Source: Promethearchaeota archaeon
GTDB lineage: Archaea; Asgardarchaeota; Lokiarchaeia; Sigyniarchaeales; SOKP01
Direction: 5' to 3'
NCBI GenBank assembly: GCA_048940645.1
Contig: JBHLOI010000003.1
Span: 55,498 to 119,497 of the forward strand
Length of the DNA: 64,000 nucleotides
Part shown: one piece after another, positions 1-64,000 of the stretch
How positions within the stretch are numbered: position 1 is the stretch's first letter
Layout: every line of letters begins with the position of its first letter
The notes under the pieces: generated by a model
Databases searched by the model: none
Told to the model about the DNA's origin: nothing
Seen by the model: only the letters and a program-made list of their open reading frames with translations
Made by a program: the position numbers and the translations under genes

Positions 1-351
1 GAACTAAAATTTGTCAAGGATTTAAAGAGAACTGCTATAATTTGTTATGATGATTGTAATCTAAAAATGGTTGCTCTGAAAATCATCAAAGAAAACATGA
101 ACCACATTATTATTACGAATAGAGAAATGGTTTTAAAAGGTATAGTAACAAGTTTTGATGTAACAAAAGCAATTGCAGAAGATAAAACAGATATTAACGA
201 AATTATAACAAAGAAGGTTATAATTACAACTGATAATGAACCTATTGAAGTTGCTGCAAGAAAAATGAAAATTAATGATATATCAGCTTTACCTGTAATT
301 GATGAAAATATGAAAGTAATTGGAATACTAACTTCAGAAGAGTTGATGTAA
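1..351 (+). CDS. CBS-pair domain protein, 5'-truncated; probably the C-terminus of an L-aspartate semialdehyde sulfurtransferase (MA1821/MJ0100-type, DUF39+CBS)
   Basis: Frame is open from base 1 (ELKFVKDLKRTAIICY...). CBS motifs GIVTSFDV and ISALPVID..GILT. Directly followed by a NIL-ferredoxin gene, as in the MA1821/MA1822 pair. The DUF39 part would lie outside the window. Confidence 0.7.
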   Translation, partial: ELKFVKDLKRTAIICYDDCNLKMVALKIIKENMNHIIITNREMVLKGIVTSFDVTKAIAEDKTDINEIITKKVIITTDNEPIEVAARKMKINDISALPVIDENMKVIGILTSEELM

Positions 352-747
352 TTGACAATTATAAATTGTACTTTACCCTTTGGGATCATAAAAGATATTG
401 ATGATTATTCAAAAATCATTAATGAAATTCTGCGATATGACATTACTTTTAACATTCTCAAATTTTCAACCATATCCACAGGCGTTAATATTCTATTAGA
501 TGTACCAGAGGATAAAATCCAAAAGATTGCAGAATCATTGAGAAAGAATAATGTTATTGTAAACAAAAAAGGAAGAATCATTATTAATGACGATAAATGC
601 ATTGATTGTGGTGCATGCATTTCTTTATGTCCAACAGAAGCACTGTTTTTAAATAAATATGCTAGATTAGAATTTTCTTATAATAAGTGCATTGGCTGTC
701 TATTATGTTTGGATTCATGTCCACGGCATGCAATTGAAGAAATGTAA
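352..747 (+). CDS. NIL-domain 2[4Fe-4S] ferredoxin (MA1822/MJ0099-like sulfurtransferase Fe-S subunit)
   Basis: N-terminal NIL motif (FNILKF); CIDCGACISLCP and CIGCLLCLDSCP; abuts the CBS gene stop. Confidence 0.8.
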   Translation: MTIINCTLPFGIIKDIDDYSKIINEILRYDITFNILKFSTISTGVNILLDVPEDKIQKIAESLRKNNVIVNKKGRIIINDDKCIDCGACISLCPTEALFLNKYARLEFSYNKCIGCLLCLDSCPRHAIEEM

Positions 748-790
748 ATTCTTGATTTAAATATTAAAAAATATTTTCTTTTTAAGAATA

Positions 791-1804
791 TTAATGTTGA
801 GTTATTATTTCAAATATTTCTTCTATACGAGGAGTTTTCCTTTTTAAGGTAATGCAGCGTTCTTCTTCACAACCTCGTAATAATGCCACCAATTCATTCA
901 GATGGATTGTGGGAATATCTAACTTTTCATGGAACCACTTATTCATCTTTTCTCTATATTCCGGTTTGTTCAAAGTATATAAACAAGTAGGACAAGGTGT
1001 TATAATAAAATCTGCTCCAACATTTTGAGCACTCTTTAGTTTATTAGCCGTTATTTTTAGTGCTTCTCGAGGATTTATTAAGAGTTGTGAGGCGCCCCAA
1101 CCACAACAGCTCTCCCTCTCTTGATAATCAACAGGCTTTCCACCAAATAAAGTGATGAGGTCTTCTAATTTAGTCTTATCTCTAAAATAATGATTAATAT
1201 TACGTTTATCCCTTGATAAATTTAAATAATGGCATCCATAGTGGATTGCAACTTTAAAATCACTTAAATCGAATTTAAATGAATTTATTAAATCATTTCT
1301 GATCAGGTATAAAAAATCTAAATCATGGATAAACCGTACTTTTGGATTTTCTAAAATATCATACATTTCAGGATATATCTCACTTTTAATATTTTTCTTT
1401 AACTGATCTAGAATTTCTTGTGTTTTTTTCTTTACTTGAGGTATTTTTAAAAACTCTCTTCCTCTTAAAAGAGAATTATAACACCCATTGCAAGAAAATA
1501 ATAAAATATCTGCTTGCTGATTAATTTCATTTAAATTTCTTTCATTTATAGCAGCAAATTGAGCTCTTGTTATTAAATTTCTTTGAAAAAAGGTTCCAGT
1601 GCAACATGATTGATTCTTACATGTAGATACTTCGAGTTGAAGACTCTCAAGTAGATCCTGAATTCCCCATCTCACTCCAGGGAAATACTTTTCTAAACAC
1701 GCTTTAAATAAACATAATTTCTTATCTTTAAAGAATTCTAAAGGATTCTCTTGAAAATTTCTTTCAACTTCCTCAATATTAAGAGCTAAATCGTAGGCTT
1801 CCAT
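791..1804 (-). CDS. hdrB: Heterodisulfide reductase subunit B-like (two CCG domains)
   Basis: SCCTG...SCNGC and HYGCH...SCCGWG...PCPTC motifs; next to an HdrC-like gene. Confidence 0.85.
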   Translation of the reverse strand: MEAYDLALNIEEVERNFQENPLEFFKDKKLCLFKACLEKYFPGVRWGIQDLLESLQLEVSTCKNQSCCTGTFFQRNLITRAQFAAINERNLNEINQQADILLFSCNGCYNSLLRGREFLKIPQVKKKTQEILDQLKKNIKSEIYPEMYDILENPKVRFIHDLDFLYLIRNDLINSFKFDLSDFKVAIHYGCHYLNLSRDKRNINHYFRDKTKLEDLITLFGGKPVDYQERESCCGWGASQLLINPREALKITANKLKSAQNVGADFIITPCPTCLYTLNKPEYREKMNKWFHEKLDIPTIHLNELVALLRGCEEERCITLKRKTPRIEEIFEIITQH

Positions 1805-1821
1805 AACTTATACACTTACAA

Positions 1822-2331
1822 TTATTTCTTCTTTTTTTTGTTTTTGCTTGCCTTAAAAACATATTTTATTCGTGCAAAATTACAAATCTCGTTTAATTCA
1901 TCAATCCTCTGTTGAGGTAATTTTTCACCCAGAGGTTCTTCCAAGACAACTCCTGTTGTTAGGAATCTCTCTGCCATTTCTACGTATTTTCTTAGATCAT
2001 TATATTTTGGTCCGAATCCTTTTTTAAATGACTCATTTCTGAGATTAATAATTAACATTGGAATATTTATATTTTCCCTCGGACACACCCGTTTACATCT
2101 TTCACATAAATAGCAATACCAAATATCAGAATCTTTTAAAACAGATTTATCTCCCCGTAAAACCTTACTAATAATTTTTCTAATATTGAAATCAGATACT
2201 TTTGCTGCAGGACAATCTCCCACACATTTTCCACAGCTAATACATTGAATGATATTTTTGTTTTCGTCTACATCTTCTACGAGTTCTTCATAAAATTCCC
2301 AATTCCACTCTGAATCTGAATATTCATCCAT
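1822..2331 (-). CDS. hdrC: Heterodisulfide reductase subunit C-like 4Fe-4S protein
   Basis: CISCGKCVGDCP and IWYCYLCERCKRVCPR; immediately upstream of hdrB. Confidence 0.85.
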   Translation of the reverse strand: MDEYSDSEWNWEFYEELVEDVDENKNIIQCISCGKCVGDCPAAKVSDFNIRKIISKVLRGDKSVLKDSDIWYCYLCERCKRVCPRENINIPMLIINLRNESFKKGFGPKYNDLRKYVEMAERFLTTGVVLEEPLGEKLPQQRIDELNEICNFARIKYVFKASKNKKKKK

Positions 2332-2611
2332 GATGTGATTTTTTATATTTTTAATATTATAAATTCTAAGAGAAAATCATAATTCATAATAAAAAAATTA
2401 TTGTATTAAGAAAAGTAATTTAATTTGTATATATATTTTAATTTCAAAAACTGGTTAATCAAATTATTAGTTAAGATAATTTAATTTCTGAAAATTGACA
2501 AAGAAGAAAATATTTATTATTTAGGAAATTTTTTTGAAAAATATCACTATAAAAAATTCCAAGTAATCACCCAAAATTAAAGCAACCTTACTATTAACTG
2601 GAGTATTACTA

Positions 2612-3304
2612 ATGGTTCTTTATAAAGATGGAAAAGTATATTTAAAGCTGGTATATTGGGGAATGGCAGGATCAGGTAAAACTACCATCCTTCAAACCCT
2701 TTACAAATTAACAAAAGAAACAAAGAAGGATATTGTTCCAATTGGAAACTTACAAATAATAGCGAGGGAAAGTGGGGCGACTTTATATTTTGATAGAGGG
2801 TTATTTCAATCAACGAAACAAAAACAGGTCTACTATAGGGTATTTACGGTTGCGGGACAAACAAGTTTTTCACCTCTTAGAATAAAACTGTTTGATAAGC
2901 CAGAAGATAAAACTGATGCTGTTATATATGTAATTGACTCTCAAACTAAATTTCTTGAAGATAACATTGAATCACTTCGAGAATTAAAAAGTGTTGCAAA
3001 TGATAAACTTATTAAAGAAATCCCTTTTATTGTAATGCTTAATAAACAGGATCTCAAAGAAATTATTGATAAAGACAATTTTATTCAAATATTAAAAAAT
3101 GAAAAACTTTGGTATGACCCTGGGAATAGTTTAAATAGATGGAATCCTATAATTTATGAGACTTGTGCTTTATATGACCAAGAAAAAGATATTTATCGCA
3201 GCTTTCATGAATGTGCTAGAAGGACTGCATTATATCAAATTTATGGAGATGGAAAGGCACCCGTGGATGAAAAAATATCTGATACGTCCATATTGACAAT
3301 TTAA
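2612..3304 (+). CDS. MglA-family small GTPase
   Basis: KLVYWGMAGSGKTT (G1), TLYFD (G2), TVAGQ (MglA-type G3), NKQD (G4). Confidence 0.88.
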   Translation: MVLYKDGKVYLKLVYWGMAGSGKTTILQTLYKLTKETKKDIVPIGNLQIIARESGATLYFDRGLFQSTKQKQVYYRVFTVAGQTSFSPLRIKLFDKPEDKTDAVIYVIDSQTKFLEDNIESLRELKSVANDKLIKEIPFIVMLNKQDLKEIIDKDNFIQILKNEKLWYDPGNSLNRWNPIIYETCALYDQEKDIYRSFHECARRTALYQIYGDGKAPVDEKISDTSILTI

Positions 3305-3335
3305 ATTATAAATTTGATAAAATAAAAATATTTAT

Positions 3336-4100
3336 TTATTTTTCCTTAATAAAAATAGCATGCATCCATCTTGGCAGCAAAAATCCCCCATAGAACTCTA
3401 TAGCGCTAATTATTAATAAAACTCTTACAATTACTACCATTATTGCTAATAAAGGATCAGTTGGATCCTCAAAAATAGTACCTAGTAAGGAGTCAAATAC
3501 AGCTGCTATTGTAAACGTAACAAATGCAGCTCGTAATAATTTTCCTTTCACTCGCACTTCTTTATCTACAGATTTTACTGATTTTTGGGAAAAAATAATT
3601 CCAGTTACAAACATTACAAGGATAACGATCACTAAATAAATAAGGATGAAATCTCCAAAATTTACTGTGAATGGTCGTGAAAGAATAAAAACGCCGATAG
3701 CATTAATATCTGTAAAGAAAAGATAAAAAAACATAACTTCAAAAGCGATGCTCAAAATAATAGTTAAAGTAATAATAACTTTCTGTTTTTTTTTGCCAAT
3801 CATATCTGTGAAAGCTGTTAACCAACTCAAAAGTGCAATAGGGATAAAACAATTCCCGATAATAAAATACCATTCTCTTGGCAAAAATACCTGAGAAATT
3901 AAATACATTATAAAACTAATGGAATCTGGGAACCAAGGGTTAGCTACACCTATCCAAGAGATTCCTACAAGGATATAAAGCCTTGATTTATATTTGAAAT
4001 ATTTTGAGAGAATGGTAAATCCAATTATAAGTGAAATCAGCACAAAAACTAAACTGAAACTTCCTTGTAAATAATCAACTACCTGCAAATTTTTCACCAA
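3336..4100 (-). CDS. Multi-pass (about 7 TM) membrane protein of unknown function
   Basis: About seven hydrophobic segments over 254 aa. Confidence 0.75.
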   Translation of the reverse strand: MVKNLQVVDYLQGSFSLVFVLISLIIGFTILSKYFKYKSRLYILVGISWIGVANPWFPDSISFIMYLISQVFLPREWYFIIGNCFIPIALLSWLTAFTDMIGKKKQKVIITLTIILSIAFEVMFFYLFFTDINAIGVFILSRPFTVNFGDFILIYLVIVILVMFVTGIIFSQKSVKSVDKEVRVKGKLLRAAFVTFTIAAVFDSLLGTIFEDPTDPLLAIMVVIVRVLLIISAIEFYGGFLLPRWMHAIFIKEK

Positions 4101-4224
4101 TTTTTAAACTTCAATAAGAAAGTTAAATTTGAATAAATAGTAATTAAATCAATAAATATATATTTCTTTTGGATTTATTCTTGATTTAGCAAAATTCAAA
4201 AAATTATTGAAAAAATAATTAAAG

Positions 4225-5298
4225 TTAGATTACTGAATAATTAAAGAGGATTGGTTGGTCTTTTAAGTCATTTAATAACAATTCTGTATGAAATAAATAT
4301 TGATTTAAAGAGATTTCTTGATTTTTATATCTTCTAATTAGTGTTTTAATTATGTAGAATGGAGAAAACTTCAAGAATCGAATATCAGAAAATAAATAGA
4401 CCATACCTTTTGCTTCAAATATAATTTTTTTATCCATCAGCTCATCAAATAGATCCTGTCGATTATTTAATAAACTTAAACAATCATTTACAGAAAGATT
4501 TGTATTTCTCAAATTTTTTATTAAAAGATATACATCTTTATCAACTAGAAAATTGATTATTGCCTTATTCTCTAACTCTTGGCTACAATTATACTTTGAA
4601 TAGAACTTAATAAATTCTTTTTTATATTTTTTTAGGACACGCTCTTCTATATTTTCCTCATCCGGAATCCTTTTGGGAGGGACTCTTGCGCATGTAAAAT
4701 CCTTGATTAAAAAATAACATTCTTTACTACCTGGAATACTCCTCTTTAAAATTAAATTTTCTCGAAGAAATGATATTAAAAGTAAATCAATATTTACTGT
4801 AGAAAATCCATATTCTTGTCTTAATAAGTTCGTTAATTCTGTTTTGGAAATTACTCCATTTCTTAATATTTGTAAAATTGTGAATTTAATTTTATCTTGG
4901 AAAAAATTTATCAAATCTTCACTTTCCAATTTGTTATAATTCTTTATTGTGTTAAATGCCTCAGAAATAGCTCTAGTCATTTTATTGGTGTTCATTAACT
5001 CAATCAGATTTTTACCAATAATAGCTAAAATATCAGGAGATATAAGATTCTGTTTCTCTATTTTACCACTCAAAACAAGAACTAAAAAATAGATTTCACT
5101 TTCGAATTCTTGCAATATAGAAATGAAATAATTATTCTGATCTTCTATTTCTATCAAAGAATTTTCTTTATCTAGTTCATGTTGAGCCCAAATTTTTAAA
5201 AATAAATCTTTTTTTGGGAATTCTTTTTCTGGGGGATATTGGATTAACGGCTCGGGTCCAGTGCTTTTATTCCAATGAACAATGATTAATCTTTCCAT
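4225..5298 (-). CDS. Longin/uDENN-like protein with C-terminal winged-helix-like regions
   Basis: N-terminal LIIVHWNKSTGPEPLIQYP matches the longin/uDENN strand-GP-strand-YP pattern; ILQILRNGVISKTELTNLL is wHTH-like. Confidence 0.65.
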   Translation of the reverse strand: MERLIIVHWNKSTGPEPLIQYPPEKEFPKKDLFLKIWAQHELDKENSLIEIEDQNNYFISILQEFESEIYFLVLVLSGKIEKQNLISPDILAIIGKNLIELMNTNKMTRAISEAFNTIKNYNKLESEDLINFFQDKIKFTILQILRNGVISKTELTNLLRQEYGFSTVNIDLLLISFLRENLILKRSIPGSKECYFLIKDFTCARVPPKRIPDEENIEERVLKKYKKEFIKFYSKYNCSQELENKAIINFLVDKDVYLLIKNLRNTNLSVNDCLSLLNNRQDLFDELMDKKIIFEAKGMVYLFSDIRFLKFSPFYIIKTLIRRYKNQEISLNQYLFHTELLLNDLKDQPILFNYSVI

Positions 5299-5443
5299 AA
5301 TTCCAATGTTTAAATATCTAAAATTAAGACCTATTGACCAATTTATAGAGAAATAATAATTTATCCAATATATTATTAAAAGTAGATTATATAATTAAGG
5401 CTATTGTTTAGCTTGAATTGAAAGTAAAGAAGATTTTTTGAAT

Positions 5444-5695
5444 TTAAAAAAATTTAGGAAAATTATACTCAATATTTTCTAATGCTTCAATAAGAAGATC
5501 ATTTATTCTATTATCATCTGAAAAATCTATTTTATTAAATACATTTTCAATCATTTGGTTTGCAAGTTGTTTATCTTTTTCTGTGGGATGATTTTTCCTA
5601 GAATTAAATAAAAATTCAAATTCTTCTTTTAACCATTCTAATTCCTCAATTAGAGAATCTTCCAAAAGATCATCATAATCCCCGCAGTAAAACAA
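5444..5695 (-). CDS. Small acidic helical hypothetical protein
   Basis: 83-aa ORF with TTG start preceded by purine-rich GGTAGGGG. Confidence 0.65.
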   Translation of the reverse strand: MFYCGDYDDLLEDSLIEELEWLKEEFEFLFNSRKNHPTEKDKQLANQMIENVFNKIDFSDDNRINDLLIEALENIEYNFPKFF

Positions 5696-5809
5696 ATAAA
5701 TACCCCTACCCTAATTATTATTTATAATATTTAAAATAATACTCTAAGAAACTAGTAGGGTCCGACTATAAATATTTTAGTTTTCCAAAAAATGAAATGA
5801 CAAAAATAT

Positions 5810-5983
5810 TTAATCATATATTTTTTTAAATTGATATCTTGTAATTGTTTTAGAAAGTTCCCAAATTGACTGAAGATCATTTGAGCTAATCGCATTCGTT
5901 AAATCTTTATATAATTTTGATAAGTATGATTGATCATATTCAATGATCTCTGTTTTACTAAATATTTTATCCTGTTTACTCAT
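5810..5983 (-). CDS. Small hypothetical protein (57 aa), not in the ORF track
   Basis: ATG...TAA, MSKQDKIFSKTEIIEYDQSYLSKLYKDLTNAISSNDLQSIWELSKTITRYQFKKIYD; same strand as neighbours and fills an intergenic gap. Confidence 0.55.
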   Translation of the reverse strand: MSKQDKIFSKTEIIEYDQSYLSKLYKDLTNAISSNDLQSIWELSKTITRYQFKKIYD

Positions 5984-6162
5984 ATAGCAAATTCAAATTG
6001 AAAAAGTAAAAAATGGGAATAATATCCCGGTAATATATGTTCGATAAAGACAGGTTTGAAGCTTTTTATTATTCAATTTTATGGTAAATTAATTCAAATG
6101 ATTTTTCAACATCAATCTTTTTCAATAACAGAAATACAATAGTACTTTATCACCAGGAAAAT

Positions 6163-7017
6163 TTAAGTAGATAAACTTTGTTCTTTTTTCTTTTTTTCCC
6201 AAAATCTGCTATAAAAATAAAATGATATAAATCCAATAATTAAAATAGCAACGATAATTAACAAGATAATATTAAAAAGGTTTGCTTGAGCCTGAAACTG
6301 AGCTGGATCAAGTGCATTAAGATCATATGGTGGTCCTGGAATTTCGCCTAAAAAGAAATCTCCAAGCCAAGCATAAAAAAAAGCTCGAGCAATCGACCCT
6401 AGAAAAGTACCTAATGAATATTTTTTTATATCCATATCTACTAATCCAGAAGCGTATGAAACGGGGTCAAAAGGAATAATAGGTATAAAACGAAAAATCA
6501 ATATGGCCCATATTCCATATTTATGAATAAAATCATCCGCCATATTAAGAGCTCTATCACCAACAAATTTTCTGGCCAATGGGCGCCCTCCCTTCCTACT
6601 AAGATAATAGCATAATAATCCTGCACCTAGTGATCCAATTATTCCCATTATAGCCCCACCGAAAGTTCCATATATTAAACCAGCTGCTATAAGTATAACT
6701 TCTGAAGGAAGAGGTACGATAATTCCTTGTATTGCCATAACTAATATAAATAAAAATATGCCTATAATTTCCAATGAAGCAATGGGATTTACTATCCACT
6801 CGACAACAAATCTATACAAAATTGTATCGTCTATGAAAATCATGTAAATTAGCAAATAAACAGTTATAGCCATTATTGCTATAAATACAATGATATAAAA
6901 GATAGTTTTCCGATCAAAATTAGAAAAATCAATGAGATTTTTAAAATATTTTTTTATTTTGGTTGAGAATGTATCTTTTTTATGGTTATTATTATCTTGA
7001 ATATTCATATCTCTCAA
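6163..7017 (-). CDS. DedA/TVP38/TMEM64 (VTT domain) membrane protein
   Basis: PLPSEVILIAAGLIYG and RFIPIIPFDPVSYASG motifs. Confidence 0.92.
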   Translation of the reverse strand: MRDMNIQDNNNHKKDTFSTKIKKYFKNLIDFSNFDRKTIFYIIVFIAIMAITVYLLIYMIFIDDTILYRFVVEWIVNPIASLEIIGIFLFILVMAIQGIIVPLPSEVILIAAGLIYGTFGGAIMGIIGSLGAGLLCYYLSRKGGRPLARKFVGDRALNMADDFIHKYGIWAILIFRFIPIIPFDPVSYASGLVDMDIKKYSLGTFLGSIARAFFYAWLGDFFLGEIPGPPYDLNALDPAQFQAQANLFNIILLIIVAILIIGFISFYFYSRFWEKKKKEQSLST

Positions 7018-7122
7018 AAATGCATGTTAAATCTTGAAGTAATATTAGTAATTTAAATTTCTATAAAAATTATTTTTTTTATTATTTCACATAGAAATAG
7101 AATTAATTCTTGGAAAGATCAT

Positions 7123-7164
7123 TTTAAAGAATGAATTTATTTATTTAAAGAATGAATTTATTTA
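7123..7164. repeat. Perfect 21-bp tandem duplication in a divergent intergenic region
   Basis: TTTAAAGAATGAATTTATTTA at 7123-7143 and 7144-7164. Confidence 0.85.
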
Positions 7165-7225
7165 TAACAATTATTAAATAGATTATTGACTAATAACAAA
7201 TAAAAATAAAAATCAATGACTTTAG

Positions 7226-8020
7226 ATGGAATTATCAAAATCTATTAAATTATTAATTATCGTTTTACTTATCTGGATAGTCCTTGCTACTTTATTCGGT
7301 TTATATGATTTGGAAATCTCTATTTCTTTAGTTAATGAACAATCAAATTGGGGTAATTTTGGAGCGGATTATGGAGAAGTTCCGGGCTATGCTTTAATTG
7401 CAATAGCACTAGCAACATGGTTAGGAAGTTACATTAAAAATGTTAAAAAGCAGAAAACCTTAATTATTTTAGCTGTTATCACTGGTGTAATTTATCTTAT
7501 ACTTGGAATTTTTGATTATGATAATACAGATATATCTCTTGGAATTAGTTTAATTATACTGCCTTTAATATATTTAATTACTACATGGAATACAGATTGG
7601 AGAAAATATAGAAAAATTGCGTCAATAATATCTATTTTGGCTATAATTAACCCTTTATTACTGGTACAATTGATAAAATTATTTTGGGGGAGAGTACGAT
7701 TTAGAGATCTTGCCATAGATTATATAAACTTCACACCGTGGTTTATTCCACGTGGGATAACGGGTAATTTTAGTTTCCCCAGTGGTCATGCAGCAATGGG
7801 GTGGATGTTTTTACCCCTTCTTATAATTGTTAAAAATAAAGAAATCAAATTTCCATTAAAATTAATATTACTTTTAGGAATAATAGGTTGGGGGATGTTT
7901 GTTGCTTTGTCCAGAGTTATTGTAGGGGCACATTATGCCTCTGATGTCCTATTTTCTTCTGCATTTGCTGCTGTTTTAACAAATTTATTATACAGAAAAA
8001 TCTACTTAAGGAAGATCTAA
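7226..8020 (+). CDS. PAP2-family membrane phosphatase
   Basis: KLFWGRVR, SFPSGH and SRVIVGAHYASD motifs with TM helices. Confidence 0.92.
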   Translation: MELSKSIKLLIIVLLIWIVLATLFGLYDLEISISLVNEQSNWGNFGADYGEVPGYALIAIALATWLGSYIKNVKKQKTLIILAVITGVIYLILGIFDYDNTDISLGISLIILPLIYLITTWNTDWRKYRKIASIISILAIINPLLLVQLIKLFWGRVRFRDLAIDYINFTPWFIPRGITGNFSFPSGHAAMGWMFLPLLIIVKNKEIKFPLKLILLLGIIGWGMFVALSRVIVGAHYASDVLFSSAFAAVLTNLLYRKIYLRKI

Positions 8021-8087
8021 TTGTGATTTTATTTTCTTTTATATTTCTTATTTAAAATGTTATCTAAATCAAAAGTGTTGGAAAAAA

Positions 8088-8750
8088 TTGGAAACCATAT
8101 TTAATAATATATATCATGTTGGCGATTCAGGTTGTTCGGTGTTTATGGTTGATACAAAAAGTGATGATGGTCTTGTATTAATTGACTGCGGAATGAGTTT
8201 TCAAATGATAAAGAGCATTCAAAATTTTAACTTAGACCCAATGGATATAAAACATTGCATTTTAACCCACTTTCATATTGATCATATCGCAGCTTGTTTT
8301 GAACTCAAAGAGTATAATACTAAAGTGAAATTCTATGCGCATGAATTAGATGCCAACGCAATAGAAGAAAAGGGCCACAATGGAAAAACAGCCGCTTCTT
8401 GGTATGGAGTCAATTATAAACCAATTCAATTAGAACGGCATTTTCAATCTGACACTGAAATTTTAAGATTTGGGGATATAGAATTCCAATGCATTCATAC
8501 TCCCGGTCATACTCCCGGCTCCATCTCTATTTTTATTGAAATTGAAGGCACTAAAGTCTTATTTGGTCAAGACATTCATGGCCCCTTTATGGCGAGTTTT
8601 GGTTCTAATCTAGTTGATTATCAAAAATCAATGCAAAAATTATTAGAATTAAAGGCTGATATTTTATGTGAAGGACATTTTGGTATTATTAAACCAGCTA
8701 GTGAAGTTGAGCGTTATATTAGAAGTTATATGGCTCAAAATCGCCCTTAA
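8088..8750 (+). CDS. Metallo-beta-lactamase-fold hydrolase (glyoxalase II-like)
   Basis: THFHIDH, HTPGHTPGS, LFGQD, EGH. Confidence 0.92.
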   Translation: METIFNNIYHVGDSGCSVFMVDTKSDDGLVLIDCGMSFQMIKSIQNFNLDPMDIKHCILTHFHIDHIAACFELKEYNTKVKFYAHELDANAIEEKGHNGKTAASWYGVNYKPIQLERHFQSDTEILRFGDIEFQCIHTPGHTPGSISIFIEIEGTKVLFGQDIHGPFMASFGSNLVDYQKSMQKLLELKADILCEGHFGIIKPASEVERYIRSYMAQNRP

Positions 8751-8803
8751 TTTCTAATGAAAATCAATTTTTTTTATAAAAGTTAAATATTAAGAGGAAT
8801 TAA

Positions 8804-11800
8804 TTATTTAATATTGCTTTTAATGGTTTTTATATTGCTCTTTAATACTTTAACTAATGGTATTTTGGTTAAACGATTTTCAGATAGTATTCGAAGTGCC
8901 TCTTCATGACGGTTTAATGCTTCGGGATAACTCTTTTGATCTAAATATATCAATCCCATCTTATAGTTCGTTTCGGCAATCCCTTCATAATTTTGAAGTT
9001 CATTAAAAATTGCTAAAGCATCATTACTGCGCTTCCATGCTTTGGTATATTCTCCTTGATTTAGATAAACTAACGTCAAATTGTTTAAATATTTAGCTTT
9101 CATCTCATTATTGCTTATTTGTTCAGCTATAGTTATAGCATCTTCAAACCTTTTTAATGCCACAGGATAATTTCCTTCGTCTAAATAAATTAAACCAATA
9201 TGATTCAGACTTTTGGCTTTTCTTTCTAGATTATTAAATTTTTCATCTATTTTTAATGCAGCTTCAAAATTTTTCAAAGCCTCAAGGTATTCACCTTGAT
9301 CTCGATAAATGAGAGCCGTATTGTATAAATTTTCTGATTTTTCTTTTGAATCTTCTAATACTTTAAAGAATTTTATTGCTCTATCATACCAATTTAAAGC
9401 TTCATTATAATTCCCTTGATCTTGATATATCAAGCCAATTTTGTTTAAACTAAATGTCTTTCCAATAAGGTTTCCTGTTTCATCAAAAATTTCTAGAGCC
9501 AGTTTAAATCGTTTAAGCGCATCTCTATATATACCCCTTTGATAATAAATCAAGCCAATTTCATTAAGCAAATTAGCTTTTCTGTCATAATCATAGATTT
9601 TATCAGCTGTTTTAAGTGCTTCTTGATACCATTTAAGAGCCTCTTTAAAGTCTTCTAAATCTTTATAAACTAATCCTATACTATTAAAACAGTCCGTTAC
9701 ACCCTCAAGATTTTCTATTTCAGAAAAAATTGTATATGATTCTTCAAACCATTTCAAGGCTTCGGAATAATAAGTTTGATCATAATAAATCATTCCAATA
9801 TTTCTTAATATTGTAGCTTTTCTAGATAAATTTCCTAATTGTTCTTCGATTTCAAGAGCTTCTCTATATCTTTGCAAAACCTCAGGATAATTTTTTCGAA
9901 TTAAATATATATTACCAATATTAGTTAAACGAATTGATTTTCCTTTTAAATTTGCTAATTGTTCGTCGATCTTTAAAGCATCTTCGAACCATTTTTGAGC
10001 TTCAGAAAAAGCCTCTTCATCATAATAAATATCACCAATGCTATTTAAAACATCTGCTTTTATTTCAAGATTTCCGATCTGTTCCGCTACATAAAGCGCA
10101 TCTTGAAATCTTCTGATAGCTTCTGGGTAGTGTTTCTGAGTTTGATATATTTTTCCTATAATATTAAGGATTTCAAGTTGTATTTCGAAGTTATTCAATT
10201 GTTCTACAATCAAAAGAGCTTCCTCAAATCTTCTCAAAGATTCTAAGAAATTCCATTGATCTTTATAAATACTTCCAACAAAGATAAGACAATTAGCTTT
10301 TTTCTGTAAATTTCCTATTTGTTCACAAGTTTTAACCGCATCCTCTAAATTTTTTAAAGCACTAATATCATCTCCTTGATAATGATAATTTAATCCAATA
10401 TTGTGCAGTGTATCGATTCTACCTTCTAAATTTTTTGCATTATCGTAAATCTCAAGTGCTTTTTCAAATAATTTTGCAGCCCCCGAATAATTTCCTTGAT
10501 CCTGATATATGCTCCCAATTTTATTAAGAATTTCAGCTTTTTTCTCTTCTAATCTCAAATCTTCAAATATAATCAAAGCATCTTTATACCTATTTAAAGA
10601 ATCGGGAAAATTTGCTTGCTCTTGATAGAAATACCCTAGATTCTTTAATGTATCAGCACTTCCTTCACGGTTATTTAATTCAGTGTAAATATTTAAAGCT
10701 TGCTGAAAGTTTCTTAATGTTTCAGTAAACTTTCTTTGTTCTAAATAAATTAAACCTACTACATTAAGATATTCTGCTTTACTATTTCTATCCTTTAAAT
10801 CTTCAAAGATTTTTAATGCTTTGTCGAAAGTATTTAAAGCTTTAGAGAAGTTTCTTTGATCTTTATAGATTAAACCAATATTTTTTAAGACTTTTAATTC
10901 TCCATTAAGATCGCTCAACTTTTCAAAAATTGCTAATGAATCCTCAAACCATTGTAAAGCATCTGAAAATTTATCTTGATTTTGAAAAATTAGACCAATT
11001 TGATTTGATAACTCTGCTTTTTTTTCAACTTTTCCATATTCTTCAGCAATCTGAAAAGCATCTTCAAAATTTTCCAAAGCTTTTGAATAATTCCATTGAT
11101 CTCTATATATAATCCCAAGGTTTCTAAGAGAATCCATTTTACCTTCAACATATTGCAGTTTATCGAATATATTCAGGGCTTCATTGCACTTTTCTAATCC
11201 TAATAAGGAGTCATCCTTTAGATGATAGATATAACCTATATTATTAAGTATTTCTGCTTTTTCTTTCAAATCTTCTAACTTATCACTGATTGTGAAAGCT
11301 TCTTCTAAATAGTTCAATGCCTCTTCATAATTTTCCTTTGAATAATAAACATTACCAATGCTTTTTAGATTAATTGCTTTTTCTTTTAAATTAACTAACT
11401 TTTCATTAATTTTAATTGCGGATTCAAAATTCTTTAATGCCTCTGTATAATTACCTTGATTTTGATAAATTAAACCAATATTGTTAAGAATCTCTGATTT
11501 AACTTGAAAATTTTTAACTTTTTCATTTGCTTTTAAGGCTTGCGTCAAATATTTTAGAGCTTCCTCAGAATTATCTAAATTGTTATAAACCAATCCTAAA
11601 TTCTTAAATACGGCAACTTGTTGATCAATATTCTTCATTTTAAATTGTACTTGAAGGGATTTTTTAAGCCATTCTAAAGCTTTATCGTAATTTGTTTGAT
11701 CTCGATTTATTATACCCATATTCAATAAAGCAACTGCTTTCCATAAGTCATCCCCAGATTCATCTGCTATGCGATATATTCTTTCTAAACATCTTAATGA

Positions 11801-12862
11801 ATCATTATATCTTTTAGTTTCATAATATATTTTATGTGAGATATAAAGTTTTTTCAATTCATCAGGCTCCTTAATATTGCTTCTAAGCCAGTCCATTAAA
11901 TCAACTGAAAAGTTTTCAGACGTGATAAGATCTTTATTCTCCAAATAACTCTCAATAAGTTTCGCTGTATTTGTATTTAATCGATATACGTTAACTGAAT
12001 CATTGATTTGTTTGATCTCTAATAAATATTGATCAATCTCGTCTACTTCTTTCATATCCTGCATCCTTTTAGGTAGAATTTCATAAAAATTTTCTTTTGA
12101 TTTATCTTCACTGATATGATTTATCCAAATTAAATTCTTTAAATTTCTCATTATTTTAAGAGTTGAAACTATATCTAAATCATTTTTACCAGAATAACCA
12201 AAGATAATTAAAGAGCGATCATCGGATATGTTTTCAAGAAATTGAGCTTTATACGGTTCTAGTTGAAGTAAATTACTTTTGTTGAAATTGAGGCCTAATA
12301 ATCTGATTGTATTAATAAAGGAGTCTTTTGTATCTTCTCCGGTTATTATATTTTTTGGAGAACCATGTATCTTATAAATAGCATATTTTCCACTTTTTAA
12401 TAGTTTCTTTGGATCTTTATATTTTTCATAATCCCTCTCAGTAATCACTGGTACGATCTTTTTCTTTTGAATATCTAGTTTTAGTAAAGCATGTTCTACA
12501 AGTGAATCAAAATTGGAAGTCATTAAAAAATGCCCCCTTTTAAGCATTTCTGCTAAAAAGAAATGTATTATATTTGGTTTATCATTTTCTAAATAGAAAT
12601 TTGCAAATGAAAGTTTACTATCAAAAGTATCTTGAAATATTTCAATTAAAATTTCAAATCTTAATTCCTCAATTTGAAGGATTTTTTCGATTTCTGATTT
12701 CACGCATGTATACTTAATTAGAGTTTCCATTACTTTTCGTGCACTAGGCATCGATGAAGGCGATTCAATTGAAGATCCTGCACCCGCAAGGAAAACAAGC
12801 TTTTTATCATCACCTAATAAATCTGAAAAACTCAAATCGGCTAATTTTTGTATTGAACTCAT
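8804..12862 (-). CDS. SIR2-like (SIR2_2) domain fused to a long TPR array
   Basis: VFLAGAGSS, TSNFD, KIHGS and IIFGYSG in the first ~250 aa, then about 25 repeats of 40 aa (A..LNNIG.IY..QG.Y.EAL..FE.AL.I). Confidence 0.88.
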   Translation of the reverse strand: MSSIQKLADLSFSDLLGDDKKLVFLAGAGSSIESPSSMPSARKVMETLIKYTCVKSEIEKILQIEELRFEILIEIFQDTFDSKLSFANFYLENDKPNIIHFFLAEMLKRGHFLMTSNFDSLVEHALLKLDIQKKKIVPVITERDYEKYKDPKKLLKSGKYAIYKIHGSPKNIITGEDTKDSFINTIRLLGLNFNKSNLLQLEPYKAQFLENISDDRSLIIFGYSGKNDLDIVSTLKIMRNLKNLIWINHISEDKSKENFYEILPKRMQDMKEVDEIDQYLLEIKQINDSVNVYRLNTNTAKLIESYLENKDLITSENFSVDLMDWLRSNIKEPDELKKLYISHKIYYETKRYNDSLRCLERIYRIADESGDDLWKAVALLNMGIINRDQTNYDKALEWLKKSLQVQFKMKNIDQQVAVFKNLGLVYNNLDNSEEALKYLTQALKANEKVKNFQVKSEILNNIGLIYQNQGNYTEALKNFESAIKINEKLVNLKEKAINLKSIGNVYYSKENYEEALNYLEEAFTISDKLEDLKEKAEILNNIGYIYHLKDDSLLGLEKCNEALNIFDKLQYVEGKMDSLRNLGIIYRDQWNYSKALENFEDAFQIAEEYGKVEKKAELSNQIGLIFQNQDKFSDALQWFEDSLAIFEKLSDLNGELKVLKNIGLIYKDQRNFSKALNTFDKALKIFEDLKDRNSKAEYLNVVGLIYLEQRKFTETLRNFQQALNIYTELNNREGSADTLKNLGYFYQEQANFPDSLNRYKDALIIFEDLRLEEKKAEILNKIGSIYQDQGNYSGAAKLFEKALEIYDNAKNLEGRIDTLHNIGLNYHYQGDDISALKNLEDAVKTCEQIGNLQKKANCLIFVGSIYKDQWNFLESLRRFEEALLIVEQLNNFEIQLEILNIIGKIYQTQKHYPEAIRRFQDALYVAEQIGNLEIKADVLNSIGDIYYDEEAFSEAQKWFEDALKIDEQLANLKGKSIRLTNIGNIYLIRKNYPEVLQRYREALEIEEQLGNLSRKATILRNIGMIYYDQTYYSEALKWFEESYTIFSEIENLEGVTDCFNSIGLVYKDLEDFKEALKWYQEALKTADKIYDYDRKANLLNEIGLIYYQRGIYRDALKRFKLALEIFDETGNLIGKTFSLNKIGLIYQDQGNYNEALNWYDRAIKFFKVLEDSKEKSENLYNTALIYRDQGEYLEALKNFEAALKIDEKFNNLERKAKSLNHIGLIYLDEGNYPVALKRFEDAITIAEQISNNEMKAKYLNNLTLVYLNQGEYTKAWKRSNDALAIFNELQNYEGIAETNYKMGLIYLDQKSYPEALNRHEEALRILSENRLTKIPLVKVLKSNIKTIKSNIK

Positions 12863-12991
12863 TTTCGCACCCTAAAAAATCGTAATATTCTTATTTAGTT
12901 AAGTAATAGGATTTTTTTCCAATCTTAAATAATTTTGCCTTATTGATTAAATTAGACATAATTTGATAATTCTAATCCCAAAATTTATTTT

Positions 12992-13813
12992 CTAATTGAT
13001 AAAGAAAGAAGTAATTTCATTCTTTATCTTTTCAAAATGAGCATCTTCTATACAAACATGATCCATTCCGGAAATCACAACAATATCAATATTTTTATGG
13101 TTTATTGGTATAATTTGGTTTAATTCATTTAATGGAGTAACTTTATCTAATTCTCCAATTATTAGTTTTATTTTAGTGTATTTAATTTTTTTTATGAAGT
13201 TTTTAACTTGATACTCTTTTCTTTTTAACTCTAATTTAGTTTTCTTTATAAATTCATCAATATCTTCTATACCCCGAATATTTCCTGGGAGGAATCGATT
13301 TATATAGTGTAGTGATTTCGGAAAGTTCTCATTATAAACATGTCTTTCTAAATCCAGAATTGGACATAGCAATAATAATTTATTAATAATATTAATTTGG
13401 GAACATAATATTAATGCAATGTAACTTCCAAAACCGTGTGTAAGAATATTGACATTTTGAATGCTAAAAATTCCATTATCTGACATAATTTGAATAAATT
13501 CTAAAACTTTTAAAGAATCCGATACTTGTGATTCGATTGATATAATTCCTTCACTAGATCTATATCCTCTAAAGTTAAAAACTAGAAAAGCAAAACCAAT
13601 TTCTAATAAATATTGATAATTTCTAACATTCTCTATTAATGTGAAAAGTTGAGGAAAATCATGAAAATAAATTATTAAAGGATAAGGTTTTTTAAAATTT
13701 TCTCTTGGAAAATAGAGTATACCCTTAAAAATTTGACCTTCGTTATGAATTTCTATTTCTGAAACTTCATAAGGGCCATCATATTGTTTATCTTTGAATT
13801 CCAAAAAATTCAC
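12992..13813 (-). CDS. Alpha/beta-hydrolase-fold protein, apparently lacking the nucleophilic Ser
   Basis: FNFRGYRSSEG, GELDKVTP and GMDH are present; nucleophile elbow reads THGFG rather than GHSxG. Confidence 0.8.
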   Translation of the reverse strand: MNFLEFKDKQYDGPYEVSEIEIHNEGQIFKGILYFPRENFKKPYPLIIYFHDFPQLFTLIENVRNYQYLLEIGFAFLVFNFRGYRSSEGIISIESQVSDSLKVLEFIQIMSDNGIFSIQNVNILTHGFGSYIALILCSQINIINKLLLLCPILDLERHVYNENFPKSLHYINRFLPGNIRGIEDIDEFIKKTKLELKRKEYQVKNFIKKIKYTKIKLIIGELDKVTPLNELNQIIPINHKNIDIVVISGMDHVCIEDAHFEKIKNEITSFFIN

Positions 13814-13904
13814 ATCTATATATTCTATAATAATAAGGTTTATCTAATTTAATTAATAGTCAAAAATAAAAGAATTATTGTAAAATTTCCTTTTTAATAA
13901 AAAA

Positions 13905-14753
13905 ATGGAACTAGAAGATTGGCATACTCATAACTCTCTTTGTCGTCATGCTACTGGTTCTCTTGAAGATTATGTGGAAAAAGCAATTAAATTTGGTATA
14001 GATCTTATTGGGTTTAGTGATCATTTTCCTTACGAGTTTTTAAAAGGAATAGAGGGATTACCATATGAAGAATATGCAATGCAGCTTCATCAGATTGGAC
14101 ATTATCTCTCAACTGCTGAGAAATTAAAAGAAAAATTTAAAGATAGGATCGAAATTAAAATTGCTTTTGAATTGGATTATATAGAACATCAGGTTACTGC
14201 CTATAAAAGATATCTCAATAAACATCTTGATAGATTAGATTATATATTAGGATCTGTCCATATCCTTCAAGGAAAAGGGCAGATCTTTGCAATTGATGAT
14301 AATAGATTTTTAAAAAATTATGAATTGTATGAGAGTATAACTGGGATTTATTTAGATTATTATCACACTTTACAAAAAATGATAAAATCCATAGAATTTG
14401 ATTTTGATATTATAAGCCATTTTGATTTGCCAAAAAAATTTAATAAAGAACCAGAAAATTCAGAACTGATTGACGAGCAAGTAGTAAAAATATTAGAGCT
14501 TGTAAAAAAAAAGAATTTAACAATTGAGATAAATACTAGTGGTTTGAGAAAACAGATTAAAGAACAATATCCAAGTGTTAAAATTATGAAAGAAATATAC
14601 GAGCTAGATATTCCAATCTTACTTGGCTCAGATGCCCATCATCCTAATGAGTTAGGATTTAATTTCAATAATACAATTAAGTTACTAAAAGAAATAGGTT
14701 TTGAACAACTGGCTTATTTTGAAAAGAGAAAAAGATCATTCATTGAACTATAA
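13905..14753 (+). CDS. PHP-family histidinol-phosphatase (HisJ type)
   Basis: DWHTH..LCRHA, GFSDH, GSVH, HFDLPK, EINTSG, GSDAH. Confidence 0.88.
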   Translation: MELEDWHTHNSLCRHATGSLEDYVEKAIKFGIDLIGFSDHFPYEFLKGIEGLPYEEYAMQLHQIGHYLSTAEKLKEKFKDRIEIKIAFELDYIEHQVTAYKRYLNKHLDRLDYILGSVHILQGKGQIFAIDDNRFLKNYELYESITGIYLDYYHTLQKMIKSIEFDFDIISHFDLPKKFNKEPENSELIDEQVVKILELVKKKNLTIEINTSGLRKQIKEQYPSVKIMKEIYELDIPILLGSDAHHPNELGFNFNNTIKLLKEIGFEQLAYFEKRKRSFIEL

Positions 14754-14767
14754 TCAATGTAGTTTAA

Positions 14768-15490
14768 GTGATAAGAATGGAGAAAAAACGAGATAAATGT
14801 GAAATATGTGGAAAAGATTTAGTTTATGCAACCACCACTAGTGAATATAAGGAATTAAAATGCGAATTTTGTGAGAATGTAATTAATAGTAATACTTATT
14901 GCGAGGATGGTCATTACATATGTGATTCATGTCATATGAAAGGTCCAATTAAAATCATTGAAGAGATCTGTGAAAAAACTAATATTAAAGATCCCTTTAA
15001 ATTGGTAGAAAAAATAATGAAGCATCACAAATTCAAGATGTATGGGCCCGAACATCATGTATTAACTCCTGCTGTTATCATAACTGTATTAAGAAATAAT
15101 AATATCACAAAACCAAATGGAGAACTAATTACTTTATTCGATATTAAAGAAGCAATTAGAAGAGCTTCAAAAATACCTGGTGGATGGTGTGGCTTTTATG
15201 GGTCTTGTGGAGCAGGAATGGGTTCTGGAATAGCCATAAGCATTTTTACTGGAGCAAATCCCAGTAAAAATATACCACGTTCTTTAGCAAATGAGATGAC
15301 ATCAAGGGCTTTATCAAAAATCGCTGATAATTTAGAGCATTGCTGTAAAAGATCTCTTAAAATATCCATTTACGAAGCCTTAGATTTTATTAAAGAAAAA
15401 TTTAATATTAATTTGAATTTTTCTCAACAAAAATGCTCATTTTCTATCCTAAATGAGAAATGCGAAAAATCTTCATGTCCAATGTTTTGA
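14768..15490 (+). CDS. Cys-rich DUF5714-like protein
   Basis: N-terminal CxxC zinc ribbons; GPEHH, PGGWCGFYGSCG and CCKR motifs. Confidence 0.75.
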   Translation: MIRMEKKRDKCEICGKDLVYATTTSEYKELKCEFCENVINSNTYCEDGHYICDSCHMKGPIKIIEEICEKTNIKDPFKLVEKIMKHHKFKMYGPEHHVLTPAVIITVLRNNNITKPNGELITLFDIKEAIRRASKIPGGWCGFYGSCGAGMGSGIAISIFTGANPSKNIPRSLANEMTSRALSKIADNLEHCCKRSLKISIYEALDFIKEKFNINLNFSQQKCSFSILNEKCEKSSCPMF

Positions 15491-15536
15491 AGAGCATAAG
15501 AAAAAGGAGTTTATCAATATATTCTAAGAGATGTTA

Positions 15537-16523
15537 TCATTCTATTTTCCTTGAACGTAACCAGCCTTCCATTACGAGGGAACGATATAATTTCAAATGT
15601 TTAGGATCTCTTGTATGGATGACTAAATGATTCATAACATTTTTACCAATAACAGCAAACAGTAATTCTTCTCCATCCCGATCTATTACGTATCTATCTT
15701 CTCCTTCATACATTCGAATTGATATATTATCTAGACTTTCAAATTCTTCTAAAAGTTCTGCATCTTCTTCTAATGATGCATCAATATAACATGAGATTTT
15801 CATATTCACTGAGGATCTGACTTCATATAAATATAATTCCTGCAAATCTTTGATATTTGGAACAGCAATGGTGACATTATGTAGTGATTTCATTAAAATC
15901 TCTCTCATTTTTTCAAGAATTCTTGATTTTGGAATTTCTATTTCTGTCCAATCAATTATTTTTGCTCCAGAAGCTGCAGCTAACTGACTTCTTAACTTTT
16001 CATTTTCTTTTTCCAATGCTTCTAAATCTTCATCCGCAGTCATTAATTCATTATTTAGAATCTCTATTTTCTTTTCTAAATCGTCAACGAGTTTTTCCTT
16101 TTCAACTAGAGCATCTTTATTAACAGTAGTATCAATTAAAGTCTTAATTCGTTTTTCTCTCAATTCGATAGATTTTTCTAATGCCTCGATTTTTTCATCT
16201 TTTATTTTGACTGAACTATCTAATGTATTAACTTGTTCAGATTTTAATTTTAAAGAATCTTTAAGTGTTTGAATTTGATCTTCTTTAAGTCTCATGGACT
16301 TTTGTAAATTATCTATCATTTCATCCTTAGTTTTAATTACTTGATCGATAGCTTTTATTTTTGTATTCAATTCTTCTACTTTCCCAAATTCCTTAATTTT
16401 TAATTCTAGTTCTTTGTTTAAATTACTGATTTGTTTATCTTTGAGCTTAATTTCTTCAAGTAGTGTGCTGATACGATCGCCTTTTGTCTTTGTTTGACTT
16501 TTTAACTTTTCCATGTTTTCCAT
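15537..16523 (-). CDS. Coiled-coil protein with C-terminal TrmB/PLD-like domain
   Basis: About 185 aa of heptad/14-aa repeats, then ILEKMREILMKSLHNVTIAVP...YVIDRDGEELLFA. Confidence 0.65.
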   Translation of the reverse strand: MENMEKLKSQTKTKGDRISTLLEEIKLKDKQISNLNKELELKIKEFGKVEELNTKIKAIDQVIKTKDEMIDNLQKSMRLKEDQIQTLKDSLKLKSEQVNTLDSSVKIKDEKIEALEKSIELREKRIKTLIDTTVNKDALVEKEKLVDDLEKKIEILNNELMTADEDLEALEKENEKLRSQLAAASGAKIIDWTEIEIPKSRILEKMREILMKSLHNVTIAVPNIKDLQELYLYEVRSSVNMKISCYIDASLEEDAELLEEFESLDNISIRMYEGEDRYVIDRDGEELLFAVIGKNVMNHLVIHTRDPKHLKLYRSLVMEGWLRSRKIE

Positions 16524-16798
16524 GGTTTCCTATCTCATTTTTTTTCTGATTTATAAATAAATAAGAAAAATTTCCTTTTTATTTCTTAGCTAAATATAGA
16601 ATTTATTCTTAATAAAAATTATAGAATCAACATGGTTAATCTAAGTGAAAAGAAAGAAATAATATGTTTCTATCCACTATTTTATGAAGCTGATTGAATA
16701 GCAAAATGTTCCTCTTAATGACAATATCCAATTTTATTCTCTGCTATATATAGAGGATTAAGAATAGTTTTATATGTAATTACTCCTATTATAAATTC

Positions 16799-17533
16799 AT
16801 GAATTCAGAACCAAACTTTAATGATTTAGAAATTGACTTAACAAAATTAATTGAAAAAGAAATAAATGAGAAACATGGTATTCTTGGAATCTCAGTATCT
16901 TCACATGGAGGAACCCATCTTGCGAGTAAATTTAAAAAAGAGATTAAAATGACCAAAACAGAAATATCTGCTGCGAGTAGTAGTATGGTCTTTCTTTCCT
17001 CAAAGATTTTAACCGATTCTTTAAACCAAAAAATATCATATAATTTAATCACTGGAAAGGAGAGAATAATAGTTTCAATTTTAACTGAAAATGTTGCTCT
17101 AATGGCATATCTAAATAGGGAATTAGCTGAACTTGAAGGATTAGATTCATATATAAATTCCCTAAAAATCTTTGCCATTCAACTATCTGCAATCATAGAT
17201 ACTTCTGACCTAATTAAAGAAGAAATATTTGTTGCGGTAAAAAGAGCTATACCAAATGCGTTAGTGATTGCAATAATAACCAAAGATGGTTTACCAATTA
17301 AAATTCAATCAACTATGCCTGAACCAATACTTTCTGCAATGACTTCTGCAATATATAATTTAGCAGGTATTCTATTGGGGGGAGGTTTAGAATACTCCAT
17401 AATTGGAGGCGAGAATGGTTCTATTATAATTCATGAATTAGATGAAACCAGAATTCTTGCAATTGCTGTACCAGAAGCGGATGAAAGAAAATTAGGATCC
17501 TATATAGCAAAAATTAAATCATTAATTAAATAA
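16799..17533 (+). CDS. Tandem (double) roadblock/LC7 domain protein
   Basis: Two ~120-aa units: GISVSSHGGTHLAS...ISAASSSM and AIITKDGLPI...LSAMTSAI...GENG. Confidence 0.85.
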   Translation: MNSEPNFNDLEIDLTKLIEKEINEKHGILGISVSSHGGTHLASKFKKEIKMTKTEISAASSSMVFLSSKILTDSLNQKISYNLITGKERIIVSILTENVALMAYLNRELAELEGLDSYINSLKIFAIQLSAIIDTSDLIKEEIFVAVKRAIPNALVIAIITKDGLPIKIQSTMPEPILSAMTSAIYNLAGILLGGGLEYSIIGGENGSIIIHELDETRILAIAVPEADERKLGSYIAKIKSLIK

Positions 17534-17542
17534 AATTAAAAT

Positions 17543-18790
17543 TCAAGAGATAATCTTAATTATCCCATCAACTATCTTTAATGCTCCAAAAAAAGATTCA
17601 GAAAAGGATTTTGCGCTAAATAAGATGGAGCATACAGGTTCTCCCTTAACCATATTCTTAATTGGTTCGCTTTTATCTTGAATAAACTTAAGATTGTTTA
17701 TTTTTTCAATTTTATCTATTGGAACTTCTTTAGGTGCGAAAAAAATTAGCTTAGTTACATATTTCTTACAAATCTGATTATTCAATATCTCAATAATTTC
17801 ATTCCACTTCTCTTGATTAAAACTTTTAACATGTAAATCTAATAAATTTATATTCATAGAATCCTCTGAAGCCCTTATGGAGCCAGGAATTCTTGGATTA
17901 ATTTCCATTAAATAAGGATAATGATTTCTTAACACAAAATCAAATCCGTTAATCCCTCTTAATCCTAATATATTCGTGAGCAAGATTGAAATCTCAGAGA
18001 TCAATTTATTATCTTCATTTAATAAGTTTCCTGGAACGATATTTCCACAATACATGAATTGTTTAGGTGGATTAACATACTCTAAACCAATAATTTGACG
18101 GTTAATAGTTATGACTTTAGTTTCAGTCCCATTAGAAATTGTGGTACAACTAACTGGTATTCCCTCAATATACTCTTGAATCAACCAATTTGAAGAGTTA
18201 TAACCTTTAAATTCTAATTTCTTAATTAGAAAGGTTAACTGCTCTTTATTCTCAATTTTAAATACATTTATTCCTCCAGAACTCTTTATCTTTTTCAAGA
18301 TGAAAGGGTGTGCTAAAGATTTATTTAATTTTTCAAATTTCTTTAATTCATAGCTAATTGGAACTTTATATCCCAAATTATTTAGAGTATGATAAATTTT
18401 AGAAATATTTCTGGCATTTTCCATGACACTCATATTATTATTAAGGCTTTTAGTACCATCTTTTTTTTTTTTAATTTTATCAAGAATATATTTACGTTCT
18501 TCTAAATGATCATCCATACCACTAGCAATAATCAAATTTTCTATATCAGGATATTTATTTAATAAATCAATTGTATAGTGAGCCAAAAATTGTTGATAAT
18601 TATTTTTAATTGAACTATATCTCGCTTTTAATTCTTTCGTTATAATTATAGAATCTTTAACGTAGGGATATAAATCTAAATCTCCAAAAAAGTCAACAAC
18701 ATATACATCATATCCTGCTTTATTTAAAGAATAAGCAAGAGGACGTGTATTAAAACCAACAACTAAAACAGAGTTCTTTTTTCCTTCCAT
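17543..18790 (-). CDS. Archaeal ATP-grasp protein (COG2232-like)
   Basis: GFNTRPLA, DFFGDLD, SSGG, QEYIEG, GINGFDF, EINPR. Confidence 0.85.
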   Translation of the reverse strand: MEGKKNSVLVVGFNTRPLAYSLNKAGYDVYVVDFFGDLDLYPYVKDSIIITKELKARYSSIKNNYQQFLAHYTIDLLNKYPDIENLIIASGMDDHLEERKYILDKIKKKKDGTKSLNNNMSVMENARNISKIYHTLNNLGYKVPISYELKKFEKLNKSLAHPFILKKIKSSGGINVFKIENKEQLTFLIKKLEFKGYNSSNWLIQEYIEGIPVSCTTISNGTETKVITINRQIIGLEYVNPPKQFMYCGNIVPGNLLNEDNKLISEISILLTNILGLRGINGFDFVLRNHYPYLMEINPRIPGSIRASEDSMNINLLDLHVKSFNQEKWNEIIEILNNQICKKYVTKLIFFAPKEVPIDKIEKINNLKFIQDKSEPIKNMVKGEPVCSILFSAKSFSESFFGALKIVDGIIKIIS

Positions 18791-18833
18791 TAAATTATAA
18801 ATAATTTTTGAGTTTAAAGAAATTTTTTCAAAT

Positions 18834-21038
18834 TCATAGAATTCTTTTTAATTCTAAAATCAAATTTTCTGGATTGTATCGGTCGAATTGAAATATCTGA
18901 GCTTTACCAAATTTTTTAAAATTTTTTTTTATTTTATCTGCAGCGTAAGTATTAACCCCTAAAGCTTGGGTGGCGTAACTTTTTTTAGGTTCTAAAACAA
19001 CAACATGAACTCCTTTTTTTGAGAGTACTTTAGTTAACTCTTTTAGCTCCTTGATGATTAGTGTATAATCAGTTTGTATTTGGGCGACTAAATCGGGATA
19101 TTTTACAGAGATATTTGATCCACAATCTGAACATATAAAAATAACAGGAATAACATTTCTATTCTTTAACTTTTCAGCATTAATTAACTTAACACACTTT
19201 TTTAGTGCAGCTGCCATGGGAGTATATGATTTTCCTTCAATACTTTTTAGTTTATTAAGAGCGTTTTTAAAATAAACTGTTGGTTTTTGAAGAACGATTG
19301 CTTCTTTACCTCTAAATATAATTAAACTGATTTTATCTCTTTTTCTATATCCTTCCTTATGCAAGGATAAAATTACATCTGTCATCTGTTTTATCACATA
19401 ATACATTGATGCAGAACTATCGAGCACAAAAAAAAGTAAAAGAGGTGCACGATATTCGAAGATTTTATCCATTAAATCATACTTATTGAATTTTATAGGA
19501 AATTCTATATCTGTTTGATTGTATATTGTGTTTTTCAAATAGTTTCTTATAGTTGCATCCAAAGCTAAACTCTTTGGTTTATCTATTGGGTTTCGATAAG
19601 AAATATATTTCCCTTTTTGAGAAGATGCTATTTTAATTCGCCTTCCTATACCACGACCCCCATAATTTGAAACTTTTCGTTCTTTTCGGATATTATCAAG
19701 AACGGAATTCATTTTTTGTTCCATTTTATAAATTAATGGCAATTCCTCAGTTTGGTTTTCAAAAAATTTTAGATCCATCTCTTCAAAAGGAATATTTTTT
19801 ACTTTCCAGCCTCCTGCAGGAGCAGGACTCCTTTTTTTGTTATCAGGGTATTTAGGTGGAGGCAATTTTTGTTCTTTAGTCTCCGGCATTTTGACTTTTC
19901 TAGGATCTACTGATTGTCGTTTGAATTCTTTATGCAATGTATCATCCTGTTTTAATGGTCCTTCCGAATCAGGATTAGGCTTATAAGCATTTGGATCCTC
20001 ATATGCTTTTTGTATTTTTCCATAAACTTCTGCAATTTTAGCTTGGATTTCTTTGGGAGTCATCTCATAATGAAGCGACTGAATTCTATGTTCGAAAACT
20101 AAATCCAAAGCTACATTCAAATCTTCCTCTGTAATTTGTGTTCTACTATTAAAAGCAGCATGAGCTCTAGCACAGCGTATGAAGGTTATATCTGCTCTTT
20201 GAGAAAATATCTCTAATTCATTAACAATCATAGATACAAATTCAAAAACAGATGACGGCACTTTTACTTCTTTTAGTATTTCTCTCGCTTTTTTGATCTT
20301 ATCTCGAAGTTCTTCCTCTTCCTTTACGTATTTCTTAATAAATGTCTTTGGGTCATCATCAAATTTGATAACTCGTCTGGTTATTTCTGCTCTTAATTTT
20401 GGATCTCTTGGTGCTTTTATTTTAACCTCCAAACCAAGACGATCAGCAATTTGGGGTCTTAATTCACCCTCTTCAGGATTCATTGAACCCACTAAAACGA
20501 ATCGGGATGGATGCATAACAGAGATTCCTTCTCTTTCAATGATATTTACACCGGAAGCAGCTGCATCTAAGAGAGTATCAACTATATGATCCTGTAGAAG
20601 ATTAATTTCATCAATGTAAAGAATCCCGCGATTTGCTTTTGCTAATAACCCTGGATGAAGACTTTTAATACCTTCAGTGAGTACTTTATCGATAGAGAGA
20701 CTACCACAAACCATATCCTCTGTAATTCCTAATGGGAGGTTTACGAGTCTCATTTCACGAGTATGGATTTCTATTTCTCGTTTTCCTTTCTTTATACGAC
20801 ATTCTTCACATAAATCTTCATTTTCTAAGTGAGGATCACATGAGAATGGACAATCCTTTACAACTTCAATCTCAGGCATAACTTCAACAAGGCTTCTCAC
20901 GGCTGTTGATTTTCCTGTGCCTTGTTGTCCTGATAATAATATTCCACCAATTTGTGGGTCAATAACGTTTAGTATAAGCCCCAATTTCATTTTTTCTTGT
21001 CCTAAAATAGCTACGAAAGGAAAGGATGAAATTTTCAT
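18834..21038 (-). CDS. ChlI/ChlD-like chelatase subunit (AAA+ ATPase, Pro-rich linker, vWA)
   Basis: FPFVAILGQEKMK, GQQGTGKST, DEINLL, MNPEEGELRPQ; vWA MIDAS DSSAS. Confidence 0.9.
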   Translation of the reverse strand: MKISSFPFVAILGQEKMKLGLILNVIDPQIGGILLSGQQGTGKSTAVRSLVEVMPEIEVVKDCPFSCDPHLENEDLCEECRIKKGKREIEIHTREMRLVNLPLGITEDMVCGSLSIDKVLTEGIKSLHPGLLAKANRGILYIDEINLLQDHIVDTLLDAAASGVNIIEREGISVMHPSRFVLVGSMNPEEGELRPQIADRLGLEVKIKAPRDPKLRAEITRRVIKFDDDPKTFIKKYVKEEEELRDKIKKAREILKEVKVPSSVFEFVSMIVNELEIFSQRADITFIRCARAHAAFNSRTQITEEDLNVALDLVFEHRIQSLHYEMTPKEIQAKIAEVYGKIQKAYEDPNAYKPNPDSEGPLKQDDTLHKEFKRQSVDPRKVKMPETKEQKLPPPKYPDNKKRSPAPAGGWKVKNIPFEEMDLKFFENQTEELPLIYKMEQKMNSVLDNIRKERKVSNYGGRGIGRRIKIASSQKGKYISYRNPIDKPKSLALDATIRNYLKNTIYNQTDIEFPIKFNKYDLMDKIFEYRAPLLLFFVLDSSASMYYVIKQMTDVILSLHKEGYRKRDKISLIIFRGKEAIVLQKPTVYFKNALNKLKSIEGKSYTPMAAALKKCVKLINAEKLKNRNVIPVIFICSDCGSNISVKYPDLVAQIQTDYTLIIKELKELTKVLSKKGVHVVVLEPKKSYATQALGVNTYAADKIKKNFKKFGKAQIFQFDRYNPENLILELKRIL

Positions 21039-21179
21039 ATTTTTATTCCAGTTTAAATTGTTTAGTTAGACATTCTTTTAATTAAAATAATATTAAGTAA
21101 AATAAAGATTTTCCTTTTAAACCTTAGATTAAAAATAGGTTTTATGAAATTAAAATAAAAAAAGAATTCATTCAAGTAT

Positions 21180-22130
21180 TTAAAATTTTTTAGATAATAT
21201 TGTTAGTTTTTCGTTGAGATTTGAAACACACTCATCCCATTCTGCCAAAATTTCTTTAATTTTTGGAATGATTAAGTCTCTTTCTTTAAATTCTAAATAA
21301 TCCATAAACTGTTTTATTTTCTCTATTTTTATGAAGGTTTCAGCCACATATTTCCGTATTTCACGATTTTGATTATCTAAAACTTCATGGATTCTATGAG
21401 ATTCTCCTTTACGCATCAATGTGGCTAAATATTCTTCAGTACCAAGCAATAATGAGTCTAATTGATTAATTTGGTTTTTTATAAATTTATCATATGTTTC
21501 TAAAATATTATCACTTGGGAAAAAGTTAGTAATATCAATAACAAATTTCTGTGCTTGTATTACTAATTCTTCCATGTTTTCAAATCCCTCAATTCTGTAT
21601 TCAACTTCATGAAATTTACTTCTCTCGTTATTTCCATCATCTAATCTGAAAATTTTAAAACCTGGATCGGCTTTTAACTGTCTTTCTGGATCCCCTTTTC
21701 TTTCTGGATATTCTACCTGTTTAACTAGACGTTCTGGATTAAATACTAAAGAAATAGCTAGGGGATTTAAACTTTGATATGCTACTGTAGTTTTTCTATC
21801 ACCAAATCCCGAAAGCATAACTCTAAAGCCCGGATGGCTATGCCACCAACCTATTACATAATCACCTTTATCAAAAGCTTCTTCTTCAATGATTACTGTT
21901 GAAGCATAATCTTCTTCTGACCAGACGTATTTATCAACTATCGCTTTGGGATCATAAATTTCATGCATAATTGGATATGCTTTTGAAATTAATACATCAT
22001 CATTTTGATTTTTGCCAATGAAAATCCCATTTGCTTCTATCCACTTATCTTTTGGTATTTTTTGATTCGCAAACCTCACGCTCGCAGCAATAATTGTTAA
22101 GTACGCCTGTTTAGGAATAATCACAGTCAT
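21180..22130 (-). CDS. MPN/JAB (JAMM) domain protein with helical C-terminus
   Basis: EANG and GWWHSHPGFRVMLSGFGD, followed by ~130 aa of amphipathic helix. Confidence 0.85.
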   Translation of the reverse strand: MTVIIPKQAYLTIIAASVRFANQKIPKDKWIEANGIFIGKNQNDDVLISKAYPIMHEIYDPKAIVDKYVWSEEDYASTVIIEEEAFDKGDYVIGWWHSHPGFRVMLSGFGDRKTTVAYQSLNPLAISLVFNPERLVKQVEYPERKGDPERQLKADPGFKIFRLDDGNNERSKFHEVEYRIEGFENMEELVIQAQKFVIDITNFFPSDNILETYDKFIKNQINQLDSLLLGTEEYLATLMRKGESHRIHEVLDNQNREIRKYVAETFIKIEKIKQFMDYLEFKERDLIIPKIKEILAEWDECVSNLNEKLTILSKKF

Positions 22131-22524
22131 GATTTATCTATTTTAAGTTAATGTTCATTCTTGATAATTTTATACCACTGCATATATTTATTTTTATTTT
22201 TTTCTTAAGAATCTTCCAAAATCAATAGGATTCCATTAATTTTCTATTATCATATCAATTCGCTCATAATTTCTGTTAAAAATTTATTTTACTTCTAGCC
22301 AGTCTTCAATATTAGAGAACTTAATCTATTGAAAATGATTAGTAGCTTGTAGGAGATCCAAGATATTAAAAAATAGTAAGAAATTATTAAATTATAATTC
22401 TATTAGCTCTTTTTCATTTAAAAGATAAAATTATTTATATTCATAATATACCATTATATTATTACTAAATGCAAATTATTACTGATTCCAATATAATTAA
22501 AATCATCTAAAAGAAAGGATTAAA

Positions 22525-23151
22525 ATGGCTGAAAAAGGTTTTGAACCACTAACAAGTCAACTGGGTATACCAGGGACTTCTTATAGGATTCAGCTGGGAT
22601 TAATTAATGGAAAATGGGCATCAAGACTATTGAAAGGACAAAATGTTATAGATTCATACATTTATAAGGATGAAGATATCGCTGAAGGGGGATTTCCTAA
22701 TCAAAATCTCATCGTAGGTTGGGTTTTACGTACTGTGGCAATTCCTAATATAAACCCACATCAAGTAATGAAAACAACTCAAGCTTTGGTGAAACAGGCA
22801 ATTGAAAAGAAAGAACAAAAGAAAGTCATGGCCCCCATACAAGAAATTAAAAAGGTTGAATTAGAAAAAGTCCCTGAAAGTGAAATAAAAAGACCTCAAT
22901 CGGTGGGATGGGTAAAACAGGAAGGTATTAAGTCAGTACAGGAATTAGAAGAAGAAAAACGCCAAGCCTTTAAAGAAAGAATGGTATATAAGAAACAAGA
23001 AGAAGCAAGAAAATCTGGAACAATCGCAACATCAAGAGAGTTACCTTCTATCCCTAAAGGTGAAGAAGCGCCATCAACATTCTGTCCTCATTGCGGAAAA
23101 GATTTAGATTGGAAATATTGTCCTTTTTGTGGGGGGAAACTTCCACATTAG
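22525..23151 (+). CDS. Hypothetical protein with charged linker and C-terminal double zinc ribbon
   Basis: Compact N-domain, E/K/P-rich linker, CPHCG...CPFCG. Confidence 0.8.
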   Translation: MAEKGFEPLTSQLGIPGTSYRIQLGLINGKWASRLLKGQNVIDSYIYKDEDIAEGGFPNQNLIVGWVLRTVAIPNINPHQVMKTTQALVKQAIEKKEQKKVMAPIQEIKKVELEKVPESEIKRPQSVGWVKQEGIKSVQELEEEKRQAFKERMVYKKQEEARKSGTIATSRELPSIPKGEEAPSTFCPHCGKDLDWKYCPFCGGKLPH

Positions 23152-23271
23152 GAGTAATTTTATAAAATTCTCTAAATTTATTTTTTGTAATACTATAAAT
23201 TAAATTATTCAGTTTTTAAATGAGATAAATTATAAATATGACAAAAATTAACTATATCTAAACGTAATAGA

Positions 23272-24744
23272 TTGAGTGATGAAGTAATGGGCAAGGATAC
23301 AGATACAAGTGTTGTTACCATTAAACCAATGGCCTATTATAAGATGTTAGTTCATGTTCTTAGATTTGGATCAAAAGCACAAGCCATTAACGAATACAAA
23401 GAAGTTATGGGGATGCTAATTGGTCATCTAGAGGGACAGGGTGAAATTAAAGACGTAATCATAGAAGATGTTGTACCTATAACACATGGAGGATCAATTG
23501 AAGTTAAGTTTTCTGCAGAACAGCTTGGTGCTTTTGGAGAAATTGATAGGCAAATCTGGGAACAACATGGTGAAGAGAATTGGTTTAGTGTTGGTTGGTA
23601 TCATAGTCACCCAAATCTGGGAATTTTCTTCTCGAGTACTGATATATTTAATCAGTTATTTTGGCAAGATAAAAATCCTAGCGGTCTAGGAATAGTATTT
23701 GATCACGCTTATTTGGAAAAACCTGGTGATTTAGGTTTTAAAGTTTATAGATTAGATGATCCTTCAAAAGGATTAAATTCAAAGTATTATGAAGTTAAAG
23801 CTATAGTAGAGCCACCAGATAGTTTTGAATTTTATGAGAAAATAGTTGATTTGGTAAATAAAATATACTCGAAGGAAGCTCCAATTCTTGAATTAAATGA
23901 AACTACTGATTTATTTGGTGATGTATTTTTTCCTGAACAGAAACAACTTGAAAGTAAAAAGCCTCAATTATCAGTGCAAGAATTGTTAAATAATTTAAAG
24001 AAAGGGTTTTCAACTTTTATAGATCTATCAATTGAACCTCTTATTGACATACTTAACCTTTGGAGCCAAGATATTGTAAAAAAGATGTTCTACAATAATA
24101 CACAAATGAGAAATGATTTAATTGAAATGAAAGAAAATCTAACCTCGGGCGTAAATGATCTCCAGAAGTCATTTAATTTCTCATTGCAAGACGATTTAAA
24201 GAAATTGGATTTCTATATTGATGATAAGCTTGATAAACTTGATGAAGGACTGAATAATATGGAAATAGTAATTCATCAGTTTAGAGAGAATCTTACACTA
24301 CAAATAAACCAATTAATTGAAAATACCTTTTTACAAAATGTTAATCAAATTATTGAAAACTTTGATAAGAATCTTGGAGATTTAGATGGAATAAATGAGA
24401 TGAATGAGATGGTTTTACAAACTTTAGAGCCAGAGTATGCTGAATTAGAAAAGTTATTTAATATCATCGATCCTACGAAAAGTAGAATAAAAGGCGCAGT
24501 AGAGGATAATCAAGAGATAATAATAAACAATTTTCGGAAAAAATTATCCAATATTCAAGATATTTTTTCAAATTTAGATAATGATTTAAAAAAACTCCTC
24601 TCAGATCTAAAAGCAGCTATATTAGTTCTCGAGGGTTCTAAAAGTCCTGTTCTAAACAAAATTGAAAAATTAGAGAATGAGAAAAAAAATCTTCATAATA
24701 CTATAAGAGAATTAAAGAATGAAATTAAAGAATTGAAGAAGTGA
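23272..24744 (+). CDS. Rpn11/CSN5-like MPN+ metalloprotease with long helical/coiled-coil tail
   Basis: YKMLVH, EVMGMLIG and intact JAMM GWYHSHPNLGIFFSSTD; ~270-aa amphipathic tail. Confidence 0.9.
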   Translation: MSDEVMGKDTDTSVVTIKPMAYYKMLVHVLRFGSKAQAINEYKEVMGMLIGHLEGQGEIKDVIIEDVVPITHGGSIEVKFSAEQLGAFGEIDRQIWEQHGEENWFSVGWYHSHPNLGIFFSSTDIFNQLFWQDKNPSGLGIVFDHAYLEKPGDLGFKVYRLDDPSKGLNSKYYEVKAIVEPPDSFEFYEKIVDLVNKIYSKEAPILELNETTDLFGDVFFPEQKQLESKKPQLSVQELLNNLKKGFSTFIDLSIEPLIDILNLWSQDIVKKMFYNNTQMRNDLIEMKENLTSGVNDLQKSFNFSLQDDLKKLDFYIDDKLDKLDEGLNNMEIVIHQFRENLTLQINQLIENTFLQNVNQIIENFDKNLGDLDGINEMNEMVLQTLEPEYAELEKLFNIIDPTKSRIKGAVEDNQEIIINNFRKKLSNIQDIFSNLDNDLKKLLSDLKAAILVLEGSKSPVLNKIEKLENEKKNLHNTIRELKNEIKELKK

Positions 24745-24756
24745 TAGTGAAATATT

Positions 24757-26157
24757 ATGATAAACACCCCTAACAATAATAAAGAAGAAAAGATCGAGAT
24801 TGCAGAAGATTGGAAAGTTTATATAAGAAATAATGCTTTTAGAAAAATGCTTAGTCATATAGTGAGGTTTGCTAATAAATCTTTGGAAGATAATCAAGAG
24901 GTCATGGGTATTTGTGTAGGTGAAGCAAATTCAGAAGACAAGACTTTAAATTTAATGAATATCATTCCTGTATGTCATGGAGATATCGTAGAACTTGGGT
25001 TTTCTCAAGAGATTCATGAAAAAATTATGAAAATTGAAGAAAAAATTCTTGCTACAAATTTAAAAATGATTGGGTGGTATCATTCGAGACTAAAAGGTGG
25101 TCTTTTCTTTTCTCACGCAGATAGGAGTAATCAATTATATTTTCAAAATGAGAACCACCCATATGGATTTGGAATTGTATTTGATAATAACCTCCTTAAT
25201 TCTGGAAATAAATTTGGATTTGAGATTTTTAGACTTAAAACCTTTTCAAAAGGAGTAGACAGTGAATACGTTAAAGTTCCTTTTGAACTTGAAGTACCTA
25301 ACACCTTAGACTTTTTCAAATGGATAAAAGCGCTTGTAGAAGATCTTCAGAGAAAAAATCCTATAATTATCAATGAATTTGATGAAATTAGAAAACCAAT
25401 GCCGGGAGAGCTTCAAGAAATCCCAAAAGTAGAAAAGGCCACCACTGAAGGCGGTGACGATGATTTTAATGCTCAAATACAACCAATATTCACGGGTTTT
25501 AGAGAGGGAACTTCACAATTTGTAGAAACTTTTATTGATGCCTATAAAAACCAATTAAGTAATTGGATGATTGATGTTAGAAATGGTTCATTAAGAGGCG
25601 TTGAGCAGATTAGAAGCATTATAAAACAGATGAAAGATTCTTTCGAACAAGGTTTAGAAAATATTCAAAATTACTTTGATAAAAGTTTTTCTGAAATTTC
25701 AAATGTATTTATCACAGATATTTCAGAATATATTGATAGAAGAGTTGAGACCCAAAAAGAGTTTACAACCAAAGTTTCAGATTTATTCGAAGAAATTTCT
25801 GATAAAATGCAATCTATAATAGAAAATAATTTAAAAGAATTTACTGATAAGTTAAAAGAAAAAATATCATATGAAGAAGTAAAACTATATAATATTAATC
25901 AAACAAATACTAAGATAAAACCTTTACTTAATAAATCCTCAGATTTATTAATTAAAACATATAATAATACAAATGCTCTTTCTGATGATCTCTTAAAAGA
26001 AATTAAAAGCCTAAGTTCAAGGTTTAGTTTAAACTTAAATGAAGAAATTGAAAATCTAAATTTAGATTCTGATCCAATTAAAGAAAAATATAAAGAAATC
26101 GAAGAATTAATTGAACGGCTCCAAAAAGTCATCTCAGACTTTAGGCAATTAAAATAA
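24757..26157 (+). CDS. MPN domain paralogue with degenerate JAMM (probable MPN-) and long helical tail
   Basis: EVMG retained but GWYHSRLKGGLFFSHAD has Arg for the second His (CAT TCG AGA at 25081-25089); tail alignable to the upstream paralogue. Confidence 0.85.
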   Translation: MINTPNNNKEEKIEIAEDWKVYIRNNAFRKMLSHIVRFANKSLEDNQEVMGICVGEANSEDKTLNLMNIIPVCHGDIVELGFSQEIHEKIMKIEEKILATNLKMIGWYHSRLKGGLFFSHADRSNQLYFQNENHPYGFGIVFDNNLLNSGNKFGFEIFRLKTFSKGVDSEYVKVPFELEVPNTLDFFKWIKALVEDLQRKNPIIINEFDEIRKPMPGELQEIPKVEKATTEGGDDDFNAQIQPIFTGFREGTSQFVETFIDAYKNQLSNWMIDVRNGSLRGVEQIRSIIKQMKDSFEQGLENIQNYFDKSFSEISNVFITDISEYIDRRVETQKEFTTKVSDLFEEISDKMQSIIENNLKEFTDKLKEKISYEEVKLYNINQTNTKIKPLLNKSSDLLIKTYNNTNALSDDLLKEIKSLSSRFSLNLNEEIENLNLDSDPIKEKYKEIEELIERLQKVISDFRQLK

Positions 26158-26195
26158 TAAATAGAAATTATTTAATACTACTTCTTTAATCTATA

Positions 26196-26510
26196 TTAGA
26201 AAAATTCTAATGAAGATACAGAGGATATATTTAATTTATACTTAGGGATATTAGTATTGAGTCTTTTTAATTGGTTTCTTTTTGCTATATTACTTAATAT
26301 CCTTCCAATTCTATCAACTCTAATATCAATTCCATAATTTTCTTTCAAAACAGAATTAATTTTATAAGAAGAAAGTATAACTACTTCTGAAATGTTTTTT
26401 TCACATAGCCTTTCAATTGCTTGTTTCACTAATTTTAAGATTGTTTCTTTATTAGGTTGATTCTCCATGCTCATATTAATATTATATTTGAAGATTTTTA
26501 AAATTTTCAT
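26196..26510 (-). CDS. Small basic winged-helix-like hypothetical protein (start may be at MSMENQ)
   Basis: LSSYKINSVLKENYGIDIRVDRIGRILSNIAK...PKYKL. Confidence 0.6.
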   Translation of the reverse strand: MKILKIFKYNINMSMENQPNKETILKLVKQAIERLCEKNISEVVILSSYKINSVLKENYGIDIRVDRIGRILSNIAKRNQLKRLNTNIPKYKLNISSVSSLEFF

Positions 26511-26648
26511 CTATAAAATTTGATTTCCTATTTTGAAAGGCCTTTTATTATTAAAATGAACTTAAAAGTATACTAATTTATAAAAGAAAAAAATCATTTA
26601 TATTAACTTAAATTAAGCACCATCACTAATCTAAATATTCTTTTTACT

Positions 26649-28970
26649 ATGAAATCTAATAATCTATTATCCAAAATAAGAAGAATTTTAAAAACAGTTT
26701 ATCAAAAGGTTATTCTTAAAGAGATTTATATGGAGGGAAAGCAGCCTCCAAAATCATATGCATTTAATAAAAAGTTTATAGGAATCTATGCACTTTTTTT
26801 TTCAATTTCTTTAATACTTTTAATAGCAATGAATATATCTGATATTACTTTTTCCTTGCTTTTTGAGCAACTTTTTATTGTTGGAAATGTTATTGTCGCT
26901 TTATTCATTTTTCTATCTCTTTTTTTTAGCAGTGATAAGCTCAGAAATTTTATTTTTGAGAAGCATAGCGGTATTAAACAACTAATAATCTATTTAGGGG
27001 CAGGAATTGGATTTTATTTCCTCTTTCGTACGCTATTTTTATTTAAAGTGAATTTAATGACTTATCTGTTTTTTTTATCAACAGTTTGGTTAATTTTATT
27101 AAGTACGAGGTTTTATATGTATTCTAGAAAGTTTGCAACGAAATTAGAAGCCAAATTTATAGCAAAGTATTCGCTTACTAGACGTTTCTTAGCAGGAATC
27201 TCTCCTTATTTTATTTTAGGTTTATTAATTGTACTAGCCTTATTTTATCGTCTTGTTCTGGTGTTTATTTCTTTAGATTTTTTTGGACCCTTTGATCCTC
27301 AAGGTGCAGTTGTGGTATATCAAATAGAAATGCGAATAGTAATGCCATTAATTTATTTCAGTCTTATTATGACACTTTTATTTATTATTTTTGAGTTTAT
27401 TTTTACCCGCAGAAAGGCAGAAACTAAAAGGGCTGGGTTATTTGACAATTATACATTTTCTTTAATTGTATTTTTTATCTTTTTTTTTCAGATCTTTCAG
27501 ATTACTATCTTTTTATTATTAAGACCAGAAACAATTAGTGCTTTAAAAGCTACGGTAGGTGCTACTAGCTCGACTGTATCCTTTATTTTTATTTTTGAGT
27601 TTTCAATTTCTATGTTTTTTCTATACAGGGTTATAAAAAAGTTAGGTAAGTCTCTAGGTTGGCAGATATTTTTATTTAAAAGAGATGGATTGATCCTACT
27701 AATCTTGGGGTGTGTTATAGCTCAAACTTTAACCCGTTTTGGCTTAGAAGCTCAAATTTCGAACCAAGAGGTCAGTATTATTGGGAATTTCTTAATGTAT
27801 GATAAGTATATTATATCTATTATAATGATCATCTTTCTTGGAGCAACTTTATTGGTTTATTATCTAAAACCGCAATCAACCTCAATGTTCATTAGACTCC
27901 AAAAAGAAACTGTTGATGAAGAACAAGAAAAATTAGAAATCATATATAAACTCTTAAAGAGTGAATATATAAGAAGAGGTGAAGCTTATCCTGTTGAAAT
28001 TTTAGATCGCGAATTGATAAAAGCAACAAAACTTCCTAAAAACACATTATATTCTCTTATCAAGGAGTTAGTTGACAGCGATATGGATATAATTATAAGA
28101 AACATAAAAGATGATTATGGTATTACTCAAAAATTTATTGATTTTGTATCTATCACCGAAAAATTTGATAAAAAAGAAGTTGCACAGAAAAAAGCAAAAT
28201 CTTATTTATCTCAGAGATTATACGAAACGATGACTAAAAAATCTCCTGATTTATTCAAATTAAATAGAGATTTAGAATCAGATAAAGCTTCGGATCTCTT
28301 TATGTCTTCACTTACAAACACTTATAGCAAAAAACTAAAAGATGAAAGACTTAGAAAGAAAAAACAGCAAGAAACAGTTATATCTTTTACTGAAAAAGAA
28401 ATTACAGAATCTTTAAAAGAACTAATCATTGGAATATTAAAAAAAGAATATATTTATCGGATTGAAAATAACGAAAAGTATCCTGATTTTCATTTTTCTA
28501 TCTCTGAAATAGCATCAATAGTTCAAATGGAAACAAAGATCACTCCAGGAGAACTTTATCCAATTTTAGAAAATTTAAATACAGATGACATTGAGTTAAA
28601 ACTCTTAAAGAATAGTCATGACCCAGAAGATAAAATAATTAAATTTTTTCCTATTGCAGATGAAGCACTTATGTATTCATTAGCCAATTTTAGACCTAAT
28701 GAATTTAACAAGGTGAAAATTGAAATAATAAATCAATTTGTCAAATTTCTCAAAAGGAAGAAAACTAGAGCAGGTATTTCTAAATTGAAAAGGGGAGTAG
28801 GAAAAAATACAGAAGAACAGCGTTTATGGGATAAAATATTAAATAGTTTATATCATTATTATCCTCTTTATACTGAAGTGCAAGAAAAGATTCAAGCTGG
28901 AGAAGAAATATCAAAAGTTTTTAAAATGTTTCCAGAAAAAGATATTGACATCTTTAGTAGTGAATCCTAA
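26649..28970 (+). CDS. Polytopic membrane protein (about 11-12 TM) with a large cytoplasmic domain containing two winged-helix-like repeats
   Basis: Hydrophobic residues ~40-405; repeats IIYKLLKSEYIRR...TKLPKNTLYSLIKEL and IIGILKKEYIYR...TKITPGELYPILENL. Confidence 0.7.
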   Translation: MKSNNLLSKIRRILKTVYQKVILKEIYMEGKQPPKSYAFNKKFIGIYALFFSISLILLIAMNISDITFSLLFEQLFIVGNVIVALFIFLSLFFSSDKLRNFIFEKHSGIKQLIIYLGAGIGFYFLFRTLFLFKVNLMTYLFFLSTVWLILLSTRFYMYSRKFATKLEAKFIAKYSLTRRFLAGISPYFILGLLIVLALFYRLVLVFISLDFFGPFDPQGAVVVYQIEMRIVMPLIYFSLIMTLLFIIFEFIFTRRKAETKRAGLFDNYTFSLIVFFIFFFQIFQITIFLLLRPETISALKATVGATSSTVSFIFIFEFSISMFFLYRVIKKLGKSLGWQIFLFKRDGLILLILGCVIAQTLTRFGLEAQISNQEVSIIGNFLMYDKYIISIIMIIFLGATLLVYYLKPQSTSMFIRLQKETVDEEQEKLEIIYKLLKSEYIRRGEAYPVEILDRELIKATKLPKNTLYSLIKELVDSDMDIIIRNIKDDYGITQKFIDFVSITEKFDKKEVAQKKAKSYLSQRLYETMTKKSPDLFKLNRDLESDKASDLFMSSLTNTYSKKLKDERLRKKKQQETVISFTEKEITESLKELIIGILKKEYIYRIENNEKYPDFHFSISEIASIVQMETKITPGELYPILENLNTDDIELKLLKNSHDPEDKIIKFFPIADEALMYSLANFRPNEFNKVKIEIINQFVKFLKRKKTRAGISKLKRGVGKNTEEQRLWDKILNSLYHYYPLYTEVQEKIQAGEEISKVFKMFPEKDIDIFSSES

Positions 28971-29063
28971 TTTTAAGTGAATTTTTTTGTATAAAAATTT
29001 CAAGGAAAAATTCAAGAAAGATTCAATATTTAGACTTTCATCTAATTAGTTGATTGCATTATA

Positions 29064-30335
29064 TTGGTATTTAATAAAATTAAAGAAAGTATTACAAGGA
29101 CATTTTTGGGATTATCTTCTTTTCAAATTCTAGTTATGTTTAGAAGAGGATTGTTTTACACCTATTTATCAATTTATATGAGAGATTTTTTGCTACTTTC
29201 TGTAACAGAAACTACTCTCTATGCTACATTGCCAATGATTATGAGTGTCACATTTCAAAATTTTATATGGGGACCATTATCAGATAAAATCCAACGAAGA
29301 CGGGTATTAATAATCTTAGGGGAAATTATAGCGGGTGGTGGTACCATTTTGGTATGGGGTATTCACTCAATATTCGCAAATCTCTATATTGCGGGTTATA
29401 TTATTATTATTGGATTATCATGTATTGAAATCTTTTGGAGCATGTCTAATATTGGATGGAGTGCACTTATTAGTGATGTTTATTCACCAGAGGATAGAAA
29501 TAGGATAATGGGGCAATTAACCAGTGTTGGCGGACTTGGCCGTATGATTGGAATATTAATAGGAGGTTATCTCTATGATAGTGGTTTAGGCTTTCGCAAT
29601 GGCCCATTGTTTTTTGTAGCTTCATTTGTCATGTTTATTTCAACAATTCCAATGTTACTTGCTCCAGAAGGAGGAAAATATCAAATAGAATTTAAAAAAG
29701 ATGAAATAAACAAAAATAAAAGAAAAAAAAGTAATTATAAGGTTGTTTTCATCATTTTTATAACTGCTTTAGTTTTTATAAATTTCGGCAGGAATAGTAT
29801 TTCTGTTCCCTATTCACAATATTTAGTTTTAGAAAGTGGTTTTAATGTTAATGATATTATGTTAAGTTTTATTGCAAATACTCGCTCCTTAGCAGTGTTA
29901 ACAATCGGATTAATTGCTGGGCTGTTGAGTAAGAAATTAGGTTATTCTAAAACGCTTGTTTTTGGAACTATTTCTGCAATAGTTGCTTTACTAATTACAG
30001 CTCTAAGTTCAAATTTATTTTTAATTTTCGTAGGTAGTTTTTTAATTGGTACTTCTGATGTTATAATTAAAGCAACTTCATATACTATAGCTTCAAAATT
30101 AATCCCTACAAAAATACGTGGGAGGTTATTTGGAGTTTATAACACAACTTTTTTCCTTTCATGGGGCCTAGCATGCACTTTAATAACAGGACCAGTTATA
30201 GACCTCTTAATTTTTAATGGGTTTGGAGAAATTTTTGCATATCAAATCGCTTTTATAGTAGGTGCTTTAATAACTGGAATTGGATTGCTAATATTTGTAT
30301 TATTAGAATTCTGGTTAAAAATTAAAAAAAATTAA
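29064..30335 (+). CDS. MFS transporter
   Basis: 12 TM pattern; motif A GPLSDKIQRRR; RGRLFG in the second half. Confidence 0.92.
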   Translation: MVFNKIKESITRTFLGLSSFQILVMFRRGLFYTYLSIYMRDFLLLSVTETTLYATLPMIMSVTFQNFIWGPLSDKIQRRRVLIILGEIIAGGGTILVWGIHSIFANLYIAGYIIIIGLSCIEIFWSMSNIGWSALISDVYSPEDRNRIMGQLTSVGGLGRMIGILIGGYLYDSGLGFRNGPLFFVASFVMFISTIPMLLAPEGGKYQIEFKKDEINKNKRKKSNYKVVFIIFITALVFINFGRNSISVPYSQYLVLESGFNVNDIMLSFIANTRSLAVLTIGLIAGLLSKKLGYSKTLVFGTISAIVALLITALSSNLFLIFVGSFLIGTSDVIIKATSYTIASKLIPTKIRGRLFGVYNTTFFLSWGLACTLITGPVIDLLIFNGFGEIFAYQIAFIVGALITGIGLLIFVLLEFWLKIKKN

Positions 30336-30355
30336 AAAAAAATATTTTTGATAGT

Positions 30356-33300
30356 TTATTCAACTATATTCATCGGCTTACCATGATGCTCAGGAATGGG
30401 TTGTGTTCCACATGAGCTTCCCATCCAGCATACTAGCTGATTTGCTTCCCCATGCATGGGTTTACCACAATGCATTGGAATTTCTTGTTCAAATCCACAT
30501 TCTTCACATACTAATTTTCCCATTTTTTTATCAACTTCTTTTTTATTATTAATTTTTTCTTTAACAGTATGAGTATCACTTTCGGCTTTTGTGTACTTTT
30601 CAGGATTCAGTTTAAATTCAGTTACACATGATTGATTGCAGAAATAATATTTCATTCCATTGTATTCATATTCAATCCAATCTTCAGCTTTGCCTTTCAT
30701 ACCACATACTGGATCTATTACAAGATCTTCTTCAATTATTCCTTTCTGCATTAATTTGGGATCTATATGGTTAAAGTCTTTGTATTTTTCGGGATCATGT
30801 TTAAATTCTGATTCACATGAAGCACTACAGAAATAATATGTTTCTCCTTTGTACTTATATTCAATTGAATGGCTTGGAATGATTTGCATACCGCATATCG
30901 GGTCTATTACTTTTTTTTCTCGTAATGATCTTTCTTCTTCAAGTTGTTGTTCTGTTTTGGGTTCAAATCTTTTAAGAAAAAGAGCATTGGTTACAACTGA
31001 AACGGAGCTGGTTGCCATAAAAACTGCTGCTAAATAGGGAGGTAAGAAAAATCCCGTAAAAGCATACAATAACCCAGCTGCAATTGGTATTCCAATAAGA
31101 TTATAAATGAAAGCCCAAAATAGGTTCGTTATCATTTTTTTATAAGTTTTTTTAGAGAGATTAATTGCTGATACGACATTTCTTAAGTCTCCTCTCATAA
31201 GCACGATGTCAGCAGTCTCAATAGCGACATCGGTTCCAGATCCAATAGCAATTCCTACATCTGCTTGAGCTAATGCAGGAGCATCGTTTATACCATCACC
31301 CACCATCCCAACAATTTTATGATCTCCAGATTTTTGCAATTCCTGAATAGTTAGAGCTTTCTCATTTGGTAAAACTTCTGATAATATATGTTTTTCATCA
31401 ATTTTTAGCTCTTTTCCAATACTAAAAGCAGTTTGCTTATTATCGCCTGTTAACATGTAAATATCTAAGCCCATTTCTCGTAATTTATCTAAAGCATAAG
31501 GCGTTTGATCTTTTATTTTATCAGAAATTCCTATTATCCCTCTAACTACTTTATCAATACTTATTAAAATTGTAGTTACACCTTGTTGCTGAAATTCATT
31601 AAATTTAAAATTGTATTCTTTAATTGAGATGCCATTATCTACCATTAATTTATCATTTCCAATCAAAACTGTTTTTCCTTTAATAGTTGTTTTGATTCCT
31701 TTCCCCGGAATTGCATCAAATTCTATTGGTGATTCAAGAGATAGACCTCTTTGATTTGCCTCTTCGATTATAGCACGTCCCAGAGGGTGTTCAGAACCCA
31801 TTTCTGCGCTTCCAGCATAAAATAATAAATCATTGTCATTATACCCCGAACCATTTAATTCTTTTTCGGTAAACATTATTGAAACTTTCGGTTTGCCTAT
31901 AGTTAAGGTTCCTGTCTTATCAAACACAATTGTATTAATAGCATTAATAGATTCTAGTGAATCGCCTCCTTTGATTAAAAGTCCGCTTTCAGCACCTTTT
32001 CCCGTACCAACCATTACAGCTGTTGGAATCGCGAGTCCTAAAGCACAAGGACATGCAATAACTACTACTGAAGTAAACACTAATAAGGATGTTTCAAGTT
32101 TAGTAGCTTGAAGTGACGAAAATATATTAGTCCCAATAAAATACCAATAAAGAAATGAGCTGATCGCTATGATAATAACTAATGGTACAAAATAATTACT
32201 AACCTTGTCAGCTAATTGTTGTTTGGCTGCTTTCCTACTCTGAGCTTGTTTTACAAAATCTATGATTTGAAATAATAATGAATCTTTTCCTATTTTCTCG
32301 GTTACTATATGAATTAATCCCGTCTGATTCACTGTTGCTCCAATTACTTCACTATCAATTTCTTTTTTGACATATTTACTTTCACCGGTAATCATTGATT
32401 CATCTACTTTAGTTTTCCCTTTAATGATTTTTCCATCTACAGGAATTTTTTCCCCAGGTCTTACTATTAATATATCTCCCACTTCAATTTCTTCTACGGG
32501 AATTTCTATTTCTTTGTTTCCTTTTAGGATGGTCGCAGTTTTTGGTTGCAAGCCGATTAACTTCTTTATTGCTTCAGATGTTTGTCCCTTAGTTTTATGT
32601 TCAAGGTATTTCCCAACTAGTAAGAAGGAAGTTATCATACTCATTGCTTCGTAAAAAGTTCTTCCTGATATAAAAAATGTTGTTAAAATAGAATAGATAA
32701 GTGCTGTAGTGGTACCTAAAGCGACCAAAACATCCATATTAGTAGATTTGTTCTTTAAAGATTTATATGCTCCAATTAAAAAGAAAGAGCCAGAAATAAG
32801 AAAGTTAGCAATTGCGAGAAAGAAAAGGACTAAATTTCTCTCGAATGATGTTGGTACAAACCAACTAATAGGGGTAATAAGTATTGAAAATGCTAGCGAA
32901 ATTAACATAATACGTAAGCGATACCTCATTTCTTTCTTGTGTTGTATAATTTCCATGTCCATTACTCCAGCAGATTTTTCGATATTATAGCCGAATTGTT
33001 TTACTTTAGAATATACTTCATTTTCTCCAATTATTAATTCATTAAATTCAATGAACATCTTAGAAGCTTTATAGTTCCCTCTGATATCATATATTCCTCG
33101 GATATATTTTATGTTATTAATGAAATTTTCAAATTCGCTTTCAGAAAGCTTATCTAAAACTTTCAAATCGATTTTAGCCAATGATGCCTTATATCCAAGA
33201 TCCTGAATTGCATCTTTAAAAGCAGTAAAATCAATAGTTTTTGAATCATAATCAACTGTAGCTTCCTCATTTGCAAAGTTAACTACTGCTTTGTTGACCC

Positions 33301-33397
33301 CTTCAAGACTATTTAACTTAGTTTCGATCTTTAAAGCGCAATTAGCACATGTCATTCCACCTAATTTAATATTTATATTTTCTTTAGTTTCTGCCAT
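30356..33397 (-). CDS. copA: Cu(I)-translocating P1B-type ATPase with extended C-terminal metal-binding domains
   Basis: [34 protein letters not shown] and MxxSS; two YHS domains and a Cys/His tail. Confidence 0.95.
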
Positions 33398-33556
33398 GAA
33401 AAATCACCTATTTCTCATACTTTTTATTACCAAAAATGATAATTATATTTTTTGTTTATATTTTGTAAATTATCTTCTTGTTGTTTTCAAGGTAGTAATT
33501 TTTAATTGATGAATATTATAGAGCTTCAAGTTTTGGTAAAAAAATTGAAACTTAAA

Positions 33557-33874
33557 TCATATTTCTTCTCCACAATACGGGCAAAATTTAACAGAATTAT
33601 CATCCAATTTTTGTCCACAATTATGGCAAAAATTTGCGTTGTTTGAACCAATTACCTTAGTATCGGTTAAATTAGAACTTGGCTTATGGTTTACATGCTT
33701 TTCGTTTTCTAGTAGACTCTGTGAATTGGGTTGGTTACTATAATGAAGGAAAAAGTATATTAAGATAATTATTGATAAAAGGATAACCACTATTCCTAAA
33801 ATTATATAAAACCAATTTCCGAATTCCATATCCATCATATGATACCCGCTATAATCATACTCATGAAACATCAT
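33557..33874 (-). CDS. Single-TM protein with Met/His-rich N-terminus and C-terminal zinc ribbon
   Basis: MMFHEYDYSGYHMMDM, TM helix, CHNCG...CPYCG; upstream of copA. Confidence 0.8.
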   Translation of the reverse strand: MMFHEYDYSGYHMMDMEFGNWFYIILGIVVILLSIIILIYFFLHYSNQPNSQSLLENEKHVNHKPSSNLTDTKVIGSNNANFCHNCGQKLDDNSVKFCPYCGEEI

Positions 33875-33908
33875 TTAACCACCTTGATTTAAAAAATATT
33901 ATTATATG

Positions 33909-33930
33909 ATATATACTGGAAAGTATATAT
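33909..33930. promoter_or_regulatory. Perfect inverted repeat, candidate operator of the copper locus
   Basis: ATATATACT-GGAA-AGTATATAT between the divergent cop genes and their regulator. Confidence 0.6.
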
Positions 33931-34003
33931 TTAAACATATCTATTATAATATATATACAAGATTTTTATATCTTACTTAATCATTATTTACTTGTCCTAA
34001 TTA

Positions 34004-34459
34004 GTGATTTCTATTATGAATGAAGAAGATGAAATTAAAGTTCAAAGTTTATCAAGATTTTTTATACTAATGTTGTTAAAATCAGAAGAATCTATTACAG
34101 GTTATTCTATTTTAAAACGACTTGATAAAGATTTACATACAACTGCCAGTCCCACTTATGTCTATGATTTCTTAAAAAAGTTAAAGGAAGAGGGATATAT
34201 TGAGGATATGCCAACCCCAAAATCAAAAAGATCTAAAGGTTATAAATTAACTTCTTCTGGGATTGCTTTTACTGATAGAATTTTTTCTAGATTTAATAAC
34301 TTAATTGAAGTTGCGATCCAATCAAAATTAAAAGTATGTGCGAGCTGTGGAGTGAAACTTTATGAAGATTTTCATGTAGAAACTATTCATGGAAAAGAAA
34401 TGAATTTTTGTTGTATTCATTGTGCAAAAGCGTACTTAGGTTCTCACCATAAAACATGA
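34004..34459 (+). CDS. PadR-type wHTH regulator with C-terminal TRASH metal-binding domain
   Basis: TGYSILKRL...SPTYVYDFLKKLKEEGYI...YKLTSSG; CASCG...FCCIHC. Confidence 0.88.
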   Translation: MISIMNEEDEIKVQSLSRFFILMLLKSEESITGYSILKRLDKDLHTTASPTYVYDFLKKLKEEGYIEDMPTPKSKRSKGYKLTSSGIAFTDRIFSRFNNLIEVAIQSKLKVCASCGVKLYEDFHVETIHGKEMNFCCIHCAKAYLGSHHKT

Positions 34460-34515
34460 TTTTATTATATGATATGTGCTAGAATTTTTTTGAAAGACAT
34501 ATAAAAGGAGATTAT

Positions 34516-34899
34516 TTATTTCTTTTTTCGTTCCCTATATTTCTTAATTGCATCATGTAAGGCATCAGCAGCTAGATTACTACAATGCATTTTTATAGGG
34601 GGAAGACCATCTAATGAACCTGCTACATCATCTCTAGTTATTTTAATAGCCTCTTCTAAGGTTTTACCTCTTGCTAACTCAGTTATCATCGAGGAAGTCG
34701 CTATTGCTGCCGCACATCCAAAGGTTTGAAACGAGATATCTTCAAGAATTTCTTTATTTCCCTCTTTTTTCACTTTAATGTATATGAACATCAAATCCCC
34801 ACAAACTGGATTACCATACTCCCCTACGGCATCTGCATCTTTCATTTCTCCCATATTTCGGGGATTTCTGAAATGATCCATCACTTTTTCTGAGTAAAT
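34516..34899 (-). CDS. iscU: Fe-S scaffold IscU/NifU (probable ATT start at 34899; ORF track uses GTG at 34884)
   Basis: (I)YSEKVMDHFRNPRN, GNPVCGD, FGCAAA, LPPIKMHCS. Confidence 0.95.
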   Translation of the reverse strand: MYSEKVMDHFRNPRNMGEMKDADAVGEYGNPVCGDLMFIYIKVKKEGNKEILEDISFQTFGCAAAIATSSMITELARGKTLEEAIKITRDDVAGSLDGLPPIKMHCSNLAADALHDAIKKYRERKKK

Positions 34900-34987
34900 G
34901 TAGAATCAACTTGAGAATTATTAATTCGATATCTAATTAAGAATTATTAAACTAAGTTTTTAATAGTTATTCTTAGATGTAAAAAGT

Positions 34988-37309
34988 CTAATTTAATATT
35001 GTAAGTTTTCTCTTTTTTGGTAAAGATACTTTTTCAACGCCGAGTTCTTTAACGTAATCTACTATATCAATTAATTTTTTAGCAGACTGATGGAAAAAGC
35101 AAACTTCTTTTGGTTCAAGGGTCTTTATCATTTCAGTTAATTGATTCTTGTCAGCATGTAGTTTTATTTTTAGAGAGGGAACAAATGTATTGATTAGAAA
35201 TGCTCTAAATGGAACCTTCCACGTCTCTGAGAATAGAATTTCATTACTCCCATCGATTAAATCCTCACCAGGTTTTTCATTGATTGAGCCTGCAAGAAAT
35301 ACTAGATTATGCGGATTACGCCCAATTATATTGATAATATTTCTAATGATTCCATATGAAAGATCTGGAGGATGTGAGATTATGATATTATTCTTCTTTC
35401 TTAAAAAGTCTAAATCTTCAAGATCAAACCATCTAAATTTAATACTGTTAAATGGGTTTGCTTTTTCACTTATTAAATTTGATATGGGTCCATATATATA
35501 CTCATATCTATGATTAATTACCTGAATATTTTTCCGTACCATCATATCTACATAAATATTGGGGCGCTTTTTGAAACCTTTTCTTAATTGTAATTTCCTA
35601 AAATATCTCCAAAAGATCAGCATAAAAGTAATAGCTAAGCTTGATGGATCCGCGCCAATTAGGACATTATCTTCATACTCTGCTTTTTGCTCTAAAAATA
35701 GAATAAGACTATGAAATTGCTCTGATAAGTTACCATAATCTTCACTAGCACTAGTTCCATCAATTAAGAGATAATCAATAGGACGTGATATTTGTCCTAA
35801 AAATCTTCTTGTCCCTGCAAATGGTGTAATGTCATGGTAAGTATAATCTCCAGTATATAAAAATCTAAAATCTTTTACTTTTGCAAGAAGCATCAAGGCA
35901 CCAGGCATGTGACCTGCATGATAAAAAGAAAGATAACATCCTTTTTCCTTAAACTTTAATTTTGTCCCATTTTCAACATAAATTACATTTTTTACGACAT
36001 TTCGATATTCTTCTTCTTCAATTTCTTCATGAGATTCTTGTTTTAAAAAATTGGAATCTCTGAGTAGATATAAATCTAAAGAAATTCTCGAACACAAAAT
36101 TGGAACTTCAGGATACATCCTAATTAATTCCTTTAAACCAGAAACATGATCATAGTGGCTATGAGAAAGGAAGATCGCATCAATTTTTGTTTCACTAATA
36201 ATGTTATTTTTTTCTTTTTCAAATTCAATATAATTTTCTAATTTTTCATGAGAGGATATAATATCCGCAATTTCATTTTCTGATTTTCTTCTTAATTCTT
36301 CATTTATTATCTCATTTAGATTTTGTAAATAATATTCGATATGTCGCAAATCTCCTTCAATGTCTTCTTCTTCATTTGGCTCGGTTAATCCACAATCCAA
36401 AAGAATATTTAAACTTCCTATGCCTAAGATATGACAATTATGATTTGGTTTAAGAATTATAGGATAAATTGTTATTCGAGCATTATTCACATTAGCTGGA
36501 CTATTTATAATAGAAATTTCATTGAAATAAGTTTCTTCATACTTCTTCTCTATTTTATCAATAGCGATGGAGATTTCACTATCACCAACCGGAATTCCTG
36601 TTATATAAAAATACCAGCCATAATTTCTTACCATTTCCTCAAGATTTTCATACATGATATCTCCAATCAGTGATTTGATGACAATAACTCTTTCTTCTTG
36701 ATAATAAATTATTTTTTTAATAGATTTCTTCTCTTTATGAGGGATTTTGTTATTCTTAAGAAAAAAGTCATCTAAAACATTATTGAATGGAATTTGATCT
36801 ATATTTTTAGATTCCATAAGCTTTTTGTAATGAAAATATTCTTTAGTGTTATAGAGAGAACGCATGTTGTGCTTTTCTTTGATGGTAATGGAGTGGTCAT
36901 CATATTGGTAAGTTTCAGTGCTAACTGTAATTTCTTCCTTTTTTAATTGCTTTTTCTTTTCCTTTTGTTTCTTATCTGATTTTGCTATATAAAAAAACCA
37001 ACCATAATTTTGAATTAGTTTGTCTCGATTATATATAATATCTTTTCCTGATTTTGTAATAATAATTATAATCCGGTCTTCTTGACAATAAATAACTTTA
37101 GAGACGGAATTTTTAGTTTTCTTGGAAATTAAACTATTTCTTAAAAAGAGATGATCTATTACTTCTTTTATCGGTTTTTGAGGAATTTTTTTTTGTTTCA
37201 TTAATTTTAGTTTATCTTTATATGATCTTATTTTAAAAGAAGAATCTAATTCTTCCTTTTTTTGCAAAATAATTGATTTATTAAAAAAATTTAATTCCTC
37301 ATCAACCAT
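34988..37309 (-). CDS. Divergent beta-CASP ribonuclease (aCPSF1-related) with duplicated N-terminal KH-like domain
   Basis: LLDCG, SHSHYDH, AGHMPGA, YTGDY, LHAD and C-terminal His; two similar N-terminal units ending NYGWxFYI. Confidence 0.82.
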   Translation of the reverse strand: MVDEELNFFNKSIILQKKEELDSSFKIRSYKDKLKLMKQKKIPQKPIKEVIDHLFLRNSLISKKTKNSVSKVIYCQEDRIIIIITKSGKDIIYNRDKLIQNYGWFFYIAKSDKKQKEKKKQLKKEEITVSTETYQYDDHSITIKEKHNMRSLYNTKEYFHYKKLMESKNIDQIPFNNVLDDFFLKNNKIPHKEKKSIKKIIYYQEERVIVIKSLIGDIMYENLEEMVRNYGWYFYITGIPVGDSEISIAIDKIEKKYEETYFNEISIINSPANVNNARITIYPIILKPNHNCHILGIGSLNILLDCGLTEPNEEEDIEGDLRHIEYYLQNLNEIINEELRRKSENEIADIISSHEKLENYIEFEKEKNNIISETKIDAIFLSHSHYDHVSGLKELIRMYPEVPILCSRISLDLYLLRDSNFLKQESHEEIEEEEYRNVVKNVIYVENGTKLKFKEKGCYLSFYHAGHMPGALMLLAKVKDFRFLYTGDYTYHDITPFAGTRRFLGQISRPIDYLLIDGTSASEDYGNLSEQFHSLILFLEQKAEYEDNVLIGADPSSLAITFMLIFWRYFRKLQLRKGFKKRPNIYVDMMVRKNIQVINHRYEYIYGPISNLISEKANPFNSIKFRWFDLEDLDFLRKKNNIIISHPPDLSYGIIRNIINIIGRNPHNLVFLAGSINEKPGEDLIDGSNEILFSETWKVPFRAFLINTFVPSLKIKLHADKNQLTEMIKTLEPKEVCFFHQSAKKLIDIVDYVKELGVEKVSLPKKRKLTILN

Positions 37310-37425
37310 TAATTAATTCAAATCACCTTATCAAAAAATTCTTACGAATTTTCATAGTTCCTATTAAAATTAATTATTTAAAGTTTTATTAATAGATTTG
37401 TAATCTACCTTACATCTTCTAAATA

Positions 37426-37487
37426 ATTATCAGGGAACCTGTCCGCTTGGAGGAAAGTTACGACTGTTAACTGATTGTCCTTGACAA
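37426..37487. ncRNA. Candidate structured small RNA or cis-element
   Basis: GC-rich island in AT-rich intergenic DNA; TCAGGGA/TCCTTGA terminal stem followed by ACA; inner AGTTA/TAACT stem. Confidence 0.3.
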
Positions 37488-37511
37488 ATGGAAACAAAAG
37501 TTTTTGTATTA

Positions 37512-37721
37512 TTAGATGTTAAGTAAAGCTATAATTAGCGATATCATTATAATCAAAATAAATCCCATTATAAATATTAATACTTCTTGTTCAGTTAAAG
37601 GCTGTTTTAATTCTGCGATTATTGTTTTTATTAAAATTACTAATGTTATAGTAAATAATGTTATCAATATTAAAATTAATAGAGTGTCTGATGAGGCGTT
37701 TTGTTGTATCAAAAAGAACAT
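37512..37721 (-). CDS. Small two-TM membrane protein
   Basis: 69 aa with two hydrophobic helices; co-oriented downstream of mobA. Confidence 0.6.
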   Translation of the reverse strand: MFFLIQQNASSDTLLILILITLFTITLVILIKTIIAELKQPLTEQEVLIFIMGFILIIMISLIIALLNI

Positions 37722-37751
37722 ACTTCTTCTCAGTAAGGCTTTTTAAGATAT

Positions 37752-38420
37752 TTATTGATATAATTTCGTTAATTTCACTAAATCTATTGGTCCCTTAATA
37801 TTGATTAAACTTACTAAATTTTTATCTAAAGGTTGGATTTTTTCTTCAACTGAGATATAATTAATGCTCCAGCTTTTATCGATTAAGTTAAGTAATCCAT
37901 AATTCTCAGTCATGAGAATTTCCTTTGCTTTTTGAAAACCTTTCTCTACGGGATATATAGCAAAATAAGGCTCTAAAAATCCATTTTCCCATCTTGGCAA
38001 TACACATTCATAACCATCAGATTGCCTTATCATATATTCTATGACTCCTGGCTTAATTAAAGGCATGTCACAAGATAAAACAAATGCCTTTTCAAAACCT
38101 TGTCTCAACAATTCTTTAAAACCCGAGTAAATTCCTAACATAGGTTTATAGATTTTAGGATAGTTAAATATCTCGCGATCATCAACAATAAATGTAATTT
38201 CTCTTGGAAATTCAATTTGCTGTTTATAGTTAAATATTTGTTCATCCGAGTGAGCAACTGCGAAAATATCCTGATCGAATTTAGATAAGGTTTCTATTTG
38301 GTGTAAAATTAAGGGCTTTCCAAATAATTCTACAACTGCTCTTTCAGTACCAAATCGTGTACTTTTTCCTCCAATCAATATTAGAATTGCTAAATATTTT
38401 GGATTATCTAATTTCGACAT
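37752..38420 (-). CDS. mobA: Molybdenum cofactor guanylyltransferase
   Basis: ILIGGKSTRFG, PMLGIYSG, SCDMP, LEPYFAIY, NI. Confidence 0.88.
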   Translation of the reverse strand: MSKLDNPKYLAILILIGGKSTRFGTERAVVELFGKPLILHQIETLSKFDQDIFAVAHSDEQIFNYKQQIEFPREITFIVDDREIFNYPKIYKPMLGIYSGFKELLRQGFEKAFVLSCDMPLIKPGVIEYMIRQSDGYECVLPRWENGFLEPYFAIYPVEKGFQKAKEILMTENYGLLNLIDKSWSINYISVEEKIQPLDKNLVSLINIKGPIDLVKLTKLYQ

Positions 38421-38530
38421 CTAATAACACTATATTCCTTACCATTAAATTTCTTTTCTAAAAAAAGAATCTTTATAAAAAATTTTAATTTGATTAGAGT
38501 TTAATTATCAGCGAATTCTTTTTAAATTAA

Positions 38531-38674
38531 TTAATAATCATCTTCATCCCAATCTTCGTCTTCATCAATATCCTCATCTTCATCCCAATCTTCGTCTTCA
38601 TCAATATCCTCATCTTCATCCCAGTCTTCATCCTCTTCATCTTTTTTTAATCCTATTTCATATTCATTATTCAC
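38531..38674 (-). CDS. 47-aa hyperacidic Trp-repeat peptide, not in the ORF track
   Basis: GTG start after AAGGAGCTGA SD; MNNEYEIGLKKDEEDEDWDEDEDIDEDEDWDEDEDIDEDEDWDEDDY-TAA. Confidence 0.8.
   Translation of the reverse strand: MNNEYEIGLKKDEEDEDWDEDEDIDEDEDWDEDEDIDEDEDWDEDDY
38538..38632. repeat. 36-bp coding tandem repeat (about 2.6 copies)
   Basis: TCATCTTCATCCCAATCTTCGTCTTCATCAATATCC at 38538-38573 and 38574-38609, plus a partial third copy. Confidence 0.92.
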
Positions 38675-39506
38675 TTTTATCAGCTCCTTTTTACATTATT
38701 TTTAATATGATTATAAATAATATATATATTCAAGTACCATAAGAAATAAAAATCATATATAAATCTTTTTAATTTATAAAATAATTCATAAAAATTACTT
38801 CTTTTATATAAAAAATCAAAGCATTATTAAGCAAATATTTGTAAGTTAATACATTTGATATGTAAATTATACTAATTGAATGAAGTTGTTATTTATTTAA
38901 GATAATCTTTTAGTTAATTTCTTGAAACATACTAAATATAGCATTTGACTCCTAAAAAGTGGAATATAATTAACAAAAATATTATTTTTTAATATATCAA
39001 AATATAACTACCTTCTTTTTGCTCCAATGTTTAGATTTTAGGAAAAGAATGCTTAACCGAGAAATATTAAAAGAATTAATCTAATTTTGTTGATATATAT
39101 TTTTCCTAAATATTAAATTAAGATATGATAAGTAAGTAGTTATAATTAATCGGCTCATATTGGATTTATATGGTATTTAAAGAAAAGCTTAAGAACAAAC
39201 ATAATTTTAATAATATTATTTTCTAATTAAAGTAAAATGGAAAAATTTAAATAATTTAATTGCTATATTTACCTTCAAGCAAGCTTTAAATAAGCAATAA
39301 AGTTTATAATTAGAATTTAAACCAAAGCTCAATAAAAGAAAAAGCTATAAATGTCAAACCAATTAAAGATTTCTTATTTGAAATTAAATACCTTAAACAT
39401 TAAAATTGTTCGACATTTTCTTTACAAAATGAAAAAGTTCATTTTTGGTTTAATTATAGGTGTAATATTTTTATATAAATTACTTATTGAAAAATAAAAA
39501 TTTAAG

Positions 39507-41453
39507 ATGACATTAAGAGAAAATAATATAGATAAGAAAAAATCGATAATAAATGGAAATGAGGCTTCAAAACCTATTTGTCTTGGACCCGTCTCTAATT
39601 TGGAAGAATTTGTCAAAGAAGATTGGTGGAAAAAGATCTTTAATGCTTATTATTTAAAAACTGATGGAGATGTTGTTGAAGATCAAAAAATCACTTCCTT
39701 TGAAGTTGATCTTTTCTCCAAAGTGTTAGGAATGCGCCCAAATCATTATATTTTAGATCTTTGTTGTGGTCAAGGTAGACATACAATTGAATTAACTAAA
39801 CGAGGATTTGAAAATGTTGAGGGTTTAGATCGATCAAGATATTTAATAAAAAAGGCTAAAGCAAGCGCTAAAAAGTTAGGTTTAATTTGTAGATTTCGTG
39901 AAGGTGATGCACGTAAATTGCCATATCCTCCTGATTCTTTTGATATTATTACGATATTAGGAAATAGTTTTGGTTACTTTGAATCTATAAAAGATGATTA
40001 CCAAGTTTTAAAGGAAGTATTTCGAACTTTAAAACCATGGGGAAAAATTCTAATTGATCTAACCGATGGAGAATATTTAAAAGATAATTTCCAATCTCGC
40101 TCTTGGGAATGGATTGATAAAAATTATTTTGTCTGCCGAGAACGGTCCTTATCTCTTGATAAACAAAGACTTATTTCTCGAGAAGTTATAAATCATGTAA
40201 ATAAAGGAGTATTAGTAGATCAATTTTATGCTGAAAGGCTATATTCTAGAAAAAATATTTCTGAAATCTTAGAAAAATTAGGTTTTAGTGATATACAATT
40301 TCATGGGATAATCACGCCTGATTCACAAAGACAACAAGATTTAGGTATGATGGAAAGGAGGATAATAGTCAGTGCTGTAGTTAAAAAAGAATGGACTGAA
40401 ATTAAAAGAAAATTATCGCCAATTAAAAGGAAAGTTGTCGTTATTTTTGGTGATCCAAGTAAACCGGATAATCTTAAGCCATCTAGTCTTTTTGATGATG
40501 ATGATCTTTACACAATAGACCAATTAAAGGCAGTTTTAAAAGAATTAAAAGAATATCATTTCTCTTACTTATGCAATCATGATACTCTAATTAATGATAT
40601 CGAAAAAATGAAAGGAAAAATAGATTATGCTTTCAATTTATGTGATGAAGGCTTTTTAAATGACGCTAGAAAAGAATTACATGTGCCTGCCCTATTAGAA
40701 ATGTTTAATATCCCTTACACAGGTTCTGGGCCTCAGTGTCTAGCATTTTGTTATGATAAATCGTTAATTCGAGGGATTGCTAAAGAATTAGAAATTCCTG
40801 TTCCAGAAGCAATTTATATAAAACCAGAAGATAAAATTATCGATTTGTCCTTATATTTCCCGGCAATTGTAAAACCAAATTTTGGAGATTCTAGCTTTGG
40901 TATTACGCAAAAAAGTGTAGTTAATAATGGAGAGCAACTTCTAAACGCGATTACAGATATTAGAGAAAAATTTGGATATGACAAACCAATATTGATTGAG
41001 CAGTTTCTTCCTGGCAAGGATTTAACTTTAGGTATTATAGGAAATCCCCCAGATGACTATTTAATACTTCCAATAATTGAAGAGGATTACTCAAATTTGC
41101 CATCTAACTTACCACACATTTGTGGGTATGAAGCTAAATGGTTACCAGATTCTCCCTATTGGAATCTCAAGTCAATTCCAGCAGAACTTCCAGAAGATAC
41201 TATTCATATCATTGAAAATTGTTCATTAAAATTATTCGAAAGGCTAGAATGTAGAGATTATGTTCGTTTTGATTGGAGACTAGATGGGGAAGGAAATCCA
41301 AAGCTTTTAGAAGTAAACCCTAATCCGGGTTGGTGCTGGGATGGACACCTCGCAAAAATGGCAAAATTTAATGGTTTATCTTATAAAGATATGCTAATTA
41401 AAATTTTGAATACTTCTGAACGAAGATTAGGTATAAATAAAAATTCTGATTAA
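39507..41453 (+). CDS. Class I SAM methyltransferase fused to a D-Ala-D-Ala-ligase-like ATP-grasp domain
   Basis: ILDLCCGQGRH, GDAR, GNSFGYF; then PYTGS, VKP...SSFGI, EQFLPG, DYVRFDWR, LEVNPNPG. Confidence 0.9.
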   Translation: MTLRENNIDKKKSIINGNEASKPICLGPVSNLEEFVKEDWWKKIFNAYYLKTDGDVVEDQKITSFEVDLFSKVLGMRPNHYILDLCCGQGRHTIELTKRGFENVEGLDRSRYLIKKAKASAKKLGLICRFREGDARKLPYPPDSFDIITILGNSFGYFESIKDDYQVLKEVFRTLKPWGKILIDLTDGEYLKDNFQSRSWEWIDKNYFVCRERSLSLDKQRLISREVINHVNKGVLVDQFYAERLYSRKNISEILEKLGFSDIQFHGIITPDSQRQQDLGMMERRIIVSAVVKKEWTEIKRKLSPIKRKVVVIFGDPSKPDNLKPSSLFDDDDLYTIDQLKAVLKELKEYHFSYLCNHDTLINDIEKMKGKIDYAFNLCDEGFLNDARKELHVPALLEMFNIPYTGSGPQCLAFCYDKSLIRGIAKELEIPVPEAIYIKPEDKIIDLSLYFPAIVKPNFGDSSFGITQKSVVNNGEQLLNAITDIREKFGYDKPILIEQFLPGKDLTLGIIGNPPDDYLILPIIEEDYSNLPSNLPHICGYEAKWLPDSPYWNLKSIPAELPEDTIHIIENCSLKLFERLECRDYVRFDWRLDGEGNPKLLEVNPNPGWCWDGHLAKMAKFNGLSYKDMLIKILNTSERRLGINKNSD

Positions 41454-41484
41454 TAACATTTTATATTTTAATATCTTTTAAAAT

Positions 41485-42603
41485 TTATCTAAAAAAATCA
41501 AAAATAAGAAAAATAAACTCCATAATAAAAATAAAACTTAATAATATCTCTACATATAAAAGAAAACGTTCATTCATATTAGTTTGTGCTATATTATAAA
41601 TATCTCCTATTGTTTCAAGCCTATGTCTTATACTATCACTCCATTGTTTCAATTGAAATAATTCTGCTAAGTTTGTATATATTTGTGCTAAATAATAATC
41701 CCCAATCAACTTTGATACATTTTCGATACTTTCTAATATAAAAATATAATCATATCGTAATCTAAGCAAATTTCCCACTTTTCTATTTAAACTTCTACCA
41801 AAGGAACGATTTTTGAAATATATTTGGCGAATATCACCTTCAGCAATAGCTAATCTTCTATCCAATAAATAATCAACTGTACGCAATTCGAGTAGCTGAT
41901 AATTTGCTATTTCAGTAACTAGCAAAATATCTTCATAATCTTGATTGGGATCAATAATTAAGGCTCGATCAAAATCAAATATCAATAAGTCATTCTTTAA
42001 AAAGGAAAAAGAATGAAATAAGGTAGCATCAATCTGAATCTTATTAAGTTCTAGATTGGGGGTCTCTCCCATTAAAAGAGCCGCCAAATAATTTTTGTTT
42101 TCCTCTAAAAAATCTTCAGGTTTTTCAATATCATCATTGATACAATAAAACGTATATTTTTCATATTTTGGAATTTCTAATATATAGCTTTCTTCTATAC
42201 AATCTTTAATTTGTGAAAAAACTTTACTAAAATGAAATTTTAAAAATTGGTTAATCTTAAATTCTCCTTCATGAGTAGAGAATTCTGTAATCCTCAATTT
42301 ATGCAAGTGTTCTAAAGGGATATCTTGAAAGTTTATTCGAGCAATAAGTGATATCACTCCTTCTTCATATAATTTAACTTGAAGATTAATTTCTTTGATA
42401 TATTTGGATTCTGAAACAATATTTTGAGTAAGTTCTAATGTGAGAGGAGTGGGAAAATCTACATATGATGGCGTGTCTTTCGTTCTTATAATACGTTTAT
42501 CAGTGATACCAGGAAAAATATTTGAGGCCTTCTTCAAATTAATACTACGACCTACGTCGGTTAGTCGAAGAAAGATTACTTCTCCATTCAAAAAAATGCA
42601 CAA
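41485..42603 (-). CDS. RMD1/DUF155-like protein with C-terminal TM helix
   Basis: ANYQLLELR..D, KLIGDYYLAQIY, W..SIRHRLE and terminal TM EILLSFIFIMEFI. Confidence 0.65.
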   Translation of the reverse strand: MCIFLNGEVIFLRLTDVGRSINLKKASNIFPGITDKRIIRTKDTPSYVDFPTPLTLELTQNIVSESKYIKEINLQVKLYEEGVISLIARINFQDIPLEHLHKLRITEFSTHEGEFKINQFLKFHFSKVFSQIKDCIEESYILEIPKYEKYTFYCINDDIEKPEDFLEENKNYLAALLMGETPNLELNKIQIDATLFHSFSFLKNDLLIFDFDRALIIDPNQDYEDILLVTEIANYQLLELRTVDYLLDRRLAIAEGDIRQIYFKNRSFGRSLNRKVGNLLRLRYDYIFILESIENVSKLIGDYYLAQIYTNLAELFQLKQWSDSIRHRLETIGDIYNIAQTNMNERFLLYVEILLSFIFIMEFIFLIFDFFR

Positions 42604-42712
42604 TTCTCTTTAATTCATTAATATAAATTTAGTTAATACAAGAATTAAATTCTATTTAAACATATTAAAATTAAATAATTTTATATTTTTTTGTGATTTT
42701 AATACTAATTAT

Positions 42713-44023
42713 TTGTATCAATGTATTCCTATGAACTTAATACTCCTAATCATAATTTTTTGCATATTTGCATTCATATTAATTAGTTATGCATCGAAAA
42801 ATTTAGATTTTGTAGCAATTTCATTATTAGGTTGTTTTATAGCGGCTACAATTACAGGTTTATTAGGTAGTATAGATATCAGAGGTTTCATTGAATACAT
42901 TGAGTTTGAAGCCATCATTGTTATTTTATGTATGAGTATTATCACAAAACTCGCTCAGGATTCTAATATTTTAGAATTTTTGGCGGTAAAACTCTTTAAA
43001 TTTTCAAAAGGAAACAGAAGAATTTTTCTCTATCTTATTTGTTTAATAACTACCTTACTTGCGGCAATTATTAGTGATGTTGTTGTTGTGCTAATATTAG
43101 CTCCAGTTGTTATTCGATTATGTCGATTCTTGAAAATAAGGGCTGGAACATATTTGTTGGGAATGACAATATGTATAAATATAGGTTCTATAATTACACC
43201 TTTTTCAAGTGGAGAGAATATTATAATTTCTGTCGCTTTTGGATTGGATACCATGTATTTTATAGTATATTATTGGGGATTCTCTTTTTTACTTTTATTT
43301 ATAACTGTCTATTTAATAGATAAATTCTTTCTTAGTAAAGAACCTGAAATTGAACAAAACCAAAAACGATTTGTGTTAGAGTTAGTAGATTCAGATGTAA
43401 TGATTTCAAATAAAAAATTATTCTATATTAATAGCATCGGGATAATTATTACAATAATTTTATTTGCAATTTTACCACTACTTTATTTAACGGCAGCATT
43501 ATCCGCGTTCATCTTAATTCTGATTAATAAAAAGTATACTAAGAAAAAAACAAGCGATCTTCTTAAAGATGTTGAGTGGGAAATTATTTTCTTTTTTATT
43601 TCTTTATATGTTGTAATTGGTTGCTTGACAGCAGCAGGTTTTGAAGAATTATTTAAAGGAATTCCCTTCGGGGTATTAAATCCCTTTATGCTGAGTCTTG
43701 TAATTTTAATTATAGTAAGCTTCATATCCGGTTTTGTTGCAAATACACCTACCGCCTTAATCTTTATACCAATAATAGAATTTTTACAAGGAAGTTTCCC
43801 TTCAATTCCTTTATTATACTCATTTATAATTGGAATAAATCTTGGTGGAAATCTTATTCCTCAAGGAGCAGCATGTGATATGATGACGTTAAAAATTGCC
43901 CAGAAATTTGATGTTGAGAATATGAACTTTAAAAGATTATTAAAAGTAGGAGCAACTTTTGCAATTATTCATATAATTTTATCAATTGGATATTTATTTC
44001 TATTAAGTTTATTTTTTGGCTAA
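42713..44023 (+). CDS. ArsB/NhaD/SLC13-superfamily ion transporter
   Basis: NIGSIITP..SGENII, VEWEIIFFF, SGFVANTP, NLGGN. Confidence 0.88.
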   Translation: MYQCIPMNLILLIIIFCIFAFILISYASKNLDFVAISLLGCFIAATITGLLGSIDIRGFIEYIEFEAIIVILCMSIITKLAQDSNILEFLAVKLFKFSKGNRRIFLYLICLITTLLAAIISDVVVVLILAPVVIRLCRFLKIRAGTYLLGMTICINIGSIITPFSSGENIIISVAFGLDTMYFIVYYWGFSFLLLFITVYLIDKFFLSKEPEIEQNQKRFVLELVDSDVMISNKKLFYINSIGIIITIILFAILPLLYLTAALSAFILILINKKYTKKKTSDLLKDVEWEIIFFFISLYVVIGCLTAAGFEELFKGIPFGVLNPFMLSLVILIIVSFISGFVANTPTALIFIPIIEFLQGSFPSIPLLYSFIIGINLGGNLIPQGAACDMMTLKIAQKFDVENMNFKRLLKVGATFAIIHIILSIGYLFLLSLFFG

Positions 44024-44043
44024 TCTTTTTTTACTTAGATTTT

Positions 44044-45231
44044 CTATTTTCTCAATGGTGATATTTTTCGAAGTCTCTCAATAACGGATGGGAGCTTTTC
44101 TAATAAATAATTTACATCTTCTTCAGTAACAAATTTACCCAAACTAATTCTTAAAGAGCCATGAGCTTCTTCTGGTTTTAAACCAATTGCCAGTAATACA
44201 TGAGAGGGTTCTAATGACTTTGAAGAACATGCAGAACCTGTTGAGGCAGCAATACCTTCCATATCTAAGTCTAAAACAATAGATTCTCCTTCTATATATT
44301 TAAATCCTAAATTAACATTGTTAGGGAGCCTTTTAATTGGATGACCATTAAGATATGAATCCTCAATATTTTTAAGAACCCAATTAATAATTTTATCTCT
44401 TAATTTTGTTTGTCTTTCTGCTTCTTGAGCCATTTCTTGTTTTGCGATTTCCACAGCTTTAGCAAATCCCGCTATTAATGGTACTGCTACTGTACTCGGT
44501 CTCATTTCTCTTTCATGTCCACCTCCAAATAAAATAGGTTTAATAAACCTACCCCACCCTTTCCTTATCCCTTTATCTCTTATATATAATAATCCTATTC
44601 CTTTTGGTCCATATAGCTTATGAGCACTAGCAGATAATAAATCTATATTCAAATTAGTTACATCAATAGGAACTTTCCCAAAAGCCTGAACAGCATCTGT
44701 ATGAAAAATGACATCATGTTTTCTAGCTATTTTTCCTATTTCTTTTATTGGTTGGATTGAGCCAATTTCGTTATTAGCAAACATAATAGTAATTAAAATC
44801 GTTTTATCAGTAATGATTTTCTCCAGTTCATTAGGGTTAATTAAACCATCCTTATCTACAGGTAAAAAAGTTACCTTAAATCCATCTTTTTCTAATTCCT
44901 TACACGGATTTTCCACAGCATGGTGTTCAATAGAACTTGTGATAATATGATTACCTTTTTCTCGATTTTTTCTTGCAACTCCGATAATTGCTAGATTATC
45001 TGCCTCTGTTCCTGAAGATGTAAAAAAAATTTCTTCTGGTTTTGCATTAATTAATGATGCAATATTTTCTCTCGATTTTTCTAATATTTGCCCAGCTTTT
45101 TGACCCATAAAATGTAAACTTAAGGAGTTACCGTAAGTATCTTTGAAATGCATGTTTATTTCATCAATAACTTTTGGATCCATGGGGGTTGTTGCTGCAT
45201 TATCCAAATAAACGTATCTTGAACGAGTCAT
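44044..45231 (-). CDS. iscS: Cysteine desulfurase IscS/NifS
   Basis: YLDNAATTP, FTSSGTE, HTDAVQ, SAHKLYGPKG, STGSACSS. Confidence 0.96.
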   Translation of the reverse strand: MTRSRYVYLDNAATTPMDPKVIDEINMHFKDTYGNSLSLHFMGQKAGQILEKSRENIASLINAKPEEIFFTSSGTEADNLAIIGVARKNREKGNHIITSSIEHHAVENPCKELEKDGFKVTFLPVDKDGLINPNELEKIITDKTILITIMFANNEIGSIQPIKEIGKIARKHDVIFHTDAVQAFGKVPIDVTNLNIDLLSASAHKLYGPKGIGLLYIRDKGIRKGWGRFIKPILFGGGHEREMRPSTVAVPLIAGFAKAVEIAKQEMAQEAERQTKLRDKIINWVLKNIEDSYLNGHPIKRLPNNVNLGFKYIEGESIVLDLDMEGIAASTGSACSSKSLEPSHVLLAIGLKPEEAHGSLRISLGKFVTEEDVNYLLEKLPSVIERLRKISPLRK

Positions 45232-45364
45232 GATAAATTATTTTCATATAGTTATTAATTTTATATTTAAATTAACAATTCATTTGATGAGAGTTTTTAT
45301 ATTAATATTAATTCTTACAAAAATAAAATTTTAATATTTTTAAAAGGAATGAGCTGATTATTAA

Positions 45365-45922
45365 GTGGCCTTCTCTCTTATTTGGGGGATAACTGGAACA
45401 GGATTTGTTTTAAAAGAGTCAATTAATCTAATGAGAGAATTACAAAATAATTACGACGTTGATTTAACTGTCATTCTTTCTAAAGAAGGAACAGCAGTTG
45501 TAAAATGGTATAAATTATGGATTGAGTTAACTGAGACCGTTAAAAAGGTAAAAACTGAAAAAACTCCTAATATTCCTTTCTATGCTGGACCATTACAACT
45601 TGGGAAATATAACATGTTTTTGGTTTGCCCCGTATCAGCAAATAGCGTGGCAAAAATCACATATGGGATAGCTGATACATTAATTACTAATTGTGTTGCC
45701 CAAGCTATTAAAGGGGGTGTAACTGTATATGTTTTTCCTTCAGATCAAGATTTAGAACCCATATCAACTACTAGGCCTGATGGTAGTCCTTTAACGTTGA
45801 AAATTAGGGATATTGAAATCGAAAATATAAAAAGATTAAAAAAAATGGAAGGTATCCACATAATTTCTAACTTCTCAGAAATTAAACCACTTATTTTGAA
45901 GAAGATTGATGAAAAAAGTTAA
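45365..45922 (+). CDS. Archaeoflavoprotein AfpA-family flavoprotein
   Basis: WGITGTG, PVSANSVAKITYGIADTLITN, PSD. Confidence 0.88.
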   Translation: MAFSLIWGITGTGFVLKESINLMRELQNNYDVDLTVILSKEGTAVVKWYKLWIELTETVKKVKTEKTPNIPFYAGPLQLGKYNMFLVCPVSANSVAKITYGIADTLITNCVAQAIKGGVTVYVFPSDQDLEPISTTRPDGSPLTLKIRDIEIENIKRLKKMEGIHIISNFSEIKPLILKKIDEKS

Positions 45923-45937
45923 AAATATTTATGACCC

Positions 45938-46378
45938 TTAAGCTTCATATTTCACGGATTGGATTGCTCCTTCGGGACAAATTAATTCACACTTCAAACA
46001 ACCTTGACATTTCGATATTTCTCTAAACTTATATCTTATTCCTTCCTCTTCAATTCTATCTTTTTTTACAATGTCCTTGTAGAAAAGATTTTTAGGGCAA
46101 AATTTTTCGTTTTCATCAAGGCAATTTTCACACATACTGCATTTTTCATGATCTATTTTAATACTAAGTATTTGATCTGGATGAAGTATCGAAGTAACTT
46201 CAACTGCATTCCTAGGACACACCTGGACACAATTTAGGCATGCTTTACACTTTTCATAATCAACTCTTCTAACACTATGTTCAAAATATATCGCTTTAGC
46301 TTTACATGCCCGTAAACATCTTTCGCATCTTAAGCAAAGTTCTTGGTCAATTTGAACCGGAACAAATTTCTCTTTAAT
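45938..46378 (-). CDS. Polyferredoxin, about 4 Fe-S motifs (extended to a probable ATT start at 46378)
   Basis: Frame stays open upstream of the track's start: IKEKFVPVQIDQELCLRCERCLRACK...CKACLNCVQVCP...CSMCENC...CP...CQGCLKCELICP; SD GAGGTA at 46391-46386. Confidence 0.88.
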   Translation of the reverse strand: MKEKFVPVQIDQELCLRCERCLRACKAKAIYFEHSVRRVDYEKCKACLNCVQVCPRNAVEVTSILHPDQILSIKIDHEKCSMCENCLDENEKFCPKNLFYKDIVKKDRIEEEGIRYKFREISKCQGCLKCELICPEGAIQSVKYEA

Positions 46379-46524
46379 AACTTATTACCTCAATAAAATT
46401 TTCTGTAGATCAATTCCAGGTAAGCTTAAATTAGACAATTCTTAAAAAATTTTAAAATTCGCCTTTATGAATTATTAACTTATTATAATTTAAGCTTTAA
46501 AAAAAATTAAAAAGTAAGTGTTTT

Positions 46525-47328
46525 TTATTGAAAATATTGAGTATATCTCTCTTTTGGTTCTTCTGGTAATTGTTGTTGCCTTTGAAATTGTTGGGCTTTT
46601 TCGGCCAATTCTAACATTTTAGCTTTTATCTCCTTTCCTTCTTCAATTAATTTGGAAGTATCAATACTTAAATTGTACATTTGGTTTAGAACCTCCAAAA
46701 TAGAAGCCGCTCCTTCTGGTGTTGGTATTTCAAGGACAGGAGTAAAAAGCGCAAAAGCTTGTAATTTGTTTGATAAAGCTTCATTAAGTACTGTGGCCTC
46801 AGGTCCTACAATTATTCCTTTCTCAACTTTTTTCAAACCGAATTTCTCTAATTGCTCTATCATGTGTGATTCAGCAGCGTAATACACTGGATAATCGTCT
46901 ATTATTCCACGTTGGGGAATTCCTTGGAAAATTACAATTTCTTTAGCTCTTACATCTTCAGAGAGAGCCCAATTATTAATTGTTTTTGAGAGATCATTAT
47001 AGGCTGCACTCACTTGAAATGGTACTTCTGAAATTCCTACGATTAAATTATTCTGTGGGGAATAATAAAGCCGAAAAGGGTGTTTTAATACACCAGCATA
47101 AAAAACACTGATTGGGGGAAGATAATCGCTTGTAACAAAACCGATTTCCTTTATATCAGATAATTGTTCTACTAAAGCGTTGGCTACTATCGGTCCTATC
47201 AATCCAATTCCTGCAAAACCTAAAATTATCGTTGAACCAGGTTTAATTTCAGTGGAAAAATCATATATCACTATTGCACTTTTCTTCCCTTTTTCACATA
47301 TATATTCTTTTTTTACCAATGAAAGCAC
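46525..47328 (-). CDS. PAC2-family proteasome assembly chaperone
   Basis: GFAGIGLIGPI, PFRLY, PTPEGA, IDTSKLIEEG; C-terminus QYFQ. Confidence 0.88.
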   Translation of the reverse strand: MLSLVKKEYICEKGKKSAIVIYDFSTEIKPGSTIILGFAGIGLIGPIVANALVEQLSDIKEIGFVTSDYLPPISVFYAGVLKHPFRLYYSPQNNLIVGISEVPFQVSAAYNDLSKTINNWALSEDVRAKEIVIFQGIPQRGIIDDYPVYYAAESHMIEQLEKFGLKKVEKGIIVGPEATVLNEALSNKLQAFALFTPVLEIPTPEGAASILEVLNQMYNLSIDTSKLIEEGKEIKAKMLELAEKAQQFQRQQQLPEEPKERYTQYFQ

Positions 47329-47534
47329 ATCTTTATTATTTTAGTTATTAGTATTTTTCTTAATTCAATATTATTTAGTGAATCCTACAATATTAAAATT
47401 AATCTATTATAAATCTTTAACATGTTAATAAAAGTAAGACTTCTATTTAATTATAAAATAGACAAATTTTATTTTTTATAAATCAATAAACTACATATTA
47501 GAAATATTTATTCTATAATAATCAAGAAGAGGCT

Positions 47535-48338
47535 ATGAATATACTTTTAGAACTTAAGAATGTTACTATTCCCACCCTTGACCAAAAATGTGTAATCGTT
47601 AATAATGTTTCTTTTGAGGTAAGAGAAGGATCAATACATGCAGTTATAGGCCCAAATGGTTCTGGAAAATCAACATTAGCGTATACGATAATGGGTTTGG
47701 ACTCTTATAGAATCTCTCAAGGTAAAATATACTTTGATGGAATAGATATAACCAATATGAGTCTTACTGAACGTGCTAAATTAGGTATTACTCTAGCATG
47801 GCAAGAACCTGCTCGTATAGATGGACTAACCGTCTTTAAATATATTACTTTGGGTATTAAAGATAAAGTTAATTTACAAGAAAAAGTTAAGGAAGCTTTA
47901 AGAACGGTTAACTTAGAGCCTGAACGATATTATAATAGAATTATTGATGAAACATTAAGTGGGGGAGAAAGAAAGAGAGTAGAGCTAGCAGCAGCTATTG
48001 CGATGAGACCAAAATTAATAATTTTGGATGAACCTGATTCTGGTTTAGACATGATTGTCATTGAAGATTTTTTAAATATTTTCAATAAGATCAAGGCATT
48101 AAACATGACAATTCTGTTAATCACACACAGAGAAGATATTGGAATGGTAGCTGATTATGGAACCTTATTATGGAGAGGAGATGCTTTATTAACTGATGAA
48201 TTTCCTAGAGTAATGGTAAGATACTGTGCTAAAGCAGGATTAAAGGAATTTTGTAAAAGAGCTCTATTCAAGAATGGAGGAAAATGCTTCGATGATGAAT
48301 ATATTGACAGAATTTTTAGAGAGGAGGGATTGTCATGA
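47535..48338 (+). CDS. sufC: SufC/SmsC ABC ATPase
   Basis: GPNGSGKST, WQEP, LSGGERKR, LDEPDSG, Cys-containing C-terminus; overlaps the sufB/D-like gene. Confidence 0.9.
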   Translation: MNILLELKNVTIPTLDQKCVIVNNVSFEVREGSIHAVIGPNGSGKSTLAYTIMGLDSYRISQGKIYFDGIDITNMSLTERAKLGITLAWQEPARIDGLTVFKYITLGIKDKVNLQEKVKEALRTVNLEPERYYNRIIDETLSGGERKRVELAAAIAMRPKLIILDEPDSGLDMIVIEDFLNIFNKIKALNMTILLITHREDIGMVADYGTLLWRGDALLTDEFPRVMVRYCAKAGLKEFCKRALFKNGGKCFDDEYIDRIFREEGLS

Positions 48339-49294
48339 GAAGTAACGAATATCCTCAAGAAATTTTACAAAGCCTAGAAGATTACAATATTGATATTAAG
48401 GACTTTATACCTGGTCATGGAGGAGGGGCTAAATTACTTTTAAATTTTAATAAAATTACTGGTGTTGATCAAGTAGAAGGGATAATTTTAAAAGGCCGTG
48501 AAATTCCCAACGGAATAGTTGCTGATATTATTATTAAAGAGGGAACTAAGCATGAGGAACCAGTTCATTTATGTTTTGGCGTAAATAAAGAAACGGGAAT
48601 ACAAGAGATTTTTCCTAGAATTATAGCAGAAGATAATACAGATGTAAAAGTACAGGCCCATTGCTCCTTTCCGAAGGCTAATGGACTTATCCATAAGATG
48701 TTTGGTCATTTTTATATTGGGAAAAATTGTAATTTTAATTATAGTGAGACACATTATCATGGTGAAAATTCTGGTGCATTAGTAGCTCCAGTGGGATATA
48801 TGTATATTGGTGAGAATAGTGTTTTTGAAAATAACTTTAATTTAACACAGGGTACACCAGGTAAGGTAAAAATCGTGATAGATATTTATGCAATGCAGAA
48901 TAGCATAATAAGATCGAACATCAAGGCATATGGAAAAAGTGAAAAAGATTCTATCAGAATTAGAGATTCGGTATTTCTGGAGGGTGAAAATTCGCGAAGT
49001 GTCATAAAAATGAAAGCAGCAGCAAGAGATGGAGGTGAAGTTTTGATGTATGGTGTAACCGAGGGAAATGCGCCACACTGCAACGGTCATGTAGAATGTA
49101 GTGAAATAGTTCTGGGCAAAGGTTCTATATGTAGAGCTCGTCCATTTATTAGAGCGATAGATCCAACTTCAAGTGTATCTCATGAAGCCTCTTTAGGAAG
49201 ATTTCCTCAAAAGTGGCTCGATGAGCTAATGGCTAAAGGATTAACTGAAGAGGAAGCCACAGATATATTAATTGAGGCAATGTTAAAAGAATAA
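48335..49294 (+). CDS. SufB/SufD-family (SmsB) Fe-S scaffold
   Basis: VHLCFG, AHCSFP, GHVECSEI, VSHEASLG, LMAKGLTEEEA. Confidence 0.9.
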   Translation: MRSNEYPQEILQSLEDYNIDIKDFIPGHGGGAKLLLNFNKITGVDQVEGIILKGREIPNGIVADIIIKEGTKHEEPVHLCFGVNKETGIQEIFPRIIAEDNTDVKVQAHCSFPKANGLIHKMFGHFYIGKNCNFNYSETHYHGENSGALVAPVGYMYIGENSVFENNFNLTQGTPGKVKIVIDIYAMQNSIIRSNIKAYGKSEKDSIRIRDSVFLEGENSRSVIKMKAAARDGGEVLMYGVTEGNAPHCNGHVECSEIVLGKGSICRARPFIRAIDPTSSVSHEASLGRFPQKWLDELMAKGLTEEEATDILIEAMLKE

Positions 49295-49337
49295 ATTAAT
49301 GAAAATTTAAAATATATGATTAATAAAGTGAGTAGAA

Positions 49338-49856
49338 TTGGAAAAAGTAAAATTAAAAGAGGGAGATAATGCACCATTATTTAGGTTAGAATCTTATAAT
49401 GCTGGAATAATTGATTTAGAAGAATCAATTGGTAAACAAAAAATTGTTTTGATTTTTTCTCGTTATTTTGGATGCCCAATCTGTCAATTAGATCTTAATA
49501 TTTTATTAGAAGATCTAGATAAAATCAAAGCAAAAGGAGCAAAAATCTTGTATATAACTCAATCGGGGGAAAAAGTTGCTAAAGAATATATTGATAAATA
49601 TAAAATAGATTTTCCAGTCATTCCCTCGTCTAAAGATGAATTGTATGCAGAGTATGGTTTAGGGTTAATGACAGAAGGCGCAGTAGCGGAAGTTAGAAGT
49701 AAACTAAAAGAAGCAATGAAATTAGGTATAGAACATGGAGAATATGAGGGATGGGAAAAACAGGGCCCTGGTCAATTTGTTATAGATGAAGAGGGAAAAC
49801 TTATACACGCGAGAAAGGGATGGCTATTAGTTCCCGAGATATTGGAAGTGTTATAA
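49338..49856 (+). CDS. Peroxiredoxin-like AhpC/TSA (PRXL2-type) redoxin
   Basis: GDNAPLF, RYFGCPIC, QGPGQFVID. Confidence 0.85.
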   Translation: MEKVKLKEGDNAPLFRLESYNAGIIDLEESIGKQKIVLIFSRYFGCPICQLDLNILLEDLDKIKAKGAKILYITQSGEKVAKEYIDKYKIDFPVIPSSKDELYAEYGLGLMTEGAVAEVRSKLKEAMKLGIEHGEYEGWEKQGPGQFVIDEEGKLIHARKGWLLVPEILEVL

Positions 49857-49881
49857 TCAAAATTTAAAAATTTAAGAAGTA

Positions 49882-50529
49882 ATGATGAAAGAAAATACAA
49901 AATATCATAATTATAAGTTTGTTGGAAAAATTAATGTTGATGAGATCCAACCATGGTTTGATTTTGCCTCAATCAAGCCATGGGATGAGGGAGAAATACC
50001 TTGGGTTTTAGAAAATAGAGTTAGAAGAGAGATCCTAATAATCTTAGCACATGGAGCAAAATCATTTAATGAACTCTATGATATTATGAATTTTTCTCCA
50101 AAACCTTTACTAATTACTAAGGATGAGTATGATTGTCAGGTGAGTTATCAGTGGACTAGAGAGACATTAGAAAATCATCTGTTAAATTTAGAATGGTATC
50201 ATTTAATACATAAAACTATTGATAAATATAAATTATCTTTTCCTATTTTAAAATTCGAGAATTTAGCTGAAATCGATAATTACATAAATAAGTTCTCACA
50301 AGCATGGATTAAGATCATAAAAGAAACAACAAATGAAATAGAAAAACATATGGCTGAGATTAAAGAAAAGATCCCTTTATATGAAATATTAGTAGAAAAA
50401 GCTGTTGAAAAACTGTATGAACTCCTGAAAAATGAGAAACTCTTACCACAGGAACCAAATATTAAAGTATTGTGGGCTGAGCAACTTAGAAAAGTAAAAT
50501 TTGAAGAATGGGTCGATAAAAATTTCTAA
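49882..50529 (+). CDS. Winged-helix domain hypothetical protein
   Basis: NRVRREILIILAHGAKSFNEL...LENHLLNLE. Confidence 0.7.
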   Translation: MMKENTKYHNYKFVGKINVDEIQPWFDFASIKPWDEGEIPWVLENRVRREILIILAHGAKSFNELYDIMNFSPKPLLITKDEYDCQVSYQWTRETLENHLLNLEWYHLIHKTIDKYKLSFPILKFENLAEIDNYINKFSQAWIKIIKETTNEIEKHMAEIKEKIPLYEILVEKAVEKLYELLKNEKLLPQEPNIKVLWAEQLRKVKFEEWVDKNF

Positions 50530-50613
50530 TGACCATTTTTTTTAGCTTTAATTCTATAATTTAACACTACTAAATTAGCTACTCAAATAGTATACTATTT
50601 TTTTATTTTAAAT

Positions 50614-50634
50614 TATGCAGGTAACACCTGCATA
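50614..50634. promoter_or_regulatory. Perfect 9-bp inverted repeat (candidate operator or hairpin)
   Basis: TATGCAGGT-AAC-ACCTGCATA. Confidence 0.55.
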
Positions 50635-50721
50635 TCACTTAACTTCAAAAGAAGAACTTATATGTTGTTTATATATACGTGGAAAATATCCACATATTTA
50701 TATTAAACACCTTCTTTAAAA

Positions 50722-50994
50722 GTGAGACCTATGATTAGTACAGAGATAGGTGATCCTGACCCAGTTCTCAGCCTTAAAGATTTGTTTTATGATTCAACAA
50801 TTAATAATGAAATACAATCCGAAATTAGAGAATTACAAGAAAAAAGCAGAATTGACAACTTTAAACTACTCGAAGAAATCCAAACTATATTACAAAGATG
50901 CGCACACTTAAATCCAAAACAAAGATTAATGTACTGTGAAAGTCAGAGATATTTCATGAAATTGTTTCTGCGAGAAGTTAACAAACAAAAATAA
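50722..50994 (+). CDS. Small hypothetical protein
   Basis: 90-aa ORF with helical composition. Confidence 0.65.
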   Translation: MRPMISTEIGDPDPVLSLKDLFYDSTINNEIQSEIRELQEKSRIDNFKLLEEIQTILQRCAHLNPKQRLMYCESQRYFMKLFLREVNKQK

Positions 50995-51022
50995 CAGAAT
51001 GATTTCATTTTATTTTTTGATA

Positions 51023-52687
51023 TTATAGGTAATACTTTTTTATTTCTTCAATTACCAAGTTAATTAGCATTTTGTCATTTTTAATTGCATAAAAAGTAAC
51101 CTTATCAAGGAGATTCTTAAATCGACTTTTAGGTATCTTAGCGGAACCTATAAAAAAACCTACAATTTTATGACCTTTTTCTGATAATTCGATTAAAGCT
51201 TTTTTAGCAGCGCCCCAATTATATATTGCAAAATCAGTGATAATAAGAACCAAAACCTTTCTTTCGGCTTTTTTACATTGCTTCAAAACTGCATTAACAG
51301 GTAATTGTGTGCCACCACCTTGATATTTCAATAAAATTTTCTCTGCATCATGATAATTCTTAGTCCATTCACAAATATCTGGTTTATTAGAAAAGTTTAT
51401 TACACTAAATTTTATCCCTCTACTAGCAGCATAATGAAGTGCCGCAAATGAAGCAACTAAAGCAGTATGGTATTGACCCCTCGGATTTTTAGTAGAATAG
51501 TTCCAATTCATAGATCCTGATGAATCAATAACTAATAATAAATCAGGAATCTGTTTCTCAATTAAATATCCTAAACTTTCTTTTTTAGACCACTTTCTAG
51601 TAGTGATATTTGGGATAATTATTGGACTTGTCAACACTGTTTGTACTACATCCAATTCTTCTATTGGTTCGCCAATTCGCCACGGTTCAGGATATACAGG
51701 CATCTTACCCCCTGATTTTTCTTCAAAAATTTTAATTTCAATTAAATTTCTTGCCAAACCTCGATACCATGTCGCTAAAGGATTTTTGTCAATTAATAAC
51801 CCAGCTTGACTAGCTGGCGCTCCAAATTCAGAATAAGGTGTCTCTCTAGCGAATTTCTCTGCTTTTTGTCGTAATTCTTCTTCATCTTTCTCTTTTAGTT
51901 TATCTGAATTTTTATTTTCTAAAGGATTATCCATAATTTCTAAAATATCTTCTGGAAAATCTATTTTTTTTCCTGAACCTTTTAATGTAAAGGTGTTTGA
52001 AATTAAGACTTTCAAGATATTTGCGATTTTTTCAACCTTTTTTTCCCATAAAGTATCATCTTCAAACTTTTTTAAGACAATACCAGCAACGTTTCCAGCT
52101 AAATTAATTATTGAAGAATTAGGATGGCTTTCTAATAATTCTACATCTAAAATATGCTCATAAGTACAAAATAAAAACCAGGTAAATTCACTTAATTGAT
52201 TTTTATAATTAGCTTGAATATGTTGGTATGTCTTTTTTAGCTCCCAATAAATCAATTCGGGGTACTTTTTATATAGTTTTGTATCAATAATTAGATCAGC
52301 AAAAAGATTTACTATGATTGGAGCATAATTTATACTTACATGCTTCATGGCGGCTTTTAATAGTTTTGCATTAATAAATCCATCATATGGGATTATAACG
52401 TAATGTGAGACTTCATGTAGGGAGATAGCATGAAAATAATTTATATGATCTTTACGATCTGCTAAAAGTGGTATATTACACAGGTTCATAGTAATCTGCC
52501 ATTGATGATCTGGATCAATATAAAAACCTTCTTTATGAGTATAATCAAAAACAAAATTAGGTTCATTTAATGGAGGATAATAATACTCTTTCAATGTTTT
52601 ATTCCAAGCTATATGCGCTAATTCAACTAACTCTTTTTCTTTTTGCTTTAACTTTTTTCTTCTGTTTGTTTGGTGCCCGTTTAACAT
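51023..52687 (-). CDS. HExxH metallopeptidase-like domain fused to a vWA domain (MoxR partner)
   Basis: LHEVSH; MIDAS DSSGS, GGGT, ITD. Confidence 0.88.
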   Translation of the reverse strand: MLNGHQTNRRKKLKQKEKELVELAHIAWNKTLKEYYYPPLNEPNFVFDYTHKEGFYIDPDHQWQITMNLCNIPLLADRKDHINYFHAISLHEVSHYVIIPYDGFINAKLLKAAMKHVSINYAPIIVNLFADLIIDTKLYKKYPELIYWELKKTYQHIQANYKNQLSEFTWFLFCTYEHILDVELLESHPNSSIINLAGNVAGIVLKKFEDDTLWEKKVEKIANILKVLISNTFTLKGSGKKIDFPEDILEIMDNPLENKNSDKLKEKDEEELRQKAEKFARETPYSEFGAPASQAGLLIDKNPLATWYRGLARNLIEIKIFEEKSGGKMPVYPEPWRIGEPIEELDVVQTVLTSPIIIPNITTRKWSKKESLGYLIEKQIPDLLLVIDSSGSMNWNYSTKNPRGQYHTALVASFAALHYAASRGIKFSVINFSNKPDICEWTKNYHDAEKILLKYQGGGTQLPVNAVLKQCKKAERKVLVLIITDFAIYNWGAAKKALIELSEKGHKIVGFFIGSAKIPKSRFKNLLDKVTFYAIKNDKMLINLVIEEIKKYYL

Positions 52688-52698
52688 AGAATCTTAAT

Positions 52699-54426
52699 TT
52701 ATTTCTCTTTTTGAATATAAGTTAAATTATCTAATATAGATCTCAACTTTAAAGCTTCACTACCCCCAGATATCTGAATATTTACTAATGAATCCTCATT
52801 TATTCCACTTACATTGATTTCTATTAATAAATCTTCGGTTCTAATTTGTTTAGTTTGTCTTCTAATCAGAGTTTCTTTTATAGGTTTATCTAAATTTGGA
52901 AATTCTGCAGCAATATCTGCCCATACTTCATCTCGATTCACATATTTAAAAACATAATCTGTAACGGTTTGTTTATAAAGTTCTTGGTTACATAAATTTA
53001 TTAAATAAGCTCTATTTGGGAAATTCATATCTTCTGTTAATGTATTCCTTAATTCAGCTAATTCTTTAATATTTCCTCTCTTTGCAGAATTTATTATTTT
53101 TTGAGCTAAAGTTGAATATTTCTTATCATTAACATTATTAACAAAGGGTAGTAAATCAAATTTTACGATTAAATCATTTTTTTTGTAATTTTTTAATGTA
53201 GTTAATTCTTCTTTTTCAGCAATTCCATCCCTAAATTTCTCTGTTATTTGATAACATATTTCACGGTTAATAAACTTCTTTTGAATTAAATTTAAAATTC
53301 CTTTTGAGAATTCATATCTATTTCCCCAGTAAGGTGCTTTATCCAGCTCCCTATTTGAATAGATAACCCTGTGGGAAATTACAAACGGAGCTATAGTATT
53401 TACTATATTAACGTCAATTTTATTTAAATTCATCAGCCACGTTAAAGCTTTAGAGTATCTTAATAGGTCTTTTGCTACTCTAACACTTAGAATTGAATCA
53501 ATTTTATTACAAATATTCTGTGTTGTGTCAAAGTGGCACCCTGAGCATAATCCTTTACTTGGCTTAAGATTTTCTGAGTTTCCTTTATCAATTCGATCAC
53601 AAAGAGTAAATTCTCTTACAATAGCATGGATATAATTATTAACCTCATTTTCAAAGGGTATTTTATTAACAAAATACCAGATTTCCATTAGTTCATCAAT
53701 TGTTAAAACTTTAGGAACTTGAATTAACTCGTCCCACCCACTATATTTTTCATCTTTTCCCTTCAATATTAGCTCTAAATCGGAACTGGTTGGCATTGAT
53801 ATTGGAACGGAAATACCATATCTGTCTAAAAATGGTTGAGATAATTCAAATGTACCAACATCTTGAGGGTTGATGGTAGCATATAGGCAATATTTCTGAA
53901 TAGTAGTAATTTCATCGTAATATTTAATAGTCCCTTCAGCAAGAAGCGAGAGCAAAATATCTTGCGCATATGGTGTTAGTCTATTAACTTCATCAATAAC
54001 TTTCCAAAAATTTGTTATGAAGTGTCGCCAAACAACCACTTCTTCTCCCTCATGCATCAATTTTCCTAATTTCAGAGTACCAACTAATTTTTCTTCCGTA
54101 AGTTGAGGATGTCCTCTAATAATTGAATTTTCTATTTCTTGAAGTGAACTTCCAGTAAACATACGTCCCAGTAATTTACAGATAGTTGTTTTTCCTCCAC
54201 CATGACCTCCGATCAATAGCATTGCTGAATTCGGTACTAATGCATTTAATACACAGAGGGTTAATATTTCAGGTAAAATCTGTGTTTTAACTTTTTCACT
54301 ATCCTCGTTGAAGTATTTGATTTCCAAATTTTTAGAATGAACGAATAATTGATTTGCCTGTATCAAATTGATTATTTTCCATATCTTTTTCCTTAAAAAA
54401 TCCTCTTCTCCTAACTTATTCGACAT
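52699..54426 (-). CDS. MoxR-family AAA+ ATPase
   Basis: GGHGGGKTT, VIDEVNR, ATINP, FLDRY; Cys cluster C..CSGC..C; upstream of the vWA gene. Confidence 0.9.
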   Translation of the reverse strand: MSNKLGEEDFLRKKIWKIINLIQANQLFVHSKNLEIKYFNEDSEKVKTQILPEILTLCVLNALVPNSAMLLIGGHGGGKTTICKLLGRMFTGSSLQEIENSIIRGHPQLTEEKLVGTLKLGKLMHEGEEVVVWRHFITNFWKVIDEVNRLTPYAQDILLSLLAEGTIKYYDEITTIQKYCLYATINPQDVGTFELSQPFLDRYGISVPISMPTSSDLELILKGKDEKYSGWDELIQVPKVLTIDELMEIWYFVNKIPFENEVNNYIHAIVREFTLCDRIDKGNSENLKPSKGLCSGCHFDTTQNICNKIDSILSVRVAKDLLRYSKALTWLMNLNKIDVNIVNTIAPFVISHRVIYSNRELDKAPYWGNRYEFSKGILNLIQKKFINREICYQITEKFRDGIAEKEELTTLKNYKKNDLIVKFDLLPFVNNVNDKKYSTLAQKIINSAKRGNIKELAELRNTLTEDMNFPNRAYLINLCNQELYKQTVTDYVFKYVNRDEVWADIAAEFPNLDKPIKETLIRRQTKQIRTEDLLIEINVSGINEDSLVNIQISGGSEALKLRSILDNLTYIQKEK

Positions 54427-54566
54427 AAACGTTATTTTCTTCGAGTTTTTAATATTATTTTGGAATGGGTTTGAGTATTTAATTCTATTTTATGTATTAT
54501 CTATAAGTAATTATCAAAATACATTAAAAAAGTTATATCATTATAAAAATAAAAAAGAAGATACTT

Positions 54567-54920
54567 TTAAAAATAGCCAATATGTCCTAAATTTTTTCCT
54601 TTTTCGTCTAAAGCATAAGCTAGACCCATAGTTAAAGGTTCTTCTCTTTTATGTTTAGTAGATTTGGCTACCTCTTTTAAAGTTTCTAGTTTTAATATAA
54701 AAATACCATTACATTTTTTACATTTAATATGGATCTTTTTTATTTGTTTGTTCCCTTCCTCATATTCATCCTTTTTAAAAGGTTCTAACAACTTTGGATC
54801 TTCATTATCACAATTTTTTAAAAAGCATTGATCTAATGAAATCTTTTCCATTCCTCTACGTGCAAGGGCAATGTAAACGTATTCTGGTATTTCATTCCTT
54901 AGATCTTCTTTATCATTCAT
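54567..54920 (-). CDS. Small zinc-finger-like hypothetical protein
   Basis: CFLKNC...CKKC. Confidence 0.7.
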   Translation of the reverse strand: MNDKEDLRNEIPEYVYIALARRGMEKISLDQCFLKNCDNEDPKLLEPFKKDEYEEGNKQIKKIHIKCKKCNGIFILKLETLKEVAKSTKHKREEPLTMGLAYALDEKGKNLGHIGYF

Positions 54921-55004
54921 ATTTTATTAAAAAAGTAATAGATAAAAATTTCTTATTATTATATTTTATAGAAAATAATCAAATGAATACTTTTCATTTT
55001 CATT

Positions 55005-55310
55005 ATGCCAGAAAAGGAAGAAATTTCCAAAGATACTTTAGAATATATCTCCAAATTAGCTTTATTAGATTTAAAAGAAGAAGAAAAAGGCAAATTGATT
55101 AAGCAATTGAGTGAGATTCTGGATTATTTTAATAAATTAAAGGATTTAGATACTGAAAATATTAAACCAATGACCCATCCCATTGAAGGTTTAAAAAATG
55201 TGTTTCGAGAAGATATACCTAAAAAATCATTGAGTAATGAAGAAGCATTAAAGAATACTGAACATAAAAAGGATGGTTATTTCAAAGCTCCAAAAATATT
55301 AAAGGGTTAA
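55005..55310 (+). CDS. gatC: Asp-tRNA(Asn)/Glu-tRNA(Gln) amidotransferase subunit C
   Basis: ISKLALL, LDTENIKPM, NVFRED, GYFKAPKI. Confidence 0.95.
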   Translation: MPEKEEISKDTLEYISKLALLDLKEEEKGKLIKQLSEILDYFNKLKDLDTENIKPMTHPIEGLKNVFREDIPKKSLSNEEALKNTEHKKDGYFKAPKILKG

Positions 55311-55328
55311 CATTTTACTCCGTATATT

Positions 55329-56327
55329 TTACTCCTTATAGTGTTTTGTAAGTGTTTTTATTGTTTCCTCCATATCTTTTAAGGCTTTTTTTCTTTCTTT
55401 TGGAGTCATAGTATAAAAATCTTCTTCCAAATTGACGCCAATCTTTTGAGATTCTGCTATAGGCTTGAATTTCTTATAGACTAAAGCATTTATGTAACGT
55501 TCATAATGACTTAATGCTTTATTTAAGTCTGGATTATCTTTAATGGTGTTCCATAATTCTAAGGTTTCCAGCGATCTTATTCCCACATCTAATCGAAACC
55601 AACTAATTGGAAATAGGATTTTTTTCTTTATTCCATACTCAATGATTTTAATATTTTCTTCATCAATATAGAGCTCAGGTAATTCATCCTTAATAAAAAC
55701 TATATTATCACTCATGATATAGAGGTTAGCAGCATTTCTAGAAGTACAAACTATTCCCACAGCGAAACCTTTTGCTAATCGTAATTTATTTATTAAATCC
55801 TCTAAACTTGATCCTTTTAGGTGCACATTATCCTTTTTAGTCCCTTGAAACTCAATCTTTATTTTTCTTACTCCTTCTTCATCCAGAATGTTTGGGAAGA
55901 GTTCTTTTTCTCTAGATGTTTTATGAGCCTCCATTAATTTATTTATAATTTTATAATCTAATTTTAAACTGGGGATAACCGAAACATTTGCATCTAGAAA
56001 GGCATCTACTTCAAAATCAGCAATACCATAAAATATCTTGCTGTTGTTTATTATTTGATAAATTGTTTTGATAATTGCATCATTTAAAGCATCAGGATCT
56101 TCTCGAATCGAATCAAATTCTGTAGTTGTAAACGTATCTATTTGATCTTCCAATCCTTTTTCTTCATAAAAAGCAGCCCATGACATTTCTGTGTAAATTA
56201 AGCCTTCATTATAGAAATTATGGTCACTATCAATACTCACAATTAATTTTGAGCCCCCAATATCCACACCTTTCCTACTTCCGGAAGCTAAAATTGCAGA
56301 GGGAGGATTAAAGAAATCTAATGACAA
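55329..56327 (-). CDS. Hypothetical protein
   Basis: 332-aa ORF with no family recognised. Confidence 0.8.
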   Translation of the reverse strand: MSLDFFNPPSAILASGSRKGVDIGGSKLIVSIDSDHNFYNEGLIYTEMSWAAFYEEKGLEDQIDTFTTTEFDSIREDPDALNDAIIKTIYQIINNSKIFYGIADFEVDAFLDANVSVIPSLKLDYKIINKLMEAHKTSREKELFPNILDEEGVRKIKIEFQGTKKDNVHLKGSSLEDLINKLRLAKGFAVGIVCTSRNAANLYIMSDNIVFIKDELPELYIDEENIKIIEYGIKKKILFPISWFRLDVGIRSLETLELWNTIKDNPDLNKALSHYERYINALVYKKFKPIAESQKIGVNLEEDFYTMTPKERKKALKDMEETIKTLTKHYKE

Positions 56328-56475
56328 ATAAAAGTATCACATTTTATTTTTTTTATTATGATTTGAAAAATTCTAATTATAATAGAATAGAAATCATATA
56401 AAAAATTAGTGTAATAAGAATTGCGATTTTTTAATTTTTAAATTATTTTGATTCAATTCAATTTACTAATCCCCA

Positions 56476-58731
56476 TTACATATTAGGGAGTTTGACCAAA
56501 AAAGTAGAACCTTTATTTCTCCCTTCAGATTCTGCCCAAATCTCCCCACCGTGTAATTTTACAATCTCTTTGGCAATATGAAGCCCTAATCCAGTGCTTT
56601 TTAAAGAAATATTAAGTTCATCATGTAAAGGTGTCTGAATTTTGCTAAATTTCTTGAAAAGTTTGTTCAACTCAACCTTTGTTAAACCAATACCCGTATC
56701 TCTTACTGAAATTTGTGCGTAATTCTCTATACTCTCTAGCTTAATAGAAATTTTTCCACTAGTAGGGGTATATTTTATAGCATTTGTTAATAAATTATTT
56801 AGTACCAATTCTATTCTTGAGTCATCAACATCGATATGTAATGAATTTGGAAGCGCTAAATCGTAGGTTTGATTTCTTGATTTCATTAAGTATTTTACCC
56901 CATTAACACACTTTTTTATTAAATTAGTTAAATCAATATTACTTTTTTCAAGTTTAAACATTTTTGCTTCCAAGCGAGACAAATCTAGAAGAGAATCTAC
57001 AAGTTTTTTTAATTGTTTTGTACCAGAAAGCGCTATTTCAAAAATAGCTGAAGTATCATCATCAAATTTATGTTTATGGAATTGATCTAAAAGCTGGAAA
57101 GCTCCGTAGATAGTCGTAATAGGTATTTTAAGCTCATGTGAAGCTCTATCTATAAACTCTCTTCTCATTTTATTTAGATCTTTTAACTTTTCTTGTGCTT
57201 TTTTTCTTTGATTAATGTCTAAAAAAGAGATTAAAAATGCAGATTTCTTTTGATAGAGTATTTTTTTATAATACACCTCAAACCATGTAACTTCTCCATT
57301 TTTTTTTACTCCCCGCGCTTCATAATACCTTATTCCATTCTTGAATTCGCTATCATTTTTGTTTGCAAGTTCAATTACCTTCTTTTTATCTTTAGGATGT
57401 ATCGTCTTAAAAAATTCTCCTTGTTTCCAGTTTAATATTTCATCAATGGAATAATCTAATAAATCAGCAAGAATATGATTAACATACTTAATAACTTCAT
57501 CTTGGATAATACAAACACCTAATAATGACTGTTCAGCTATAGTTCTAAATTTATCTTCAGATTCTATAAGTTTTTCTTGAGCCTCCTTCAACCCAGTTAT
57601 ATCATGAATAATACTTCGTACGCCAATAACATTTTTATTCTTGAAAATTCGTCTTGCATAAATATTCGCATAAAAGAAACTTCCATCTTTTCTCCTTAAA
57701 CGCACAACTAATGGTTCTATATATTCTCCTTTAACCAAATGATTTAGTTTTTCTAAAACTAATTCTTCATCCTCAGGTGCTAAAAATTGGAAGATTTTTG
57801 GCTTTTTGTTGAATTCTTCAATAGAATAACCGAATTTTTTAGATGCTATTGTATTTGTATAGGTTATATTATAATCTAAATCGATATCAAAAATAACTTG
57901 TGGAAGAGAATTTGCTAAATTTTGGTATTGGTCTTTAAATTCTTGTAACTCCTTAATAACACTTTTTCTTTCTGTTATGTCTCTTCCAATTAAAAGATAT
58001 TTTACTTTTCCACTTTTATCTTCTACAATTTTTCCATTAGTCTCAATCCAAATATATTCTCCATTTTTATTCCATATCCTTGCTTCGACTGAACCTTCTC
58101 CATCTTTATTCGCTGTATTTATTACTTGTGAAACTTTCTTAAGATCCTCAGGATGCACTAAATCAAACCCTTTACGACCTAATAAATCTACTTTGTCATA
58201 TCCCATTATCTTTCGATGAACTTTTTCATTAATATACTCAATCATGAACTCGGAATTAAGTACTATTATTAGATCATTAGCATTTTCTGCGAGGATTCTA
58301 TAATTTTCTTCTGAGTTTTCTAAATCTTGTTCTAATCTCTTTCTTGAGGTAATATCTTGTGTTAAAACTTGAATTAGAAAATTTTCACCAATTTTAATTA
58401 AAGAACTTACAATATTTATCCAAATTACATTTCCGTATTTATTTCTGATTTGAATATCTTTAGGGCCAAATAATTCTCCTTTTTTTAATTTTTTAAAAAT
58501 TTCAATCATATAATCTAAATTTTTTGGAGGAAAGACAGGTAGTTTTGTAAAACTTTTTCCAACCAACTCATTCCTTTTTAGTCCAGAGAGTTCTTCCGTA
58601 GCAGAATTGATTTCAACAATTTCACCTCTCAAATTTAATAAAGTTATTGAAATTGGGCTTGATTCAAAAAAAGGTTTATAGTATTTTAAGGATTTCTTAG
58701 AATCCGTGTAATCAATTCCCTTTAATGACAA
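56476..58731 (-). CDS. Soluble multi-PAS (4x) sensor histidine kinase
   Basis: Four PAS/PAC units ending in DIT/DIN; SHELKIP, NLLTNAIKY, DTGIG, TGLGL, GSTF. Confidence 0.95.
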   Translation of the reverse strand: MSLKGIDYTDSKKSLKYYKPFFESSPISITLLNLRGEIVEINSATEELSGLKRNELVGKSFTKLPVFPPKNLDYMIEIFKKLKKGELFGPKDIQIRNKYGNVIWINIVSSLIKIGENFLIQVLTQDITSRKRLEQDLENSEENYRILAENANDLIIVLNSEFMIEYINEKVHRKIMGYDKVDLLGRKGFDLVHPEDLKKVSQVINTANKDGEGSVEARIWNKNGEYIWIETNGKIVEDKSGKVKYLLIGRDITERKSVIKELQEFKDQYQNLANSLPQVIFDIDLDYNITYTNTIASKKFGYSIEEFNKKPKIFQFLAPEDEELVLEKLNHLVKGEYIEPLVVRLRRKDGSFFYANIYARRIFKNKNVIGVRSIIHDITGLKEAQEKLIESEDKFRTIAEQSLLGVCIIQDEVIKYVNHILADLLDYSIDEILNWKQGEFFKTIHPKDKKKVIELANKNDSEFKNGIRYYEARGVKKNGEVTWFEVYYKKILYQKKSAFLISFLDINQRKKAQEKLKDLNKMRREFIDRASHELKIPITTIYGAFQLLDQFHKHKFDDDTSAIFEIALSGTKQLKKLVDSLLDLSRLEAKMFKLEKSNIDLTNLIKKCVNGVKYLMKSRNQTYDLALPNSLHIDVDDSRIELVLNNLLTNAIKYTPTSGKISIKLESIENYAQISVRDTGIGLTKVELNKLFKKFSKIQTPLHDELNISLKSTGLGLHIAKEIVKLHGGEIWAESEGRNKGSTFLVKLPNM

Positions 58732-58833
58732 ATTTAGAATGTTTTTATTGAATTTAAAGATATAAGTATGGCTCTTTTTTATAATAAGAAAATAATAGCA
58801 TTATAATATTTCTTTTAAATTACAATGTTCGTA

Positions 58834-60339
58834 CTACTGTCTAAGATTTTTATATAATTTTTTACAATATTTGGCATATTCTACTAATGCAGCAAAACAT
58901 TTCACAGGCATATCCCATAAATCGAATATCGGCAGATTATCTTTGATAAATTCTCTAACCCATGGATTATTATATCCTTGTGGCCCTATGTATAAAATAG
59001 GTACATTTTTTTTCTTAACTAGTCGTTGAATAGGCTTTAAATAGGTCCCTTTCATCATATCATTTGAAATATTAAATTCTTCATAGGTTCTACCGCCCGA
59101 TTTCTTAATTATATCCAATACTTCTTCAAAACCAAATACGGCATAGAGTATAATTCCATCTACTTCACCTGAATTAATCATTAGTTTAGGAATTTTGATA
59201 TACAAATTATATTGATTGAATTGGAAAGTTAAATCTAATGGATTATCAATATTTGCCACATCAGGGACAAATTTTTTTAATTTTGACTTTAACTCCTCTG
59301 AGAATTCTGGAACCATCAAACCAAGTTTCTCGCTAGCTTTAGCCATCATTGCACCACAACCGCCAGAATCAGTTATTATACCTAATCTATTTCCATTAGG
59401 AAATATTCCAGTTGAAAAAGTTCTTAAATAGTACATCCAATCTTTTATTGAAATTGTAGAGATTATCCCTGTATTCTTAAATACAAATTCGAAAATTTTG
59501 TCATTTCCAGCAATTGAACCCGTATGTCCCATTATTGATCTTGTTGCCGCTTCTGTACCGCCAGCATAAATCGCTATAATGGGTTTTTCAGGTACAACTT
59601 TTTTAGCAAGCTCAATGAATTCCTTTCCTCTCTTAATTTCTTCAATATAGATCCCGATTACACTAGTTTGAGGATCCTCTCGAAAGTATTCTAGAAAATC
59701 GACTATATCGATGTTATCCTCATTTCCAATTGAAATTGATTTCCCAATTTTAACACCCATTTCCCGACATATCCAAAAAATATGTGATGCAACTGTTCCT
59801 GATTGACCTATTATTGAAATATTACCTCTTTCTGGTGTAGCATAAATCCACATTGTATTGAAGCAAGTATCTTCTAATTCTGGAAATCTGTACCAAGCAT
59901 TATACACACCAAGGCAATTGGGACCAATAAATCTAATATTATAGTTATTAGCAATCTCATTTATCTGTTTATTTAATTTATTATTTCCAATTTCTCGAAA
60001 TCCTCCAGATGTTATTATTACACGCTTAATTCCTTTCATTCCACATTCTTCAAGGACTTTAGGTACAATATTTGGACGTAGAATAATAAATGCTAATTCT
60101 GGTACTTCCGGTAACTCCAAAACACTTTTATAAGCTTTCAATCCTTGGATTTCATTAAGTTTTGGATGTATAGGGAAAATTTTATTTCTTGGAAATCCAC
60201 CAAAGATTATGTTTCTAAGTTGCATTGCACCCATTGTAGAAAGAAATTCATTATTAGCCCCAAATACACAAATTCTTTTTGGATTTAAAAAAGAATATAA
60301 AAAATGGTTTTTAGTTGGATTTTCTTTAATTTCAATCAA
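58834..60339 (-). CDS. ADP-forming acyl-CoA synthetase alpha subunit
   Basis: GGFRE, GPNCLG, QSG, GHTGSIAG, DSGG, NPLD. Confidence 0.92.
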   Translation of the reverse strand: MIEIKENPTKNHFLYSFLNPKRICVFGANNEFLSTMGAMQLRNIIFGGFPRNKIFPIHPKLNEIQGLKAYKSVLELPEVPELAFIILRPNIVPKVLEECGMKGIKRVIITSGGFREIGNNKLNKQINEIANNYNIRFIGPNCLGVYNAWYRFPELEDTCFNTMWIYATPERGNISIIGQSGTVASHIFWICREMGVKIGKSISIGNEDNIDIVDFLEYFREDPQTSVIGIYIEEIKRGKEFIELAKKVVPEKPIIAIYAGGTEAATRSIMGHTGSIAGNDKIFEFVFKNTGIISTISIKDWMYYLRTFSTGIFPNGNRLGIITDSGGCGAMMAKASEKLGLMVPEFSEELKSKLKKFVPDVANIDNPLDLTFQFNQYNLYIKIPKLMINSGEVDGIILYAVFGFEEVLDIIKKSGGRTYEEFNISNDMMKGTYLKPIQRLVKKKNVPILYIGPQGYNNPWVREFIKDNLPIFDLWDMPVKCFAALVEYAKYCKKLYKNLRQ

Positions 60340-60431
60340 TTTTAAAATATTTTGAAAGATTGAGCTATTGAGATGAAAAATTAATAGAATAATTTGAATA
60401 TTTTTCTAAGAAGACTTAATTATAAATTAAT

Positions 60432-61946
60432 TTATATTCTTGAGTTTTTTCGATATTCAGAATATTGCGTAAGAATTGCTAAACATTTGGTAGGATGATC
60501 CCACAACTCAAAAATAGGAACATCATAAGAGATAAATTTTTGAAACCATGAATATTTATAAGGAAAAGGTCCTGCGTAAAAAACAGGGACAGAGTATTTC
60601 TTCATTAAACGTTTTATTGGTTTTAATACGGCACTATCAATTATGAATTTTATAGCCTTTGTTTTTTCATCAAATTTCATACCAGATTTTTCCATTGTTC
60701 CTATTACATCATCAAAATCAAAAACTCCATAAACAATTATACTATCTATTTCTCCAGATTTCATCAGGATTTTTGGAAATTTATAAAATAAATTTATAAA
60801 ATTTATATCAAAAGTCACATCTATTGGATTATTAGCACTTGCGGTGGGAGGTATTAATTCTGAGATTTCTTCCTTAAGACTATTTGAGAATTCAGGCACA
60901 TTTAATCCATATACTTCTGCCATTTTGGCCATCATACTCCCGCTTCCTCCTGAATCAGTGACAATTGCTACTCTTTTACCCTTTGGAAACACATTATAAC
61001 TCTTAGCAAAAGAGAGAGTTCTTAAGTAATAAAGAAAATCCATTATTAGATCAGTTGAAATTATTCCAGTTTCTTTAAAAACTGAATTATATATTTTTTG
61101 GCTCCCTCCGATTGATCCTGTATGACTCATTATAGATCTTATCGCCGCTTCAGTACCTCCAGCGTATATTGCGACTATTGGCTTATTTGGAGTAATACTT
61201 TTAGCTAATTGAATGAATTCTTTTCCTCTTTTTACTTCTTCGATATATATACCTATTACATCCGTTTGTAGATCGTTTTTCAAATATTCTAAGCAATCCA
61301 CCATATCAATATTTCTTTCATTTCCAACTGAGATTGATTTACTAATTTTAACACCCATTTCTTTAGCATGCCAAAAAATTTGGGCAGCAATTGTACCAGA
61401 TTGGCTTACTATTGAAATATTTCCTCTTTGAGGAATGGCATAGGGCCAAAATGTATTAAAATATGCATTTTCTTTTTCAGGATATCCATACCAACCATTA
61501 TAAACGCCTAGACAATTAGGACCGAGAAAGCTTATATCGTATTTTTTAGCAATCTCTTCTATTTTCTCCGATAGTTCGATTCCATTGATGCCACTTTCTC
61601 TAAAGCCACCTGAAGTTATAAGAAGATTTTTAATGCCTTTTTTTCCACATTCTTCCATGACTTCAGGTACTACATTGGTTGGTAATATTAAGAAAGCCAT
61701 ATCTGGAACAATAGGTAAATCCAATACTGATTTATATGCTTTATATCCTTGAACTTGTTCTAATCGAGGATGTATAGGATATATATTATTATCCAGCCCT
61801 CCTCCAAAACGTATATTTCGAAGCTGCATAGAACCCATTGTAGTTAATAAGTTATTATTTGCTCCAAATATAGCAATTGACCTAGGATTCAATATATTAT
61901 ACAAAAAGTGACCTTTATTTGGTGTCTTTTTGCTATTTTTCGACAA
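60432..61946 (-). CDS. ADP-forming acyl-CoA synthetase alpha subunit (tandem paralogue)
   Basis: GGFRE, GPNCLG, SQSG, SHTGSIGG, DSGG, NPID. Confidence 0.92.
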   Translation of the reverse strand: MSKNSKKTPNKGHFLYNILNPRSIAIFGANNNLLTTMGSMQLRNIRFGGGLDNNIYPIHPRLEQVQGYKAYKSVLDLPIVPDMAFLILPTNVVPEVMEECGKKGIKNLLITSGGFRESGINGIELSEKIEEIAKKYDISFLGPNCLGVYNGWYGYPEKENAYFNTFWPYAIPQRGNISIVSQSGTIAAQIFWHAKEMGVKISKSISVGNERNIDMVDCLEYLKNDLQTDVIGIYIEEVKRGKEFIQLAKSITPNKPIVAIYAGGTEAAIRSIMSHTGSIGGSQKIYNSVFKETGIISTDLIMDFLYYLRTLSFAKSYNVFPKGKRVAIVTDSGGSGSMMAKMAEVYGLNVPEFSNSLKEEISELIPPTASANNPIDVTFDINFINLFYKFPKILMKSGEIDSIIVYGVFDFDDVIGTMEKSGMKFDEKTKAIKFIIDSAVLKPIKRLMKKYSVPVFYAGPFPYKYSWFQKFISYDVPIFELWDHPTKCLAILTQYSEYRKNSRI

Positions 61947-62234
61947 ATATCAGACCTAAATAGATAAATATAAAAATCTATGGAAAGTAATAATAAAGCA
62001 AATAAAGTAAAAAATTTGAATTTTTGCAAAATAGAATTAATCAGCAAAACTCAATAAAATTATTTTTCCAGTTTTAAAAAATTTTACCAATTTTATCATC
62101 TTAAGCGTCCTTTTATTCCAATTTGGATTTTGGGTTATTAAATCCCAACCCAAGTGCCAATCTAGAACTTTTATCTTATTTGACCATTTAGGAAAAACTT
62201 TATTTTTTTAGAGTTCATCTTTTTTTCCCTATTA

Positions 62235-62747
62235 TTATGATTTGCCAGTGGAACCAAATCCTCCTAATCCACGTTGTGAGTCTGGTAATTTATCTACATC
62301 AGTAATTTCGTACTCATGCATTTTTCCCAAAATTATTTGACAAATCCTATCTCCTTTTTTCAAAATAACATCCTTATTTGATAAGTTAACAACTATTGCC
62401 ATCCACTCATTTCTATAGCCAGAATCTATTGTTCCAGGACTATTAACAATAGAAATCCCTTCCCATAATGCTAATCCACTTCGTGGAACAACTTTAAAGT
62501 AGTATCCTTCTGGAATAGCAGTTGCGAAGCCTAATGGACATGCTATCCTTTCTAATGGTTTTAAAATATAAGAATCGGTCTCAATATCGAGTAATTCTTT
62601 TTTCTCACCATTTTTAATTATTTTTTTAAAACCGAAAATACGTGCATCCGCACCAGCATCTCCAGGTTTCGATGGTTTTGGTAGAATTACTCCCTCTCTT
62701 AATTTTTGAACTGGAATAGATATTTTTTCTTTATCTTTTTGCTTCAT
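62235..62747 (-). CDS. dut: Trimeric dUTPase
   Basis: DAGAD, PRSGLA, NSPGTIDSGYR, GDRICQ, RGLGGFGSTG. Confidence 0.97.
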   Translation of the reverse strand: MKQKDKEKISIPVQKLREGVILPKPSKPGDAGADARIFGFKKIIKNGEKKELLDIETDSYILKPLERIACPLGFATAIPEGYYFKVVPRSGLALWEGISIVNSPGTIDSGYRNEWMAIVVNLSNKDVILKKGDRICQIILGKMHEYEITDVDKLPDSQRGLGGFGSTGKS

Positions 62748-62877
62748 AATTTATTAGATTATAATAGTTTAACCTATAAAAAAGAATTTTTATTAAAGAA
62801 AAATTATCTTATAAAACCATTATTCATTAAACGAATTATATAATATTAGGAAATATTTATTATTTAAGTGAAACTTT

Positions 62878-63333
62878 ATGATTGTTATCGACAGATATGA
62901 CCCCCGATTAGATAAAGATGAACTTAAGGAAATTTTTGAAGATTTTATTGAAAATAAATCATATTTCTATTCACATTGGCAAAAATTTGAGAACGAGTTA
63001 AATAGAAGAGCTCTCGATCTTCAATACAGAAATTCAATGATTATTGCTAAAGAAGATGGTAAGATTGTTGGTTGGGGTACATATACTTCTTTTATAGATT
63101 ATTTAGGGAATGAAAGGGCAATAATTCACCAAATTTTAACTAGAAAAGAAGATTCCAAAAAAAAAGGTATAGAAGAAATGATTATTCGTGAACTTCAATT
63201 ATATATTAAGAAAACCCTAAAACATGATAAAGTATTTATTTTTTGTCCTGATTCTGATGGAGCTTTAAGAAGTGTTCTCTTAAAGATAGGAGCAAAAAAA
63301 TCTGAGCATATTTGGTATGAAAATAAAATCTAA
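62878..63333 (+). CDS. GNAT-fold protein
   Basis: IIAKEDGKIVGW, KKKGIEEMII, LLKIGAK. Confidence 0.7.
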   Translation: MIVIDRYDPRLDKDELKEIFEDFIENKSYFYSHWQKFENELNRRALDLQYRNSMIIAKEDGKIVGWGTYTSFIDYLGNERAIIHQILTRKEDSKKKGIEEMIIRELQLYIKKTLKHDKVFIFCPDSDGALRSVLLKIGAKKSEHIWYENKI

Positions 63334-63364
63334 AAAAGTTTGCATATTCTTCTTTTAATTACTC

Positions 63365-63469
63365 TCATTTTTTAATTAGACGGTTATGAATAATACAACA
63401 GATAATTATGATTGTCAAAATTATAAGGCCACCTATTATATATCCGCCATAAGCTTCGAGGATTTGCAT
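63365..63469 (-). CDS. 34-aa single-TM microprotein, not in the ORF track
   Basis: ATG...TGA, MQILEAYGGYIIGGLIILTIIIICCIIHNRLIKK. Confidence 0.55.
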   Translation of the reverse strand: MQILEAYGGYIIGGLIILTIIIICCIIHNRLIKK

Positions 63470-63714
63470 AATTGTTTATAAGAAATTCCATTTAATGATT
63501 AATTTTTAAAGAATCTGTATATTTAAAATTATATTCTTAAAAAAGTACAAGTCAAGAAAACTCGTAAATTGATAAATAAAGAGAAAAAAAAATTTTAGAT
63601 ATAATTTAGTCTTATGCAACTTTTTTCTATGTATAAAAGGGTTTTTTAGACATTTACTTTTTGATCTTCTAGATTAGGTTGCATATTTTTGCTAGGACAT
63701 CGAATCGGTTAAGC

Positions 63715-63927
63715 TTATCTTTCGATTTGGAAATTGACTTGTACACGGACGCGATAAATCAATTTATCTTGATCTTCTTTTACCTTTACATCACTTTCTA
63801 TAATCTGGATATTCCGTATACCCCGTAAAGATTTCTTTGCCTCATCGTAACAATTTTTAACTGCATCAGCCCAATTCTTATCGCTAGTTCCAACAAGTTG
63901 TATACTTTTATAAACGGGCATTCTCAT
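63715..63927 (-). CDS. Dodecin-family flavin/nucleotide-binding protein
   Basis: VYKSIQLVGTS..W.DAV, KSLRGI, YRVRVQVNF; AGGTGA SD upstream. Confidence 0.92.
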   Translation of the reverse strand: MRMPVYKSIQLVGTSDKNWADAVKNCYDEAKKSLRGIRNIQIIESDVKVKEDQDKLIYRVRVQVNFQIER

Positions 63928-64000
63928 TTCACCTTTCTAATTAAAGTAATTTTCATTGATTTCTTGTGTAAGTCATAATGTAATAGTTTTATATTTAAAC

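Follow-up and report, generated by a model that had tools for sequence, protein, structure and literature searches.

A tandem pair of tailed MPN proteins in one Lokiarchaeial order as a candidate JAMM isopeptidase complex convergent with eukaryotic MPN+/MPN- pairs

In nearly all eukaryotic JAMM deubiquitinases an active MPN+ protein is held by a dead MPN- partner, and to our knowledge the origin of this asymmetry is not known. A stretch of 64,000 nucleotides from an Asgard archaeon of the class Lokiarchaeia, here called the window, carries a gene for an MPN+ protein (B) that is directly followed by a paralogue with a degenerate site (C). The first-pass annotation regarded this pair as a candidate forerunner of Rpn11-Rpn8, CSN5-CSN6 or BRCC36-Abraxas. 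The locus raises the question whether B and C descend from the same stock as the eukaryotic pairs or reached a similar design on their own, and what the two proteins would do together.

All four reading frames of the cluster (A, Z, B and C) lie where they had been placed by the first-pass annotation (Table 1), and A, B and C match Pfam JAB (PF01398) above the cut-off with 28.3, 45.7 and 50.7 bits, respectively. The start of C follows the stop of B after 12 bp, while A is transcribed divergently from Z. Further neighbours are a chelatase-like ATPase, an ATP-grasp enzyme, a membrane protein and an MFS-like transporter. A Pfam search of the window genes gave no PCI match in any neighbour of the four genes and revealed no C-terminal domain of the MitMem_reg or CSN5_C type; in a profile search of the genome, PF01399-like matches were located on contigs C123, C69, C77 and C76 and none on C54. 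The stretch was found whole or partly in 20 DNA metagenome runs from sediment or mangrove, and no RNA run is listed as containing it.

Table 1 Features of the cluster and its downstream neighbours (positions in the window)
Feature	Position	Strand	Description
A	21180-22130	-	316-aa MPN protein with helical tail of ~130 aa; Pfam JAB
A|Z intergenic region	22131-22524	.	394 bp, divergent; both promoters presumed here
Z	22525-23151	+	208 aa; conserved N-domain, charged linker, C-terminal zinc ribbon
B	23287-24744 (ATG 23287, 485 aa; TTG 23272, 490 aa)	+	MPN+ protein
C	24757-26157	+	466-aa paralogue of B with degenerate JAMM site
Small ORF	26196-26510	-	104 aa, between C and the membrane protein; no known family
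Polytopic membrane protein	26649-28970	+	773 aa; no known family

The start of B was revised to the ATG (MGKDTD) because the B orthologues are 485 aa long, which makes this codon likelier than the upstream TTG. The protein is built from an MPN domain of ~190 aa, a linker of ~45 aa with the invariant motif ELNE..F..P and a helical tail of ~250 aa (23977-24741), and its structural model consists of the MPN domain followed by one long helix. Its JAMM site comprises EVMG (E44, Glu codon at 23401-23403) and HSHPNLGIFFSSTD (23602-23643), giving the full pattern E...HxH-x7-S-x2-D. The residues E/H/H/S/D are intact in 120 of 120 database orthologues and in all 56 scorable genome copies. Such strict conservation argues for catalysis, and B is most likely the catalytic MPN+ subunit of the proposed Z-B-C complex. 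In a Foldseek search the top match of B is BRCC36 in BRCA1-A/BRISC (E 5e-11, about 300 columns, helix included), followed by Rpn11, CSN5 and eIF3h; the E values for Rpn11, BRCC36 and CSN5 range from 1e-9 to 5e-11. At the sequence level the MPN domain of B matches 568 representatives, the best 150 of which all have E <2e-15.

C is a paralogue of B with 27% identity over ~400 residues (E 5e-39), and the alignment takes in the tail segment quoted by the first-pass annotation. The motifs described there for B and C are confirmed, including the HSR of C. The site of C, HSRLKGGLFFSHAD (25081-25122), has the state EHRSD, in which the second zinc-ligand His is replaced by Arg. Two changes separate the Arg codon AGA (25087-25089) from any His codon. 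HSR is also present in 20 distinct protein clusters of other assemblies; because of this recurrence the change is not a sequencing error. HSR is limited to the clade of the window. The full motif is present in only 16 of 91 database orthologues and 16 of 57 genome copies, while at least one lesion was found in 75 of 91 and 41 of 57, respectively, with fold, length and tail retained. By these counts the pair behaves as an active enzyme accompanied by a paralogue under relaxed catalytic constraint, which supports the earlier proposal of an active/inactive pair. Retention of HSH in the orthologues had been named as an outcome that would refute that proposal, and taken literally this is what was observed, as most C orthologues keep HSH. 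In the majority of these, however, the catalytic Glu or a different JAMM residue is gone. We counted 17 different motif states, including QHHSD, EHRSD, E[ILV]HTD, ESHSE, ELHSG, E[IL]RTT and ECNAH. The commonest lesion is E-to-Q, and JAMM Glu mutants of this form would retain zinc and could serve as binders. C may be active in those lineages whose copies keep the full JAMM motif (16/57), and the S-to-T variants may be active, too. The MPN domain of C evolves about twice as fast as that of B (mean distance 1.04 vs 0.54), and C is nevertheless kept in every genome of family f1 that was searched. The C-family profile matches MPN+ enzymes in the PDB, and BRCC36 is the best sequence match of C; among the 60 best of 219 PDB matches there is neither Rpn8, CSN6, Abraxas nor eIF3f/h.

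In the phylogeny the B and C clades are reciprocally monophyletic (SH-aLRT 99) and sister to each other. Basal C lineages carry an intact JAMM site, and the ancestral C had one as well. Lesions occur in about 12 C clades, between which lie relatives that are intact or damaged in another way, and unconstrained parsimony requires at least 6 changes between intact and lesioned sites and at least 18 changes of full state. Judged from these sequences, the lesions of C arose independently inside the family. The full-length pair was detected in 68 of 68 genomes of family f1, in three of seven genomes of f2 and in the f3 genome G026; wherever present, the two genes stay in tandem and nearly abut. The synteny check suggested with the first-pass annotation thus came out in its favour across the whole of f1. 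No tandem B-C pair was detected in ~225 genomes of other Asgard classes (E 1e-20), and the pair was seen in one Lokiarchaeial order only; in other families of the class the MPN genes are single and differently built. NCBI phylum labels on homologues with 74-91% identity (Odin, Thor, Heimdall, Hod, Hermod) were left out of this distribution because they are contradicted by the genome-based survey.

The tails of B and C are homologous. In the window the tail of C has 221 aa (25492-26154), and it has 215-223 residues in all 57 genomes. Its hydrophobic periodicity is 3.6-3.67 and not 3.5, with a power 6-9 times that of shuffled tails. The C-family profile also matches apolipoprotein A-IV (E 8e-7) and other amphipathic helix bundles; matches of this type are typical for any long amphipathic helix. 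Together, this periodicity and the weak apolipoprotein-type matches fit surface-binding amphipathic helices equally to a coiled coil. The tail lengths of B and C did not covary across genome pairs (Spearman 0.14, p 0.30) because the length of the C tail is invariant.

Whether the two proteins pair was approached by complex prediction and by rate correlation. Full-length B and C together scored 0.44 against 0.00 for the best of three controls, which is weak support: the mark was passed by 58 of 80 solved complexes and 2 of 110 mismatched pairs, and passes at ≤0.60, which comprise 7 of the 80 solved complexes and both passing mismatches, are more often wrong unless the prior is good. These benchmark counts hold only roughly here because our own alignments were used for the B-C prediction. 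Contact agreement between runs is at least 72%, with a partner pLDDT of at least 69; the predictor may have passed the pair because it had already seen MPN heterodimers, which are among the solved structures. The partial correlation of pairwise distances between B and C is 0.63 for tail and tail (permutation p 0.001) and 0.54 for head and head, compared to 0.22 and -0.01 for the cross-domain combinations. The rate correlation may be inflated by a common non-linear relation to time, as both tails evolve fast and are near saturation. According to the weak pass of the model and the domain-specific rate correlation a B-C heteromer, as postulated by the first-pass annotation, is plausible. Furthermore, catalysis lost while the gene is kept and its tail length stays invariant is the pattern expected of an obligate partner.

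The remaining genes of the cluster are conserved, too. A resembles B over the MPN domain only (E 8e-14), and its JAMM site (E32; HSH..S..D at 21798-21842, HSHPGFRVMLSGFGD) contains a one-residue insertion (SGFGD) that results in S-x3-D spacing. The first-pass annotation was correct in listing A as a third, divergent MPN-plus-helix gene with HSH and this spacing; the extra residue is restricted to the window and its closest relative, and A orthologues from four families retain E, HxH, S/T and D with the canonical S-x2-D. One full-length orthologue of A occurs in 83 of 91 genomes of the order. The head-to-head order of A and Z is conserved in the genera of f1 and in the f2 genera g5, g8 and g9, and Z lies directly 5' of B in nearly all f1 genomes, across nine genera. 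By its gene order Z-B-C is a family-wide operon, and A|Z is a divergent pair of greater age. Z has a very conserved N-domain (residues 1-112; AF2 pLDDT ~90 for residues 1-100), invariant linker motifs GWVK and R.LP.IP, and a C-terminal zinc ribbon CPHCG...CPFCG (23083-23133) with weak Pfam matches. Homologues of Z number 545, and the best 120 of these have 68-96% identity. For the fold of the N-domain Foldseek gave no PDB match at E ≤0.001 (best 0.064), the best hit of a wide structural search was a designed protein within background (Z-score 6.3), and the protein atlas returned only the zinc-ribbon cluster of Z itself. Elsewhere in the genome the N-domain of Z is also fused to a Ras-family GTPase. 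An AAA+ partner of A was considered and rejected. The gene after A codes for a ChlI/ChlD-type ATPase in f1 and for an AAA_5 protein in genome G030. Identity between these proteins is no more than 23% and extends over the P-loop region (E 6e-7); the ATPase of f1 is a putative cobaltochelatase (TIGR02442, E 9e-177), and neither was counted as part of the system.

Downstream of C, the 104-aa ORF occupies the same place in all loci of the genus that were examined (66-91% identity) and has no Pfam or NCBIfam match. The 773-aa membrane protein is encoded 0.5-2.5 kb 3' of C; its gene adjoins the pair in those f1 genera in which both were found and in the f2 genome G039. In f2 genomes it is separated from A|Z by tens to 150 kb. 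An association with B-C is possible for either protein. Ubiquitin, E1 and E2 genes are absent from the vicinity of the A/Z/B/C cluster; genes for ubiquitin-like proteins, E1, E2 and small JAMM proteins are found together on contigs C80 and C60, and a further E1/E2 pair on C121.

Taking these data together, we lean towards a Z-B-C operon that encodes a stalked JAMM metallo-isopeptidase complex with B as catalytic subunit and C as structural partner, convergent with the eukaryotic MPN+/MPN- design and not its ancestor. C would have originated by tandem duplication of B before the families of the order split, and would have been retained as structural partner of B while its own dispensable active site decayed independently in many lineages, in the clade of the window by replacement of the second zinc-ligand His with Arg. 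The heads would pair with each other as in Rpn11-Rpn8, and the two homologous amphipathic tails of ~220 residues would do the same, forming a long stalk or bundle whose length is fixed. Z and A are probable accessory or targeting components. As loci for ubiquitin, E1 and E2 are present in the genome, the substrate would be an isopeptide- or peptide-linked modifier of the ubiquitin type.

Descent of the eukaryotic pairs from B-C, or orthology with them, is suggested by the shared architecture (MPN+ beside MPN-, each with C-terminal helices), by Rpn11, CSN5 and BRCC36 as top sequence and fold matches and by the Asgard host. It is nevertheless highly improbable, and here the proposal of the first-pass annotation fails: B and C are sisters with a homologous tail in common, which is lacking in eukaryotic MPN proteins, the ancestral C and several living ones are of the MPN+ type with lesions acquired within the family, no MPN- protein is among the 60 best PDB matches of the C profile, and the pair was detected in one order only, not in the ~225 genomes of other Asgard classes, while other families of its class have MPN genes that are single and differently built.

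Two further readings concern the present function. B and C may not form a heterodimer at all, each acting alone or as a homo-oligomer and C being a non-catalytic binder or scaffold, or an enzyme where the motif is intact. The C copies with all five JAMM residues, the zinc-holding binders that the E-to-Q lesion could leave and the weak pass of the complex prediction are in line with this, as are the archaeal JAMM proteins studied so far, which are monomers or loose dimers (PMC6043591). We consider it unlikely in view of the nearly abutting tandem in every genome that has the genes, the domain specificity of the head-head and tail-tail correlations and the loss of catalysis with gene and tail length kept. 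Quite unlikely, too, is a role outside the ubiquitin system, in which the MPN heads act on another substrate or as scaffolds and the hendecad-like tails bind along a membrane or lipid surface, jointly with the membrane protein encoded downstream. The tail periodicity, the match to apolipoprotein A-IV, the position of the 773-aa gene behind C across f1 genera and in G039, and conjugation loci that lie elsewhere and carry JAMM genes of their own would agree with it. However, apolipoprotein-type matches are usual for such helices, a gene order shared in a single family says little about function, and B has a strictly conserved JAMM site with close characterised relatives that are all isopeptidases for ubiquitin or ubiquitin-like proteins. 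A more speculative extension, which we regard as improbable, would join A, Z, B and C with the downstream membrane protein into one Asgard-specific membrane-anchored deubiquitinase, the 221-residue hendecad-type stalk acting as fixed spacer (~30 nm if extended) that sets the distance between the single active JAMM head and the membrane, and the N-domain of Z providing regulated targeting.

Among known systems the design of the favoured Z-B-C complex is most like the core of BRCA1-A and BRISC, BRCC36 with Abraxas or KIAA0157 (ABRO1), where an MPN+ protein is joined to an MPN- pseudo-enzyme and the helices behind the two MPN domains pair with one another. The tails comprise ~220-250 residues in B-C and roughly 50 there, and C is closely paralogous to B, in contrast to the distant MPN- partner there. 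Moreover, the site of C is partly and variably degenerate, BRCC45- and MERIT40-like genes are absent, and the origin is independent, within one archaeal order. Rpn11-Rpn8 and CSN5-CSN6 are likewise MPN+/MPN- heterodimers with one catalytic subunit, and Rpn11 and CSN5 are among the best matches of B, but B-C has no PCI partner in the window and a long stalk in place of two short helices feeding a multi-subunit bundle, and orthology is not supported. In sequence, the MPN domains of B (E 1.9e-8) and A (4.2e-7) match best to CsRpn11 from Caldiarchaeum (PDB 6FJV), likewise an archaeal JAMM close to Rpn11 but a small stand-alone enzyme that is a monomer in solution and is encoded together with ubiquitin, E1, E2 and RING genes (PMC6043591). 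In contrast, B and C are tailed, paired and unlinked to conjugation genes, and the operon-linked JAMM genes of this genome are those on C80 and C60. Our literature search found work on archaeal Rpn11-like JAMM proteins (PMC6043591, PMC5654768) and no report of a tailed MPN+/MPN- pair in Asgard archaea.

The same design apparently has a separate origin in an Asgard lineage and is seen there in mid-process, with a partner that is still a recognisable paralogue, its site intact in some lineages and lost in different ways in about a dozen others. This calls for caution in taking each eukaryote-like trait of Asgard genomes as ancestral. The invariant stalk length, the conserved domain of Z and the third MPN+ protein offer handles for biochemistry in a group that has cultured relatives, and the repeated losses in C are natural replicates for asking why one of two active sites becomes dispensable after duplication.

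The four open reading frames that the first-pass annotation placed between 21180 and 26157 are present exactly as described there, in an AT-rich window (G+C ~28%). They encode three MPN/JAB proteins (A, B, C) and a zinc-ribbon protein (Z). B comprises 490 aa counted from TTG 23272 and 485 aa from ATG 23287; the ATG is the more likely start, since B orthologues are 485 aa long. The JAMM residues of B are E44 and HSHPNLGIFFSSTD, and the JAMM region reads HSRLKGGLFFSHAD in C and HSH...SGFGD in A. The Arg codon of C is AGA, two changes away from His. B and C align over ~400 residues including the tails (27% identity, E 5e-39), which confirms C as a full-length B paralogue with an alignable tail, as proposed earlier. 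Similarity of A to B and C is limited to the MPN domain. The nearest solved relatives are a Caldiarchaeum Rpn11-like enzyme, Rpn11, CSN5 and BRCC36.

Location of the genes discussed, in the window unless a genome or contig is named (G000, the genome of the window)
Feature	Position	Strand	Description
244-aa protein	16799-17533	+	C-terminal Roadblock/LC7 (PF03259, E 1.2e-6)
ChlI/ChlD-fusion 'putative cobaltochelatase' and ATP-grasp ligase	17543-21038	-	3' of A throughout the genus
A	21180-22130	-	316-aa ORF; Pfam JAB above cut-off
Z	22525-23151	+	208-aa ORF; only weak zinc-ribbon matches
B	23272/23287-24744	+	Pfam JAB above cut-off
C	24757-26157	+	466-aa ORF; begins 12 bp past B stop; Pfam JAB above cut-off
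C tail	25492-26154		
104-aa ORF and 773-aa polytopic membrane protein	26196-28970		3' of C throughout the window's family
Fusion with Z N-domain	G000:C112:18693-21325 (L027 ~4694-7324)		881-aa frame, runs off contig end
CDC48_N + CDC48_2 protein	L027:3414-4484, G000:C112	-	356 aa; coiled coil, C-terminal zinc ribbon
JAB genes of G000	C40:25470-25823, C69:26017-26361, C60:20082-20408, C80:17293-17631		
Split A orthologue, genus g12	G241:C9:20019-20994 (L031)		two ORFs

A sample of 301 Asgard genomes was surveyed at a threshold of E 1e-20. All genomes of f1, the family of the window, carry full-length B with C adjoining (68/68), as do 3/7 genomes of another family in the same order (f2); the pair also occurs in a third (f3, genome G026). 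Matches at this threshold were obtained in two other families of the class, where those listed cover the MPN domain only, and in one genome outside the class; the ~225 remaining Asgard genomes sampled gave none. Matches in other families of the class are single, differently built MPN genes, and in this sample the pair was found in one order only. Z lies directly 5' of B in nearly all f1 genomes, and synteny of the genes holds throughout this family. Three genomes carry 2-5 kb of extra DNA between Z and B (L018, G016:C10; L021, G024:C4; G223:C21), Z-B-C being otherwise tight. A is present order-wide in one copy per genome. In genera of two families A and Z stand head-to-head, also where B-C sits elsewhere; thus A|Z and B-C are two modules brought together in f1. 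The S-x3-D spacing noted for A was confirmed in the window but is peculiar to its clade, the motif being canonical throughout the rest of the order. In six genomes of genus g12 (G241, G267, G220, G217, G293, G089) A is split directly after the JAMM sequence HSHPGF into residues 1-~103 and ~102-315 with ~25 nt between; a frameshift common to these genomes, loss of the gene to a pseudogene, or recoding could explain this. NCBI source names on proteins P0002-P0008 and P0214-P0220 include Odin-, Thor-, Heimdall-, Hod- and Hermodarchaeota at 74-96% identity; these names on near-identical proteins conflict with the genome survey, which suggests that phylum labels are unreliable within one MAG data set.

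In G039, an f2 genome, the membrane protein again lies 3' of the pair. Neither it nor the 104-aa ORF matches a Pfam or NCBIfam family, and any tie of theirs to the pair is no more than a lead. The ChlI/ChlD-fusion protein matches TIGR02442 below cut-off (E 9e-177); this chelatase-like ATPase and the ATP-grasp gene probably form an operon of metabolic function that has no connection with the MPN genes.

The JAMM residues are EHHSD in all 120 B orthologues listed. Among 91 C orthologues scored from the database only 16 have all JAMM residues intact; the catalytic Glu is replaced by Gln in 47, the first His by Leu in four, and two read EHRTA. HSR was found only in the window's own clade (20 clusters, ≥65% identity). 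HSR itself is thus not conserved, but C is lesioned in most orthologues. A repeat tally of 57 genome-derived B-C pairs, from nine genera of f1 and three other families, gave an intact site in 56/56 scorable B copies and in 16/57 C copies, with 17 distinct five-residue states in C. In the trees, with C rooted by B, each is monophyletic relative to the other (SH-aLRT 99) and the duplication is older than the split of the families. Intact sites occur in basal C lineages and in those of f2, and the ancestral C is predicted to have been active. Some 12 lesion-bearing C clades are set apart by intact or otherwise damaged neighbours, unconstrained parsimony requires at least six intact/lesioned changes, and the evolutionary rate of the MPN domain in C is roughly double that in B. 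The scattered lesions and the fast-evolving MPN domain indicate that C is retained as a protein with its catalytic site under relaxed constraint.

In the AlphaFold2 model of B (mean pLDDT 75), residues 1-193 form the MPN domain and 231-484 a single continuous helix; the linker (194-237) is of low confidence, yet carries an invariant ELNE..F..P. The top fold match of the model is BRCC36 in BRCA1-A/BRISC, the alignment running through the helix, followed by Rpn11, CSN5 and eIF3h. Hydrophobic periodicity of the tails is 3.6-3.67, with a power 6-9 times that of shuffled sequence, and differs from the 3.5 of classical heptads; apolipoprotein-type helices are among the matches to the C-family profile. 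The C tail measures 215-223 residues, mostly 221, in 57/57 genomes of four families. Over the same genomes the length of the B tail ranges between 221 and 330; the most distant family has 221-222, which suggests a fixed ancestral length of ~221.

Binding of B to C was modelled in one run set with our own alignments. Full-length B and C scored 0.44 and the best of three controls 0.00, although this falls at ≤0.60, where the passes comprised only 7/80 solved complexes plus both false ones; in calibration the mark was reached by 58/80 solved complexes and 2/110 mismatches. At least 72% of contacts agreed between runs and partner pLDDT was at least 69, and solved MPN heterodimers were possibly remembered by the model. 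The prediction thus offers weak support for the proposed heteromer, its score exceeding every control but lying in the range of the false passes. Distance matrices correlated between the tails (partial r 0.63, p 0.001, a value that saturation can inflate, the tails being fast) and between the heads (0.54), with cross-domain terms of 0.22 and -0.01. Given this possible inflation, such domain-specific co-variation is suggestive of binding.

The invariant JAMM site argues for B being catalytic, and each of its close relatives characterised so far is an isopeptidase acting on ubiquitin or a Ubl. Genes for ubiquitin-like proteins, E1 and E2 occur at three loci of G000, two of which also include a small JAMM gene, so ubiquitin-type substrates exist in this genome; the A/Z/B/C cluster is not physically linked to them. 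JAB-domain genes number seven in all, two small ones lying within these loci, and two larger frames (531 and 417 aa) could represent the 'N-extension plus MPN' type of other Lokiarchaeia. The N-domain of Z is extremely conserved (~70% identity, 545 homologues); no fold could be recognised for it. Elsewhere in G000 a recent copy forms a fusion with a winged helix and a Ras-family GTPase, hinting that the domain is a module for targeting or regulation. The opening segment of this fusion is 86% identical to Z residues 5-128, followed by an HTH_24 winged helix, the small GTPase (PF00071, E 4e-36), a CxxC..CxxC ribbon and a C-terminal part. No ATG, GTG or TTG precedes the conserved FEPLSSQ (frame *ISIEVFEPL), and a non-canonical start is possible. 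The CDC48_N/CDC48_2 protein gene is divergent from the GTPase gene, and its product is built as Z is (N-domain, linker, ribbon).

No paper on the B-C pair was found in the literature. In design it corresponds to BRCC36-Abraxas and Rpn11-Rpn8, of which the first-pass annotation proposed it as a candidate forerunner. Orthology with these pairs is not supported, B and C being sisters and the ancestral C predicted active, and is also countered by the distribution in one order. Since, in addition, no PCI partner is linked to the pair and no MPN- family is among the best 60 of C's 219 PDB matches, the forerunner reading is disfavoured. With the design matching and orthology failing, B-C is therefore read as an MPN+/MPN- pair that arose in parallel and is still evolving, its stalks being unusually long and of fixed length.
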